Positions 1 through 13,677 of a stretch of DNA of 13,677 nucleotides are shown here, piece after piece. The translations under genes were made by a program, and so were the position numbers. The notes under the pieces are model-generated. The model worked only from the letters and a program-made list of their open reading frames with translations. It was not told the DNA's origin and ran no database searches. This DNA comes from Patescibacteria group bacterium (GTDB lineage Bacteria; Patescibacteriota; Patescibacteriia; Patescibacteriales; XYC2-FULL-47-12). Positions within the stretch are counted from its first letter, which is position 1; the number at the start of each line of letters is the position of its first letter. The DNA lies in assembly GCA_041666885.1 (NCBI GenBank), contig JBAYGB010000009.1, positions 1 through 13,677 on the forward strand, read 5' to 3'.

Positions 1-326
1 AATATGTCTTTGCCTCTTTTTACTTTCTCGTCACTGCCGGCTGAAGTCATCCATAACAGTCCGCCATAAATAAACATTAAAAGCGCAAGCGAACCGACAA
101 TTCCTAAGACGCCGTTAATGACGCGGCCAATTAATGTGGGGATTTCAATATTACTGGTGTTGTTGGTGAGGTGGTTAGTGAGGGAGACGGAGCCGCCAGT
201 AATAGTGCTTGTTTTTGTACCACCACTAAGAGGATCAGTGGGATTTTCTGCTTGCGCGTACTGCAATTGTATAGCCAAAATAGCTAACGACGAAACAATT
301 ACAATGAAAGAAAATATTTTTTTCAT
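1..326 (-). CDS. Partial secreted/membrane protein, pilin-like (TrbC/VirB2 or T4SS-pilin-like architecture); ATG at 326-324, runs off window start
   Basis: Manual translation of minus strand: MKKIFSFIVIVSSLAILAIQLQYAQA|ENPTDPLSGGTKTSTITGGSVSLTNHLTNNTSNIEIPTLIGRVINGVLGIVGSLALLMFIYGGLLWMTSAGSDEKVKRGKDI... Signal peptide with AQA cleavage motif, Gly/Thr-rich linker, one long hydrophobic helix followed by a Lys-rich stretch. No in-frame stop before position 1. Not in the ORF table because it is partial. Confidence 0.4.
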   Translation of the reverse strand, partial: MKKIFSFIVIVSSLAILAIQLQYAQAENPTDPLSGGTKTSTITGGSVSLTNHLTNNTSNIEIPTLIGRVINGVLGIVGSLALLMFIYGGLLWMTSAGSDEKVKRGKDI

Positions 327-349
327 ATTATAGTTTAATTTATATTTAT

Positions 350-358
350 ATTATACCA
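350..358 (-). promoter_or_regulatory. Extended -10 promoter candidate (TGgTATAAT) for the pilin-like gene, 23 nt upstream of its ATG
   Basis: Reverse complement of 350-360 reads TATGGTATAAT. No SD precedes the ATG, so a short or near-leaderless mRNA is implied. The region is AT-rich, so a chance match is possible. Confidence 0.3.
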
Positions 359-360
359 TA

Positions 361-397
361 AAAATAAAAAAAGAGGGAAATGCTTAGCATATCCCTC
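361..397 (-). terminator. Rho-independent terminator for the SPFH/258-aa operon (minus strand)
   Basis: 25-nt near-perfect palindrome GAGGGAAATGCTTAGCATATCCCTC (373-397, 11 of 12 pairs). On the minus strand it is followed by TTTTTTTATTTT (reverse complement of 361-372), 25 nt downstream of the stop of the 422..1198 gene. Confidence 0.6.
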
Positions 398-421
398 ATT
401 AACATAAATTAAAGAACGTGT

Positions 422-1198
422 TTATTTTTTTCGCTCAACAGTGATGGTTGTTATTTCACCGCTAGCGGCTTCAATCCACAAAGTTCCTGTTATGTAGGCG
501 GAAGGGCAAATATTTTCAAATTTTCCATTTTTGAATATTTGCCAATACCCGCCCCAGTGCACACGGAGTTCTTTGTCCGTTTCCAAGCAAATTTTATCGC
601 CTGGAAAAATGATTTCCCCAACTCGGACGGTCGGCACATGATATTGGCGGCTGTCGTTGTCGTCAAATCCTTTGCCGATATAACTTGCCTCAAAGACCGT
701 ATAAGTTTTTGTAGAAAAAATATTAGGCGTAGTTTCTACAAAATTTCTTACAGCGCTCTTTGGATGCGCATCCGGCCAAACAGCGAAAAACAAGACACAT
801 GCTATCGCTATAATTCCTATAATGAAAAGAGGTTTTTTTATATTTTGTAAATTCCATACCCCCTCTTTCCAATTAATAAAACTTATAGCCAAAAAAGCTG
901 AAGTGGCCACTACTGCTCCCATCCATACGCGGCGATTATACATTGTTGCATCACCGGTATAGTAATAATACGCTAATACAAAAGTGCTTACGCAAGAGCA
1001 TATAATCAAGAGTATTTTTATTAAAGTTATTAGCGAAGACATGAGTGTCTTGATTAAAGTTATTAGCGAAGACATGACTGGAATTGGTTGCAGTTGCGGC
1101 GGCTGTGTTGAAGGCTCGGGAGTCGTTTGCGGTTGTGTAGAAGTCGAAGTTACAAGTGTATTTGCTGCCGAATTATTTGCGTGCCTTAGTATTTTCAT
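422..1198 (-). CDS. Membrane protein with Pro/Gln/Thr-rich N-terminus, 3 predicted TM helices and a ~115-aa C-terminal soluble domain; possible NfeD-like partner of the upstream SPFH protein
   Basis: 258-aa ORF with ATG at 1198. Only 3 nt separate it from the stop of the SPFH gene (TAA AAA ATG on the minus strand). Hydrophobic segments LIICSCVSTFVLAYYYY, VWMGAVVATSAFLAISFI and LFIIGIIAIACVLFFAVW. Contains an in-frame 33-bp tandem duplication. Confidence 0.6.
   Translation of the reverse strand: MKILRHANNSAANTLVTSTSTQPQTTPEPSTQPPQLQPIPVMSSLITLIKTLMSSLITLIKILLIICSCVSTFVLAYYYYTGDATMYNRRVWMGAVVATSAFLAISFINWKEGVWNLQNIKKPLFIIGIIAIACVLFFAVWPDAHPKSAVRNFVETTPNIFSTKTYTVFEASYIGKGFDDNDSRQYHVPTVRVGEIIFPGDKICLETDKELRVHWGGYWQIFKNGKFENICPSAYITGTLWIEAASGEITTITVERKK
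1018..1080 (-). repeat. 33-bp in-frame tandem duplication (2 copies) inside the 258-aa gene, encoding MSSLITLIKTL / MSSLITLIKIL
   Basis: ATTAAAGTTATTAGCGAAGACATGA is repeated with 33-nt spacing (1019-1047 and 1052-1080), differing at 1-2 positions. Confidence 0.85.
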
Positions 1199-1201
1199 TT
1201 T

Positions 1202-2803
1202 TTATTCCTCATTTTTTGTACTGTTAAAGCCAGCTCCAAGAGCGGCGCCAGTGGCAGCAAAACCAGGGTGTGATCCTGATTCACTTAAAAAGACATTTGC
1301 TCCGGTTTTTTCTAAACTAAGTAAAAACCGTAGGCGCTGAATGTGTTGTGCTGCTTCTTCTGGGGTTAAGTTACCTTTATTTTGGAGATTTTCCAGTTCT
1401 TTTGCTAAGGCAGTTGCTTTTGTTATTATCGCCTCAGCCTCAGCATTAGCAATAGTTACAATTCCTTTGCCTCTCTCCACTGCCGCTTGCGCGTCATTTA
1501 TTGCCAGTAATAAATTCCGACGCACACCCTTGTCTTCTTCTGAAATGATAATATCAGCAACGGCAATACTAGTTATCTCAACGCCCCACTCCGCGAGTTG
1601 TTTTTCAATGGTGCTTTTTTCGGATTCTTTTGGCACTTGAGCGTCTAATTTTACACCATTTAAAATCCTCTCTTTGCACAAATCTGTTCTTTGGGAGTTT
1701 GCCTCGTTTAATTTTAAGGTGCCGAGATAGCCTCTTAAAACTGAATCAATTTTGCCACGAGTGGCTTTTAAAATATCTTCCGTTCCATAAGTTGCTTTTT
1801 TTGAGTCAATTATTTTGATAAAAGCAGTAGCGATAATTTGCGCTGACCCATCTAAAAAGTCAACTTCATTTTTTAGCATCGGGTTTCCTTGGTCATCAGT
1901 AGTATATAGACCAAGAATTATTTCCCCTTTAAACACTAAATGTTGCAAAATGCAAACATTAAACCATGGAAAAATAAAGTACAAGCCAGACGCTAATGGC
2001 TTACCTATATATTGTCCGAGTTTTTCCACAATTAACTCGTGATTTTGAGGAACGACAACGCATCCTTTCCAAAAAGAAATAATATGAATAACGATAAAAA
2101 CTGTTATTCCCATAAGGATTTCATTGCTCTTTAGCCATTCAATTAATGGATTTAATTTGAATAGCCATGAGTTTTCATCGGGCACGGGAATATAATTTAT
2201 TACTGTTATGGGTGCAACAATCAAAAATAAAATAATCAGAGTAAAAATAATCCAAATGGAACCAGCGACAATTTCTACTCGTACTTTATCTTTACAATGA
2301 AAAAAAATAAGAGCTAATACTGCTAATACGAATCCTGCAGAAAGTATTGTAACTAACGTTTCCATTGGTCCACTAAAAAGTTTACCATAAAAAAAGATAA
2401 CAGCACTTATTAATATTGTTGTAATTAATGTTGTCGTAATACCAAGAAGTGCTTTAAAAATTTTTTCCTTGATTTCTTTTTTAGGACTTTGCAACACGAA
2501 TGTTTTGATAATATTTGTGTTGACAATATTCAAGGAGATATTTATTATCTCTCCCTTTTGTAAATGATTTAAAGGATAGTTATAAATACATCCATTATCA
2601 TCCGTGTCCACAGTTGTGCTAATTACATTTTCTTTGTTCTTTTGGAAAATTATAATTTGGCATTTTTGCCCCCTGTCAAAGTTGGTAATAGCTTGAATAT
2701 TAAGTTGAAAGTCGCCGTCTTTACCGGAAATTTCATATTTAATTTCGGTAAAAATTTCAGGGGCATTTCCTAATGGCTCTTGTATTTCTAGTCCTTTATT
2801 CAT
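1202..2803 (-). CDS. SPFH/band-7 (stomatin/HflKC/flotillin-like) domain protein with an unusual N-terminal ~115-aa extra domain and 4 TM helices
   Basis: 533-aa ORF. Strong SD AGAGGAGAAAAATC precedes ATG 2803. The C-terminal half carries SPFH hallmarks (PQNHELIVEKLGQYIGKPLASGLYFIFPWFNV..., and an Ala/Glu-rich coiled-coil tail AQAAVERGKGIVTIANAEAEAIITKATALAKELENLQ). Four hydrophobic helices lie between residues ~120 and 250. Confidence 0.8.
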   Translation of the reverse strand: MNKGLEIQEPLGNAPEIFTEIKYEISGKDGDFQLNIQAITNFDRGQKCQIIIFQKNKENVISTTVDTDDNGCIYNYPLNHLQKGEIINISLNIVNTNIIKTFVLQSPKKEIKEKIFKALLGITTTLITTILISAVIFFYGKLFSGPMETLVTILSAGFVLAVLALIFFHCKDKVRVEIVAGSIWIIFTLIILFLIVAPITVINYIPVPDENSWLFKLNPLIEWLKSNEILMGITVFIVIHIISFWKGCVVVPQNHELIVEKLGQYIGKPLASGLYFIFPWFNVCILQHLVFKGEIILGLYTTDDQGNPMLKNEVDFLDGSAQIIATAFIKIIDSKKATYGTEDILKATRGKIDSVLRGYLGTLKLNEANSQRTDLCKERILNGVKLDAQVPKESEKSTIEKQLAEWGVEITSIAVADIIISEEDKGVRRNLLLAINDAQAAVERGKGIVTIANAEAEAIITKATALAKELENLQNKGNLTPEEAAQHIQRLRFLLSLEKTGANVFLSESGSHPGFAATGAALGAGFNSTKNEE

Positions 2804-2835
2804 GATTTTTCTCCTCTAACTAACTTTTTTCTAAA

Positions 2836-2918
2836 TTGTCTCGTTCTGCTCCTGATTTGTTCTCTTCAATTACCAAGAAAACCTGTTAACCGAAAAGATC
2901 AGGAACATAATGAGACAA
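2836..2918. promoter_or_regulatory. Imperfect 21-bp inverted repeat (17/21) in the 5' leader of the SPFH gene
   Basis: TTGTCTCGTTCTGCTCCTGAT (2836-2856) versus the reverse complement of ATCAGGAACATAATGAGACAA (2898-2918), flanking a 41-bp loop. Confidence 0.5.
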
Positions 2919-2975
2919 TCTAGATATTTATGAAGGCTTTAATTGCCTTGTTTGTAAGGAGCAAGATAATATTAT

Positions 2976-3004
2976 ATAATAGCATAAATAAAAAAATATG
3001 TCAA
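2976..3004 (-). promoter_or_regulatory. Sigma70-like promoter candidate TTGACA-N17-TATTAT for the SPFH operon
   Basis: On the minus strand, TTGACA (reverse complement of 2999-3004), a 17-nt spacer, then TATTAT (reverse complement of 2976-2981). This would give a ~165-nt leader containing the inverted repeat. The region is AT-rich, so chance is possible. Confidence 0.35.
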
Positions 3005-3050
3005 TTTGTAGACATATTTTTTACTAAAATTAGCTATTTATTATGATTAT

Positions 3051-3440
3051 CTATGGCACGTATTTATTAAATTCTTTTTTGGCCGCTATCGTTTCCTTTA
3101 TTTTTGGCAGTTGTTTTAACCGCTTAAATATAATATAAGCCCAAAAACCTTGGCCTATCGCCCACAGTAAAAACCAAAAGCGGGAGGATAAAAACGGCAC
3201 TGATTCATAGCAGAAAAATAACAACAGCGCGCCGATGATTGTGCCGGTCAGCGCGAAGTTATAACCCGAAAGCCAAAGTTTCGCGTATAGCGTTTTTTTG
3301 TTTTGGTTATAAAATTTCCAGGTAACGACAATGGAGGCGAGAAAAATAATGACAATAACTATCAACGCATATTGCCACATTTTAGTTAACGGACCCGGGT
3401 ACAAGCTAAACCACAGTTTAAAAGTGAAGAAGTTGGACAT
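3051..3440 (-). CDS. Small hypothetical membrane protein (about 3 TM helices)
   Basis: 129-aa ORF with ATG at 3440, hydrophobic helices (ALIVIVIIFLASIVVTW, ALTGTIIGALLLFFCY, FWFLLWAIGQGFWAYIIF) and no overlapping alternative. Function unknown. Confidence 0.5.
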   Translation of the reverse strand: MSNFFTFKLWFSLYPGPLTKMWQYALIVIVIIFLASIVVTWKFYNQNKKTLYAKLWLSGYNFALTGTIIGALLLFFCYESVPFLSSRFWFLLWAIGQGFWAYIIFKRLKQLPKIKETIAAKKEFNKYVP

Positions 3441-3449
3441 AAGTTTAAT

Positions 3450-3540
3450 TATCTCAAATTATTCCAAAAACCAAATTATTTCAAAATCCCGCCTATGGGC
3501 GGGCATTTGAGATAGTTTGGAATAATTTGAAGTTTGATTT
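3450..3540. repeat. Repeat-armed palindromic element: CAAAT/CCAAA-type arm, GC hairpin CCCGCCTATGGGCGGG (3488-3503), complementary TTTGG/TTTGA-type arm. Possible minus-strand terminator for the methyltransferase gene
   Basis: Left arm TATCTCAAATTATTCCAAAAACCAAATTATTTCAAAAT. Right arm CATTTGAGATAGTTTGGAATAATTTGAAGTTTGATTT contains the reverse complements of the left-arm units. On the minus strand the hairpin is followed by ATTTTGAAATAATTTGGTTTTTGG. Confidence 0.6.
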
Positions 3541-3542
3541 TA

Positions 3543-4097
3543 TTAATGTTTCAAAAATACTATTCCGAAATGATACGCGCCGGCGGAAAATTCTTCCATC
3601 AGTTCCAGCCCGAACCGCTGGCAGACGGCGACCAAATTTTCTTTGTTCAAACGCTCTTCAATGGATGGTCCGAACGGAGTGGCGATTTTTTTCCAGTCAA
3701 TAACTAATAGTTTGCCGCCGCGCTTTAACAGGCGCGTTGCTTCCCGTATTATTTCCGACCGCTTGTTTGATTGGAATAATATATTAATCAAGAGGGCGAT
3801 GTCAAGAGAGGAGCTTTCAATTTTGGTCGCCCCGAAAATTTCCAGATTGGACCAAACGGTTTTCACCTGTTTGATATTTTCTTGATTCGCGCGCCGCTCA
3901 ATATTAGCCAAGACATCTTTTAAAATATCCACCGCGTAGACCAAGCCGTGTTCGCCGACAGCGGAAGCCATGGGAAACACAAAATGGCCGGTGCGGCCGC
4001 AACCCAAATCGCCGACCGTCATTCGTTCGCCCATTTGCGTTTTTGTAACGACTATTTGCGGGTCAATCAGCGCGTTTCCTCCTGTTACTTTGGACAT
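3543..4097 (-). CDS. Class I SAM-dependent methyltransferase (small, Methyltransf_11-like)
   Basis: 184 aa. Motif I VGDLGCGRTGHF (GxGxG), a post-I acidic residue (VYAVD) and LLKRGGKLLVIDW (motif III-like). Confidence 0.8.
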   Translation of the reverse strand: MSKVTGGNALIDPQIVVTKTQMGERMTVGDLGCGRTGHFVFPMASAVGEHGLVYAVDILKDVLANIERRANQENIKQVKTVWSNLEIFGATKIESSSLDIALLINILFQSNKRSEIIREATRLLKRGGKLLVIDWKKIATPFGPSIEERLNKENLVAVCQRFGLELMEEFSAGAYHFGIVFLKH

Positions 4098-4104
4098 AAA
4101 TTAG

Positions 4105-4170
4105 GAGCTAGTATTTAGCCCGCCTGCCAAAGTTATGGCTTTGCATCGCGGGCAGGTAGCTAGTATTTAG
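4105..4170. repeat. 13-bp direct repeats AGCTAGTATTTAG (4106-4118 and 4158-4170) flanking a 39-bp GC-rich segment related to palindromic family 1
   Basis: The enclosed segment CCCGCCTGCCAAAGTTATGGCTTTGCATCGCGGGCAGGT shares CCCGC / GGCAGG motifs with the family-1 elements. Confidence 0.6.
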
Positions 4171-4213
4171 TATACAACAAAAAAATTAAAATTAAAAATG
4201 AAACTCTGTATTT

Positions 4214-4329
4214 TGTCATTCCCGCGCAGGCGGGAATCCCTGCCTACCGGCAGGTCAAACTTATTTTATCATTAGATTCCCGCTTTCGCTCGCCTCGTTG
4301 AAGCTCCGGCGAAGCGGGCGGGAATGACA
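4214..4329. repeat. GC-rich palindromic element family 1, copy 1 (TGTCATTCCCGCG...CGGGAATGACA termini, 116 bp)
   Basis: TGTCATTCCCGCGCAGGCGGGAATC at the 5' end and GCGGGCGGGAATGACA at the 3' end. Internal extra hairpin CCTGCCTACCGGCAGG. Sits in the gap between the methyltransferase start and the rnhB stop. Confidence 0.85.
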
Positions 4330-4341
4330 GTAAAAAAACAC

Positions 4342-4953
4342 TTACAAAAGTTTTTTCACCGGTTTGAATGTTTTTCGGTGTATTTCGCACGGCCCGTATA
4401 ATTTTAACGCGTTCAAATGCAATTTTGTGCCGTAGCCTTTATGTTGGTTGAAAAAATAGCGGGGATATTTTAAATGCATTTCTTCCATCATCGCGTCGCG
4501 GGCGACTTTGGCGAGAATGGAGGCGGCGGCAATGGAAAAAATCAGGCCATCGCCGTTAACTATCGCTTTTTGCGGTAAAGAATAATTGGGCAAGGGCAGA
4601 TTGCCGTCTACCAAAATAATTTGCGGCTTTAATTTTAAAATTGAAAGCGCTTTTTTCATCGCCAAAAAACTCGCCTGTAAAATATTAATGCGATCAATCG
4701 TTTCGTGGTTGCACAAACCGATGCCAAAACCTGCGGCGCGCTCCATAATCAGTTTAGCCAAATCAGTTCGTCTGTCCGCGCTTAATTTTTTTGAGTCATT
4801 TACAGCGTTTAATTCCGCCGGCACTTCGGAAAAATCAAAAATCACCGCCGCAGCGACTACCGGTCCGGCGAGCGGTCCGCGGCCGGCCTCGTCAATGCCG
4901 GCAATTACATTATAACCTTGTTGTTTTAAGTTCGTTTCGTAGGAAAAATCCAT
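4342..4953 (-). CDS. rnhB: Ribonuclease HII
   Basis: GIDEAGRGPLAGPVVAAAVIFD and the VNDSKKL / LVDGN motifs are diagnostic of RNase HII. The ORF table starts at a TTG (4959). The first ATG (4953-4951) gives MDFSYETN..., which aligns better with RnhB N-termini. Confidence 0.9.
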   Translation of the reverse strand: MDFSYETNLKQQGYNVIAGIDEAGRGPLAGPVVAAAVIFDFSEVPAELNAVNDSKKLSADRRTDLAKLIMERAAGFGIGLCNHETIDRINILQASFLAMKKALSILKLKPQIILVDGNLPLPNYSLPQKAIVNGDGLIFSIAAASILAKVARDAMMEEMHLKYPRYFFNQHKGYGTKLHLNALKLYGPCEIHRKTFKPVKKLL

Positions 4954-4966
4954 AGACAATATCCAC

Positions 4967-5057
4967 TGTCATTCCCGCGAAAGCGGGAATCTCATGTTTT
5001 GATAATCTTTAGATTCCCGCTTCCTGCCTGCCGGTAGGCAAGGTCGCGGGAATGACA
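4967..5057. repeat. GC-rich palindromic element family 1, copy 2 (91 bp), filling the gap between rnhB and the 126-aa ORF
   Basis: TGTCATTCCCGCGAAAGCGGGAATC ... AGATTCCCGC ... CCTGCCTGCCGGTAGGCAAGG ... GTCGCGGGAATGACA. The internal CCTGCC..GGCAGG hairpin is inverted relative to copy 1. Confidence 0.85.
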
Positions 5058-5062
5058 ATTGA

Positions 5063-5443
5063 TTAAAACGGCCACCAACTTTTCTTCCTCGGTTGCTCTT
5101 TAACAACTTGCGCAAAGGATTCGTTTTTGGCGGCATCAGTTTGTCGTTCCGCCATCGCCTGCAAACGATCAAGTTCTTCTTGCACGAGCGGGCTGTCGTA
5201 TTCGCCCGCGTGCGCGGTTTGCCCTTCGTAGCGGGTTTGGCGCTGGTCCAAATGCAGATTAAAAGTTGTTTGTCCTCCTTGTTCAAAAATATAACAATGA
5301 AAGCGCGGATAAAAATCGCGCGTTAAGCGGCGCGCAAAACTTTCTTGTCCGCTTTGGCGATCATGAATATATGTATAGCCGGCGCGGCGGAGAAAATTTG
5401 CCGGAGATTCTTTTAAGTTTTGGGAAGAAATGGTAAGGCGCAT
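5063..5443 (-). CDS. Conserved-looking hypothetical protein of 126 aa with a basic/aromatic core (FLRRAGYTYIHDRQSGQESFARRL...YPRFHCYIFEQGG...FNLHLDQ)
   Basis: Clean ATG at 5443, protein-like composition, and no competing ORF. I do not recognise the family. The RDFYPRFH segment loosely resembles an Rx4-6H motif, which is weak evidence. Confidence 0.5.
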   Translation of the reverse strand: MRLTISSQNLKESPANFLRRAGYTYIHDRQSGQESFARRLTRDFYPRFHCYIFEQGGQTTFNLHLDQRQTRYEGQTAHAGEYDSPLVQEELDRLQAMAERQTDAAKNESFAQVVKEQPRKKSWWPF

Positions 5444-5494
5444 GTAATTAGTTTATAAAATTACTGTTAAATTGTTTTATTGTTAAATTATTAA

Positions 5495-5630
5495 CCCCTC
5501 CGTCCCGAGCGACTCGGGACACCTCCCCTTATAAAGGGGAGGAATAATGCGGAACAACGACAATGTTAAATCGGCATTTATTCTCCCTCTTTATAAGGGG
5601 GAGTGTCCGACGTCTCGGCGGACGAGGGGG
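5495..5630. repeat. About 136-bp GC/G-tract-rich imperfect palindrome with ~41-bp arms, each composed of two hairpins
   Basis: Arm 5502-5542 GTCCCGAGCGACTCGGGACACCTCCCCTTATAAAGGGGAGG. The reverse complement of arm 5583-5623 is GTCCGCCGAGACGTCGGACACTCCCCCTTATAAAGAGGGAG. The arms are separated by a 40-bp AT-rich centre. Runs of G of length 4 or more lie in and downstream of the right arm (5597-5675). Confidence 0.8.
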
Positions 5631-5708
5631 TCGGGAAACGCCGAAGGCAAAGGGGTTGAGGATTTAGAGGGGGTTAACAATGGAGCAATGGAACAATCTT
5701 ACTATTTG

Positions 5709-6635
5709 TTATTTTTCCAGCCACTTCCTCGCCGCCATCGCCGCCATACCGCCGAAACCGGCCGAAGTGATGGTTTGACGATAAATAAAATCGGCGCATT
5801 CGCCTGCGGCAAAGACACCTTCAATATTGGTGTAGACATTTTCCGTGACAGCGATATGACCTTCTTTTTCGTTTAAGGTTAACTGTCCTTTAAAAATTTC
5901 AGTATTGGGAATATGCCCGATAGCGAAAAACAAGCCATCAAGCGGCAATTCGGAAATCACATTCGTAACAATATTTTTTATTTTTACGCCGGTCAGTCTG
6001 GCTTCTCCCAGATATTCCGTTACTTCACTGTTTAAAATAAGCTCAATTTTTTTATTGGCGAACGTGCGCTGTTTCATAATTTCGCTCGCGCGGAATTCAT
6101 CGCGGCGGTGGATTAAATAAACTTTGTCGGCGAATTTGGTCAGAAAATTGCTTTCTTCCATCGCGCTGTCGCCGCCGCCGATAACGGCGACTGTCTTGCC
6201 GCGATAGAAAAAACCGTCACAAGTCGCGCAGATATGCAGGCCGCGCGCTAATAATTCTTTCTCTTTCGGCAGGTTTAAAGTGCGATAGCGGGAGCCGGTC
6301 GCGACAATCACCGTTCGCGCCTGATAAATTTCATTACCGACAAAAATTTTTTTCGGTTCTTCTGTAAAATCAACTTTGTCCGCCGCGGCGAATTTTATTT
6401 CCGCGCCGAAGCGTTCCGCTTGTTTTTGCATGTTTTGCATCAGTTGCGGGCCGGCGACTCCTTCCGGAAAACCGGGAAAATTTTCTATCACCGTAGTTGT
6501 TGTCGGCTGTCCGCCGGGTTGCGGGCCGGCTAAAACCAGAGGCGCGAGACCGGCGCGCGCGGCGTAAATCGCGGCAGTGTAACCGGCCGGTCCGGAGCCG
6601 ATGATAATGAGTTCGCGAATGTTGTCAGTAGACAT
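5709..6635 (-). CDS. trxB: Thioredoxin-disulfide reductase
   Basis: N-terminal FAD motif IIGSGPAGYTAAIYAARAG, redox-active CATCDG, and NADPH motif VAVIGGGDSAMEE. I chose ATG 6635 (MSTDNIRELIIIGSGPAG) over the ORF-table ATG 6677, which lies inside palindromic element copy 3. Confidence 0.92.
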   Translation of the reverse strand: MSTDNIRELIIIGSGPAGYTAAIYAARAGLAPLVLAGPQPGGQPTTTTVIENFPGFPEGVAGPQLMQNMQKQAERFGAEIKFAAADKVDFTEEPKKIFVGNEIYQARTVIVATGSRYRTLNLPKEKELLARGLHICATCDGFFYRGKTVAVIGGGDSAMEESNFLTKFADKVYLIHRRDEFRASEIMKQRTFANKKIELILNSEVTEYLGEARLTGVKIKNIVTNVISELPLDGLFFAIGHIPNTEIFKGQLTLNEKEGHIAVTENVYTNIEGVFAAGECADFIYRQTITSAGFGGMAAMAARKWLEK

Positions 6636-6671
6636 AAAGATAATTGTTAATTGTGTTAAACATTTAAATAT

Positions 6672-6735
6672 TGTCATTCCCGCGCAGGCGAGAATCTACT
6701 CTTACTCTTAGATTTCCGCCTGCGCGGGAATGACA
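6672..6735. repeat. GC-rich palindromic element family 1, copy 3 (minimal 64-bp form) in the divergent trxB/infB promoter region
   Basis: TGTCATTCCCGCGCAGGCGAGAATC, then TACTCTTACTCTT, then GATTTCCGCCTGCGCGGGAATGACA. The arms are near-perfect reverse complements (24/25). The centre is a TACTCTT 7-mer x2. Confidence 0.85.
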
Positions 6736-6792
6736 GGATAAAAAAATTCTATATCAATATCATATCTTAACTAAACTTTTTAATCAATTTTC

Positions 6793-6821
6793 TTGACTTT
6801 AAACCGGTTTTCAATTAAAGT
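6793..6821 (+). promoter_or_regulatory. Sigma70-like promoter candidate TTGACT-N17-TAAAGT for infB, implying a very short leader
   Basis: TTGACT 6793-6798, a 17-nt spacer, TAAAGT 6816-6821, and only 9 nt to the ATG at 6831. No SD. Confidence 0.35.
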
Positions 6822-6830
6822 AAAAATACT

Positions 6831-8813
6831 ATGAATATAACCGAATTAGCCAGAAGATTAAAACTCACCACGAGCGAGTTGTTTGACACTTTGCCTCAGC
6901 TCGGTTTTGACATTGGCCGGCGGGCGATTAAAATTGACGACCATATCGCTTATAAAATCGTCGCCAACTGGTCAATTTACAAAAAACAGCTGGACGCCAA
7001 AAAAATCGCCGCGGGTGAAATGGCGGCGCCGGTCGCCAATCCGGCCGACAAAAAAACGATTACCATCCCGCCGCAAATCGTGGTGCGGGATTTTGCCGCG
7101 CTAGCCGGTTTGAACGTCAGCAAGGTTTTGACGGAATTGATGAAAAACGGAATTTTTATTTCCATGAATGAAAAAATAGATTTTGACGCCGCGTCCATTA
7201 TCGGCGCGGATTTGAATTTGGAAGTGCTTTTGGACGAGACGGCCGACATCAGCGGACAAAGCGACAACAAATTAAAAAATATCATGGATAAACAGGACAA
7301 AGCGCATTTGGAAGCGCGGCCGCCGGTAGTGGTGGTAATGGGACACGTTGACCATGGTAAAACCAAACTCTTGGACGCCATTCGTGAAACCAACGTAGTG
7401 GCGGGGGAAGCGGGCGGCATTACGCAGCATATCGGCGCGTACCAAATTGAACAGCGGGGTCAGACGATAACTTTCATTGATACTCCCGGACACGAAGTTT
7501 TTACCGCCATGCGCAGCCGCGGAGCGAAAGTGGCGGATGTCGCGATTTTGGTCGTGGCCGCCGATGACGGCGTAAAACCGCAAACCGTTGAAGCGTATCA
7601 TATTATTGAACAGGCAAAAATTCCGTTTGTCGTCGCGATTAATAAAATTGACAAACCCGAGGCGGATATTGACCGCGTCAAAAGCGAATTGTCCAATCAG
7701 TTGCACATTACGCCTGATGATTGGGGTGGAAAAACAATGTGCGTGCCGATTTCCGCCCGAGATAAAATCGGCATTGATAAACTTTTAGACGCGGTATTGT
7801 TTTTAACCGAAATGGAAAAAGAAAAAATTATCGCGAACCCGAATGCGTCGGCGGTCGGCACGGTGGTGGAATCAAACGTGGATAAAGGCGAAGGGCCGGT
7901 CGCGACGATTTTAATTCAAAACGGCACTCTGCGCGCCGGTGAGATTCTTTGTTTTAACAATGAACCTTTGGGCCGGGTGCGCATCATGAAAAATTATCGG
8001 GGAGAGATAGTGCCAGTTGCCACGCCGGCCATGCCGGTTAGAATATCCGGCTTAAAATCCAGCCCGAGCATCGGCGATATTGTGGAAGTTGTTTGCGCCG
8101 GGGAAACGGCGACCGGCAGCGGCAAAAAAATGCGCTTGGGTAAAATTAAAAAAGGAAATTTTAAATCGGCGACGACGTCAACCGCCGCCTCGGCGGAAAA
8201 TAATGCCAGCGTAAAGTTTGTTAATATTGTTATTCGTACGGATGTCTTGGGTTCCGTTGAAGCGATTGAAGAGGCGTTGGAAAAATTGGGCACGGCGGAG
8301 GTAAAAGTAAAAATAATAAAAAAAGGTTTGGGAAACTTTACGGAAAGCGATGTGCATACGGCCTTCGCGGCCAAAGCCTGCGTTTTGGGATTTAACGCGG
8401 AAATCAATCATGCGGTCAATCTGCTCGCGCGTGAAAAAGGCGTGGAAGTAAAAAGTTTTTCCATTATTTACGAATTGGTTGATTTTATTAAACAAAAAAT
8501 GGAAGTGTTATCCCCCAAACCGGTCGTCAGAAAAGGATTGGGAACGATAAAAGTTTTAGCCATTTTTAAAACCGGCAATAACAGCCAAATCATCGGCGGT
8601 AAAGTGGAAAGCGGATTGATTGAACTTAACGCCAAAATTGAAGCGGTGCGCGATGATATGGTTATCGCGATTGGCGAATTGGTTGGGTTGCAGTCAGGAA
8701 AACAAAGCGTCGTTGATGTTGCGAGCGGGCAGGAATGCGGCGTGGAATTCAAGGGCGAACCGGTGATTAAGTCGGGCGATGTACTGAGAGTATATAAAGA
8801 AATTACGAATTAA
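6831..8813 (+). CDS. infB: Translation initiation factor IF-2
   Basis: IF2_N-like N-terminus. G-domain motifs [12 protein letters not shown] (G1), DTPGHEVF (G3) and AINKID (G4), followed by IF-2 domain II through C2. 660 aa. Confidence 0.95.
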
Positions 8814-8960
8814 GAATTAAGAATTACGAATGAGGAATTAAGAATGCAGAATGCAAATTAAGTTAAAAGTGAAAAGTTAAAATTGTTTGCCTCGCCGCAG
8901 CTTCTAGCGAAGGCGGGTTAAATTGTTTGAAAATTAGAAATTGAAAATTGAAAATTTTTA
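8800..8960. repeat. Degenerate heptamer array (GAATTAA/GAATGCA/TTAAAAG x ~12), then bulged hairpin 8895-8916 flanked by direct repeats GTTAAA(A)TTGTTTG, then (GAAAATT)x4
   Basis: 7-nt periodicity is visible from 8807 to 8889 and from 8929 to 8956. The infB stop codon is part of the first GAATTAA unit. The TTG at 8941 used by the ORF caller for rbfA lies inside the GAAAATT array. Confidence 0.8.
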
Positions 8961-8964
8961 TCAT

Positions 8965-9312
8965 ATGCCCCGAAGAATAGAACAAGTTAATGAAATGCTG
9001 CGCGCGGAAATTGCGCTCGCGATCGCGCGCGAACTGGATTTTTCGGACGCGCTTTTGACCGTGACCAAGGTTGACTGCGCGCGCGAACTGGACGAGGCGA
9101 GAGTCTGGATCTCGGTTTTGCCGGATAATCGCGCCGGCTCGGCGATGCAAGCTTTGCGCCGCGGACAGAGCCTGATTCGACAGGCAATCGGCAAAAAAAT
9201 TTCCTGGCGCCGCTTACCGCGGTTTATTTTTATTTTTGACGATACGGAAAAGCACGCCGCCGTCATTGATAATATTTTTAAAGAAATTAACCAAGCAGAA
9301 ATTAATGGCTAA
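8965..9312 (+). CDS. rbfA: Ribosome-binding factor A
   Basis: MPRRIEQVNEMLRAEIALAIAREL...VTKVDCARELDEARVWISVL aligns with the RbfA N-terminal consensus (RxxRVxExLxxEIAxIL...VTxVxxSxDLxxAxVYVx). I chose ATG 8965 over the upstream TTG 8941. Confidence 0.85.
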   Translation: MPRRIEQVNEMLRAEIALAIARELDFSDALLTVTKVDCARELDEARVWISVLPDNRAGSAMQALRRGQSLIRQAIGKKISWRRLPRFIFIFDDTEKHAAVIDNIFKEINQAEING

Positions 9313-10267
9313 CGATTCCGTCTATCAAGAAATAATAAACAAGCTCGCGACCGCTCGCAAAGTTTTTTTGGCCACGCATGAAAACCCGGACGGCGACGCG
9401 GTCGCTTCCATCTGCGCTTTTGCCGAATGGCTTAGACTATTGGGAAAAGAATTTTATCTTTTTTGCGCGGACGAGCCGGAAGACGGCTTTCATTTTTTGC
9501 CGCAAATGGAAAAAATAAATCGGCGGATGGAAGAAATTGATTTTGACGATTTTGATTTGATTATCGTGCTGGATTGCGGCGCTTTGCACCGGACAAAAAT
9601 TGAAACGGAGATAAAGGCAAGCAATTTGGTAATCATCAATATTGACCATCATATTTCCAATAATCAATTCGGCAGCATAAATTTAGTTGACGCCGAAGCC
9701 GCCTCCACCACGCAGTTGTTATATGAACTTTTTAAATTCAGCAAATTGGAAATCAGCCGCCAGCTCGCAAGTTGCATTCTGACCGGCATTATTACCGACT
9801 CCGGCAGTTTCGCTTATGCGGCAACTAACGCCAATACTTTCAGTGTGGCGAGTGAAATGTTGACGCGGGGCGCGAATGTGCGCGCGATTGTAAATTACAC
9901 GGAAAAAAATAAAAATTTAGCCACTTTAAAAGCGTGGGGCTATGCTTTGAGCCAGATGCATTACAATGCCGATTACGATATTGCTTATACCGTCATCACG
10001 CAGGCGGATTTGATAAAATTCAACATCACCAAGCAGGATTTGGAAGGTTTGGCTAGTTTTTTAAATAATTTGAAAGATGCTAAAATAATATTGGTGCTGT
10101 ACGAACTCGGAGACGGGCGGGTAAAAGGCAGTTTGCGCACGAACTTAATCAACGTTGATGTCGCAAAATTAGCCCAAGTATTTGGCGGCGGCGGGCACAG
10201 GAAAGCGGCGGGATTTGAAGTTGAAGGAAAATTGGCGCAGGCGGGCGGTGGTTGGAGAATTGAATAA
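9305..10267 (+). CDS. nrnA: DHH/DHHA1 family phosphoesterase, NrnA-like (oligoribonuclease / pAp phosphatase)
   Basis: DHH motifs HENPDGDAVAS, VLDCG, NIDHH and the DHHA1 motif GGGGHRKAAGF. The ATG at 9305 overlaps the rbfA stop (ATGGCTAA, 8-nt overlap), so the two are translationally coupled. The ORF-table start 9236 is a TTG extension. Confidence 0.85.
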   Translation: MANDSVYQEIINKLATARKVFLATHENPDGDAVASICAFAEWLRLLGKEFYLFCADEPEDGFHFLPQMEKINRRMEEIDFDDFDLIIVLDCGALHRTKIETEIKASNLVIINIDHHISNNQFGSINLVDAEAASTTQLLYELFKFSKLEISRQLASCILTGIITDSGSFAYAATNANTFSVASEMLTRGANVRAIVNYTEKNKNLATLKAWGYALSQMHYNADYDIAYTVITQADLIKFNITKQDLEGLASFLNNLKDAKIILVLYELGDGRVKGSLRTNLINVDVAKLAQVFGGGGHRKAAGFEVEGKLAQAGGGWRIE

Positions 10268-10364
10268 AATAGTTAATCAGTTGAACAGTTAATTAGTTAA
10301 ATAGTTTTTGATATTTTATAACAACTAATTAACTATTCAACTAAGTAACTAATCAACTAAAACT
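10268..10364. repeat. Repeat-armed palindromic element filling the whole nrnA-clpP gap: (AGTTRAWY)x5 left arm, TTTGATATTTTAT centre, (NYAACTAA)x5 right arm
   Basis: Left arm AGTTAATC AGTTGAAC AGTTAATT AGTTAAAT AGTTTTTG. Right arm ACAACTAA TTAACTAT TCAACTAA GTAACTAA TCAACTAA AACTATG. The arms are approximate reverse complements with period 8. Confidence 0.8.
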
Positions 10365-10943
10365 ATGCCTCTAATTCCCACAGTCATTGAAAAATCGCAA
10401 TTCGGCGAACGGGCGTACGATATTTATTCCCGTTTGCTTAAAGACCGCATTATTTTTTTGGGCGAACCGGTCACGGACGTGGTCGCGAACATTATTATCG
10501 CCCAGTTTTTATTTTTGGACGCGCAAGACGGCACGAAAGATATTAAATTTTATATCAACACTCCGGGCGGTTCAGTTACCGCCGGCATGGCGATTTATGA
10601 TACGATGCAATATGTAAAATCGGATGTGTCCACTATTTGCGTCGGCATGGCCGCGAGCATGGGCGCAATTTTACTCGCTTCCGGCGCGGCGGGTAAACGG
10701 TTTGCTTTGCCGAACGCGGAAGTGATGATCCATCAAATCATGGGCGGCGCTGAAGGACAGGCGGTGGATATCAAAATTCAGGCCGAGCATATTTTAAAAT
10801 TAAAAGACAAGTTGAATCAGATTTTAGCCAAACATACCGGCCAAAAAATTCCGACCATTGAGCGCGATACCGACCGTGATTATTTTATGAGCGCGGAAGA
10901 GGCGAAAAAATACGGGATCGTTGATAAAATTATTGCAAAGTAA
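10365..10943 (+). CDS. clpP: ATP-dependent Clp protease proteolytic subunit
   Basis: [16 protein letters not shown], catalytic Ser in GMAASMGA, His in MIHQ, and the C-terminal Asp region. 192 aa. Confidence 0.95.
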
Positions 10944-10969
10944 TTTTGATAAATTTCCATGAATTATGA

Positions 10970-10996
10970 GGCGGCGTCACTTTGATGTCGCCTTTT
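10970..10996 (+). terminator. Rho-independent terminator after clpP
   Basis: 9-bp stem GGCGGCGTC/GATGTCGCC (two G-U wobbles), 5-nt loop, followed by TTTTGTT. Confidence 0.5.
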
Positions 10997-10999
10997 GTT

Positions 11000-11113
11000 A
11001 GATATTGGATATTAAGATATTAGGATATTGCGCTGCGAAAGCAAGAAGTTTATTATGATGATAATACTATTTCCATGCGTTGCGAATATTCAATATCCTA
11101 ATATTCAATATCT
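11000..11113. repeat. Repeat-armed palindromic element, GGATATT family, copy A (clpP-lgt gap)
   Basis: Left arm AGATATT GGATATT AAGATATT AGGATATT (11000-11029). Reverse complement of right arm 11084-11113 is AGATATT GAATATT AGGATATT GAATATT. A 54-bp unique centre separates them. The right arm ends 12 nt before the lgt ATG. Confidence 0.85.
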
Positions 11114-11125
11114 TGTATTACAATT

Positions 11126-12025
11126 ATGAATTTTTTACATTTTTATCTTCCCCAGCCAATTTTATTTCACTTAGGCGTGATAAATGTTTATTGGTACGGT
11201 TTTTTAATGGCGCTGGCGATACTCGCCGGATTGCTCGTGAGCGTGCGCGTGGCCAAGTGGCACGGAGTTGATAAAGAAATTATTTATGATTTATTTTTTT
11301 ACGTTGTTATCGCCGGCTTTATCGGCGCGCGTATTTTTTATATTTTGTATAACCCGGAATATTTTTGGCAGCATCCGTTAGATATTTTTAAAATTTGGCA
11401 AGGCGGAATTGCGATTCACGGCGCGTTGATTTTTGGAATTTTGGCAATAATTTGGTTTGTGCGGCGCATGCCGCCGATAGAGACGTTGCATTGCAACGTC
11501 TCTACGATGAAAAACAATTTTTGGTTGTTGTCCGCAATCATCGCGCCCGGTCTTGCGCTGGGACAGGCGATTGGTCGGTGGGGTAATTATTTTAATCAGG
11601 AATTATTCGGCCGACCGACTGATTTGCCCTGGGGCATTCCGATTGATTTGATAAATCGACCCGCCGGATTTGAACAGTTTACTTATTTTCACCCAACGTT
11701 TTTGTATGAGAGCGTTGGAGATTTAACGATATTCATATTATTATTATTGACGCATTGGTTTTTTGCGCATAATACAAGAAACGGGGAACGAGTAACAAGT
11801 AACGGGCAAAAACCGTTAAATAATCATTCTCTCATTACTCATTACTCATTACTCATTACTTTATATTTATTACTGTATTCTTTATTGCGTTTTATGATTG
11901 AATTTTTGCGCATTGACCCGACCGCCGGCAGTATTTTTGGGGTGCGGGCGACGATGGGGCTGAGTTTGTTAATAGGCGTTGGCGTGTTATTATATTGGCG
12001 CGCCATATTTTATTTAAAAAGATGA
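11126..12025 (+). CDS. lgt: Prolipoprotein diacylglyceryl transferase, carrying an in-frame repeat-element insertion in a C-terminal loop
   Basis: N-terminal VYWYGFLMALAIL and the Lgt signature GQAIGRWGNYFNQELFGRPTDLPWGIPID. Compared with E. coli Lgt, about 23 extra residues (AHNTRNGERVTSNGQKPLNNHSLITHYSLLITLY) lie between the sixth helix and the LRFMIEFLR segment. Confidence 0.88.
   Translation: MNFLHFYLPQPILFHLGVINVYWYGFLMALAILAGLLVSVRVAKWHGVDKEIIYDLFFYVVIAGFIGARIFYILYNPEYFWQHPLDIFKIWQGGIAIHGALIFGILAIIWFVRRMPPIETLHCNVSTMKNNFWLLSAIIAPGLALGQAIGRWGNYFNQELFGRPTDLPWGIPIDLINRPAGFEQFTYFHPTFLYESVGDLTIFILLLLTHWFFAHNTRNGERVTSNGQKPLNNHSLITHYSLLITLYLLLYSLLRFMIEFLRIDPTAGSIFGVRATMGLSLLIGVGVLLYWRAIFYLKR
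11790..11874. repeat. Intragenic repeat-armed palindromic element inside lgt: (AGTAACR)x2, then hairpin AACGG-GCAAAAA-CCGTT, then (CATTACT)x4
   Basis: AGTAACA 11791-11797 and AGTAACG 11798-11804. Centre hairpin 11801-11817. CATTACT at 11833, 11840, 11847 and 11854 (reverse complement AGTAATG), plus degenerate units TCATTCT and TATTACT on either side. The reading frame is preserved and encodes LITHYSLLITLY. Confidence 0.85.
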
Positions 12026-12054
12026 CCGCTTGCTTTTTTTCTTCAACCTTGATA

Positions 12055-12063
12055 TGATACAAT
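12055..12063 (+). promoter_or_regulatory. Extended -10 candidate TGaTACAAT upstream of rpsT
   Basis: TGATACAAT about 86 nt upstream of the rpsT ATG. AT-rich context, so weak evidence. Confidence 0.25.
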
Positions 12064-12095
12064 AAGTTAAAATAATAAATCTAATAAAAATTTAA

Positions 12096-12138
12096 GGCGG
12101 GTAGCGGCAGTCGCGGGATTGCTTCGCTCGCAATGACA
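12096..12138. repeat. Truncated half-copy of palindromic family 1 in the rpsT 5' leader
   Basis: GGCGGGTAGCGGCAGTCGCGGGATTGCTTCGCTCGCAATGACA shares TTCGCTCGC and GCGGGAATGACA-like ends with copy 1. It ends 10 nt before the rpsT ATG and can form a GC hairpin. Confidence 0.6.
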
Positions 12139-12148
12139 GATTAAAATT

Positions 12149-12415
12149 ATGCCTAACATCAAAGCGGCCATGAAAGCCTTGCGCAAAAGCAAAAAAGTAA
12201 AAATAACGAACGACGCCGTTAAAAACAACATTGGACGGCTGATCAAAAAATCGCGGAAAGCGATTGACGCTAAAGCCGATACCGCCAAAGATTTGGTTCA
12301 GCAAACGGTAAAAGCGCTGGATAAAGCGGTGCAGAAAAAAATATTAAAGCCGAACACCGGCAACCGCAAGAAATCAAGATTGATGAAAAAACTCAACCAG
12401 ATAATCGCAAAATAA
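12149..12415 (+). CDS. rpsT: 30S ribosomal protein S20
   Basis: 88 aa, Lys/Ala-rich: MPNIKAAMKALRKSKKVKITNDAVKNNIGRLIKK...LKPNTGNRKKSRLMKKLNQI, which matches the S20 consensus (MANxKSAxKRxR...N...RKKS...). It lies divergent to holA, as in many bacteria. Confidence 0.9.
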   Translation: MPNIKAAMKALRKSKKVKITNDAVKNNIGRLIKKSRKAIDAKADTAKDLVQQTVKALDKAVQKKILKPNTGNRKKSRLMKKLNQIIAK

Positions 12416-12433
12416 CAAAGTTTGTTAAAATAA

Positions 12434-12466
12434 AAAAATCCCCTAGAAATAAGGGATTTTTTATTT
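12434..12466. terminator. Strong bidirectional rho-independent terminator after rpsT
   Basis: AAAAATCCC-CTAGAAATAA-GGGATTTTT followed by TATTT. An A-run upstream and a T-run downstream allow function on both strands (rpsT on plus, holA on minus). Confidence 0.7.
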
Positions 12467-12545
12467 AATATTAGGATATTGGATATTAAGATATTAAATG
12501 CCGCGATTTTGAAAGTTCTGTCGATATCATAATATCCTAATATCC
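12467..12545. repeat. Repeat-armed palindromic element, GGATATT family, copy B (rpsT-holA gap)
   Basis: Left arm AATATT AGGATATT GGATATT AAGATATT. Reverse complement of right arm 12524-12545 is CTGGATATT AGGATATT ATGATAT. It shares an identical 24-mer GATATTGGATATTAAGATATTA with copy A. The centre differs (AAATGCCGCGATTTTGAAAGTTCTGTCG). Confidence 0.85.
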
Positions 12546-12576
12546 AGTCTCTGGCAGAAAAAAGCAGAAGTATTGA

Positions 12577-13593
12577 TTAAGGATTAGCGGCGAATAATAA
12601 AGTTAGGCCGGTTAATCCGTCGCCCTGTCCGGTTTTTATCTTGTAATCAAGCTCGGTAATTTGCGTTAGAATATTTTTTAAATAATCCATATTGAAATTG
12701 CGCGTTTGCGGCATGGTTTTTTGCACGACAAACGGATGCAGTTTGAGCGCGGCGGCGATTTGCGCCGGCGCTTGTCCGGCAATAGTTTGTTCTTTGATTT
12801 GCAAGATTATTTTAAACTGGCGGGAAATCATCGCCATAATTTGCTGCAAACTCGCGCCCGCCTCCAATTCGTTTTCCAATAGGGAAAAAAATAAAGCCTT
12901 GTTTTTATTGCCCAGCGCGTCGGTCAGCGCGAAAATGTTTTCTTCCGCCGCGCCTTTAATCAGTTGCCTTGCGTCTGCCAAAGTTATTTCCGCGCCGCCT
13001 TGCTTTTGGGTAAAATTAATCAATTTTTCCAATTCATTATGCGCTAACCACAGGTTCGATCCGGTCGCGCTGATTAACAAACTTAACGCCTGCGGATTGA
13101 CGCGCAAACCGGCCTTGCTCGCGTATTGTTTAATCCAAGTTTGCAGTTTTAAATTATCCAAGCCGTTGAACTGCTCGGAAAATTTTTGCGTTTTTAAATA
13201 CTCAAATAGTTTTTTGCGCGCCACAGTCAACTTGCCTGCCGAAGAGGCAGGTTTTTTTTCGCCATACTTTTTGCTTTCCAGGTTTCTCGCTTCATAAAAA
13301 ATCAACGAATTTTCATTATTATCTTTTTCTAATTTTTGCAGGAAAGCCAAAAGCGGTTTGAAAATCGTTTCTTCTTTGTGGCTGAATAAATCGGAAATGA
13401 TCAGCAGACGTTTTTCCGCCAAAAGCGAGCCGGAAGAAATTTTGCCGTTTATTTCATCCAGATTGGTTTTACTCCCGTCAATACTGACAACGTTGTTGCC
13501 TTGCGGGTCGCGCTGTTTTTTAAATTGTTCAATCAGCGCATTCAATTTTTGCCGGCTGCGGAAATTATCGGCGCCGTAAAGAAAGATAATCAC
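12577..13593 (-). CDS. holA: DNA polymerase III delta subunit
   Basis: N-terminus (V/M)IIFLYGADNFRSRQKL... matches the HolA consensus (iyllyGeD.fl). 338 aa with helical C-terminal domains. The start codon is GTG at 13593, and no in-frame ATG lies nearby. The gene abuts the GAATTAA array. Confidence 0.8.
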   Translation of the reverse strand: MIIFLYGADNFRSRQKLNALIEQFKKQRDPQGNNVVSIDGSKTNLDEINGKISSGSLLAEKRLLIISDLFSHKEETIFKPLLAFLQKLEKDNNENSLIFYEARNLESKKYGEKKPASSAGKLTVARKKLFEYLKTQKFSEQFNGLDNLKLQTWIKQYASKAGLRVNPQALSLLISATGSNLWLAHNELEKLINFTQKQGGAEITLADARQLIKGAAEENIFALTDALGNKNKALFFSLLENELEAGASLQQIMAMISRQFKIILQIKEQTIAGQAPAQIAAALKLHPFVVQKTMPQTRNFNMDYLKNILTQITELDYKIKTGQGDGLTGLTLLFAANP

Positions 13594-13677
13594 AAATTAA
13601 GAATTAAGAATTAAGAATTAAGAATTAAGAATTAAGAATTAAGAATTAAGAATTAAGAATTAAGAATTAAGAATTAA
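13594..13677. repeat. Perfect heptamer microsatellite (GAATTAA)x11 preceded by AAATTAA, immediately upstream of the holA start; the array runs off the window end
   Basis: 13601-13677 is exactly 11 x GAATTAA with no mismatch. It is the same unit as the degenerate array after infB (8807-8889). Confidence 0.95.

Follow-up and report, generated by a model that had tools for sequence, protein, structure and literature searches.

The question raised by this locus, located in a 13,677-nucleotide stretch (hereafter the window) of a contig from a tiny Patescibacteria bacterium of the candidate phyla radiation, is whether an atypical SPFH protein and the small membrane protein encoded behind it constitute a classical SPFH/NfeD pair, as originally predicted from the DNA sequence, or a module of a different kind. 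To our knowledge, SPFH proteins are universal membrane scaffolds whose clients are mostly unknown, and NfeD is the only well-established operon partner of bacterial SPFH proteins. All features described below lie on the minus strand. The SPFH gene occupies positions 1202–2803 (533 aa; whole coding sequence including the stop codon), and the partner gene (422–1198; 258 aa) lies directly 3′ of it, with the junction reading GAA TAA AAA ATG and a spacer of 3 nt. The SPFH gene is preceded by the Shine-Dalgarno sequence AGAGGAG (2811–2817). A Shine-Dalgarno sequence had been expected on the first gene only, but the partner gene also carries one, GAGGA at 1206–1210, which is located within the end of the SPFH gene and 7 nt 5′ of the partner ATG. 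A promoter scan identified a sigma-70-type element, TTGACA-17 nt-TATTAT with TG before the −10 (2976–3004; match at 11 of 12 positions), and folding identified an intrinsic terminator (356–397) composed of the hairpin GAGGGAUAUGCUAAGCAUUUCCCUC at 373–397 with a U-run after it (folding of an 86-nt stretch: centroid −14.4 kcal/mol, z = −3.1). Promoters of the TTGAC-N-TATGCTATAAT type were also found 5′ of the SPFH gene in homologous loci L004, L007, L013, L017, and L019. With both open reading frames present, a TAA-AAA junction between them, and the proposed promoter and clean terminator on either side, the SPFH and partner genes form a genuine membrane operon of two tightly coupled genes.

The start of the partner gene differs between public annotations (206 aa in NCBI and 173 aa in ENA), both of which are shorter than 258 aa. 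The 258-aa start was favoured because of the Shine-Dalgarno sequence, the tight coupling, and the N-terminal tails of 33–59 aa in positional homologues. In principle, the disagreement between annotations, an internal 33-bp tandem duplication, and the near absence of sequence relatives could indicate that the two genes are adjacent by chance, or that the partner is a mis-called or decaying gene without functional coupling. This explanation is highly improbable, as it is contradicted by the conserved neighbourhood, with an equivalent gene at the same position in 10/10 informative loci, by the proper distance of the Shine-Dalgarno sequence and the 3-nt spacer, and by an intact reading frame whose C-terminal domain shares 67% identity with that of a relative (P0003).

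Conservation of the gene pair, a check suggested with the original prediction, was examined by inspecting the neighbours of approximately 12 of the 276 SPFH family representatives. In all informative loci (the window, L004, L007, L008, L009, L010/11, L012, L013/14, L017, and L019), the SPFH stop codon is followed, at a distance of −4 to +21 nt, by the start of a gene on the same strand, the product of which consists of an N-terminal tail, three transmembrane (TM) helices, and a beta-rich C-terminal domain of approximately 100 aa. Partner proteins were linked by sequence between L004 and L007 (4e-25), L004 and L008 (3e-11), and L012 and L013 (3e-4). Moreover, an HMM built from the partners of other loci ranked the window partner first among the window open reading frames (E = 7e-5 with six sequences and 0.016 with nine sequences; Z = 1000). 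These results show that the SPFH–partner pairing is real and conserved.

Pfam analysis assigned the first gene product to the SPFH proteins, as predicted. Band_7 (PF01145) matched aa 250–458 (1430–2056) with an E value of 2.1e-11 and 44.6 bits, above the curated cutoff of 23.6, and the profile was covered end to end. This was the sole Pfam match at E ≤ 1; Band_7_C (PF16200) was absent, whereas it was matched at 1.4e-24 by the classical stomatin-like protein of L005, used as a contrast control. The closest solved relative was QmcA of Escherichia coli (phmmer E = 3.9e-5 in a PDB-sized search). When an SPFH family profile was searched against solved structures, QmcA (1.5e-21) and PH stomatin (5.9e-12) ranked above HflC (2.4e-8), HflK, and prohibitin (prohibitin-2, 2e-4). 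When the full SPFH protein was used in a word-index search for homologues, it matched nothing but itself. The clade comprises 276 cluster representatives among 1.84 billion proteins, and its named members are Falkowbacteria or Patescibacteria, except for one cluster labelled Nanoarchaeia. Judged by these comparisons, the SPFH protein is a member of a small, divergent, QmcA/stomatin-like clade.

The region preceding the SPFH domain is unusual. Hydropathy analysis predicted four TM segments (approximately aa 118–140, 146–168, 175–204, and 229–246), and a region of four TM helices was delimited at aa 111–247 (2063–2473) from hydropathy, loop charges, and the family alignment. In this alignment, TM3 and TM4 correspond to the two-helix hairpin of the family, and TM1 and TM2, whose codons have a GC3 of 0.11, are additional. 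TM4 lies directly against the SPFH domain, and its counterpart in QmcA is the TM helix at the N-terminus. The first 110 residues (2474–2803) were modelled by AlphaFold2 as a beta-sandwich domain, with seven to eight beta strands in the N-terminal 105 aa or so at pLDDT 60–77 even in a single-sequence model whose overall pLDDT was 47.2. No Pfam family matched this domain, and Foldseek returned only weak FN3/Ig/CBM-like matches (E ~2e-3) from the low-confidence model. A likeness between this domain and the C-terminal domain of the partner was unsupported, as the partner HMM did not match the SPFH open reading frame. In all relatives listed in the SPFH search, the best-matching stretch began at query residue 151 or later. 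The original description of an atypical SPFH protein with an extra N-terminal beta domain and four TM helices agrees with hydropathy, with the AlphaFold2 strands, and with the coverage of the listed relatives; the putative Ig-like domain and the two extra helices are atypical features, absent from the best-matching stretch of every listed relative.

Behind the SPFH domain, a helical, coiled-coil-like region and a Gly-rich tail with the signature GAxFGAGF (1205–1429) were delimited in the family alignment, where G519 and G525 are invariant or nearly so. The Ala/Glu-rich region at aa 425–506 was predicted to be helical in the low-confidence model.

The partner protein belongs to no family in Pfam or NCBIfam. 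It is composed of a 41-aa N-terminal tail, TM helices within aa 42–146, and a beta-rich C-terminal domain of approximately 112 aa (aa 147–258), in which six beta strands were predicted at aa 202–255 with low confidence. Hydropathy analysis gave three TM segments (aa 41–80, 90–110, and 117–146). The first is approximately 39 residues long because of the 33-bp tandem duplication (1010–1075; 30/33 identical), which encodes MSSLITLIKTL/MSSLITLIKIL within TM1. The AlphaFold2 model from a two-sequence alignment (pLDDT 47.9) yielded Ig-like matches only in Foldseek and no OB fold; because the models are of low confidence, the Foldseek matches of both proteins are taken as weak hints of generic Ig/FN3-like sandwiches. 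Besides the protein itself, a word-index search found one relative, P0003. The C-terminal domains of the pair were aligned, and a search with this alignment gave no matches, and a metagenome scan for the C-terminal domain returned only the organism of L001 again.

Across the partner family, the TM2–TM3 loop is Lys-rich and the N-terminal tails are long and charged, without signal peptides. Hydropathy and the positive-inside rule place the N-terminus of the partner inside and its C-terminus outside, i.e., on the opposite side to the SPFH domain, and thus the prediction puts the C-terminal domain outside the cell. TM2 is short in some partners (L007 and L008), and the C-terminal domain would be cytoplasmic if such a helix failed to span the membrane. 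In L010, a second copy of the C-terminal domain is found at the end of a TPR protein, the N-terminus of which probably reads as a lipoprotein signal peptide.

These features bear on the proposed assignment of the 258-aa protein as an NfeD-type partner. An NfeD gene shares the operon in most stomatin/QmcA-type (SPFH1) members (PMC2636767). An extremely diverged classical pair, in which a C-terminal OB-fold would bind the SPFH protein and modulate FtsH-type membrane-protein quality control as proposed for QmcA–YbbJ, would fit the position of the SPFH clade nearest to QmcA and archaeal stomatin, a subfamily usually paired with NfeD (PMC2636767). The gene order and tight coupling are also as in qmcA-ybbJ, the approximately three TM helices and small beta-rich C-terminal domain resemble short NfeD proteins, and NfeD homologues can be very weakly conserved, as in YuaF with 21% identity (PMC2636767). 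However, PF01957 and PF24961 were matched at E ≤ 10 by 0/7 partner-family proteins (window and six positional homologues), whereas the NfeD proteins of L005 and L006 matched PF01957 at 4e-6 and 5e-10, respectively, and PF24961, the NfeD integral membrane domain, was weakly present in L005. These two classical NfeD/stomatin loci, which were found with a five-sequence SPFH alignment together with one locus of the family, served as outgroup controls. No NfeD chain was found when the partner family profile was searched against the PDB, and hhalign gave a probability of 1.2% for the comparison with NfeD. The charge distribution of the L005 and L006 NfeD proteins places the N-terminus outside and the C-terminus inside, the reverse of the orientation predicted for the partner. 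Binding of an SPFH protein by the NfeD domain takes place on the cytoplasmic face of the membrane. The C-terminal domain of the partner is also longer (approximately 100–120 aa vs. 57 profile positions for the NfeD domain), its low-confidence model yields Ig-like matches and no OB fold, and it is shared with the probable lipoprotein in L010. Two outcomes had been named beforehand as counting against the NfeD proposal: a C-terminal domain without OB-fold or NfeD similarity, and a gene pair that is not conserved. The former was found, with the fold judged from a low-confidence model; the latter was not, the pair being present in 10/10 loci. Overall, the partner lacks a detectable NfeD signature, and a strongly diverged NfeD pair is an unlikely explanation.

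Immediately downstream of the operon lies a VirB2-like type IV secretion system (T4SS) pilin gene (PF18895; 1–326; 108 codons, then the window end), a conserved third element that the original prediction did not mention. Despite truncation at the window end, its product matched PF18895 with an E value of 2.7e-6 and 27.8 bits (cutoff, 26.6); full-length orthologues scored 42–49 bits, and the L004 orthologue also matched TrbC. The window pilin has a signal-like N-terminus ending in AQA and a first helix, and the second helix, beyond the window end, is present in orthologues. The hydrophobic helix ends in an MFIYGG motif. The gene has its own promoter with an extended −10 (TATGGTATAAT; 350–360). 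A TATAAT/TATACT-like −10 was found at the same place in L001, L004, L010, and L019; that of L013 is weaker and TATTAT-like, and none was noted in L017. In L001, L004, L010, L013, L017, and L019, the pilin gene is likewise set off from the partner gene by a terminator equivalent to that of the window.

A PF18895 pilin gene is next after the partner gene in 6/6 loci with enough downstream DNA. The module-adjacent pilins form one orthologous group, with mutual scores of 60–115 bits compared with 31–57 bits to the other pilin paralogue of L004. The flanking genes vary by locus (TrmD/S16, TyrRS, and methyltransferase), whereas the pilin stays directly downstream even where SPFH identity falls to 28%. 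Further T4SS genes (VirB4, VirB6, etc.) were not identified in the 13.7-kb window or the fetched loci. PADLOC returned no match for any of the four proteins, leaving an anti-phage defence reading unsupported. A description of a linkage between an SPFH operon and a pilin was not found in the literature searched. VirB2-like pilins occur widely among Patescibacteria, and they are indispensable to Southlakia (PMC12102498; PMC10633639).

The reading we prefer, with a probability of roughly 45%, is that the locus represents a conserved Patescibacteria envelope module in which an operon encoding a stomatin/QmcA-like SPFH protein of a divergent type together with its dedicated membrane partner is functionally tied to the separately transcribed VirB2-like pilin gene that follows. 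A general membrane-microdomain or envelope-stress scaffold, composed of the SPFH protein and an adaptor or client, with the pilin adjacency inherited as synteny in small, stable genomes, is a weaker but serious possibility. Such a scaffold would fit the terminator that ends transcription ahead of the pilin gene in each locus and the −10-like element after it in most, the absence of other T4SS genes nearby, and the conserved stable leader hairpins and specific box described below, which suggest independent, possibly stress-responsive, regulation. Bacterial SPFH operons are commonly stress-linked, and floT and floA of Bacillus subtilis belong to the sigma-W regulon. On the other hand, arguments against inherited synteny are a pilin that keeps its place while the flanks change, the specific orthologous group to which the adjacent pilins belong, and L001, a locus of a related organism, where the partner C-terminal domain goes with the pilin and not with an SPFH gene. 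The 3.5-kb contig of L001 has no SPFH gene and retains only the partner C-terminal domain and the pilin; it shares with the window a block at positions 22–710, covering the partner C-terminal domain, the terminator/promoter region, and the pilin (69% identity over 714 nt by blastn), with no homology upstream of 710.

In the envelope module that we favour, the helical hairpin would anchor the SPFH protein, preceded in the window by the two extra helices and the Ig-like domain. We infer that, like QmcA, HflK/C, and stomatin, the protein assembles on the cytoplasmic face into an oligomeric ring or cage, which would enclose a membrane patch holding the co-translated partner. The latter would span the membrane with three TM helices, keep its N-terminal tail in the cytoplasm, and expose a fast-evolving beta-sandwich domain outside the cell. 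Together, the two proteins may organise, stabilise, or hand over a membrane pool of the VirB2-like pilin, or act on the pilus base. T4SS components of Agrobacterium co-fractionate with SPFH proteins, and an SPFH protein of Helicobacter pylori affects CagA delivery (PMC8656257). Counting against the pilin link, the Agrobacterium SPFH proteins are not required for T4SS function (PMC8656257). The pilin is also its own transcription unit behind a terminator, and its adjacency could be old synteny rather than shared function. Other points against the module are the weak homology of the window partner to other partners (E 7e-5 to 0.016) and the low-confidence models of both proteins (pLDDT 47–48), whose topologies were predicted from hydropathy and the positive-inside rule only.

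Compared with E. coli QmcA–YbbJ and stomatin-type SPFH1–NfeD operons (PDB 8z5g; PH1511/PH1510), the window operon is similar in having an anchored SPFH protein with a predicted helical C-terminal region, a predicted cytoplasmic SPFH domain, and a small membrane protein encoded directly downstream. It differs in a partner without detectable NfeD signature whose soluble domain is predicted outside the cell, in the lack of Band_7_C, in the Gly-rich tail, in the hairpin anchor of the clade, extended in the window to four helices and an Ig-like domain, in the large sequence divergence from QmcA, and in the pilin gene as a constant neighbour. HflK/HflC and prohibitins share the SPFH fold, and by analogy a cage architecture may be expected here; however, they are hetero-oligomers built from two SPFH paralogues, are oriented towards the periplasm or intermembrane space, and surround FtsH or AAA proteases, whereas the window has a single SPFH gene with predicted cytoplasmic orientation and a non-SPFH partner. 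The pilin resembles Patescibacteria VirB2/TrbC-like T4SS pilins in its PF18895 match, putative signal peptide, and hydrophobic helix. In approximately 58% of pilin-bearing assemblies surveyed, the pilin lies near virB4, often in arrays (PMC12102498). By contrast, the window pilin occurs as one highly conserved orthologue; its surroundings are an SPFH operon and housekeeping genes, and no gene for a T4SS ATPase is close by. A conceptual parallel is F-plasmid TraQ, a membrane chaperone for the TraA pilin: it is likewise a small inner-membrane protein dedicated to the insertion or accumulation of a VirB2-family pilin before pilus assembly, but it has no SPFH partner, and no sequence relationship is claimed.

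Rather than NfeD, this SPFH clade appears to have a partner specific to its lineage, and its genomic link to a VirB2-like pilin appears to be fixed. If the link is functional, the pilin would be a directly testable candidate client for a bacterial SPFH cage, and the T4SS/pilus apparatus of Patescibacteria would gain, in the operon, accessory components that have gone unrecognised. This apparatus is poorly understood (PMC12102498), and the only species tested could not live as an epibiont without it (PMC10633639). Adaptation at the cell surface, with possible relevance to host range, is suggested by the hypervariable ectodomain and by its exchange together with the pilin in the manner of a cassette. 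More tentatively than the general reading, a previously undescribed three-gene envelope module can be envisaged, in which an SPFH cage and a partner with a hypervariable ectodomain might serve one VirB2-like pilin by chaperoning the pilin pool or anchoring an episymbiosis pilus, the ectodomain–pilin cassette would recombine between lineages, and a structured leader with a YTTTGACAAWT box would control the operon.

The leader inverted repeat noted in the original prediction proved to be a long, near-perfect, and very stable hairpin (2830–2924) within a 5′ UTR of approximately 165 nt, with an MFE of −56.4 kcal/mol, which corresponds to z = −8.8 when compared with dinucleotide-shuffled sequences. 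An Rfam search gave no real family, only sub-threshold miRNA-like matches typical of long hairpins. The leaders of homologous loci are mostly unusually stable (z approximately −4 to −7); weaker folds were obtained in L010 and L018 (−2.5) and L013 (−1.5), and that of L015 (−0.2) is not unusually stable. We know of almost nothing on gene regulation in Patescibacteria, and the conserved leader box may provide a handle on it. As a −35 element of a second promoter, the box was rejected, since no conserved −10 is found at 16–18 nt and L007 leaves no room for one; it also does not appear to match the consensus of CtsR-like or ECF/sigma-W-like sites. In the window, the box is the variant GAGACAATTTAG (2831–2842), which forms the 3′ arm of the hairpin, and variants are also present in L004, L007, and L008. 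The exact 11-mer YTTTGACAAWT occurs in five independent loci, once per locus at 40–60 nt 5′ of the SPFH start and nowhere else in them.

An ORF scan of the window identified two adjacent reverse-strand genes, one encoding an SPFH protein of 533 aa (2803..1202) and the other a membrane protein of 258 aa (1198..422), hereafter the partner, which meet at the junction GAA-TAA-AAA-ATG. The pair is preceded on the same strand by a TTGACA-17-TATTAT promoter with a TG extension (3004..2976; 11 of 12 positions matched) and is followed by an intrinsic terminator that folds in textbook form, with a GC-rich hairpin and a U-run (397..356, reverse strand). Together with the tight junction and a leader hairpin, these elements bear out the two-gene membrane operon of the original prediction. 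The SPFH gene carries the Shine-Dalgarno sequence AGAGGAG (2817..2811, reverse strand). The claim that only this first gene has a strong Shine-Dalgarno sequence did not hold, as the partner has its own GAGGA (1210..1206, reverse strand), located 7 nt before its ATG within the final codons of the SPFH gene. Elsewhere the partner start is annotated later, giving 206 aa (NCBI) or 173 aa (ENA). The 258-aa start is favored by this Shine-Dalgarno sequence, the 3-nt coupling and the N-terminal tails of 33–59 aa in the equivalent proteins of other loci. The rest of the window, which derives from a Patescibacteria MAG, contains housekeeping genes (IF-2, RbfA, DHH phosphoesterase, ClpP, Lgt, S20, HolA, TrxB and RNase HII). 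Just upstream of the operon promoter lies a gene for a 129-aa membrane protein with approximately three TM helices (3051-3440, reverse strand), which had no family match and no counterpart beside the module in the other loci.

Genomic context was fetched for SPFH family members sharing 28–39% identity with the window protein. In every locus with downstream DNA (10 of 10: the window, L004, L007, L008, L009, L010/L011, L012, L013/L014, L017 and L019), a same-strand gene starts −4 to +21 nt from the SPFH stop and its product has the same architecture of a tail, three TM helices and a domain; two further loci, outside these ten, end at the SPFH stop. The partners are fast-evolving, yet sequence comparison links them (L004 and L007, E = 4e-25; L004 and L008, 3e-11; L012 and L013, 3e-4). 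An HMM built without the window protein ranked the window partner first among the window ORFs, with E values of 7e-5 (six-sequence model) and 0.016 (nine-sequence model) in a 1000-protein search space. We therefore treat it as a positional and architectural equivalent with weak sequence support. The gene pair is kept together in all ten loci, as had been anticipated, and chance adjacency of the two ORFs is highly improbable.

Six loci reach further downstream (the window, L004, L010, L013/14, L017 and L019), and in each of them the partner is followed by a gene for a VirB2-like pilin (PF18895), with a gene for a TPR protein intervening in L010. The window pilin (326..1, reverse strand; E = 2.7e-6 to PF18895) is cut by the window end. 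The module-adjacent pilins score 60–115 bits among themselves, versus 31–57 bits to a second pilin paralogue in L004, and constitute a tight orthologous group. A canonical terminator separates partner and pilin in each locus, followed in most by a TATAAT-like −10 element, which is weaker in L013 and was not identified after the terminator in L017. These signals indicate that the pilin gene is transcribed as a unit of its own, even though its position is fixed. Overall, we put the probability of a conserved SPFH–partner operon with a fixed pilin neighbor at approximately 90%. The adjacent pilins (window 3-326, L001, L004, L010, L014, L017 and L019) also share a motif, (V/A)S/T-L-x-N/D-P-L, between the signal peptide and the first helix (e.g., SVSLTNHL, PVSLPDPL and SVSLSNPL) within a highly variable region; it may mark a processing site or the mature pilin N-terminus. 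Further out, three loci (L007, L010 and L019) have a class-I tRNA synthetase gene of the Tyr/Trp type (PF00579) no more than a few kb from the module, and three others (L008, L012 and L018) encode TrmD upstream, two of them together with S16 and a KH-domain gene. These neighborhoods form synteny blocks particular to individual lineages, around a triad that is otherwise invariant.

The Pfam Band_7 domain spans aa 250–458 of the SPFH protein end to end (E = 2.1e-11), and the nearest solved structure by sequence is Escherichia coli QmcA (E = 3.9e-5). When a 21-member family profile was compared with solved structures, QmcA again ranked first (E = 1.5e-21), followed by the archaeal stomatin PH1511 (5.9e-12), HflC (2.4e-8), human stomatin (1e-6) and prohibitin-2 (2e-4). 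When 1.84 billion cluster representatives were scanned exhaustively with HMMER (E ≤ 1e-3), just 276 relatives were retrieved, the top match being 39% identical; judged by sequence, the clade is small and divergent and not ordinary stomatin. A typical member, 320–450 aa long, opens with a short, charged N-terminal stretch and a two-helix hairpin bearing a nearly invariant Trp; the SPFH domain follows, and the protein ends in a helical region and a Gly-rich tail (GAxFGAGF). Some long forms add a TM helix at the N-terminus and a long coiled coil. The named members belong to Candidatus Falkowbacteria or "Patescibacteria group bacterium", apart from one cluster labeled Nanoarchaeia. In that locus (L019; GCA_035506055.1, DATJQC010000093.1) the full triad lies beside bacterial-type hrcA, grpE and S4-domain TyrRS genes, and the bin has probably been misclassified or contains contaminating Patescibacteria DNA. 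So far, this type of operon, which pairs SPFH with a non-NfeD partner and is linked to a pilin, is restricted to Patescibacteria.

The window copy stands out in its own right by an additional Ig-like domain and two additional helices. Among the 150 listed SPFH relatives, no best-matching stretch begins before query residue 151, so the N-terminal domain and the first two TM helices are without counterpart among them. This agrees with the proposal that the protein is atypical in its N-terminal beta domain and additional helices. The N-terminal domain, modeled without an alignment, formed a sandwich of 7–8 strands (pLDDT 60–77) with weak, generic FN3/Ig/CBM-like matches in Foldseek. From the loop charges and the absent signal peptide, we infer that this domain and the SPFH domain are probably cytoplasmic.

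The partner begins with an N-terminal tail of 41 aa, continues with three hydrophobic helices and ends in approximately 112 C-terminal residues that are predicted to be beta-rich. Its coupling to an SPFH gene and its layout of TM helices plus a C-terminal soluble domain had led to the suggestion of an NfeD-type protein, as in qmcA-ybbJ. No match was found for the partner in Pfam, NCBIfam or PDB sequences, and the NfeD (PF01957) and NfeD_membrane (PF24961) models were absent, at E ≤ 10, from it and from six positional homologues. Two genuine NfeD proteins used as controls, encoded upstream of classical stomatin-like genes on Desulfuromonadaceae and Electrothrix contigs (L005 and L006), matched the NfeD models at 4e-6 and 5e-10. 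The partner-family profile retrieved no NfeD chain from the PDB, and a low-confidence partner model gave Ig-like matches only. Alignment of the partners with the two controls by hhalign gave a probability of 1.2%, a weak test as both alignments are shallow. Across the family, the TM2–TM3 loop is Lys-rich and the long charged N-terminal tails lack a signal peptide, which predicts an inside N-terminus and an outside C-terminus; the charge distribution of the NfeD controls was read as the reverse orientation. A very diverged NfeD pair would share the gene coupling and a beta-rich C-terminal region, but in view of these comparisons it is improbable, though less so than chance adjacency. Of the earlier interpretation, therefore, the atypical character of the SPFH protein stands, as does the conservation of the pair, and the NfeD identification is not supported.

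In the window, a 33-bp tandem duplication in TM1 of the partner (1010-1075, reverse strand; 30/33 identical; MSSLITLIKTL/MSSLITLIKIL) produces an unusually long hydrophobic segment of approximately 39 residues, and the NCBI gene call begins at its second copy. In the Falkowbacteria locus L010, a second copy of the partner C-terminal domain forms the end of the neighboring TPR protein (5112-5945 and 6135-7169). From its sequence, the N-terminus of that protein was taken to be a lipoprotein signal peptide, consistent with the domain being extracytoplasmic. In the stored record, both domain copies contain a masked stretch of N at the same position.

The sole close relative of the window partner is a protein from L001/L003 (P0003), which shares only the last ~100 aa (67% identity). 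The DNA homology (window 710-22 versus L001 2727-3422; 69% identity over 714 nt) covers the part encoding the C-terminal domain of the partner, the intergenic terminator and promoter, and the pilin gene, and it breaks off where the TM region meets the C-terminal domain, which indicates a likely recombination breakpoint there. L001, from a related organism, carries the domain as a fusion to another multi-TM protein, and the 1.7 kb upstream of the fused gene, up to the contig end, contains no SPFH gene. The partner C-terminal domain thus travels with the pilin. GC3 values rise from the SPFH gene (0.11–0.32) through the partner (0.33–0.39) and pilin (0.43) to the surrounding housekeeping genes (0.44–0.535); the operon may have been acquired from a lower-GC donor, or the 5′ part of the module may have been replaced by DNA of such a donor.

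From its homology to QmcA, HflK/C and stomatin, the window SPFH protein is expected to assemble into a cytoplasmic-face ring or cage that bounds a membrane patch; QmcA is a 26-mer according to Tan et al. (2024), as cited in PMC12624060. The co-translated partner would reside in this patch, with either its TM helices or its cytoplasmic tail making contact with the SPFH protein. The constant presence of the pilin neighbor and the co-segregation of the partner ectodomain with the pilin suggest that the module might serve the VirB2-like pilin by organizing or protecting its membrane subunit pool or the pilus base. SPFH microdomains have been linked to T4SS in the literature: Agrobacterium T4SS components co-fractionate with SPFH proteins, although the latter were dispensable there, and in Helicobacter pylori HP0248 influences the delivery of CagA (PMC8656257). 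VirB2-like pilins occur widely across Patescibacteria and are essential in Southlakia (PMC12102498, PMC10633639); term searches of these two papers gave no mention of SPFH or stomatin, and the one match listed in a full-text literature search for SPFH and Patescibacteria was unrelated. A pilin-related function is offered as a tentative proposal. A general scaffold or stress module, with pilin adjacency reflecting only synteny, would agree with the separate transcription of the pilin and leave its co-segregation with the ectodomain to be explained otherwise; we regard it as somewhat less plausible than pilin service.

The leader of the SPFH gene, approximately 165 nt long, contains a near-perfect hairpin of ~95 nt (2924..2830, reverse strand; MFE −56.4 kcal/mol, z −8.8). 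Most SPFH leaders of the other loci also fold much more stably than shuffled sequences, with z of about −4 to −7 (−4 to −9.5 with the window counted in; e.g., L004, L007, L008, L009, L012 and L017); the folds are weaker in L010, L018 and L013 (z −2.5 to −1.5), and L015 has no excess (−0.2). The hairpins, most of them long and unusually stable, are unrelated in sequence between loci, and they may be mRNA-stabilizing or regulatory. An 11-mer, YTTTGACAAWT, is present as a single copy in each of five independent loci, always 40–60 nt upstream of the SPFH start (L010 3947-3957, L012 3960-3970, L013 3483-3493, L015 332-342 and L017 308-318), with no further copy in any of them. No conserved −10 follows this box, and no Rfam match was found for the box or hairpin. 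A small hairpin often precedes the box; its stem varies, yet it pairs AAAG with the CTTT of the box. Variants of the box are present in L004, L007, L008 and the window, where GAGACAATTTAG (2842..2831, reverse strand) forms the 3′ arm of the long hairpin.

Follow-up and report, generated by a model that had tools for sequence, protein, structure and literature searches.

Introduction

The dRS3/NTS repeat of Neisseria is the substrate of SsnA, a GIY-YIG nuclease acting on single-stranded DNA (PMC11893778). The enzyme recognizes and cleaves the repeat hairpin in single-stranded DNA, and both the GTC 5′ of the palindrome and the C 3′ of it are reported as critical for cleavage and binding; the wider class of such sites is designated Ssn-related motif (SRM) (PMC11893778). 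The description of the family together with its nuclease dates from 2025 and left open the mode by which the repeats spread (PMC11893778, Nat Commun 2025). What has been demonstrated for SsnA is binding and cutting of single-stranded DNA only, and no Ssn protein has been shown to carry out strand transfer or transposition (PMC11893778).

Here, we analyzed three palindromic elements in a 13,677-nt stretch of DNA (the window) from a metagenome contig of an uncultured Patescibacteria organism, the nearest named relatives of which are Ca. Falkowbacteria. The three elements, which lie between housekeeping genes, are copies of the known and very widespread hairpin repeat family dRS3/NTS. Judging from the sequence comparisons described below, we consider it likely that these doublets of the dRS3/NTS hairpin are non-autonomous, REPIN-like derivatives of an NTS-ssn-NTS unit which act as single-strand-DNA hairpins.

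Results and Discussion

The three full copies given in a preliminary description of the window were recovered exactly, at positions 4214–4329 (copy 1, 116 bp), 4967–5057 (copy 2, 91 bp), and 6672–6735 (copy 3, 64 bp), and each is an inverted doublet in which a single 25-nt unit, TGTCATTCCCGCG-MAV-GCGGGAATC, is present twice in opposite orientations. Beyond what that description contained, each 25-nt arm is a hairpin by itself (8-bp stem, 4-nt loop). The arm motif ATTCCCGCnnnnGCGGGAAT occurs four times at no more than three mismatches, compared with an expectation of 0.10, and none of 200 shuffles reached this number. As single strands, copies 1, 2, and 3 fold far better than shuffled sequences (z = −6.4, −9.9, and −10.2, respectively), as does the left arm of copy 1 alone (z = −4.6). 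The elements are GC-rich islands, as originally stated: The arms have a G+C content of ~64% vs. ~42% for the contig.

Copy 1 is located between the rnhB stop codon (4342), which it follows at a distance of 12 nt, and the promoter region of a methyltransferase gene, the start of which is 116 nt away. Its left arm TGTCATTCCCGCGCAGGCGGGAATC (4214–4238, plus strand) is a canonical NTS/dRS3 core hairpin that fits the published SRM degenerate motif, and in its right arm GATTCCCGC...GCGGGAATGACA (4275–4329, minus strand) a 30-nt insertion (4290–4319) expands the 4-nt loop to 34 nt. Copy 2 occupies most of the hyp126–rnhB intercistronic spacer and ends 13 nt from the rnhB ATG; the 126-aa neighbor has no match in Pfam, NCBIfam, or PDB and no tie to the elements. 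Copy 3 is a minimal doublet with arms at 6672–6696 and 6711–6735 and a 14-nt spacer, which lies in the divergent infB/trxB spacer 36 nt upstream of the trxB ATG. A promoter-like TTGATT-17-TATGAT sequence upstream of copy 3 is conserved in relatives, and this places copy 3 probably within the trxB 5′UTR. Adjacency to a minus-strand start codon, originally claimed for every copy, holds for copy 2 (rnhB) and copy 3 (trxB) but not for copy 1, which lies past the rnhB stop. Four of the six arms are imperfect, two by a stem mismatch and two by loops of 25–34 nt, and may therefore be poor Ssn substrates.

Extra CCTGCC..GGCAGG hairpins in opposite orientations are present as described: a 16-nt hairpin CCTGCCTACCGGCAGG (4239–4254), inserted where the left arm of copy 1 meets its spacer, and a 21-nt hairpin (5023–5043), nested in the right-arm loop of copy 2. 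Comparison with a close relative (locus L241) identifies both as secondary insertions, one abutting an arm and the other inside an arm loop: The former is missing in the L241 orthologue, and the loop corresponding to the latter is of the plain AAA type. We rejected CCTGCC..GGCAGG as an independent repeat family, with only nine matches in 2.1 Mb and arm-adjacent ones in this contig only.

Two further segments that had been assigned to the family fell short. The supposed half-copy in the rpsT leader (12096–12138, plus strand; …GTCGCGGGA[TTGCTTCGCTCGC]AATGACA) is a weak candidate for a decayed arm: Its fold is not significant (z = −1.0), its local alignment score of 22 against the right part of copy 2 was equaled or beaten in 9 of 384 random windows and in 4 of 300 shuffles, and it was not found in relatives. 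The supposed related fragment at 4105–4170 shares merely a 9-nt match with the family. It contains a separate 38-nt hairpin in the methyltransferase leader (4119–4156) between 12-nt direct repeats (4107–4118 and 4159–4170), which is a lineage-specific insertion missing in L241.

The 24-nt core of the window arm, GTCATTCCCGCG-MAV-GCGGGAATC, is identical to the NTS core, and the left arms of copies 1 and 2 are identical to NTS at core positions 2–25. The 20-bp dRS3 motif ATTCCC-N8-GGGAAT is found exactly at 4218–4237 and 4971–4990 and with one mismatch at 6676–6695 and 6712–6731; in copies 1 and 2, the loop of the right arm is expanded. The strict NTS rule, which allows at most one mismatch to the oriented 28-nt CGTCATTCCCGCGMAVGCGGGAATCYRG (PMC11893778), excludes the window arms as they carry three mismatches each, all at degenerate outer positions; the deviating positions are position 1 (T for C) and the last two or three. 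The more general SRM pattern HGTCWY-N(0-2)-YYVSBRH-N(0-5)-WNVSBRG-N(0-2)-RNCYNB is matched by two arms (4214–4241 and 6672–6699) vs. a mean of 0.05 in shuffles, and the left arm of copy 2 misses it at the last degenerate base alone. Moreover, all six window arms retain the GTC directly preceding the palindrome and the C that follows it immediately on the 3′ side.

Copies also exist beyond the window, a point that the preliminary description had left to be checked. A genome scan detected doublets with TGTCATTCCCGC...GCGGGAATGACA termini in at least 119 stretches from many phyla, and about 22 Patescibacteria loci are among those listed; altogether, well over 100 species harbor doublets with these termini. 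The locus sets behind our statistics are the matches listed and do not represent random samples. Among these matches, the arm positions left free by the search pattern are ~90% conserved and yield the NTS consensus. When both sides of a stem pair are altered, the pair is still Watson–Crick in 72 cases and broken in one (540 arms listed), and a compensatory pair, ATCCCCGCGAAAGCGGGGAT, is found in the L241 arm orthologous to copy 2. Together with fold z-scores of −4.6 to −10.2, these compensatory stem changes indicate that the arm hairpin is maintained by selection. A metagenome scan with a CAG-arm + TAAGA pattern yielded eight loci with more doublets; the same scan returned neither an ssn gene nor a further contig of the window lineage.

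Close relatives with conserved synteny differ by doublets that were gained, lost, inverted, or elaborated. Copies 1 and 2 are common to the window and L241 (88% TrxB identity) and are missing in the relative L243 (82%); copy 3 is missing in both and is, among these three, present in the window only. Copy 1 is inverted in place with respect to the orthologous 70-bp doublet of L241: The two are identical at 69 of 70 positions only as reverse complements, and their flanks are colinear. No target-site duplication flanks the three window copies, and none of 2–6 nt was detected beyond chance in the 135 doublets listed. Eight near-identical contigs of another Patescibacteria species showed no doublet polymorphism within the population.

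The gene that recurs beside the arms encodes a small GIY-YIG nuclease of the SsnA family. GIY-YIG open reading frames of 95–100 aa abut the arms in loci L189, L161, L038, L235, L096, and L004, and in all four loci fetched by the protein alone (L246, L247, L266, and L263) arms are no more than 400 bp away. Overall, nine of nine ssn loci examined have arms that abut the gene, bracket it, or lie within 400 bp. In L246, which belongs to Ca. Falkowbacteria, the GIY-YIG gene (1160–1450) is positioned exactly between two inverted arms (1128–1152 and 1467–1491). The encoded 96-aa protein aligns without gaps to the 94-aa gonococcal SsnA orthologue (58% identity, E = 1e-39), which contains Y6/Y17/E64 (as in PMC11893778) and is surrounded by 11 NTS arms within 3.3 kb. 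Searches of the GIY-YIG proteins against NCBIfam gave weak sub-threshold domain matches only; membership of the SsnA family was therefore set by alignment to the gonococcal orthologue. As an Ssn/NTS gene we counted a single-domain GIY-YIG protein of ~94 aa (cd10448, SsnA-like) encoded in the same genome, typically flanked by repeats. Such a gene was found neither in the window nor in the 15.6-kb contig, which is the part of this genome that was covered, nor in 21 kb of L241.

We propose that the doublets derive from an NTS-ssn-NTS unit and would be REPIN-like elements devoid of a gene of their own. When the DNA becomes single-stranded, be it by replication, repair, or DNA uptake, each arm would fold and could be bound by an Ssn-type nuclease whose gene would lie outside this locus in the same genome. 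This nuclease would nick a few nucleotides 5′ of TGTCA, which corresponds to a position just outside each doublet end on the two strands, and its activity may underlie the spread and rearrangement of the doublets. The mobilization step in this scheme is our inference. Control of incoming homologous DNA, as in Neisseria, would also be possible. Once transcribed, the doublets are predicted to form long RNA hairpins in the trxB 5′UTR, at the hyp126–rnhB junction, and at the rnhB 3′ end; these may change mRNA stability or translation, which would be a by-product and not the cause of the sequence conservation.

A further-reaching and rather doubtful proposition is that NTS-ssn-NTS units and gene-less doublets together form a mobile class that is driven by a GIY-YIG single-strand-DNA nuclease and active in Patescibacteria. 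Such a class would account for gain and loss at orthologous spacers, in-place flips, and the extra hairpins gathered in exposed arm loops. We know of no transposition or copying mechanism shown for the GIY-YIG nuclease superfamily.

The alternative that survives best, improbable as it appears, takes the elements as strict REPINs mobilized by a RAYT (Y1/HUH transposase), with the GIY-YIG link being secondary. The elements are indeed built like a REPIN: A pair of inverted, REP-like hairpins separated by less than 130 bp forms a larger hairpin in intergenic DNA and lacks a target-site duplication. Furthermore, the Bertels/Rainey preprint assigns the same Neisseria repeat to a Group-2 RAYT, with ATTCCCGCGCAGGCGGGAATC named as its REP sequence (10.1101/2021.07.10.451892). 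However, the RAYT or IS200-like gene anticipated in the preliminary description was not found near more than 500 arms in 2.2 Mb. A search for the HUH...YxxxNP motif in this sequence detected no RAYT-like open reading frame and tblastn with E. coli RayT gave none in the same arm-bearing loci, although such single-query and motif searches are not very sensitive. RAYT was also not among the 25 most frequent of 107 Pfam families in 150 arm-adjacent open reading frames, and no repeat-flanked RAYT gene was detected in the 2.2 Mb of arm-bearing loci. SsnA-type genes, unlike RAYT, abut the arms or are bracketed by them in nine of nine loci examined. The initial classification as REP/MITE-like stands in part: The elements occur dispersed in intergenic DNA, are palindromic, and have counterparts in relatives, but are associated neither with a target-site duplication nor, within the loci searched, with a RAYT/IS200-like gene. 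We rejected a classical MITE as well, because the terminal inverted repeats come without a target-site duplication.

Somewhat less plausible still are cis-acting RNA regulators, i.e., terminators, attenuators, mRNA stabilizers, or RNase III sites selected for their effects on flanking genes. Each copy does occupy an untranslated stretch within an array of co-directional genes: copy 3 downstream of the conserved promoter-like site, copy 2 directly before the rnhB start, and copy 1 after the rnhB stop. In addition, related repeats overlap annotated sRNAs, as reflected in a sub-threshold Rfam match to Francisella FtrB based on a common hairpin. Against this explanation, the same 25-nt arm is kept across phyla in either orientation and beside unrelated genes, L243 manages with orthologous spacers that contain no element, and the nuclease to which the element is tied acts on DNA and not on RNA (PMC11893778). 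The terminator role suggested earlier was rejected, as a U-tract follows the hairpin on either strand at just 13 of 270 element sides in other genomes and the 3′ flanks are purine-rich; in the window, no T-run past any copy in the gene sense marks an intrinsic terminator. For the whole window and for positions 4100–6800, Rfam returned sub-threshold matches only (FtrB, WsnRNA46, CRISPR-DR28, and miRNA families), none of which was accepted: FtrB (RF02748) reached at best 29.2 bits vs. a gathering score of 66 (6646–6757, minus strand), and Wolbachia WsnRNA46 25.5 vs. 65.3. The FtrB consensus holds the same hairpin, gUCAUUCCCGCGuAGGCGGGAAUCUC, and such repeats are transcribed and annotated as sRNAs elsewhere. 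The RNA effects at the trxB 5′UTR and the intercistronic hairpins are probably incidental, and any mRNA-stabilizer or attenuator effect is best treated as a side effect of a strong hairpin landing in untranslated regions.

It is very unlikely that the arms serve as attachment or integration sites of a mobile element, in analogy to dRS3 and the filamentous prophages of Neisseria with their IS110-type transposase. While phages are documented to target dRS3 in Neisseria (cited in PMC11893778) and arms are present in many IMG/VR viral contigs beside phage structural genes, neither the window nor its syntenic relatives contain an integrase, an IS110-like gene, or a prophage, and the doublets are complete, symmetric, and merely 64–116 bp long. 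Coincidental local duplication or a CRISPR remnant can practically be dismissed: Elements that are dispersed, intergenic, palindromic, and present in relatives do not conform to the former, and termini that recur unchanged in more than 100 species cannot be a local accident, while a CRISPR array, hinted at by a weak CRISPR-DR28 match at 4218–4241 (21.9 bits vs. a gathering score of 35), is at odds with inverted pairs 700–1700 bp apart, irregular spacing, and no cas genes.

Conclusion

In a Patescibacteria genome of reduced size, the locus and its syntenic relatives provide a small-scale natural experiment, comprising filled vs. element-free sites, an in-place inversion, loop-nested insertions, and, in a related lineage, an ssn gene perfectly bracketed by arms. 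Such findings can inform experiments on whether Ssn nucleases mobilize their own recognition hairpins. For annotation, recognizing the family averts miscalling the arms as open reading frames (SFPRRRES, IPAQAGMT, and DSRLRGND peptides), sRNAs, or CRISPR repeats, and it marks strong hairpins in the trxB leader and at the rnhB junctions.

With FtrB and WsnRNA46 the elements have the repeat hairpin alone in common, at scores far under gathering. Like MITEs (Correia/NEMIS), they are short, non-coding, bounded by terminal inverted repeats, located near genes, and able to put hairpins into transcripts; unlike MITEs, they have no target-site duplication and no evident DDE transposase parent, and their termini are themselves hairpins. 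Neisseria NIMEs similarly consist of dRS3-type arms around variable inserts that form mosaic intergenic blocks, whereas the inner segments in the window are 14–20-nt spacers and small lineage-specific hairpins. An analogy to the "peel and paste" mechanism of IS200/IS605, which likewise involves small elements without target-site duplication and subterminal hairpins recognized in single-stranded DNA, has already been made by the Ssn authors (PMC11893778). IS200/IS605 elements, however, have two unlike ends and a Y1 HUH transposase, while the doublets carry the same inverted hairpin at both ends and have as their candidate enzyme a GIY-YIG nuclease without demonstrated joining activity. REPIN/RAYT systems and the REP/BIME elements of E. 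coli share with the doublets the inverted hairpin pairs, a lineage-conserved spacer, the intergenic position, and the lack of a target-site duplication, and REPINs show the same vertical persistence with occasional gain or loss; the recurrent partner of the doublets, however, is a GIY-YIG nuclease and not a Y1/HUH transposase, with no RAYT near the arms searched. Compared with Neisseria NTS, the window arms have T instead of C at position 1 and TCTA/TCTC/TCCC instead of TCYRG, they occur solely as tight inverted doublets, some with large loop-nested arm hairpins, and the host is a Patescibacteria (CPR) genome. In common with Neisseria NTS/SsnA, they possess the same 24-nt core, the 8-bp stem, the retained GTC and 3′ C, and the intergenic location, as well as the tie to a ~95-aa single-domain GIY-YIG gene, with the NTS-ssn-NTS layout in a related lineage.

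Palindromic Elements as Inverted Pairs of a Hairpin Unit

The three palindromic elements lie at 4214–4329 (copy 1), 4967–5057 (copy 2), and 6672–6735 (copy 3), exactly the positions of the preliminary description; all of them start with TGTCATTCCCGCG and end with CGCGGGAATGACA. The sequence ATTCCCGCnnnnGCGGGAAT occurs four times in the window at ≤3 mismatches, compared with 0.10 occurrences expected by chance, and the elements fold as single strands with z-scores of −6.4, −9.9, and −10.2 (copies 1, 2, and 3) relative to dinucleotide shuffles. What had been overlooked is that the 25-nt arm alone is a hairpin composed of ATTCCCGC, a 4-nt loop, and GCGGGAAT (z = −4.6): Each element thus consists of two inverted copies of a single hairpin unit, separated by a spacer of 14–20 nt. 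At 25 and 34 nt, two of the arm loops in the window are the largest among all loci.

Two further fragments had been assigned to the same family. The one in the rpsT leader (12096–12138) may be a decayed arm: Its alignment with the right portion of copy 2 is only modest (empirical p ≈ 0.01–0.02), its fold is not significant, and it is not conserved in the relatives. The fragment at 4105–4170, in turn, proved to be a separate 38-nt hairpin insertion that has 9 nt in common with the family and is absent in the syntenic relative L241. The CCTGCC..GGCAGG hairpin does not form a repeat family outside the window.

Family Identity and Distribution

The 24-nt core of the arm, GTCATTCCCGCG-MAV-GCGGGAATC, exactly matches that of a Neisseria repeat that was originally named dRS3 (ATTCCC-N8-GGGAAT) and was redefined in 2025 as the Neisseria Transformation Sequence (NTS), CGTCATTCCCGCGMAVGCGGGAATCYRG (PMC11893778). 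Its hairpin is bound and cut by SsnA, a 94-aa GIY-YIG protein, exclusively in single-stranded form and in a single orientation, whereby cutting is governed by the three bases 5′ of the palindrome and binding by the C just 3′ of it; ssnA homologues across phyla have flanking “Ssn-related motifs” (SRM) (PMC11893778). GTC and the 3′ C are kept in all six window arms, two of which match the degenerate SRM pattern of PMC11893778 outright, and under the strict 28-nt NTS rule the window arms fail, having three mismatches at outer positions. Rfam returned sub-threshold matches only, the best being Francisella FtrB, whose consensus holds the same hairpin. The window arms are members of the NTS/SRM family.

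Scanning one genome per species with the pattern TGTCATTCCCGC-N38–68-GCGGGAATGACA yielded at least 119 stretches with doublets. The matches listed come from Alpha-, Beta-, Gamma-, and Deltaproteobacteria, Bacteroidota, Ignavibacteriota, Nitrospirales, Omnitrophota, Chloroflexota, Planctomycetota, Acidobacteriota, and Firmicutes, and include at least about 22 Patescibacteria loci (Falkow-, Magasanik-, Doudna-, Harrison-, and Paceibacterota, Saccharibacteria, Absconditabacteria). In 125 doublets, the arm positions left free by the pattern are ∼90% conserved and spell the NTS consensus, and among 540 arms from all fetched loci 72 stem pairs have changed on both sides and are still Watson–Crick, against one double change that breaks a pair; the loci behind these counts come from the matches listed and are not random samples. 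Consequently, the hairpin itself is under selection.

The NTS arm is also common in IMG/VR viral contigs (among the matches listed, L002–L121), in some of which it adjoins capsid, tail-collar, or prohead-protease genes; the repeat is thus present in phages or prophages as well, which could transfer it from host to host. Translation of the arm gives the recurrent pseudo-peptides SFPRRRES, IPAQAGMT/IPAFAGMT, DSRLRGND, and CHSREGGNP, which in unrelated genomes (L122–L240) cluster into the largest of the ORF “families” and are likely to give rise to spurious hypothetical proteins.

An SsnA-Type Nuclease Accompanies the Arms

The literature offers two candidate partner enzymes, since in a REPIN preprint this Neisseria 21-mer is used as the REP sequence belonging to a Group-2 RAYT transposase (10.1101/2021.07.10.451892). 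A RAYT or IS200-like partner had also been anticipated in the preliminary description, whose broader notion of a mobile, REP-like repeat is right. In the arm loci, no RAYT was found by the HUH...YxxxNP motif, by a Pfam scan of 150 arm-adjacent ORFs (among the families listed), or by tblastn of 2.2 Mb with E. coli RayT as query, which leaves this partner unsupported.

When the ORFs of all genome loci were clustered, the only recurrent neighbours were repeat-derived fake ORFs and a small GIY-YIG family, whose ORFs directly adjoin arms in six loci according to profile and tblastn searches. A homologue search with the GIY-YIG protein returned more than 7000 proteins of 95–100 aa (PF01541); the best 120 of these share 63–77% identity with the query across phyla, and many of them sit on very short contigs. 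In a Ca. Falkowbacteria locus (L246), the ssn-type gene (1160–1450) is exactly bracketed by two arms in inverted orientation, TGTCATTCCCGCGCAGGCGGGAATC at 1128–1152 and GATTCCCGCCTGCGCGGGAATGACA at 1467–1491. Its product shares 58% identity over 89 ungapped residues (E = 1e-39) with a gonococcal SsnA orthologue, an unannotated 94-aa protein (L263, 1518–1802) that has Y6, Y17, and E64 as in SsnA of PMC11893778 and is surrounded by 11 NTS arms in 3.3 kb. The orthologue was taken from one of two PLSDB “plasmid” records, NZ_CP119140.1 and NZ_CP119142.1, which are really 2.17-Mb N. gonorrhoeae chromosomes. Arms occur within 400 bp in nine of nine ssn-type loci, including four retrieved through the protein alone. 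An SsnA-family gene is hence linked to the arms, and the two form a bracketed unit in a related lineage.

Site-by-Site Comparison with Syntenic Relatives

Gene order is common to the contigs whose TrxB shows 88% (L241), 82% (L242/L243), and 70% (L244/L245) identity. In the spacer between the 126-aa hypothetical gene and rnhB, L241 has the copy 2 doublet at the same site, with an AAA-type plain loop in the right arm where the window has a 21-nt CCTGCC-type hairpin, and one L241 arm shows a compensatory T>C/A>G pair; L243 and L244 are without the element.

The rnhB–methyltransferase spacer of L241 holds a minimal 70-bp doublet with identical flanks, in opposite orientation to copy 1. Copy 1 contains two clean insertions, one of 30 nt within an arm loop and the other, the 16-nt CCTGCCTACCGGCAGG, next to the opposite arm; without them it agrees with the reverse complement of the L241 doublet in 69 of 70 positions, while the direct alignment is poor. 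L243 has no element in this spacer, and L244 carries a diverged doublet, TGTCATTTCG...CGAAATGACA (12995–13110, also in L245), whose ends are likewise TGTCATT...AATGACA.

Only the window has copy 3 in the spacer between infB and trxB. In L241, this spacer is filled by an unrelated repeat of CAATGG/CCATTG type (9860–9960), short repeats of which also occur in the window just after trxB (5680–5700); the spacer of L243 is short and without an element. L244 carries a variant single arm, TGTCATTCCTGTGGAGACAGGAATCCAG, which abuts the infB start (9795–9826, also in L245), has two compensatory stem changes (ATTCCTGT/ACAGGAAT), and, like the other L244 variant, shares its ends with the window family. 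The infB call of L244 comprises 705 aa versus 657–660 in the others and probably starts too far upstream, reading through the arm.

The copies thus differ between lineages by gain or loss, inversion, and nested insertions. The doublet spacers of the window and L241 are related to each other (TAA.GAT...TGA), a resemblance which suggests that it is the whole doublet that propagates. Target-site duplications were found neither with 135 doublets nor at the window copies.

Genomic Setting

In reverse complement, the window corresponds to most of a 15.6-kb metagenome contig from ENA (L001). It encodes housekeeping genes on both strands: a Band-7 protein, the methyltransferase, rnhB, the 126-aa hypothetical, trxB, and holA on the minus strand, and infB, rbfA, a DHH phosphoesterase, clpP, lgt, and rpsT on the plus strand. 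None of them is a nuclease or transposase gene. NCBI lists its TrxB under “Patescibacteria group bacterium”, and the nearest named relatives are Ca. Falkowbacteria. The 126-aa protein (5063–5443, minus strand) is conserved and always located just upstream of rnhB in the lineage (L241, L243); Pfam, NCBIfam, and PDB sequences gave no match for it.

Copy 1 sits between the rnhB stop and an extended −10 box, TGTATA(A/C)T, that is conserved at the methyltransferase gene, copy 2 occupies the junction between the 126-aa gene and rnhB, and copy 3 lies downstream of a promoter-like TTGATT-17-TATGAT site kept in relatives, which would place it in the trxB 5′UTR. Once transcribed, the elements are bound to fold into long hairpins, and effects on mRNA stability or translation are plausible; such effects cannot explain the conservation across phyla. 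A role as terminators is unsupported, as the doublets have no terminator tails.

Several other repeats occur in the window. An unrelated palindrome at 5494–5631 (54-nt arms, 74% complementary; core CCTCCCCTT(A/T)TAAAGGGGAGG) sits between the trxB stop and the 126-aa gene; L241 has the same in this spacer, L243 a simpler hairpin, and an unrelated metagenome contig rich in NTS doublets (L259) two copies. Tandem arrays of the heptamer AATTAAG (variant AATTACG) follow infB (8786–8866) and occupy the right end of the window (13566–13677). AT-rich inverted repeats of ATATCCTAATATT-type units (10993–11110 versus 12462–12559; 26–36 nt, 81–92% complementary) bracket the lgt–rpsT pair, and a palindrome with 29-nt arms lies between the DHH gene and clpP (10270–10351). 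Inside the holA coding region, a hairpin conserved in L241 (CCTGCCGAAGAGGCAGG, 13235–13259) is followed by T8 and looks like a plus-strand terminator antisense to holA.

Proposed Mechanism and Relation to the NTS System

The NTS-ssnA-NTS arrangement has been likened to an insertion sequence (PMC11893778). We propose that the doublets are gene-less derivatives of such a unit that would function as single-strand-DNA hairpins: An Ssn nuclease whose gene lies at another place in the genome would bind them and nick just outside each doublet end, and this activity, combined with recombination of the 25-bp inverted arms with one another, would account for both spread and inversion. The element family is already known and recently characterised, and the window copies are further members of it. 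Modestly new are the in-place inversion, the hairpins nested in loops, and the site-by-site gain and loss in a reduced Patescibacteria genome, which are relevant to how NTS repeats spread.

Follow-up and report, generated by a model that had tools for sequence, protein, structure and literature searches.

A nested palindrome between trxB and a 126-aa ORF in Patescibacteria is probably one copy of a dispersed hairpin repeat

Introduction

Between trxB and a 126-aa open reading frame (ORF) in a 13,677-nucleotide stretch of Patescibacteria DNA (hereafter the window) lies an eye-catching palindrome, for which a first-pass annotation had proposed three kinds of role: a structured sRNA or 3′-UTR element, a cruciform or protein-binding site, or G-quadruplex DNA. 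The locus thus raises the question of whether such a sequence belongs to the genes around it or to a repeat family with a life of its own. Here we conclude, with a probability of roughly 70%, that the feature belongs, as a single copy in an intercistronic position, to a dispersed family of palindromic DNA repeats, non-coding and non-autonomous, of the type of REP, REPIN and MITE elements. The repeat is probably selfish, and any mRNA-stabilizing or attenuating role would be secondary.

Results

Anatomy of the element

All features of the double-hairpin palindrome described in the first-pass annotation were recovered, including the paired hairpins in each arm (5502-5520 and 5522-5542; 5583-5603 and 5605-5623) across a 40-nt center (5543-5582). 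The structure as a whole proved larger and nested, spanning window positions 5461-5702, beginning 7 nt past the trxB stop codon and nearly filling the gap to the 126-aa ORF (5444-5708). AT-rich inverted 8-mer arrays lie outside the heads AACCCCTCC and GAGGGGGT, which in turn enclose two hairpins per arm and the 40-nt center. The inner inverted arms (5494-5547 and 5578-5631) are 54 nt long, 74% complementary and 30 nt apart, and they are surrounded by an outer 33-nt inverted repeat (5466-5498 and 5670-5702, 76%) built of the 8-mer arrays. The parts, in window coordinates and read on the plus strand, are as follows:

5461-5494: AT-rich array of 8-bp units adjoining the 126-aa ORF, TTACTGTT AAATTGTT TTATTGTT AAATTATT AA; outer inverted partner of 5674-5702
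5493-5501: left terminal head AACCCCTCC; family consensus TACCCC(A/T)CC(C)
5502-5520: extra GC hairpin GTCCCGAGCGACTCGGGAC, that is GTCCCGAG-CGA-CTCGGGAC, nested between left head and core hairpin
5522-5542: core family hairpin CCTCCCCTTATAAAGGGGAGG, that is CCTCCCC-TTATAAA-GGGGAGG; identical to the commonest family hairpin
5543-5582: AT-rich center (spacer), 40 nt, specific to the window copy
5583-5603: inverse core hairpin CTCCCTCTTTATAAGGGGGAG, that is CTCCCTC-TTTATAA-GGGGGAG, in opposite orientation, with one stem mismatch
5605-5623: extra GC hairpin GTCCGACGTCTCGGCGGAC, imperfect partner of 5502-5520
5624-5631: right terminal head GAGGGGGT, complementary to the left head
5632-5666: extra 35-nt stretch flanked by the direct repeat GAGGGGGT; source of most of the dense G-runs
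5640-5648: small GCC-GAA-GGC hairpin inside the extra stretch
5650-5657: degenerate head AAGGGGTT inside the extra stretch
5667-5674: second copy of the head GAGGGGGT, then TTAA; with 5491-5500 it makes TTAACCCCTC...GAGGGGGTTAA
5674-5702: AT-rich array adjoining trxB, TTAACAAT GGAGCAAT GGAACAAT C...; outer inverted partner of 5461-5494

Heads and core hairpins of the window copy are separated by the nested 19-nt GC hairpins, compared with a usual family distance of 3-5 nt, and each 19-mer has a single match in the window at a chance expectation of 0. As previously noted, the palindrome is unrelated in sequence to the window's family-1 repeats, one of which overlaps the first 14 codons of the 322-aa trxB ORF; the second ATG of that ORF, at 6635, is where trxB truly begins. 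The surroundings had been taken for AT-rich, a description that fits poorly with a GC content of ~42% in the window and 45% in the gap, and comparably strong palindromes occur in nearly all intergenic regions of the window. The dense G-runs are present (5597-5601, 5626-5630, 5633-5635, 5652-5655 and 5669-5673), but most of them reiterate, intact or in degenerate form, the motif found at the element's own ends (GAGGGGGT at 5624-5631 and 5667-5674, AAGGGGTT at 5650-5657).

A family dispersed across phyla

Scanning genome contigs with a degenerate 21-mer of the core hairpin returned at least 119 loci, against an estimated ~17 matches by chance. Among the matches listed, the identical core 21-mer recurs at many loci in other genomes, and most matches add features that lie outside the search pattern (an ACCCCxCC head, a second, opposite hairpin and a GGxGGGGT(A) tail). 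The listed matches place the core hairpin in many cyanobacteria, in Nitrospirota and Deltaproteobacteria, and in several Patescibacteria, including DP16D_bin.9 (loci L039 and L090), Nomurabacteria (L043), RA.bin129 (L101), Falkowbacteria bin.303 (L045 and L126) and Magasanikbacteria GW2011_GWC2_37_14 (L049 and L106). Hairpin density reaches 9 per 8 kb in L090 and 7 per 8 kb in L049, where copies also interrupt genes in frame: the phosphoglucomutase ORF of L090 and the prmC-like ORF of L049 contain two insertions each. Family units elsewhere also lie upstream of start codons.

The window copy shares with this family the C-run/G-run core hairpin, the 7-nt TTATAAA-type loop, the inverted doublet and the outer inverted heads. 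Because the first hairpin was itself used to find the family, independent evidence of membership comes from the second hairpin and the layout. An nhmmer profile built from 35 non-window copies matched the window at 5521-5603 on both strands (E = 1.4e-10 plus, 1.2e-08 minus) and nowhere else within it. Across the family alignment, 97.1% of cells in the stems are paired, versus 55-78% when the partners are slid, and changes on both sides occur in 6 of 15 stem pairs; helix 1 was partly set by the search pattern, so the independent evidence here consists of helix 2 and the heads only. The first-pass annotation had suggested checking conservation and covariation in the trxB-downstream gap of relatives. 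Its refuting condition applies only in part: covariation is indeed found, but at the level of the family, where it supports a hairpin-forming repeat and not an RNA specific to the trxB locus. More distant relatives lack the element in this gap.

Spacers of other family copies showed no significant similarity to that of the window (p = 0.05-1.0), which argues that the mobile unit is head plus hairpin and not the whole 140 bp. A scan of metagenome contigs with a 21-mer from the center returned only a chance match inside an unrelated ORF, so the window spacer is not repeated among those contigs, and a scan of viral contigs gave two isolated hairpins of doubtful family membership. In the organism's own 15.6-kb contig a single copy is seen, the one in the 13.7-kb window. 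Element ends read TTAA-CCCC...GGGGG-TTAA in the window, TA-CCCC...GGGG-TA in many other copies and AA-CCCC...GGGG-TT in others; no target-site duplication is definable from them, there being no empty/filled pair at nucleotide resolution. Comparison of Nostoc host repeats yielded no empty sites, because every locus compared was selected for carrying the element.

The same gap in relatives

In two relatives (L133 and L134) the trxB-ORF gap measures 31 bp and lacks the element; their ORF is 74% identical to that of the window, a divergence too great to define the insertion point. Elsewhere the same gap holds other inserts, namely an HD-domain gene (L004-L007), a GIY-YIG cassette (L008-L010) or a 23S_rRNA_IVP gene (L131). 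Inverted arrays like that at 5461-5494 flank the 23S_rRNA_IVP gene, and since these counterparts surround a different insert, the AT-rich 8-mer arrays are probably older than the element. One copy, orthologous, is seen in 21 kb of L003 and none in L005, L008, L131 and L133. The element is no constant component of the trxB operon.

L003, the closest relative (TrxB 88% identical), carries the element with a remodeled trxB-side arm, so that one arm has turned over between the two closest genomes. This arm is another family variant, CCCCCTCC-TTAGCAA-GGAGGGG; the L003 element lacks the extra GC hairpin at 5605-5623, and 60 nt are missing from it (60 gap columns), including the 35-nt stretch 5632-5666. 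On the opposite side, the hairpin at 5502-5520 reads GTTCCGAG..CTCGGAAC in L003, with one compensatory C-G to T-A change, and between these two sequences there is one compensatory and one disruptive change. Identity to L003 is 97.1% in the array 5461-5494 and 97.6% in the center, as compared with 76% in the trxB-side array 5674-5702, to which another intergenic region of L003 has a 24-nt match. The ORF-proximal 123-nt block 5460-5582, comprising the center, the ORF-side arm and the adjacent array, is 96% identical overall, versus 66.6% (trxB) and 70.1% (ORF) at third codon positions, while identity elsewhere along the window and L003 contigs ranges from 76% to 94%. As judged from sequence, this degree of conservation is not what simple neutral selfish DNA would predict, and it points to either constraint at the locus or a recent recombination tract.

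Alternative readings

A rival reading is that the block 5460-5582 encodes a locus-specific structured RNA, perhaps an exapted repeat, which would serve the 126-aa ORF as 5′ leader or cis-regulator or would act on its own as an sRNA. We consider this unlikely, even though the 96% identity far exceeds that of third codon positions, the compensatory change falls in the GTCCCGAG hairpin, and the borders of the conserved block differ from those of the repeat. Folding is also exceptionally stable: as RNA, the whole gap reaches -106.9 kcal/mol on the plus strand (z -7.7) and -96.6 kcal/mol on the minus strand (z -8.4), and single-stranded DNA of 5490-5680 gives z -6.9, with 0 of 200 shuffles folding as well in each case and both arms of the inverted doublet pairing in the predicted folds. 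The hairpins, however, are family repeats present in unrelated contexts; the comparison comprises two sequences, with one compensatory change set against one disruptive; and no other relative examined has the block in this gap. Other parts of the contig are likewise 90-94% identical, so that a recombination tract can account for the conservation. Rfam 15 returned no match in the window at the gathering threshold, and at a permissive threshold its best match was a eukaryotic miRNA hairpin (26.9 bits versus a threshold of 100); family copies in nine other loci were not covered by Rfam either, and a tRNA/tmRNA search found none. The array 5461-5494 may hold the promoter of the 126-aa ORF, but a promoter scan of 5000-6000 found none (hand-picked -35/-10 candidates in the AT-rich array were weak and were set aside). 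The ORF itself has no match in Pfam or NCBIfam, and gene function thus offers no clue to a cis-regulatory role. The dedicated, locus-specific sRNA or 3′-UTR element envisaged in the first-pass annotation therefore finds little room, with no Rfam match, no counterpart in the gap of more distant relatives, and a hairpin-and-head architecture that recurs at unrelated loci and, elsewhere, inside ORFs. Nearest to our reading among the roles it had proposed is the cruciform or protein-binding site.

Three further readings bear on single aspects of the element. Termination or attenuation of trxB transcription, or stabilization of the mRNA 3′ end, is improbable as its primary function. Its start 7 nt past the trxB stop codon and the very stable stem-loops on the transcribed minus strand (-96.6 kcal/mol) would suit such a role, for which REP/BIME and Correia elements provide precedents. 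Yet the hairpins are followed directly by GGAGGGG, AATAA or TGTCC and lack a U/T tract, a terminator scan of 5000-6000 found none within the gap 5444-5708, a 31-bp gap suffices in relatives, and units elsewhere lie inside ORFs and upstream of start codons. A G-quadruplex formed by the G-runs of 5597-5673, in DNA or RNA, is very improbable. G4Hunter scores reach 1.36 (5610-5641) and 1.68 (5646-5678), and a motif of four G3+ runs appears if loops of up to 20 nt are allowed (5626-5673), but neither strand has such a motif with loops of up to 7 or 12 nt, and coding regions of the window score equally (7391-7427, 11558-11585 and 11933-11966). The G-runs, moreover, are 3′ arms and heads of palindromes and hence have perfectly matched C-runs available for pairing, and the transcribed strand is the C-rich one. 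Least credible is a real plus-strand protein gene at 5547-5876 (109 aa) beginning in the palindrome center, an ORF that had already been suspected of being an artefact and most likely is one. Although the same ATG opens a 141-aa ORF in L003, the two products share only their first 11 residues, inside the conserved DNA block, and differ thereafter in sequence and end; the ORF has no Pfam match, the remainder runs antisense to trxB, and it is uncalled in both source records.

A candidate partner nuclease

Examination of gene context around family copies pointed to one recurrent neighbor. In at least six pattern-selected loci from four phylum-level groups, a DUF559 ORF lies directly beside or between family copies, the genes sitting between complete elements and not within one. 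When loci were instead chosen by protein alone, family-type hairpins occurred within 125 nt of the DUF559 gene in 4 of 4, and hairpin density was 3.74/kb near the gene versus 0.19/kb elsewhere in the same loci (~20-fold). Termini that translate head and hairpin were found in 24 of 120 DUF559 homologues, versus 0 of 120 for TrxB and 2 of 117 for homologues of the 126-aa ORF. The window and the related loci examined contained no DUF559 gene, nor did the loci examined show an autonomous IS bounded by these terminal repeats.

DUF559 as a partner enzyme is a new hypothesis, predicted from gene context, and the association could alternatively reflect a landing-site preference of DUF559 genes or repeats for each other. 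A broader model can be offered only tentatively, as it is somewhat more likely to be wrong than right: a cosmopolitan REP-like family (Patescibacteria, cyanobacteria, Nitrospirota, Deltaproteobacteria) with DUF559, a Vsr-like PD-(D/E)XK protein, as its dedicated partner, in which the copy in the window would be orphaned and partly exapted, and the family-1 repeats would be gene-less derivatives of a GIY-YIG cassette. If this model is correct, it would describe a second REPtron-type system after RAYT/REPIN, built on a different nuclease fold, and the function of DUF559 would be to nick or maintain hairpin repeats, a directly testable proposition. The DUF559 domain family is large, and a structure has been solved (3HRL); as far as we found, the literature assigns it no role, and no paper ties it to repeats.

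Discussion

Our preferred reading is a mobile palindromic repeat. In its basic unit the C-rich head ACCCCxCC precedes a hairpin whose 5′ arm carries a C-run and whose 3′ arm carries a G-run, and two inverted units around a variable spacer form a doublet able to fold into a single long hairpin or a cruciform. In the window this doublet is complex, with an extra small GC hairpin in each arm and a partly duplicated right end, and is placed centrally in an inverted pair of AT-rich 8-mer arrays. It presumably arrived by insertion in the trxB / 126-aa-ORF / rnhB gene string, at a gap that measures 31 bp in a relative, and may have been kept as selfish DNA. It is probably transcribed from the minus strand together with trxB and the ORF, and the resulting fold would be very stable, perhaps shielding the trxB 3′ end or attenuating read-through. 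REP/BIME and Correia elements are known to act in this way, as terminators or attenuators or as mRNA stabilizers (reviewed in PMC3184786). Spread of the family would depend on a trans-acting nuclease, for which a DUF559 (Vsr-like PD-(D/E)XK) endonuclease is the best candidate.

At the locus itself the result is modest, in that an eye-catching palindrome is read as a selfish repeat copy in an operon and not as a new RNA gene or a G-quadruplex. Of wider interest is the range of the family, whose near-identical 21-nt hairpin and heads span ultra-small, streamlined Patescibacteria and large cyanobacterial genomes and are tolerated in frame within housekeeping genes. If the DUF559 link holds, it would also help account for the intergenic regions of tiny genomes that are packed with nested palindromes.

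Our literature search returned no paper containing the hairpin or head strings, the published SDR families of Elhai et al. 2008 (Genome Res 18:1484) being left out of that search, and no description of MITEs or palindromic repeats in Patescibacteria, a group that a MITE census (PMC11602168) does not mention. As far as we found, neither the presence of this family in Patescibacteria nor its link to DUF559 appears in any of these papers.

The closest known parallels are REP/REPIN-RAYT systems, described in E. coli and Pseudomonas (Bertels & Rainey 2011, PMC3116915; Di Nocera et al. 2013, PMC3733652), in which a conserved GTAG or CGTC tetranucleotide forms the REP head beside the palindrome (PMC3733652). 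Like REP, BIME and REPIN sequences, the present repeats are GC-rich palindromes, short and imperfect, whose conserved head is unpaired. They lie mostly between genes and occur either singly or as doublets, in which two inverted units flank a spacer and fold together into a long hairpin; as in a REPtron, a small nuclease gene is embedded between repeats elsewhere in the family. They differ in lacking a GTAG/CGTC head (on their 5′ side the hairpins are preceded by TAAC, TCGC, CCAG, CTAA and similar bases in the family, and by GGGACA in the window) and in that the gene found between repeats is DUF559, a Vsr-like PD-(D/E)XK protein, and not an HUH tyrosine transposase. Unlike REP sequences, family units also occur in frame within genes, a near-identical hairpin is found across several phyla, and several copies per genome are seen in other Patescibacteria (L090, L049), the window contig having one.

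Bacterial MITEs offer a second comparison, here with Correia/NEMIS of Neisseria, ERIC and the cyanobacterial Nezha (review PMC3184786). The window element resembles them in size (~140-240 bp, below 500 bp), terminal inverted repeats, absence of coding capacity, strong predicted secondary structure, position between co-oriented genes, presence or absence that varies among relatives, and, across family copies, ends that are often TA. It departs from them in that neither a target-site duplication nor, in the loci examined, an autonomous IS sharing its ends came to light, and in that the repeated unit is the head-plus-hairpin half, with a spacer that varies from copy to copy.

Two further classes resemble the family in the way copies are inserted. 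Rickettsia palindromic elements (RPE) are in-frame insertions in conserved protein-coding genes that add short peptides, much as family copies do in the prmC-like and phosphoglucomutase genes, although the window copy is intergenic and the organisms are others. Cyanobacterial small dispersed repeats, finally, are reportedly nested in larger repeats (Elhai et al. 2008, as cited in PMC3116915); the Nostoc copies of our family are likewise short hairpins nested in other repeats, just as the window copy is nested in a palindrome.

Anatomy of the trxB–ORF palindrome

The window makes up 13.7 kb of a 15.6-kb metagenome contig (ENA ERZ27249449 k141_900543) from a member of the Patescibacteria (CPR) whose nearest named relatives are Candidatus Falkowbacteria. 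The gene order IF2 ← / trxB → ~126-aa ORF → rnhB → methyltransferase is kept in relatives, and the element lies in the gap between trxB and the ORF.

Features of the locus
5063-5443, minus: 126-aa ORF, conserved, function unknown
5444-5708: trxB–ORF gap, 265 bp, holding the element
5502-5520: left-arm hairpin
5522-5542: left-arm hairpin
5543-5582: centre, 40 nt
5583-5603: right-arm hairpin
5605-5623: right-arm hairpin
5709-6635, minus: trxB, 308-aa version on record

The longest trxB ORF (322 aa) starts too early, inside a copy of family 1, a separate repeat set of the window (the extra stretch is 6636-6677); the recorded start is the second ATG, at 6635, giving 308 aa. The 126-aa ORF had no match in Pfam or NCBIfam.

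The first-pass annotation had described two reverse-complementary arms, each a pair of hairpins, around a 40-nt centre, and this observation is confirmed: the arms occupy 5494-5547 and 5578-5631 (54 nt each, 74% complementary), and every hairpin and the centre are present at the mapped positions. Left-arm 19-mers from within 5502-5520 and 5522-5542 occur once each in the window, against a chance expectation of 0. Folding of the gap as RNA was far more stable than shuffled sequence on both strands (z -7.7 and -8.4), as was single-stranded DNA folding of 5490-5680 (z -6.9). Because AT-rich 8-mer arrays form a further inverted repeat that encloses the palindrome (5466-5498 / 5670-5702), the whole structure spans ~5461-5702. 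The dense downstream G-runs noted earlier are present but are mostly further copies of the motif that ends the element itself (GAGGGGGT is found at 5624-5631 and recurs at 5667-5674, with a degenerate AAGGGGTT at 5650-5657), and the background against which they were said to stand out, at ~42% GC, is not notably AT-rich.

The trxB gap is not unique in its architecture, as nearly all intergenic regions of the window are long palindromes with AT-rich short-period arrays outside and GC hairpins inside. In those at 3441-3542, 8814-8964, 10268-10364, 10944-11125 and 12416-12576, AT-rich tandem units of 7-8 bp (such as GATATTGG/GATATTAA and AGTTAATC) form inverted arrays around a GC hairpin, with predicted fold energies of -0.15 to -0.5 kcal/mol per nt. 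GAATTAA 7-bp tandem arrays also occur at 8786-8866, after the IF2 stop codon, and at 13566-13677, the window end.

The element belongs to a dispersed hairpin family

A degenerate 21-mer of the core hairpin, run against a set holding a single genome for each GTDB species, recovered at least 119 loci, against roughly 17 chance matches by our estimate. Most listed matches share features independent of the pattern: a head, TACCCC(A/T)CC(C), 3-5 nt upstream; a second, oppositely oriented hairpin beyond a 15-45-nt spacer; and a tail, GG(G/A)GGGGTA. Cyanobacteria (Nostoc, Chamaesiphon, Microcoleus, Desmonostoc, Scytonema) form the majority among the matches listed, alongside Patescibacteria (DP16D_bin.9, Nomurabacteria, Falkowbacteria bin.303, Magasanikbacteria GW2011_GWC2_37_14, RA.bin129), Deltaproteobacteria, Nitrospirota and others. 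Across the window, a profile built from 35 non-window copies matched only the element (E = 1.4e-10). Stems were paired in 97.1% of cells, compared with 55-78% in slid controls, with both-sided changes in 6 of 15 pairs, while loops and spacers were variable. The window spacer showed no similarity to those of other copies, and a 21-mer from it had no true match in the metagenome collection; because this spacer is not itself repeated, the repeated unit is the head plus hairpin, arranged in inverted doublets, and half units (head and one hairpin) also exist. The window copy departs from the canonical form in carrying a small extra GC hairpin nested in each arm (also present in the Falkowbacteria copy of locus L045), in the partial duplication of its right end, and in its location within another palindrome.

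Hairpin density reaches 9 in 8 kb at locus L090 and 7 in 8 kb at L049, whereas the window's close relatives carry the trxB-gap copy only. In L049 a prmC-like methyltransferase ORF contains two complete elements in frame (3700-3781, 3927-4017), and in L090 a phosphoglucomutase ORF contains two half units in frame, which add ...TPSPLQGEGEGGV... and ...AIPPPLQGGGEKGV... (family-element coordinates for this entry, 3041-3076, 3362-3400 and 2115-2135); the peptides added at these loci are P/G-rich and 13-30 residues long. Such in-frame placement in conserved genes is the signature of invasive selfish DNA, as with Rickettsia palindromic elements, and speaks against the head-hairpin unit having an RNA role of its own.

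The G-rich head or 3′ arm of family members is frequently found 4-15 nt ahead of a start codon, as in GGAGGGGTAaattATG and GGGGAGGagaaaaATG (L090 398-436; L101 872-1000; L018 1587-1615; L139 1474-1503), and could there act as a Shine-Dalgarno sequence maskable by the unit's C-rich partner. This reading does not apply to the window copy because its G-rich part is ~50 nt from the ORF ATG.

Variation of the gap among relatives

The trxB–ORF gap is a variable spot among relatives, so the operon does not include the element as an ancestral, fixed component.

Gap content in loci from related genomes (identity to the window)
L003, TrxB 88%: the element
L004-L007, TrxB 82%: HD-domain gene and one hairpin that also has the TTATAAA loop
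L008-L010, TrxB 70%: GIY-YIG gene between family-1 terminal repeats
L131/L132, ORF 76%: 23S_rRNA_IVP gene, with inverted 8-mer arrays of the window's kind on both sides
L133/L134, ORF 74%: 31 bp only

The 31-bp gap points to co-transcription of trxB and the ORF as the normal state, so the element is intercistronic. In L131, inverted (AAATTGTT)n / (AACAATTT)n arrays (3518-3591, 3970-4000) flank the 23S_rRNA_IVP (four-helix-bundle) gene, and inverted AT-rich arrays may mark a cassette site with exchanged content.

The family-1 motif, TGTCATTCCCGCG-N4-CGGGAATC plus its inverse, occurs in the window as three inverted pairs without a gene (4210-4238/4318-4338, 4963-4991/5046-5066, 6668-6696/6711-6744); its core, ATTCCC-N8-GGGAAT, presumably resembles Neisseria dRS3 repeats. 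In L009 and L010 these terminal repeats enclose a 72-aa GIY-YIG nuclease gene that is intact (L009 4623-4984), the frame being apparently disrupted in L008 (4711-5068); the window copies therefore resemble MITE-like descendants of a GIY-YIG cassette that lack the gene.

Identity between the window and L003
trxB: 83.4% (all positions), 66.6% (third codon positions)
126-aa ORF: 85.0% (all positions), 70.1% (third codon positions)
Element centre: 97.6%
ORF-side arm: 93.8%
Adjacent AT-rich array: 97.1%
Last 16 nt before the ORF ATG: 50%

The trxB-side part has been remodelled: 60 nt (the GTCCGAC... hairpin and the duplicated-head stretch) are missing from L003, which carries a replacement hairpin, CCCCCTCC-TTAGCAA-GGAGGGG. 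In the hairpins common to both, one change is compensatory (GTCCCGAG/CTCGGGAC in the window to GTTCCGAG/CTCGGAAC in L003) and one is disruptive. The window element is a family copy confined to the window/L003 lineage, with one arm in ongoing turnover. Strong conservation of 5460-5582 is real and is the chief unexplained point; it may reflect constraint, for example on a promoter or leader of the ORF, or alternatively a recombination tract, since some contig stretches are 90-94% identical and most are 76-84%. Mosaic identity along the contig (holA-like gene, 12577-13593, 93.7%; S20, 12149-12415, 90.3%; elsewhere 76-84%) suggests recombination between the two lineages.

RNA, G-quadruplex and DNA readings

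At gathering thresholds no Rfam family matched the element, the single sub-threshold match being a generic long hairpin of eukaryotic miRNA-precursor type; no tRNA or tmRNA was detected, and a scan of the gap found neither a sigma-70-like promoter nor an intrinsic terminator. The missing Rfam match and the unit's in-frame gene insertions both speak against the sRNA proposed in the first-pass annotation. Its G-quadruplex proposal fares no better: neither strand holds a motif with loops of up to 12 nt, and the G4Hunter maximum over the G-runs (1.36-1.68) is also reached in coding parts of the window. The 109-aa plus-strand ORF, suspected to be an artefact, does appear to be one, as it has no family match, is mostly antisense to trxB, and shares only its first 11 residues with the product in the closest relative. 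ORFs antisense to the trxB 3′ end (window 5547-5876, plus; L003 10601-11026, minus) start at the same ATG in the conserved centre, and their products diverge past residue 11 and end at different points. Among the proposed roles, a cruciform or protein-binding site comes closest: hairpin/cruciform-forming, probably protein-recognised DNA.

We propose that the element inserted mid-way in an AT-rich inverted array separating trxB from the ORF. Similar arrays surround another insert in L131, and on that ground the array is taken to be older than the element. Transcribed within the operon, it would form a very stable multi-hairpin structure on the mRNA, which may protect the trxB 3′ end or lower read-through; REP/BIME and Correia elements are described as acting in this way (PMC3184786). 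The ORF-proximal half, given its conservation, may have gained a local role.

A candidate partner enzyme and known repeat systems

In six pattern-selected loci (L090, L045, L061, L127, L094, L017; Patescibacteria, Nostocales/Chroococcales, Nitrospiraceae), a small ORF of the Vsr-like PD-(D/E)XK endonuclease family DUF559 (PF04480, E ~1e-31) lies directly between or beside family copies. An independent test from the protein side used 120 homologues of the L045 protein, mostly on very short contigs: 24 of the 120 bore N- or C-terminal tails translated from the head and hairpin (TPxPP, PSLVKEG, PLLRKEG and similar), compared with 0/120 TrxB and 2/117 ORF126 homologues. Four DUF559 homologues were picked for tail absence, and each had family-type hairpins no more than 125 nt from its gene. 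Across all ten DUF559 loci, hairpin density was 3.74 per kb up to 200 nt from the gene versus 0.19 per kb elsewhere. Among solved structures, the closest is 3HRL, an 'endonuclease-like protein'. No DUF559 gene occurs within the window or its relatives' loci examined, and we found no paper tying DUF559 to repeats. DUF559 is accordingly put forward as a candidate partner enzyme on grounds of association, not demonstrated mechanism.

Collectively, the element is best read as a REPIN/MITE-like palindromic repeat, and its family merits follow-up for its spread across phyla, its insertion in frame into genes of CPR bacteria and its association with DUF559. Its inverted-doublet architecture is that of REPINs (Bertels & Rainey, PMC3116915). 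A DUF559 gene among family repeats is reminiscent of REPtrons, where REPs lie on both sides of a RAYT gene, although the DUF559 nuclease fold is unlike RAYT.

Follow-up and report, generated by a model that had tools for sequence, protein, structure and literature searches.

The window, a 13,677-nt stretch of a Patescibacteria (CPR) contig that was analysed in full, contained stacks of 7–8-base tandem repeats that were followed by stacks of their reverse complement and formed the arms of hairpins in many of its gene gaps. This architecture is real, common among relatives, and quick to change. The elements are DNA-level repeats, consist of an array and its reverse complement around a variable centre, and can adopt a long AT-rich fold, either a hairpin or a cruciform. 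They take space that is free of selection, namely gene gaps in all orientations and permissive protein loops, and whole elements are exchanged within a few percent of sequence divergence.

Excess and composition of the repeat-armed elements

The window contained 23 tandem arrays, and a reverse-complement partner array lay close by for seven of them. Dinucleotide shuffles of the gaps gave a mean of 9.3 arrays, with an inverted partner in none of the 200 shuffles. In 1.5 Mb of related loci, 1,258 arrays were found, and 100 had an inverted partner at a score of at least 15, while the direct, mirror, and complement pairings of the same loci at this score numbered 12, 10, and 20, respectively. The inverted partners were thus 5–10-fold above all three composition-matched controls, and the recurrent repeat-armed architecture described in an earlier note on this DNA was far above chance. 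In these loci, the dominant periods were 7 and 8, and arrays of these periods were ~8-fold denser outside than inside ORFs, as delimited by crude ORF calls. Units of 10–11 nt also occurred at times, and the centres between the arms measured 7–70 nt.

Table 1. Repeat elements and associated features of the window.
Feature	Positions (arms or parts)	Strand	Basis
AT-rich inverted arms around GC hairpin CCCGCCTATGGGCGGG (3488–3503)	3447–3541 (arms 3447–3487, 3505–3541)		inverted-repeat finding
Outer tandem arms TGTTAAAT x3.8 and AACAATGG x2.8 around compound GC-rich palindrome	5465–5697 (arms 5465–5494, 5676–5697)		tandem and inverted-repeat finding
Heptamer arrays after infB: GAATTAN x6–8, AAGTTAA x3.3, TTGAAAA x4.3	8801–8956 (8801–8862; 8860–8882; 8927–8956)		tandem finding
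Five AGTTNNNN units, 15-nt centre, five NNNNAACT units (clearest case)	10268–10364 (arms 10268–10306, 10322–10360)		period 8/16 array finding
GC-rich hairpin then TTTTGTT, directly 3' of clpP, terminator-like	10968–10994	+	sequence reading and fold; not listed by consensus terminator scan
GATATT-family element E2: four GATATT(N1-2) units, 54-nt unique centre, four AATAT(C/T)(N1-2) units	11000–11113 (arms 11000–11030, 11085–11113)		tandem and inverted-repeat finding
lgt	ORF 11126–12025	+	Pfam LGT
lgt site 1: perfect 13+1+13 palindrome TAGAGACGTTGCA-T-TGCAACGTCTCTA, in frame	11478–11504	+	sequence reading
lgt site 2: (AGTAAC)x2 and perfect (CTCATTA)x4.3 (11831–11860), in frame	11790–11874	+	100% array matches
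Canonical bidirectional intrinsic terminator AAAAAAATCCCCTAGAAATAAGGGATTTTTT between convergent rpsT and holA	12433–12462		13-pair stem and T-run, terminator scan
GATATT-family element E3: four units, 27-nt unique centre, three AATATC units	12467–12551 (arms 12468–12496, 12524–12551)		tandem and inverted-repeat finding
Perfect (AATTAAG)x12 between holA start and murI stop	13595–13677, runs 3 nt beyond window end		score 166, 100%

Four of the five loci first listed as inverted elements were recovered (3447–3541, 10268–10364, 11000–11113, and 12467–12551), whereas the fifth, 11790–11874, lies inside lgt and its arms were not significantly complementary. The 10268–10364 element, with period-8 arrays called at 10267–10306 and 10322–10360, had arms of 29 nt with 90% complementarity and RNAfold z values of -5.6 (+ strand) and -7.7 (- strand). 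It occupied the whole DHH–clpP gap, starting 1 nt past the DHH stop and ending 4 nt ahead of the clpP ATG. The arms of E2 and E3 were both 22 nt long and were 91% and 86% complementary, with z values of -7.0/-5.9 and -3.0/-4.6, respectively, and E2 ended 12 nt ahead of the lgt ATG. The tandem arrays called in them spanned 11000–11029 and 11085–11111 (E2) and 12468–12496 and 12524–12545 (E3). The positions next to clpP and lgt agree with the reported filling of gaps and abutment of start codons. An exact stretch common to E2 and E3 was present as described, but its length was 22 nt (from 11001 and 12475), not 24 nt. The hairpin of the 3447–3541 element paired over 15 nt at 100% and 21 nt at 81% complementarity (z -7.0/-7.5), and its tandem character was weak, with two ~17-nt units in 2.2 copies (TRF score 30). 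It took up the gap from a methyltransferase stop to the start of a 129-aa gene, both on the - strand, at 6 and 12 nt from its neighbours. A further case, 5465–5697, was absent from the earlier list; it enclosed a compound GC-rich palindrome of the CTCCCCTTATAAAGGGGAG type (5494–5631) and gave z values of -8.8/-9.6. Across the related loci, the median distance of elements was 11.5 nt from the upstream stop and 12.5 nt from the downstream start.

Direct arrays that carried no inverted symmetry were also present. The GAATTAN array overlapped the infB stop, the TTGAAAA array lay 8 nt ahead of the rbfA ATG, and between them was a GC-rich 30-nt hairpin (8890–8919) flanked by a 10-nt direct repeat, AAATTGTTTG. 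No fold signal was found for this infB–rbfA region (z +0.3), where the inverted score was 5 versus a mirror score of 16; two of its AT-rich arrays are mirror repeats, in line with its description as only a partial match. The (AATTAAG)x12 array was purely direct and lacked an inverted partner (inverted score 7). The canonical terminator and the terminator-like hairpin in Table 1 were distinct from their repeat-armed neighbours, E3 and E2, respectively.

Turnover and unit families among relatives

When the window was compared with the relative L082, the genes were 93–97% identical (~95%) and the infB–rbfA gap was 96.7% identical, whereas the DHH–clpP and clpP–lgt gaps were only 52.6% and ~46% identical. 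Both of these gaps held entirely different repeat-armed hairpins in L082, that of the DHH–clpP gap being built of AAGTTTATA units. The segments swapped in the gaps ended exactly at the coding edges, from stop codon to start codon, and the two in-frame lgt sites dropped to 30–50% identity with sharp edges. Every replacement was again repeat-armed or palindromic, and in almost all lineages examined the clpP-flanking gaps had fold z values between -3.5 and -11. In the infB–rbfA gap, L082 had an extra 21-nt GC hairpin within the TTGAAAA array that was lacking in the window. L002 and L092 had 4–5 nt in this gap, compared with 151 nt in the window. L092 also contained a 105-nt insert, with a TTTAT duplication and inverted repeats at its ends, that was lacking in L093.

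In strains 0.2% apart, the arrays were unchanged, including their copy number. Rapid slippage is thus not at work, and elements may be replaced in discrete events. In the orthologous gaps that the earlier note had proposed to compare, whole-element replacement (L082) and absence (L002 and L092) were found, and the arrays were not hypermutable on short time scales. The arms within one element were 88–91% complementary, while orthologous arms of sister lineages were only weakly similar, as expected from homogenisation within the palindrome.

Aligned to E. coli Lgt (5azb), the protein had a 13-residue insertion, MPPIETLHCNVST, which the palindrome at lgt site 1 encoded for the most part, and different GC-palindrome families occupied this site in relatives. 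Site 2 encoded a loop and part of a membrane helix, and relatives carried other tandem-repeat-derived inserts there, including AATATTN heptamers (L082) and AACGCAT/ATGTTAT (L086). The arms at site 2 formed no significant DNA inverted repeat, with a reverse-complementarity score of 7 that equalled the direct, mirror, and complement controls, and the fold z values were -1.9 (sense) and -4.0 (antisense). Its assignment to the intergenic inverted-arm elements was accordingly dropped, and the (CTCATTA)x4.3 array is its solid part. Palindromic repeats in frame within a protein gene resemble the Rickettsia palindromic elements (RPE), which were reportedly described by Ogata et al. in 2000 as in-frame palindromic inserts at permissive sites of essential protein genes and are said to add a peptide segment without destroying the protein. 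The host and the sequence families differ from those of RPE, and a single lgt site carries different families by lineage.

A search with the GATATT 21-mer gave 44 distinct metagenome loci, the centres of which were unrelated; because the 21-mer itself was the query, its conservation is affected by ascertainment bias. The hexamer core was conserved with spacers of 1–2 nt, the unit numbers were equal in both arms (4+4, 3+3), and many of these arrays stopped 0–3 nt short of an ATG. The AAATTGTT unit family, as in 5465–5697, was found at 10 other loci. Arrays of the AAATTGTT, TTGAAAA, AATTAAG, and AAAGTC types recurred across many Patescibacteria loci, the AATTAAG family also in L024 and L021. The L024 genome carried four homologous whole-element (composite) copies of ~240 nt each in 20 kb, and the centres of its AACCATAA family were similar. 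The notion that units are unrelated and private to single loci did not survive, since the units belong to families shared across distant genomes. Single small genomes carried at least 10 different unit families.

Relation to described repeats

Cyanobacterial STRR (short tandemly repeated repetitive) heptamers, on which Mazel (1990) and Vioque (1997) reportedly worked, also occur within functional genes, and helix P12 of RNase P RNA is lengthened by them. Like the present elements, they consist of ~7-nt tandem units of several families in intergenic regions, and some fold into hairpins, as in the hupS–hupL and hoxW-upstream regions (PMC2670836); roles in transcript stability and translational coupling have been proposed for STRR sequences. 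They belong to another phylum and use other units, and inverted pairing is occasional in STRR but the rule in some of the present lineages. The present elements are further set apart by common periods of 8–11 nt, by the exchange of whole elements among close strains, and by insertions in frame within a protein.

Direct TAACTGA heptamers are found in marine Beggiatoaceae, some Cyanobacteria, and Bacteroidetes (PMC4679880), and TTTTGAA and GAC(C/T)AAT heptamers in Nostoc (bioRxiv 10.1101/2022.06.06.494920). They share with the present elements the placement of 2–12 tandem units in gaps, often 0–8 nt ahead of a start or over an upstream stop, and the scarcity of canonical ribosome-binding sites; the clpP-proximal arm of the window, (C/T)AACTAA, differs from TAACTGA by one base. 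However, those heptamers are overwhelmingly direct and oriented to the downstream gene, with one inverted case in 170 sets, and a single unit is dominant per genome, whereas many units, inverted pairs, and no significant orientation bias were found here.

The type I VNTRs of Lentinula edodes mitochondrial DNA (PMC6679062) are similarly composed of (unit)n followed by (complementary unit)n and are mostly intergenic. In the growth mode proposed for them, a small palindromic unit is inserted time after time in the middle of its complement, and this offers a ready generative model for tandem-repeat arms. Their units are GC-rich and in an organelle genome, their arms enclose no unique centre, and their copy number differs between strains and even matings, in contrast to the constant copy number at 0.2% divergence seen here. 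REP, BIME, and REPIN sequences with their RAYT transposases (PMC3116915) are also small extragenic hairpin palindromes in dispersed families, which insert within or next to existing copies to form nested clusters and represent selfish non-autonomous DNA. REPs are GC-rich single palindromes of 20–40 nt that carry a conserved tetranucleotide at the 5' end and are linked to a RAYT gene, unlike the AT-rich tandem-stack arms, and the GC-rich palindromes of the window (GTCATTCCCGCG... and GTCATTGCGAG...) are their closer analogues. The description of the elements as an undescribed class was too strong, given the STRR hairpin arrays and the symmetric fungal mitochondrial arrays on record. They look like an inverted version of the cyanobacterial heptamer repeats and not a new class.

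Origin of the elements and competing explanations

The reading that we favour, with somewhat less than even confidence, is that the elements are dispersed, self-renewing repetitive DNA, a palindromic analogue of the STRR heptamers nested with mobile GC-rich palindromes. Replication slippage would build the arrays, heptamers probably being the most slippage-prone unit size in prokaryotes generally; they are the commonest long simple repeat, which was ascribed to slippage of the polymerase (Mrazek 2007, as cited in PMC4679880). Fold-back or template switching in the palindrome, or recursive insertion into the hairpin centre, would copy one arm to the other and keep both alike. Correction of quasipalindromes by intramolecular template switching, an error that copies one imperfect arm into the other, has reportedly been described by Ripley and by Lovett and co-workers. 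It is a mutational mechanism and not an element class, but if it acts here it would hold the arms complementary, and it fits their concerted evolution. Hairpins already present may attract more palindromic insertions, including the nested mobile GC-rich palindromes. With these self-renewal steps, a former element site would tend to regain an element, with a different sequence. The elements would have no dedicated function, and any effect on transcripts would be secondary.

It is rather unlikely that the elements are cis-acting RNA structures, in which transcribed hairpins would affect the stability or processing of polycistronic mRNAs or adjust the initiation of translation and a start-codon-proximal array would be a binding platform for a protein such as S1 or Csp, as in the TAACTGA and Nostoc proposals (PMC4679880; bioRxiv 10.1101/2022.06.06.494920). 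Elements of the window came within 4, 8, and 12 nt of start codons, no Shine-Dalgarno motif was visible upstream of its genes by reading of the sequence, the GATATT arrays often finish just ahead of an ATG, and the fold was kept where the sequence was replaced. The sense strand of the clpP–lgt gap was also clearly more stable in four of five lineages. Nevertheless, elements in the 1.5 Mb of related loci were as frequent or more so in divergent gaps (16/168), where no single transcript covers both arms, as in co-directional gaps (38/552), with 7/162 in convergent gaps. No RNA-strand signal was found in the tests run: sense and antisense stability were balanced (19:19, Wilcoxon p = 0.88), and the orientation bias of the start-proximal arm was not significant (11:5, p = 0.21). 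No Rfam family matched the elements, orthologous gaps in relatives lacked them, and some were in frame within lgt.

An improbable explanation is that the arrays are binding sites for sequence-specific DNA or single-strand proteins, the inverted tandem sites serving nucleoid organisation, regulation, or DNA uptake. The conserved GATATT core with its short spacers, equal arms, and unrelated centres points this way, as does a 7–8-nt period that fits OB-fold or cold-shock-domain proteins, one per heptamer, according to work cited in PMC4679880. Yet at least 10 unit families per small genome would need a separate binding protein each, strains whose genes were ~95% identical had unrelated units at orthologous sites, and a 7–8-bp spacing does not keep sites on one duplex face. 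Little probability is likewise given to conventional MITEs, whose terminal inverted repeats would be reiterated binding sites for a transposase encoded elsewhere in the genome. The dispersed families, the four L024 copies, the similar centres of the AACCATAA family of L024, and the insertion polymorphism, terminal repeats, and target duplication of nested GC-rich palindromes are of this kind, and contig breaks often fall within elements. However, target-site duplications were not found for the AT-rich elements, the GATATT centres were unrelated, and the replaced segments coincided with coding edges and had no ends of their own, which upholds the earlier judgement that simple MITE transposition is unlikely; in addition, no transposase gene was present within 15.6 kb, and stacked 7–8-nt units made up the arms in place of unique terminal sequences. 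It is highly implausible that the pattern is an artefact, whether of metagenome assembly or of low-complexity AT-rich DNA. The window came from a short-read metagenome assembly, and AT-rich sequence yields some repeats by chance, as none of the mirror, direct, and complement controls was zero, but identical sequences were obtained from four samples and with different assemblers (MEGAHIT, JGI, and Logan), and inverted partners exceeded both controls and shuffles.

Several observations run against self-renewing repetitive DNA. The return of a hairpin in both clpP-flanking gaps in nearly every lineage could be selection for structure, and the sense-strand stability of the clpP–lgt gap belongs with it. 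The exact GATATT 21-mer, at dozens of loci with unrelated centres, has the look of a recognition array, subject to the ascertainment bias. Many arrays finish a few nucleotides from start codons, like the TAACTGA and Nostoc heptamers that were proposed to be regulatory. The copy number was constant at 0.2% divergence, and a streamlined ~1-Mb genome would be expected to shed useless DNA. On the other side, the perfect (AATTAAG)x12 and (CTCATTA)x4.3 arrays speak for slippage as an ongoing process, and the separate canonical terminators adjacent to elements and the infB–rbfA gap of only 4–5 nt in L002 and L092 speak for dispensability.

Repeat-armed elements in the window

The window DNA was part of the 15.6-kb contig k141_900543 of the ENA metagenome assembly ERZ27249449. 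According to Pfam scans and ORF calls, it was composed of a minus-strand block (258-aa gene, Band7, 129-aa gene, methyltransferase, rnhB, 126-aa gene, and trxB), a plus-strand block (infB, rbfA, DHH/DHHA1 phosphoesterase, clpP, lgt, and rpsT), and again minus-strand genes, holA and, past the window end, murI. The first 3 kb was richer in AT than the remainder. No tRNA was found by a tRNA scan of the window and no family was matched by an Rfam search of it, and exact look-ups with the window ClpP and S20 returned the source contig only.

Coordinates of features in the window and in related loci (L numbers)
Sequence	Positions	Feature	Details
Window	1017-1084	Tandem duplication	Near-perfect, ~34 nt (TTATTAAAGTTATTAGCGAAGACATGA...); close to 5' end of 258-aa ORF
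Window	2830-2924	Inverted repeat	33-nt arms with 82% complementarity and a 29-nt spacer, not built from tandem units; gap upstream of Band7 gene
Window	3447-3541	Repeat-armed locus	Arms 3454-3468/3516-3530, 15 nt, 100%
Window	4200-4330	GC-rich palindrome	
Window	4961-5063	GC-rich palindrome	
Window	5024-5044	CCTGCCTGCCGGTAGGCAAGG motif	Within another palindrome
Window	5444-5708	Large compound palindrome	trxB/126-aa-gene gap, where L086 carries a PF05635 gene
Window	5465-5697	Repeat-armed locus	Arms TGTTAAAT and AACAATGG around large GC-rich palindrome
Window	6663-6744	GC-rich palindrome	
Window	8890-8919	GC-rich hairpin	30 nt, after infB; bounded by 10-nt direct repeat AAATTGTTTG, together 8880-8929
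Window	8925-8935	Site without the CCTGCCTGCCGGTAGGCAAGG hairpin of L082	
Window	10270-10298/10323-10351	Inverted arms, 10268 locus	29 nt, 90%
Window	11000-11113	E2	Arms 11000-11021/11092-11113, 22 nt, 91%; clpP-lgt gap
Window	11478-11504	lgt site 1	Perfect 27-nt palindrome TAGAGACGTTGCA-T-TGCAACGTCTCTA, in frame
Window	11730-11880	lgt site 2	Tandem-repeat-derived insert
Window	11790-11874	Locus in lgt site 2	Contains perfect (CTCATTA)x4.3 array
Window	12100-12140	GC-rich palindrome	
Window	12467-12551	E3	Arms 12475-12496/12530-12551, 22 nt, 86%
L001	14170-14275	GC-rich palindrome	
L024	11448-12053	tmRNA gene between two CACAGAT-armed hairpins	tmRNA 11537-11940 (Rfam RF00023, 107.6 bits); one hairpin 13 nt upstream, other abuts 3' end
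L082	2195-2215	GC hairpin CCTGCCTGCCGGTAGGCAAGG	21 nt, inserted in TTGAAAA array
L086	2080-2457	PF05635 gene (23S rRNA intervening-sequence protein family)	trxB/126-aa-gene gap
L092	3155-3259	GC-rich element	105 nt; 8-nt terminal inverted repeats CCAGCACC...GGTGCTGG; TTTAT duplication
L103	5275-5420	Invariant stretch relative to L141	About 150 nt

The earlier note had claimed at least five loci in which tandem 7–8-nt unit arrays form reverse-complement arms around a short centre, and most of this was confirmed. Tandem Repeats Finder placed short-period arrays exactly where they had been described, and an inverted-repeat finder paired the arms of the 10268 locus and of E2 and E3, the two GATATT-family elements. 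At the 3447–3541 locus it paired 15-nt arms with full complementarity; the tandem character there was weak. The supposed gap element at 11790–11874 lay in frame within lgt, showed an arm complementarity score of 7, no higher than the controls, and had the perfect array as its only solid feature. The identical 24-mer ascribed to E2 and E3 was reduced to an exact common stretch of 22 nt, and the region after infB was rightly described as not inverted, its arrays being mirror repeats without folding. The case at 5465–5697 had been missed.

When the genes were kept intact and the gaps were shuffled 200 times, no array with a reverse-complement partner was obtained, compared with 7 in the real window. 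On folding, the repeat-armed gaps were by far more stable than their dinucleotide shuffles (z −3 to −7.7). The arrays were located 4, 8, 12, and 1 nt from the start codons of clpP, rbfA, lgt, and holA, respectively.

Distribution and unit families in related genomes

A search of the GTDB species genomes with the Lgt protein gave 80 loci, nearly all from Patescibacteria (Falkowbacteria, Buchananbacteria, Komeilibacteria, and neighbours), and the ClpP matches carried the same names. Many of the GTDB records (L002, L004, L012, and others) were titled 'uncultured Gammaproteobacteria bacterium' despite a plainly Patescibacteria-like Lgt and gene order, apparently as a placeholder or through taxonomic mislabelling.

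Among adjacent array pairs of the first 81 loci (1.26 Mb), 24 consisted of inverted partners and 3 of direct partners. The non-redundant set contained 131 loci, of which 123 non-outgroup loci with 1,258 arrays were counted for a partner within 200 nt. At a score of ≥15, inverted, direct, mirror, and complement partners were found for 100, 12, 10, and 20 arrays, respectively, and at ≥18 for 58, 5, 1, and 10; since later loci were picked for GATATT arrays, only these internal controls count and the absolute density does not. The architecture is real, with its density concentrated in particular lineages. Among the first 81 loci, elements were abundant in the source contig (7 of 22 arrays), in L002, which is syntenic with it (9 of 25), and in L024 (22 of 40), and scarce in most others. 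Periods 7 and 8 predominated in the Tandem Repeats Finder output, with 121 arrays for 209 kb of sequence outside ORFs and 96 for 1,334 kb inside, which corresponds to an about 8-fold higher density outside.

A stricter threshold, used for gap types and strands, left 71 elements in 38 loci. They occupied 38 of 552 co-directional, 16 of 168 divergent, and 7 of 162 convergent gaps, with 2 inside ORFs; these classes are approximate because simple ORF calls served as gene calls. When sense and antisense folding of the 38 co-directional elements was compared, the result was 19 versus 19 (Wilcoxon p = 0.88), and an earlier comparison of 25 co-directional elements gave no bias either. The median spacing was alike on both sides, with 11.5 nt from the upstream stop and 12.5 nt to the downstream start, and the start-proximal arm was G-poor in 11 and G-rich in 5 cases, which was not significant (p = 0.21). 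The architecture is thus orientation-independent. The element stems were AT-rich with no consistent T-run, and a distinct terminator-like hairpin, rich in GC and carrying a T-run, stood before each of E2 and E3; the promoter and terminator consensus scan of the window was very noisy. An intrinsic (Rho-independent) terminator was rejected on the higher occupancy of divergent than of convergent gaps and on these separate canonical terminators, and the strand tie and equal distances argue in the same direction.

The elements are organised as dispersed unit families. The claim that the units are unrelated between loci held for most of the window but failed across genomes: the GATATT-family 21-mer GATATTGGATATTAAGATATT was present in 55 JGI metagenome contigs representing 44 distinct loci; conservation of the arrays between orthologous loci is uninformative here, as the loci had been selected for the presence of the 21-mer. 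In about one third of the 44 loci, AATATC arrays lay no more than 200 nt away; the two arms then mostly matched in unit number, and the centres, of 7–70 nt, were unrelated. The remaining loci included direct arrays that started at a stop codon or ended at a start codon, and the few 21-nt matches inside genes are probably coincidences. A scan of viral contigs with the 21-mer gave one match, which was inside coding sequence and not an array and is probably a coincidence as well. Other window units recurred in distant loci (TTGAAAA in 14, TGTTAAAT/AAATTGTT in 10, and AATTAAG in 5), although for very AT-rich heptamers chance would account for some recurrence.

The window genome contained 2 GATATT copies in 15.6 kb, and L024 contained about 6 unit families with 2–4 copies each in 20 kb. 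One of these was a composite element of ~240 nt with outer GATTTAA and inner AGTTCAA arms, present in 4 copies, one of which had a 42-nt GC-rich insertion. The composite copies were homologous over their whole length, whereas the GATATT-family centres were unrelated. The Rfam search of L024 returned only the tmRNA and a tRNA. Directly downstream of a GATATT array, a stretch was difference-free between L103 and L141, contigs that were 5% apart overall; no Rfam family was matched by this stretch, which could be a structured RNA.

Replacement of gaps and in-frame inserts in lgt

In L002, whose Lgt was 60% identical, the gene order was the same from the 129-aa gene to murD. Elements with repeat arms or palindromes were present in most of its gaps too, differing from those of the window in unit or in type, and its infB–rbfA gap was 4 nt compared with 151 nt in the window. 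The element is dispensable at any given gap.

Closer relatives were found through ClpP homologues. When L082, identical to L083–L085 from three other samples, was compared with the window, infB, rbfA, DHH, and clpP were 95.0, 96.8, 92.7, and 94.5% identical, the infB–rbfA gap 96.7%, and the 95 nt upstream of infB 100%, whereas the DHH–clpP and clpP–lgt gaps were 52.6% and about 46% identical, respectively. The sliding-window profile had four sharp troughs, which were these two gaps and two sites inside lgt, and the coding sequence at the trough edges was 93–97% identical up to the boundary. In L082, both gaps were occupied by repeat-armed hairpins unlike those of the window, built on AAGTTTATA-type units and on AATAATTAAAC units of 11 nt, and the gap units of L086, L092, and L095 differed again (AAATTGTT, TTTATTA, AAGTAAG, and CACGAATAGT types). 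Each replacement block had the same architecture as the element replaced, and both clpP-flanking gaps folded strongly in almost all lineages (z from −3.5 to −11). Arms were 88–91% complementary inside each element, and orthologous arms aligned poorly between lineages; the arms evolve in concert. In the L086 group, strains 0.15–0.25% apart elsewhere had no differences in any gap element. Together with the replacements in L082, this indicates that the elements are stable in the short term and replaced in blocks in the medium term. Import by homologous recombination is unsupported, since the flanking coding identity stayed at 93–97% right to the edges, and the replaced gaps may otherwise be short recombination tracts from an equally distant donor.

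The window lgt ORF was intact (Pfam LGT, 209 bits; 279 residues aligned to the 240-position model). When compared with E. coli Lgt (5azb), the protein had a 13-residue insertion, MPPIETLHCNVST, most of which was encoded by the palindrome of site 1. Four relatives carried other GC-rich palindrome families in frame at this site: a GTCATTG...CGCAATGAC type in L082, a GTCATTCTCGCGAAAGCGGGAATC type in L095, and CTCCCC...GGGGAG types in L086 and L002. Rickettsia palindromic elements, counted among the closest described systems, are alike in that site 1 is a palindromic repeat in frame in an intact essential gene. Site 2 had a different tandem-repeat-derived insert in every relative, namely AATATTN heptamers in L082 (the unit of the window's GATATT family), AACGCAT x5 facing ATGTTAT x4 in L086, and 24-nt palindromic units in L002. 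A repeat insert is tolerated in frame in a protein, and these varied inserts identify the 11790–11874 locus as a decayed in-frame representative of this phenomenon rather than a gap element.

Nested palindromes, known systems and origin of the elements

Two GC-rich palindrome families, GTCATTCCCGCG(N4)CGGGAATC... and GTCATTGCGAG...CTCGCAATGAC, occupied four or five gaps, four of them in the window and one of them the divergent trxB/infB promoter gap. The former presumably matches the Neisseria dRS3 pattern, ATTCCC-N8-GGGAAT. GC-rich palindromes are mobile, with AT-rich arrays and hairpins as insertion targets. In its behaviour, the CCTGCCTGCCGGTAGGCAAGG hairpin of L082 resembles the very small dispersed repeats described from Nostoc. 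The L092 element was absent from L093 (at about 46), which has an identical ClpP; here a MITE-like element is cleanly polymorphic for insertion. The direct repeat around the hairpin after infB looks like a target-site duplication. REP/REPIN elements, among the closest described systems (PMC3116915), are GC-rich 20–40-nt palindromes in inverted doublets linked to RAYT; by composition the AT-rich repeat-armed elements are unlike them, and the window's GC-rich palindromes might be REP/REPIN-like.

Full-text literature searches found no description of such elements in Patescibacteria/CPR. The cyanobacterial STRR heptamers, some of which make intergenic hairpins (PMC2670836), share the tandem amplification of ~7-nt units in non-coding DNA but belong to heterocystous cyanobacteria and use units such as CCCCAGT, in contrast to the Patescibacteria host and the other, AT-rich units here. 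The TAACTGA repeats of Beggiatoaceae lie upstream of start codons (PMC4679880), and Nostoc heptamers lie close to promoters and start codons (bioRxiv 10.1101/2022.06.06.494920). The present arrays likewise end a few nucleotides from a start codon (1–12 nt in the window), but they differ from the TAACTGA type in their many units, equal stop and start distances, and lack of significant orientation relative to the downstream gene. In the symmetric (Type I) VNTR of fungal mitochondria, (unit)n is followed directly by (complementary unit)n (PMC6679062). Arm symmetry and equal unit numbers are shared, whereas the fungal arrays lack the unique 7–70-nt centre and vary in copy number by strain, unlike the invariant elements of strains 0.15–0.25% apart. 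A conventional MITE is unlikely, as the AT-rich elements had no target-site duplication and the replaced segments ran from stop codon to start codon; no transposase gene was found in the 15.6-kb contig. Integron attC sites were dropped, as the genes were syntenic housekeeping genes and core motifs fitted only partly. None of the closest described systems unites paired inverted arrays as a rule, many unit families, block replacement among close strains, and occupancy of an essential gene in frame.

The most likely reading, although a tentative one, is a DNA-level and largely selfish or neutral process. Slippage would generate the tandem arrays, and the perfect (AATTAAG)x12 and (CTCATTA)x4.3 would be recent products of it. 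Mrazek 2007, as quoted in PMC4679880, names heptamers as the commonest of the long simple repeats of prokaryotes. The arms would be made symmetric via fold-back or template switching, or alternatively by recursive insertion at the hairpin centre, as modelled for the fungal arrays (PMC6679062), and the hairpins may draw in further palindromic insertions. The chief doubt comes from the recurrence of a hairpin in the same gaps across nearly all lineages. With the short distances to start codons and the conservation of the GATATT core, it leaves room for a functional role. A role in RNA structure is rather unlikely, and the strand and position tests gave no sign of selection on one RNA strand; a role in protein binding is more doubtful again. 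It is also distinctly unlikely that in some Patescibacteria palindromic short-tandem-repeat cassettes are actively written and overwritten, under the direction of hairpins, at the boundaries of genes and in permissive loops of proteins, or that the arrays are a genome-wide recognition-site family. A discrete exchange of cassettes would be compatible with four sharply bounded replacements within 1.6 kb at ~95% gene identity (L082) and zero change at 0.2% divergence (L086 group). The writing could be done by an HUH-type recombinase, a recombinase of another kind, or a fold-back mechanism coupled to replication, and gene gaps, and even parts of essential proteins like Lgt, would then form a layer under rapid rewriting.

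Patescibacteria genomes are tiny and gene-dense, yet in some lineages a sizeable part of their scarce non-coding DNA consists of these repeats, which intrude even into the reading frame of an essential membrane enzyme. Should the elements be functional, they would represent an unrecognised gene-boundary signalling layer in a major, uncultivated share of the bacteria, and the long-unexplained cyanobacterial and Beggiatoaceae heptamers would be tied to a wider phenomenon. If they are selfish or mutational, streamlining does not remove hairpin-forming repeats, and the poor assembly of such genomes would be explained, contigs here often stopping inside elements. The elements are also sharply bounded hypervariable markers for strain typing. 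The contigs of L085, L087, L088, L093, and L095, from independent assemblies, broke in or beside the hairpin upstream of clpP, and repeat-armed elements are probably a cause of fragmentation when such genomes are assembled from short reads.

Follow-up and report, generated by a model that had tools for sequence, protein, structure and literature searches.

The lgt gene of a Patescibacterial contig harbors an 81-nt heptamer quasi-palindrome that keeps the reading frame open and lies in a short cytoplasmic turn of the encoded membrane enzyme. The stretch analysed (the window) comprises the first 13,677 nt of contig JBAYGB010000009.1; loci of related genomes are designated by L numbers. With moderate confidence, the element is best explained as old, vertically inherited and tolerated, one representative of a class of 7/8-nt array-hairpins that is abundant in these Patescibacterial genomes. 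It consists of two convergent heptamer arrays, one of four degenerate and the other of four perfect units, separated by 25 nt. The features of the gene are as follows:

11126–12025, + strand: lgt coding sequence, intact, 299 aa plus stop; full-length Lgt
11478–11504, + strand: site 1, palindrome TAGAGACGTTGCA T TGCAACGTCTCTA with perfect 13-nt arms, in frame; TM3-TM4 cytoplasmic loop of lgt
11780–11860, + strand: whole quasi-palindromic element, 81 nt, residues 219–245, NGERVTSNGQKPLNNHSLITHYSLLIT; in frame
11780–11807, + strand: left arm, four degenerate heptamers AACGGGG AACGAGT AACAAGT AACGGGC (AACGRGT); direct reading
11800–11818, + strand: inner stem-loop TAACGGGCAAAAACCGTTA with a 6-bp stem, where left arm and centre meet; AACC/GGTT pairing conserved in L001
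11808–11832, + strand: centre, unique 25 nt, coding QKPLNNHS; tip of the cytoplasmic TM5-TM6 hairpin, low model confidence
11833–11860, + strand: right arm, (CATTACT)4, perfect, coding HYSLLIT; open in all three frames

The product of 11126–12025 matched Pfam PF01790 in a profile search (E 8.5e-62), and E. coli Lgt (5AZB) was its sole match of solved structure. The catalytic-network residues Y251, R255, E259 and R262 are retained. A preliminary description of this DNA had recognized a repeat-armed palindrome in frame inside lgt, and the 27 codons of the element indeed leave Lgt at full length; its bounds, previously given as 11790–11874, are 11780–11860. The four perfect CATTACT units of the right arm were likewise read correctly: Tandem Repeats Finder (TRF) reported 11831–11860 with period 7, 4.3 copies and 100% match, and 0 of 200 shuffles of the window contained (CATTACT)3. 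The arms are quasi-palindromic only and do not form a perfect inverted repeat, with 19 of 27 positions Watson-Crick complementary in the best register and 71% complementarity over 21 nt (shuffled flanks, at most 62%). Folding of the element gave −14.4 kcal/mol for the sense RNA (z −3.6), −6.2 for the sense DNA (z −2.5) and −23.4 kcal/mol for the antisense RNA (z −4.8), the last being stronger because C·A mismatches turn into G·U pairs. The hairpin is thus above chance, yet modest rather than strong. No direct repeat that could represent a target-site duplication or insertion footprint abuts 11780–11860, and a GTAG or CGTC tag is absent from both ends. Rfam 15 returned zero matches in the window at gathering score, with chance-level hairpin matches alone at the element (E 0.9), and the search for an intragenic + strand terminator or an antisense promoter at the element gave consensus-level matches at most, none of them convincing. 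A 17-nt direct repeat within lgt (11754–11770 and 11897–11913) is not adjacent to the element; its second copy codes for the conserved EFLRID motif.

In an alignment with E. coli Lgt, the element coincides with RKPRPMG, the turn that connects TM5 to TM6. A loop position after the Lgt signature motif had been anticipated; the turn lies approximately 65 residues downstream of that motif (residues 150–162) and not directly behind it. In Lgt the TM4-5 head domain and loop L6-7 face the periplasm, and positive charge marks the cytoplasmic side (PMC4728403), which makes the TM5-TM6 turn cytoplasmic. An AlphaFold model of the window Lgt (pLDDT 80.7) contains helices at residues 191–226 and 233–261, with a low-confidence tip at 222–229, and the right-arm peptide aligns where TM6 begins in other Lgts. 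The element would accordingly appear in the protein as an extension of the TM5 and TM6 helices by about 24 residues. This added length applies to the comparison with E. coli and the shortest relatives, for which the earlier estimate of about 23 extra residues holds; against a typical Patescibacterial Lgt the gain is about 16 residues, and that estimate is too high. The element presumably persists in lgt because it occupies a short cytoplasmic turn, far from the outward-facing active site.

The inequality of the two arms follows the stop codons. If the left arm were (AATGAGT)n, fully complementary to the right arm, TAA and TGA would fall in frame, and the T-to-G and T-to-C changes found in the left arm abolish exactly those stops; the left arm is therefore degenerate because the complement of CATTACT carries TAA/TGA. 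The right-arm units CATTACT, GTTACGT, ATGTTAT, GTTATGC and GTTATGT are all stop-free in every frame, and their complements contain TAA. In L005 and L006, the period-7 match was higher in the right than in the left arm (80 vs 71% and 85 vs 68%, respectively), and in the window, L001 and L003 TRF detected the right arm alone as an array. L004 is an exception, with a left arm in which two units alternate as a perfect 14-nt repeat and a right arm at 96%. The arms change together: among seven related orthologues, a sample that represents few independent events, 85.7% of cells were paired, compared with 76.1 ± 2.5 after shuffling (0/500), and the covariation score was 0.483, compared with 0.281 after shuffling (0/500) and at most 0.27 in slid controls.

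The closest relative of the window, the syntenic locus L001, has 74% nucleotide identity and is the sole relative with the same element, in which the four CATTACT units are perfect and the left arm and centre have diverged. The right arm is where the two loci have their longest stretch of identity (31 nt), and its synonymous positions are fully conserved; an array-specific nucleotide constraint is not claimed, as this stretch sits within a 3′ block of the gene that is well conserved in general. Between the window and L001 the inserted peptide is about 67% conserved, and whole Lgt 71%, so that the insert is not evolving like free junk. In a neighbor-joining tree, all members of the sub-clade have a segment of 48–60 residues at the TM5-TM6 turn, which corresponds to heptamer-armed hairpins in L003–L006, a degenerate hairpin in L008 and a GC-rich hairpin without heptamer arms in L007. 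Alleles of lgt without the insert, a search for which had been proposed in the preliminary description, were found in the sister L009/P0021 and in P0028, which like E. coli Lgt have the short turn, and the characterization of the insert as hypervariable and in frame in a conserved enzyme proved correct across relatives. Folding of the orthologous elements gave z-scores from −0.7 to −6.5 (8 of 11 between −2.6 and −6.5), and the hairpin has effectively decayed in L003 (z −0.7) and L004 (z −1.1); this unevenness indicates that its upkeep is not uniform. Apart from the orthologue, neither the 15.6-kb contig nor any of 173 loci yielded a further copy of the CATTACT unit or of the element centre.

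Arrays of the same construction are widespread in the lineage. Intergenic elements built alike had been noted before and are located in the window at 10267–10360, 11000–11111 and 12468–12551. In 618 kb of low-GC loci, 7 was the most common period of tandem repeats (69 arrays, vs 36 of period 8 and 16 of period 6). Many of these arrays have an inverted partner, and 48 different canonical units were counted among 76 period-7 arrays, without a single dominant unit. Array density per 100 kb was 35 in non-coding DNA, 18.5 in lgt and 4.8 in other ORFs, and arrays often lie directly upstream of start codons in these genomes. Arm families recur at separate loci of one genome, as at 11000–11029 and 12468–12496 of the window, or with the unit ATTGYTNN in L001. 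Within lgt, the arrays of period 7, 8 or 14 cluster at window residues 215–245 (about 28 arrays from about 24 loci, with varied units); others are found at residues 123–128, at residue 44 and in the C-terminal tail, all cytoplasmic, and none of the period-7/8/14 lgt arrays is in the periplasmic head. The remaining rows are T-rich low-complexity 8- and 14-nt arrays in transmembrane helices, together with a few weak rows. In Uhrbacteria, one Lgt has arrays of the related unit CTACMAG in three of its cytoplasmic loops. Distant-clade arrays at the TM5-TM6 turn have a GTTAYGN core in common, which could reflect independent origin under a coding filter, targeting or ancient descent. In clade B the arrays substitute for native Lgt sequence with no gain in length, and in L029 and L052 GC-rich hairpins are nested within the arrays at this turn.

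The site-1 palindrome at 11478–11504 had matches to its pattern only in the window's own contig when the other loci were searched. Other dispersed palindromic repeats occupy the TM3-TM4 loop of Lgt in relatives. One such family, GTCATTCYCGCG...CGCGGGAATGAC, is intergenic in the window (4216–4340, 4961–5063 and 6663–6744) and stands in frame at this loop in L003-type lgt. P0125, a 143-aa 'truncated Lgt', was considered as an OFF allele and rejected: its contig L174 (1.5x coverage) equals L003 as far as the dispersed repeat of site 1 extends, is unrelated beyond it, and was taken as an assembly chimera.

The preliminary description had proposed that the heptamers form a slipped-strand on/off switch for lipoprotein lipidation, that is, a contingency locus in which CATTACT slippage toggles lgt between an open state (1, 4, 7... 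units) and a truncated null, giving rise to a subpopulation without lipidation. The underlying arithmetic is sound, as gain or loss of one or two units yields products of 253–261 aa without R255, E259, R262 and TM7, while a change of three units stays in frame. The tract is perfect, its unit length is not divisible by 3, and intergenic heptamer arrays of the same lineage do vary in copy number (8 vs 4 and 12 vs 9 units between the window and L001). Phase variation by heptamers is known from H. influenzae hmw1A/hmw2A, where 13–24 units in the promoter modulate adhesin transcription and isolates vary in copy number (PMC8262952). Both tracts are tandem arrays of 7-bp units in which slippage can alter the number of copies; however, the documented switch acts from a promoter rather than from within a reading frame, and the element described here has four units in the ORF of a housekeeping gene, which is neither a surface nor a host-interaction gene, with no variation detected in the variants examined. 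None of 162 lgt loci, of which roughly 24 have arrays at the TM5-TM6 turn, gave tblastn segments in two frames, a count that refers to consensus assemblies, and a screen with regex anchors found no frameshifted allele either. Twelve strain-level variants of two sister elements (P0003 cluster, eight; P0004 cluster, four) showed no length change at the site; for the window lgt itself, strain variants were absent, its protein cluster having a single member and metagenome contigs reaching 65% identity at best. L001 also has four units despite 26% nucleotide divergence, which is weak counter-evidence, since only 1, 4, 7... units keep the frame. Moreover, many orthologous lgt arrays are imperfect (68–85% match) and are therefore poor slippage substrates; that such degenerate arrays are still retained implies that slippage-proneness is not what is conserved. 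The element thus probably has no switching role, and the contingency locus is a very improbable explanation. If true, it would mean that an uncultured minimal bacterium toggles lipoprotein lipidation, and the evidence points against this.

Two other explanations were weighed against tolerated inheritance. According to one of them, the hairpin is a selected nucleic-acid structure, acting in mRNA pacing or processing or as a protein-recognized DNA or antisense RNA, and the extra residues are a side effect. The covariation of the arms beyond shuffled and slid controls, the better-than-shuffled folds of most orthologous elements and the conserved synonymous positions of the right arm are all in line with it, as are the markedly better fold of the antisense strand and the frequent location of arrays of this class immediately before start codons, also reported for TAACTGA repeats (PMC4679880). 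However, covariation can arise from template switching without selection and the conserved right arm belongs to a generally conserved block. The mRNA-strand hairpin is weak, contains C·A mismatches and is decayed in two orthologues, no Rfam family, + strand terminator or convincing antisense promoter came to light at the element, and sister lineages and most Lgts lack the element altogether. Selection for structure is therefore considered unlikely. About equally unlikely is recurrent independent insertion, in which a mobile hairpin family (MITE-like or mobilized as single strands) would repeatedly target this spot of lgt. It would account for the different units that distant clades, Uhrbacteria among them, have at this site, as separate arrivals rather than changes in place, for arm families common to separate loci of a genome, for the GC-rich hairpins nested in arrays and for the dispersed repeats that occupy site 1 in relatives. 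Yet neither a target-site duplication nor a transposase nor a second copy of the unit was found, the sub-clade elements align, have an AACG...GTTA frame in common and follow the gene tree, and the length-neutral replacement in clade B fits local slippage better. A derivation of the arrays from 7/8-bp target-site-duplication footprints of repeated insertion and excision was ruled out for paired arrays, the arms of which are inverted and not direct.

For an inherited and tolerated element, a mechanism of maintenance may be envisaged. Replication slippage would generate and homogenize the arrays, and intrastrand template switching at quasi-palindromes would keep the two arms alike. The open frame would set the asymmetry, so that the stop-free CATTACT orientation is homogenized to perfection while its complement stays degenerate, and one-unit slippage would produce null alleles that selection purges. 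Template-switch mutagenesis at quasi-palindromes is established from work in E. coli, T4 and yeast. It copies one imperfect arm onto the other without selection, which fits the coordinated unit changes observed here; it is a mutational mechanism and not an element family, and it would have to operate in these organisms as well. A possible but doubtful extension is that the elements constitute an undescribed 'sliding' class of quasi-palindromes in Patescibacteria, spacer-filling, recurrent in cytoplasmic loops of membrane proteins such as Lgt, translated, and with arms that change in concert, so that a new unit spreads to both arms and to all copies. Such a class would call for a dedicated mechanism of copying, or else for selection that acts within coding sequence on the structure of DNA or RNA, and would be the Patescibacterial counterpart of Rickettsia palindromic elements with another construction principle.

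Several known repeat systems resemble the element in part. Rickettsia palindromic elements (Ogata et al. 2000, 2002; summarized in PMC10969869) form families of recognizably similar copies of about 150 bp. They have in common with the lgt element a palindromic structure, an in-frame position in a housekeeping gene, a fold-compatible added peptide and absence from orthologues elsewhere, and differ from it in that the lgt element has 81 nt and heptamer arms and shares architecture and period, not sequence, with other loci. The dispersed family at lgt site 1 of relatives, which is both intergenic and in frame, is another point of likeness to them. The inverted GGGAATC pairs of Xanthomonas and the heptamer STRRs of Nostoc and Calothrix are intergenic, G-rich and dominated by one unit per genome; their repeat type is kept between related genomes while length varies, and heptamers are over-represented among longer repeats (PMC4692102). 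These too are tandem heptamers, often in two convergent arrays able to form a stem-loop or cruciform, whereas the units described here are diverse and AT-rich and the lgt copy is translated. TAACTGA repeats of Beggiatoaceae, Cyanobacteria and Bacteroidetes stop all three frames in forward orientation, and ORFs hold the reverse orientation only, which codes for the 7-residue periodic LSVISYQ at the protein periphery; many of the arrays lie just upstream of start codons, and one indirect repeat was reported (PMC4679880). The same stop-content logic accounts for the contrast in the lgt element between a perfect right and a degenerate left arm, although TAACTGA is one fixed unit that is almost never inverted, while the arrays here are paired and their units vary. 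REP elements mobilized by RAYT are 20–40-bp palindromes with GTAG or CGTC at one end, as defined in PMC3733652; the lgt element has no such tag, and its arms are tandem heptamers. As far as could be found, with subscription journals poorly covered, such repeats are undescribed in Patescibacteria/CPR.

Translated heptamer hairpins thus recur at one cytoplasmic turn of a conserved membrane enzyme in many Patescibacterial lineages, and the lgt arrays provide a natural map of the insertion-tolerant places in Lgt. The three-frame stop content of the unit determines which arm can remain perfect, and the lgt element is a tractable case of concerted evolution of inverted repeats under coding constraint. 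A caution for annotation and protein-family work is that 'inserts' of 15–40 residues in Patescibacterial proteins can derive from repeat DNA rather than represent functional domains, and such repeats also lead to assembly chimeras, as in L174. Outside these genomes, (CATTACT)4 had 10 matches in viral contigs, for example in inverted arrays flanking terminase genes; the phages concerned are unrelated.

lgt lies on a metagenome contig of Patescibacteria (CPR) and encodes a protein identical to a single record, a 'Patescibacteria group bacterium' Lgt, whose relatives are mostly from Falkowbacteria. The repeat-armed in-frame element reported in this gene by the preliminary description is real and was correctly described, with coordinates slightly shifted (11780-11860). 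The features of the gene are:

11126-12025, plus strand: lgt, complete prolipoprotein diacylglyceryl transferase gene (Pfam LGT, E 8.5e-62)
11478-11504: second in-frame palindrome, 27 nt, with perfect 13-nt arms (TAGAGACGTTGCA T TGCAACGTCTCTA), in the TM3-TM4 cytoplasmic loop
11780-11860: whole in-frame element, 81 nt or 27 codons, residues 219-245; left arm of four degenerate heptamers (AACGGGG AACGAGT AACAAGT AACGGGC), centre of 25 nt, right arm of four CATTACT units, all perfect
11800-11818: small inner stem-loop of the element

Complementarity between the arms is 19/27. Folding energies are -14.4 kcal/mol (z -3.6) for the sense RNA, -6.2 (z -2.5) for the sense DNA and -23.4 kcal/mol (z -4.8) for the antisense RNA, which is more stable than the sense because C.A arm mismatches turn into G.U. 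Neither an antisense promoter nor an ORF was evident at the element (minus strand, 11778-11866), and no Rfam family matched it.

The only solved relative of the window Lgt, by sequence and by fold, is E. coli Lgt (5AZB). Alignment with it bears out the loop position proposed earlier: the element falls at the RKPRPMG turn, which links TM5 to TM6. In the crystal structure, the TM4-TM5 head domain and loop L6-7 lie on the periplasmic side and positive charge marks the cytoplasmic face (PMC4728403); this turn is therefore cytoplasmic, and it is far from the catalytic network (Y235, R239, E243 and R246 in E. coli). The AlphaFold model of the window Lgt (pLDDT 80.7) has helices at 191-226 and 233-261 and a low-confidence tip at 222-229, so the element is read as extending both helices into the cytoplasm. 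The FLYES and RFxxEFLR anchors are 66 residues apart in the window Lgt and 42-50 apart in most Lgts, and the stretch encoded by the right arm corresponds in the alignment to the native beginning of TM6.

Among genomes with DNA, L001 is the closest; it is syntenic with the window (infB-rbfA-DHH-clpP-lgt...rpsT-holA). Its lgt shares 74% nucleotide identity with that of the window (57% at third codon positions), and its element has the same four perfect CATTACT units; the left arm and centre of the two elements have diverged. A neighbour-joining tree of Lgt places the window and L001 with L003-L008 in one sub-clade, every member of which has 48-60 residues at the TM5-TM6 site; L009, the sister of this sub-clade, has the short form. 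The site is occupied in these relatives as follows:

L003: heptamer-armed hairpin, (GACGAGG)/(GTTACGT)
L004: heptamer-armed hairpin, (AACGCAW)/(ATGTTAT)
L005: heptamer-armed hairpin, (AACGCAT)n/(GTTATGC)n, -35.6 kcal/mol, z -5.4
L006: heptamer-armed hairpin with a unit that differs from the window's
L007: GC-rich hairpin of another kind, GAACAGGGCAATGCCCTGTTC, replacing the heptamer arms
L008: decayed version of a heptamer-armed hairpin

A second clade (L021, L029, L031, L069, L042, L026 and L033) has direct heptamer arrays at this site with no added length, encoding peptides such as SYELRVTSY, and the lgt of an Uhrbacteria locus (L111) carries arrays of related heptamers in three separate cytoplasmic loops (CTACCCA at 3143-3172, CAAGCTA/CCAGCTA at 3385-3419 and CTACAAG at 3672-3700).

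Across 618 kb of low-GC loci, the modal tandem-repeat period was 7 (69 arrays), followed by periods of 8 (36 arrays), 9 (29) and 6 (16), and many arrays had an inverted partner at most 160 nt away. The period-7 units were very diverse (48 canonical units in 76 arrays); therefore, the arrays have period and architecture in common, not a sequence. Within lgt, leaving aside a few weak rows and the T-rich low-complexity arrays of the TM helices, the arrays lie at residues 215-245 (about 28 arrays in about 24 loci), 123-128 and 44 and in the C-terminal tail; every one of these sites is cytoplasmic, and the periplasmic head has none. Array density per 100 kb was 35 in non-coding DNA, 18.5 in lgt and 4.8 in other ORFs. 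Such positions and densities would be expected if arrays were filtered by tolerance.

Successive units of any heptamer array fall in all three reading frames. CATTACT and the right-arm units of orthologues (GTTACGT, ATGTTAT, GTTATGC and GTTATGT) are stop-free in every frame; the complements of right-arm units contain TAA, and AATGAGT contains TGA too. A hypothetical perfect left arm of the window would read AAT GAG TAA TGA, and the observed GAA and CGA replace exactly the TAA and TGA stops of this version. Such asymmetry of the arms shows continuous selection on the reading frame. In the orthologues for which TRF gave period-7 scores for both arms, the right one was the more regular (match of 80 versus 71% in L005 and 85 versus 68% in L006), and in the window, L001 and L003 an array was called on the right arm only; L004 is the exception: alternating units in its left arm make up a 14-nt repeat that is perfect. 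An equivalent stop and orientation logic has already been noted for the TAACTGA repeats of Beggiatoaceae, in which coding likewise depends on orientation (PMC4679880).

RNAalifold analysis of seven aligned orthologous elements showed that a 15-pair helix joins the arms, with changes on both sides in 9 of the 15 pairs. Paired cells amounted to 85.7% versus 76.1 +/- 2.5 in shuffles (0/500), and the covariation score was 0.483 versus 0.281 in shuffles (0/500), with slid controls at 0.27 or less. The covariation stems mainly from one unit-level change (..GAGT versus ..GCAT), which affects both arms and several of their units; it therefore represents few independent events. Each change of arm unit requires co-ordinated substitutions. 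We infer that the arms undergo concerted evolution, in which slippage would homogenise the units within each arm, and template switching between the arms, an established mechanism of quasi-palindrome mutagenesis, would keep both alike. The co-varying arms could alternatively reflect a selected nucleic-acid structure, which we consider unlikely. Hairpin strength is uneven across orthologues (z -0.7 to -6.5), arguing against uniformly strong selection on structure. It is also doubtful that the element is the product of recurrent targeted insertion. The element is probably an old, tolerated in-frame quasi-palindrome of the lineage-wide heptamer-array class, residing in a permissive cytoplasmic turn of Lgt.

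The preliminary description had further proposed that CATTACT copy number could turn lgt on and off by slipped-strand frameshift. Its frame arithmetic holds: gain or loss of one or two units would give products of 253-261 residues without R255, E259, R262 and TM7, and a change by three units keeps the frame. The switch itself is unsupported and highly improbable. The tract has only 4 units versus 13-24 in the known case of heptamer phase variation, a promoter tract of H. influenzae (PMC8262952). Point changes, and no length change, were found at the TM5-TM6 site in 8 full-length L003-type strain variants (92-98% identical) and in 4 L004-type variants, and a frame change in lgt was seen in 0 of 162 loci. 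Orthologous lgt arrays are frequently degenerate and still kept. The identical count of 4 in L001 is weak evidence, because only 1, 4, 7... units leave lgt in frame.

Slippage does occur, though unseen in the coding copy, since intergenic arrays differ between the window and L001: the infB-rbfA spacer (window 8801-8956, L001 3751-3830) has 8 versus 4 AATTAMG units, and (AATTAAG)12 upstream of holA corresponds to (AATTTTC)9 at the syntenic place in L001. Two features of the window spacer are missing from L001, AAGTTAA repeats and, at about 8888-8918, a GC-rich hairpin; the TTGAAAA array beside rbfA is conserved between the two genomes. The (AATTAAG)12 array (window 13595-13677, continuing in locus L002 at 12470-12555) fills the interval from the murI stop to the holA GTG start and ends 2 nt before it, with no Shine-Dalgarno sequence visible; further arrays end just upstream of the start codons of clpP, lgt and rbfA.

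Rickettsia palindromic elements resemble the window element as in-frame palindromes of housekeeping genes at fold-compatible positions (PMC10969869), but exceed it in length and fall into families of similar sequence. Xanthomonas GGGAATC arrays likewise come as convergent pairs of heptamers, whose type is kept from species to species and whose length varies (PMC4692102); unlike the window element, they are intergenic and built of a single unit. The literature searched, whose coverage was incomplete, yielded no account of such elements in Patescibacteria, which is not proof of absence.

Dispersed palindromic repeats demonstrably occur in frame within lgt. The TM3-TM4 loop of relatives contains palindromic inserts quite different from, and much longer than, that of the window, belonging to the GTCATTCCCGCG...GGGAATGAC family or consisting of CCCCTC...AAAGGGGAGG-like sequences, and the GTCATTCYCGCG...CGCGGGAATGAC family, intergenic in the window, fills this loop in L003-type lgt. 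The window copies of this GC-rich palindromic repeat family, which is in frame in lgt of L003-type relatives, are:

4216-4340, 4961-5063 and 6663-6744: GTCATTCCCGCG..GGGAATC ... GATTCCCGC..CGCGGGAATGAC

One low-coverage contig (L174; ENA ERZ4902888, 1756 nt) is identical to L003-type lgt as far as the end of the TM3-TM4 repeat and is unrelated thereafter; it is likely to be a chimera, assembled across a dispersed repeat, and accounts for a 143-aa 'Lgt' entry of the protein collection, which is spurious.

Arm-centre-arm elements at 11000-11111 and 12468-12551 flank lgt-rpsT; their centres are unrelated, and their arms have one sequence in common, a higher-order repeat of 23 nt (ATATTGG ATATTAAG ATATTAGG). 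In the clpP-lgt spacer (window 10940-11130, L001 5845-6005), the centre motif TTTCYATGCGTTGCG is conserved and the octamer arms are wholly different (GATATTRR versus ATTGCTCC), as if swapped on both sides. An octamer-armed hairpin of L001 takes the place of the window's GC-rich repeat of the GTCATTCCCGCG..CGCGGGAATGAC family in the trxB-infB spacer. A GC-rich palindromic element of roughly 140 nt (window 5461-5697, arms 5494-5547 and 5578-5631; L001 451-636), flanked by inverted octamer arrays (TGTTAAAT / AACAATGG), is conserved in L001 at almost every base; public gene calls leave it non-coding, and it had no Rfam match. A small GC hairpin (CCTGCC..CCGG..GGCAGG) lies between heptamer or octamer arrays in lgt (L029 2190-2280, L052 270-330) and inside intergenic repeats of the window (4240-4262 and 5022-5046), which suggests a small element landing in hairpin centres. 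In two viral contigs (L170 6252-8442 and L171 4851-7062), inverted (CATTACT)n arrays surround a segment of roughly 2.1 kb that appears, from its ORFs alone, to encode small and large terminase subunits.

Follow-up and report, generated by a model that had tools for sequence, protein, structure and literature searches.

A perfect heptanucleotide array between murI and holA in a Patescibacteria genome, probably a young repeat born of replication slippage

The window, by which we mean the whole stretch of 13,677 nucleotides analysed here, is an entire JGI contig of a Patescibacteria genome that stops on the last base of a tandem array of heptanucleotides. Adjoining this array on the minus strand is holA, which was recognized from Pfam matches to DNA_pol3_delta_C (E=5.7e-29) and DNA_pol3_delta (E=2e-5), from 543 homologues at E<=1e-20, the nearest named of which belong to Candidatus Falkowbacteria / Patescibacteria, and from its conserved N-terminus. 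The GTG start of holA directly abuts the array (0 nt) and is homologous to the ATG start of its relatives, with which the encoded protein shares the N-terminus MIIFLYG; an in-frame TAA is situated two codons 5' of the GTG. An initial annotation had proposed both holA with its GTG start and a perfect heptamer array abutting it, and both are confirmed, the former by the Pfam matches and the homologous start, the latter by the sequence itself and by Tandem Repeats Finder (TRF; 100% matches). The main features are the following.

12577..13593, minus strand: holA (DNA polymerase III delta subunit), 338 aa; Pfam, homologues, conserved N-terminus
13594..13677, minus strand: heptanucleotide array; repeat finding, probe scan, second assembly
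8800..8845, plus strand: degenerate GAATTAA/GAATTAC/GAATGAG array; probe, TRF
8846..8882, plus strand: drifted continuation of the preceding array, GAATGCA x2, then AAGTTAA x3.3; TRF, sequence
8922..8961 (TRF 8927-8956), plus strand: TTGAAAA-type heptamer array, ending 8 nt before the rbfA ATG

On the plus strand, positions 13594-13677 read AAATTAA followed by 11 perfect GAATTAA units, which on the sense (minus) strand correspond to 11 copies of TTAATTC followed by TTAATTT, for a total of 12 units and 84 nt. TRF reports 13595-13677 with a period of 7, 11.9 copies and a score of 166. When the window was scanned with a 21-nt probe of three units, allowing <=3 mismatches and with 200 dinucleotide-preserving shuffles as the control, 10 overlapping positions matched within the array and 0 of the 200 shuffles had any match; elsewhere in the window the probe matched only at 8800-8841. 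The array carries a TAA stop in all six frames and is non-coding. It is an intergenic heptanucleotide simple-sequence repeat of the LSSR5-11/STRR-like kind, and it displays the tandem purity, intergenic location, dispersed related arrays and rapid turnover that characterize these repeats. A CRISPR array was considered and rejected, the units being 7 nt long and arranged head to tail without spacers, whereas CRISPR repeats measure 23-50 nt and alternate with unique spacers of similar size, and Rfam 15 at gathering score returned 0 matches in the window and in the second assembly described below. The sequence at 4186-4206, previously read as a three-unit trace of the same unit, proved to be a low-complexity, period-6 A/T run of the AAAATT/AAAAATT type that is devoid of G and has no probe match.

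The array can be viewed in full in a second assembly with an identical holA protein, the 15,600-nt contig k141_900543 of ENA ERZ27249449 (locus L001), which is 100% identical to window positions 2577-13677 across 11,101 nt and runs 1,923 nt past the window end. Both assemblies agree on 12 units, and the array, which had been expected to continue ('x11+'), ends exactly where the window does. Beyond it lies murI (Asp_Glu_race), whose TAA stop falls inside the first sense-strand unit of the array (reverse complement at 13674-13676), and murI is in turn preceded by murD, with murD, murI and holA all on the same strand. Because the array overlaps the murI stop codon and abuts the holA GTG, it constitutes the complete 80-nt murI-holA spacer, and murD-murI-holA likely form an operon in which the array is an internal spacer. 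With coding sequence, including the murI stop, bounding the array on both sides, there is no inverted partner arm of the type for which the initial annotation had advised extending the sequence.

A scan restricted to the sigma-70 consensus found no promoter-like -35/-10 pair in or near the array, although promoter rules in Patescibacteria are poorly known, and a consensus scan found no intrinsic terminator between murI and holA. This result, and the termination of the co-oriented murI within the first unit, place any holA promoter beyond the array; the initial annotation had put it in or beyond the array. The sense RNA, (UUAAUUC)12, contains no G and is fully unpaired in its predicted minimum-free-energy fold (z=+0.81), and as single-stranded DNA the array has a minimum free energy of -0.1 kcal/mol (z=+2.6), making it less structured than 199 of 200 shuffles. 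An intrinsic terminator or REP-type hairpin was rejected as the identity of the array on three grounds: there is no partner arm, the folds are unpaired and the terminator scan was negative. The sequence upstream of holA has no Shine-Dalgarno (SD) sequence and no GGAG- or GAGG-type motif, and SD-like motifs were found in only 2 of 15 neighboring genes.

The holA-side array is one of two GAATTAA-type arrays in the 15.6 kb, and the two have opposite orientations relative to transcription. The second begins in the last codons of infB, whose TAA stop (8811-8813) sits within a unit; its G-containing strand is the sense strand, and it was detected through four probe matches in 8800-8841 and by TRF (8801-8845, 6.4 copies, 84%), which together substantiate the degenerate copy that had been noted at the infB stop. 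Downstream of its drifted continuation are a GC-rich hairpin at about 8888-8917 and the TTGAAAA-type array at 8922-8961, which includes a weak promoter-like match (TTGAAA-17-GAAAAT). Across the 15.6-kb contig, tandem repeats cover 21% of intergenic vs 2.3% of coding nucleotides, units of 8 nt are as common as units of 7 nt, and, GAATTAA-type arrays aside, arrays of 7- and 8-nt units are present in 7 of the 11 spacers longer than 90 nt. Additionally, arrays of 7-8-nt units end 0-14 nt 5' of the start codons of holA, clpP, rbfA and lgt. The holA-side array is part of a lineage-specific filling of spacers by arrays with units of 7-8 nt.

The array at the holA junction is not conserved: all the relatives that were compared either lack it or have something else in its place. 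One relative, at 72% identity, has murD and holA overlapping by 4 nt; a second, at 59%, separates murD from holA by 2 nt; and a third, at 57%, has the order murD-murI-holA and a 114-nt spacer that is an imperfect hairpin of unrelated sequence. Other spacers of the window are likewise longer than those of the 59% relative, namely the infB-rbfA (151 vs 3 nt), rpsT-holA (161 vs 6 nt) and DHH-clpP (97 vs 25 nt) spacers. As a separate observation, the hairpin-forming murI-holA spacer of the 57% relative (L010) harbors an IS200/IS605-type Y1 transposase gene at 3356-3799, and two members of the same holA cluster (L011 and L012) have no transposase gene in that spacer.

The closest comparison is offered by a sister strain (L278), retrieved via the holA 90% cluster, whose holA is 93.7% identical at the nucleotide level and whose other genes are 76-90% identical. 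In this strain murI has been cut down to a short 5' remnant ORF (region 9898-10000), the right-hand junction of the deletion is a TTGAAAA-type array, and holA begins with an ATG preceded by that degenerate TTGAAAA-type heptamer array, not by TTAATTC units. The 40-nt window segment 8922-8961, located upstream of rbfA, recurs as an exact copy directly upstream of holA in the sister strain; such a copy at a non-orthologous site shows that arrays are also moved between sites by recombination or copying, besides expanding in place. The infB-rbfA array also differs, with about 7 units here vs about 4 GAATTAC-type units in the orthologous spacer of the sister strain. The recent expansion envisaged in the initial annotation is plausible, given the 11 perfect units and the lack of the array in a strain with so similar a holA. 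Searches for length variants with the holA 5'-end pattern, exact or wobble, gave 0 matches in metagenome contigs, and the holA 90% cluster comprises the window contig, its ENA/NCBI twin and one sister strain, with no further population.

Beyond this lineage, a search for four exact units, (GAATTAA)x4, retrieved at least 120 stretches in GTDB species genomes (loci L013-L132) and at least 120 in metagenomes (loci L279-L398). The GTDB matches fall in Cyanobacteria, Bacteroidota, Spirochaetes, Clostridia, Lentisphaerae, Ignavibacteria and Halobeggiatoa, and among the Patescibacteria in Parcubacteria, Saccharibacteria and Daviesbacteria. None of the 252 arrays among the matches listed in the two datasets lies inside an ORF. 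Nevertheless, GAATTAA as a specific element conserved across phyla was rejected, in that viral contigs contain heptamers of matched composition about as often: GAATTAA was found in 23 stretches there, five matched heptamers in 12-25 and TAACTGA in 32. The 120 array-bearing GTDB loci also hold 130 period-7 arrays of other units, together with 3 arrays at period 6 and 19 at period 8. Because matched heptamers are equally common and other period-7 arrays abound, the wide distribution is best explained as the outcome of a general heptamer process. A literature search found no bacterial repeat unit GAATTAA, AATTAAG, TTAATTC or CTTAATT.

Among the 120 GTDB loci the only orthologous arrays are a pair in Ferruginibacter (L014 2969-3010 vs L102 7304-7338), with 6 vs 5 perfect units and flanks that are about 77% identical; opposite each of these arrays there is also a short arm of related heptamers in inverted orientation. 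GAATTAA arrays are common assembly break points. One Parcubacteria MAG contig (L052, 6201-6277), too, has an array of 11 GAATTAA units at its end, and of 126 metagenome arrays 20 (about 16%) are no more than 40 nt from a locus end.

The arrays of other genomes are biased in strand where they adjoin stop codons. Of the arrays that start at a stop codon or shortly downstream of one, 47 of 51 in one dataset and 45 of 52 in the other have the G-containing strand as sense, or 92 G-sense vs 11 C-sense when pooled (n=103); these counts rest on crude longest-ORF gene calls and on species that were not de-replicated, and for that reason the bias is a lead only. Start-adjacent arrays have G-sense to C-sense ratios of 7:14 and 9:13, which are not significant. 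An inverted partner lies no more than 300 nt away for about 20% of arrays, and in these pairs the G arm precedes the other in 21 cases vs 4 with the reverse order. Stop-codon content cannot explain the bias because both orientations have TAA in every frame, and purely neutral slippage does not predict such a bias beside stop codons. In the window, the infB-side array follows the G-sense rule; the murI-holA array, which also adjoins a stop codon, is oriented like the minority of such arrays.

Several known systems invite comparison. STRR heptanucleotide repeats of cyanobacteria were reportedly described by Mazel et al. in 1990, a work that PMC4692102 cites. The array resembles these and the other LSSR5-11 repeats (long simple-sequence repeats whose units measure 5-11 bp) in its head-to-tail 7-nt intergenic units, in that one genome contains several arrays whose units may be related or different, in a high turnover between related genomes, in a free-living non-pathogen host and in having no established function. 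It differs from them in residing in a small-genome member of the Patescibacteria instead of a large-genome cyanobacterium or xanthomonad, in the AT-rich GAATTAA unit as opposed to G-rich units, and in the company of 8-nt units as common as 7-nt ones. Heptamers are over-represented among bacterial simple-sequence repeats, for which polymerase slippage has been proposed, according to the passages of PMC4692102 that cite Mrazek 2007; the predominance of period 7 in the GTDB loci agrees with this. In Xanthomonas and Nostoc, the GGGAATC / GGGGAYT heptamers combine G-richness with the formation of G-quadruplexes (Rehm et al. 2015, PMC4692102). These too are intergenic arrays, sometimes paired in inverted orientation, whose length and sequence differ from one close species to the next, and one example given by Rehm et al. 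is inside an operon (pecE-pecF); in contrast, GAATTAA cannot form a G-quadruplex and has no predicted structure.

A second parallel is with the TAACTGA heptamer arrays that occur just upstream of SD-less start codons in marine Beggiatoaceae, Cyanobacteria and Bacteroidetes (MacGregor 2015, PMC4679880), for which binding of ribosomal protein S1 was proposed (MacGregor, PMC4679880). Both are stop-containing intergenic heptamers that end a few nt (here 0 nt) before a start without an SD sequence, both can precede essential genes, and in both cases the spacers of close relatives are shorter and free of the array. Their taxonomic spread is also similar, since the GAATTAA scan matched Halobeggiatoa along with many Cyanobacteria and many Bacteroidota. 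The holA-side array differs, however, in its unit (GAATTAA/TTAATTC), in its 12 copies compared with 2-6 in the BOGUAY genome, and in its placement between two cistrons of an operon, overlapping the upstream stop codon. Finally, there are the heptamers of phase variation. In Haemophilus influenzae hmw1A and hmw2A, 7-bp repeats of documented length variation are located between the mapped promoter and the start of the adhesin gene. The holA-side array shares with these and other phase-variation repeats (SSR survey, PMC2651432) a perfect 7-bp array upstream of a gene and an expected slippage mutability; unlike hmw1A/hmw2A, it has no sigma-70-like promoter consensus, and holA is a housekeeping gene within a likely operon.

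The reading that we favor, with moderate confidence, is that a young slippage-made heptamer repeat fills an operon spacer, where it is tolerated or serves as a mildly useful AU-rich leader. As judged from the purity of its units and its turnover between strains, the heptanucleotide repeat was most likely born of replication slippage. It would account for all of the transcribed murI-holA spacer of a putative murD-murI-holA operon in a Falkowbacteria-like Patescibacteria genome, and holA would be read through from a promoter upstream of murI. In the mRNA, folding predictions suggest, the array would form a G-free, U/A-rich, unstructured (UUAAUUC)12 leader, compatible with and perhaps mildly favoring SD-independent initiation at the GTG, for example by ribosomal protein S1 or standby binding. 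We infer the read-through and the AU-rich leader because the promoter and terminator scans and the folds were negative, SD motifs are few and arrays lie near start codons. A change in unit number probably could not shift a reading frame and would alter only the length of the spacer, which is why we regard the array as tolerated and not as a switch.

Of the other explanations, a selected translational cis-element has the most weight, but we judge it rather unlikely, both in its premise that (UUAAUUC)n forms a platform for S1 or a Csp-/CsrA-like protein and in its further premise that this platform drives or tunes SD-independent holA initiation after ribosomes terminate at the murI stop. It would account for an unstructured, U-rich array that abuts a start codon without an SD motif, and for the arrays of 7-8-nt units that end 0-14 nt before the starts of four window genes. 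It also fits the C-sense excess, not significant, among start-adjacent arrays elsewhere (14:7 and 13:9), and the heptamer array of another unit that directly precedes the holA ATG in the sister strain; the same hypothesis has been published for the TAACTGA arrays of Beggiatoaceae (PMC4679880). However, the unit sequence differs even between sister strains, relatives start holA with a spacer of 0-2 nt, and composition-matched heptamers are equally common, and therefore no specific binding motif is indicated. A contingency locus, in which slippage would shift the unit number and with it promoter geometry or leader length, so that holA is switched or graded, is very unlikely. A perfect array of 11-12 units is expected to be hypermutable, and in one of the two assemblies the contig stops right at the array, as could happen with heterogeneous reads; yet both assemblies have 12 units, the sigma-70 consensus scan of the array and its surroundings found no pair of promoter-like hexamers, the upstream murI is co-oriented and ends inside the array, and unrelated sequence fills the position upstream of holA in relatives. 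Moreover, holA is an essential housekeeping gene, encoding the delta subunit of the clamp loader, and not a gene for surface structures, host interaction or restriction-modification. For much the same reasons (no predicted promoter overlap, differing holA upstream regions in relatives, a housekeeping gene), the suggestion in the initial annotation that array length modulates holA expression appears unsupported, as far as the sequence can tell.

Two further possibilities receive still less weight. An intra-operon Rho-loading or attenuator site, which would make holA transcription dependent on ribosome traffic, is highly improbable: the 84-nt sense RNA, with no G, a UC dimer every 7 nt and no structure, has features of a Rho utilisation site, and C-sense arrays are strongly avoided right after stop codons elsewhere (4 of 51 and 7 of 52), as expected if they were polar, but the C content is 14%, the 15.6 kb bear no sign of Rho, polarity on an essential gene seems costly and the idea is pure inference. 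An assembly artefact, in the form of a collapsed or chimeric low-complexity contig end, had been named in the initial annotation as what would undo its interpretation, and it is scarcely credible. The window contig does end on the last array base, and for about 16% of such arrays a contig or locus end is no more than 40 nt away. Set against this, the independent k141 contig runs through all 84 nt of the array, with unique, syntenic sequence on either side, and reaches murI and murD with the gene order intact; the murI ORF closes properly in the first array unit; and the murD-murI-holA order matches that of the 57% relative.

A broader and more speculative proposition is that heptamer arrays are no neutral microsatellites but portable, strand-specific leader and trailer modules of SD-poor bacteria, with purine-rich (GAAUUAA)n selected immediately after stops and pyrimidine-rich (UUAAUUC)n immediately before starts, that they are copied from one intergenic site to another by recombination, and that the array here sets holA translation relative to murI. 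We consider this doubtful and improbable, and no less so in its extension to the SD-poor bacteria that it would embrace, namely Patescibacteria, Bacteroidota, Cyanobacteria and Beggiatoaceae. On the best reading, the holA-side array is a fast-evolving member of a known, functionally unexplained group of intergenic heptamer repeats and not a conserved regulatory switch. As a labile spacer, it matters little for this locus. Its interest is that it extends the known heptamer-repeat phenomenon to the small-genome Patescibacteria, that sister strains carry two different heptamer arrays at the same holA start codon, and that the contig breaks off at the array, a practical caution to anyone assembling or binning genomes. 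If the strand bias survives proper gene calling, it would argue for selection at the level of transcription or RNA and not for slippage alone.

The contig also carries repeats of other kinds. At 10267-10306 and 10322-10360, two arrays with units of 8 nt (AAATAGTT-like and CAACTAAT-like) face each other as inverted arms, with 90% complementarity and a distance of 24 nt between them; these arrays (10267-10360) fill the DHH-clpP spacer and end 4 nt 5' of the clpP ATG. A GATATTRR family of 8-mers is present as inverted arms at 11000-11030 / 11091-11113 in the clpP-lgt spacer and at 12468-12496 / 12524-12551 in the convergent rpsT-holA spacer, which indicates a dispersed repeat family distinct from GAATTAA. 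A nested structure at 5465-5702 comprises a GC-rich inverted repeat with 54-nt arms (5494-5547 / 5578-5631) inside inverted 8-nt arrays, at 5465-5494 (TGTTAAAT) and 5676-5697 (AACAATGG). GC-rich, REP-like inverted repeats with the core TGTCATTCCCGCG / GTCATTGCGAG are found in the window at 4215-4330, 4961-5063, 6663-6744 and about 12100-12140, and in the second assembly at 955-1075; one repeat with this core, between murD and murI, is conserved in the sister strain. Within the lgt ORF (11126-12025) are an in-frame perfect heptamer array, CTCATTA x4.3, at 11831-11860 and a 27-nt perfect palindrome at about 11478-11504. Both of these lie in insertions of 7-8 residues relative to the Lgt of a relative, and the CTCATTA heptamer is kept in the sister strain (13614-13642).
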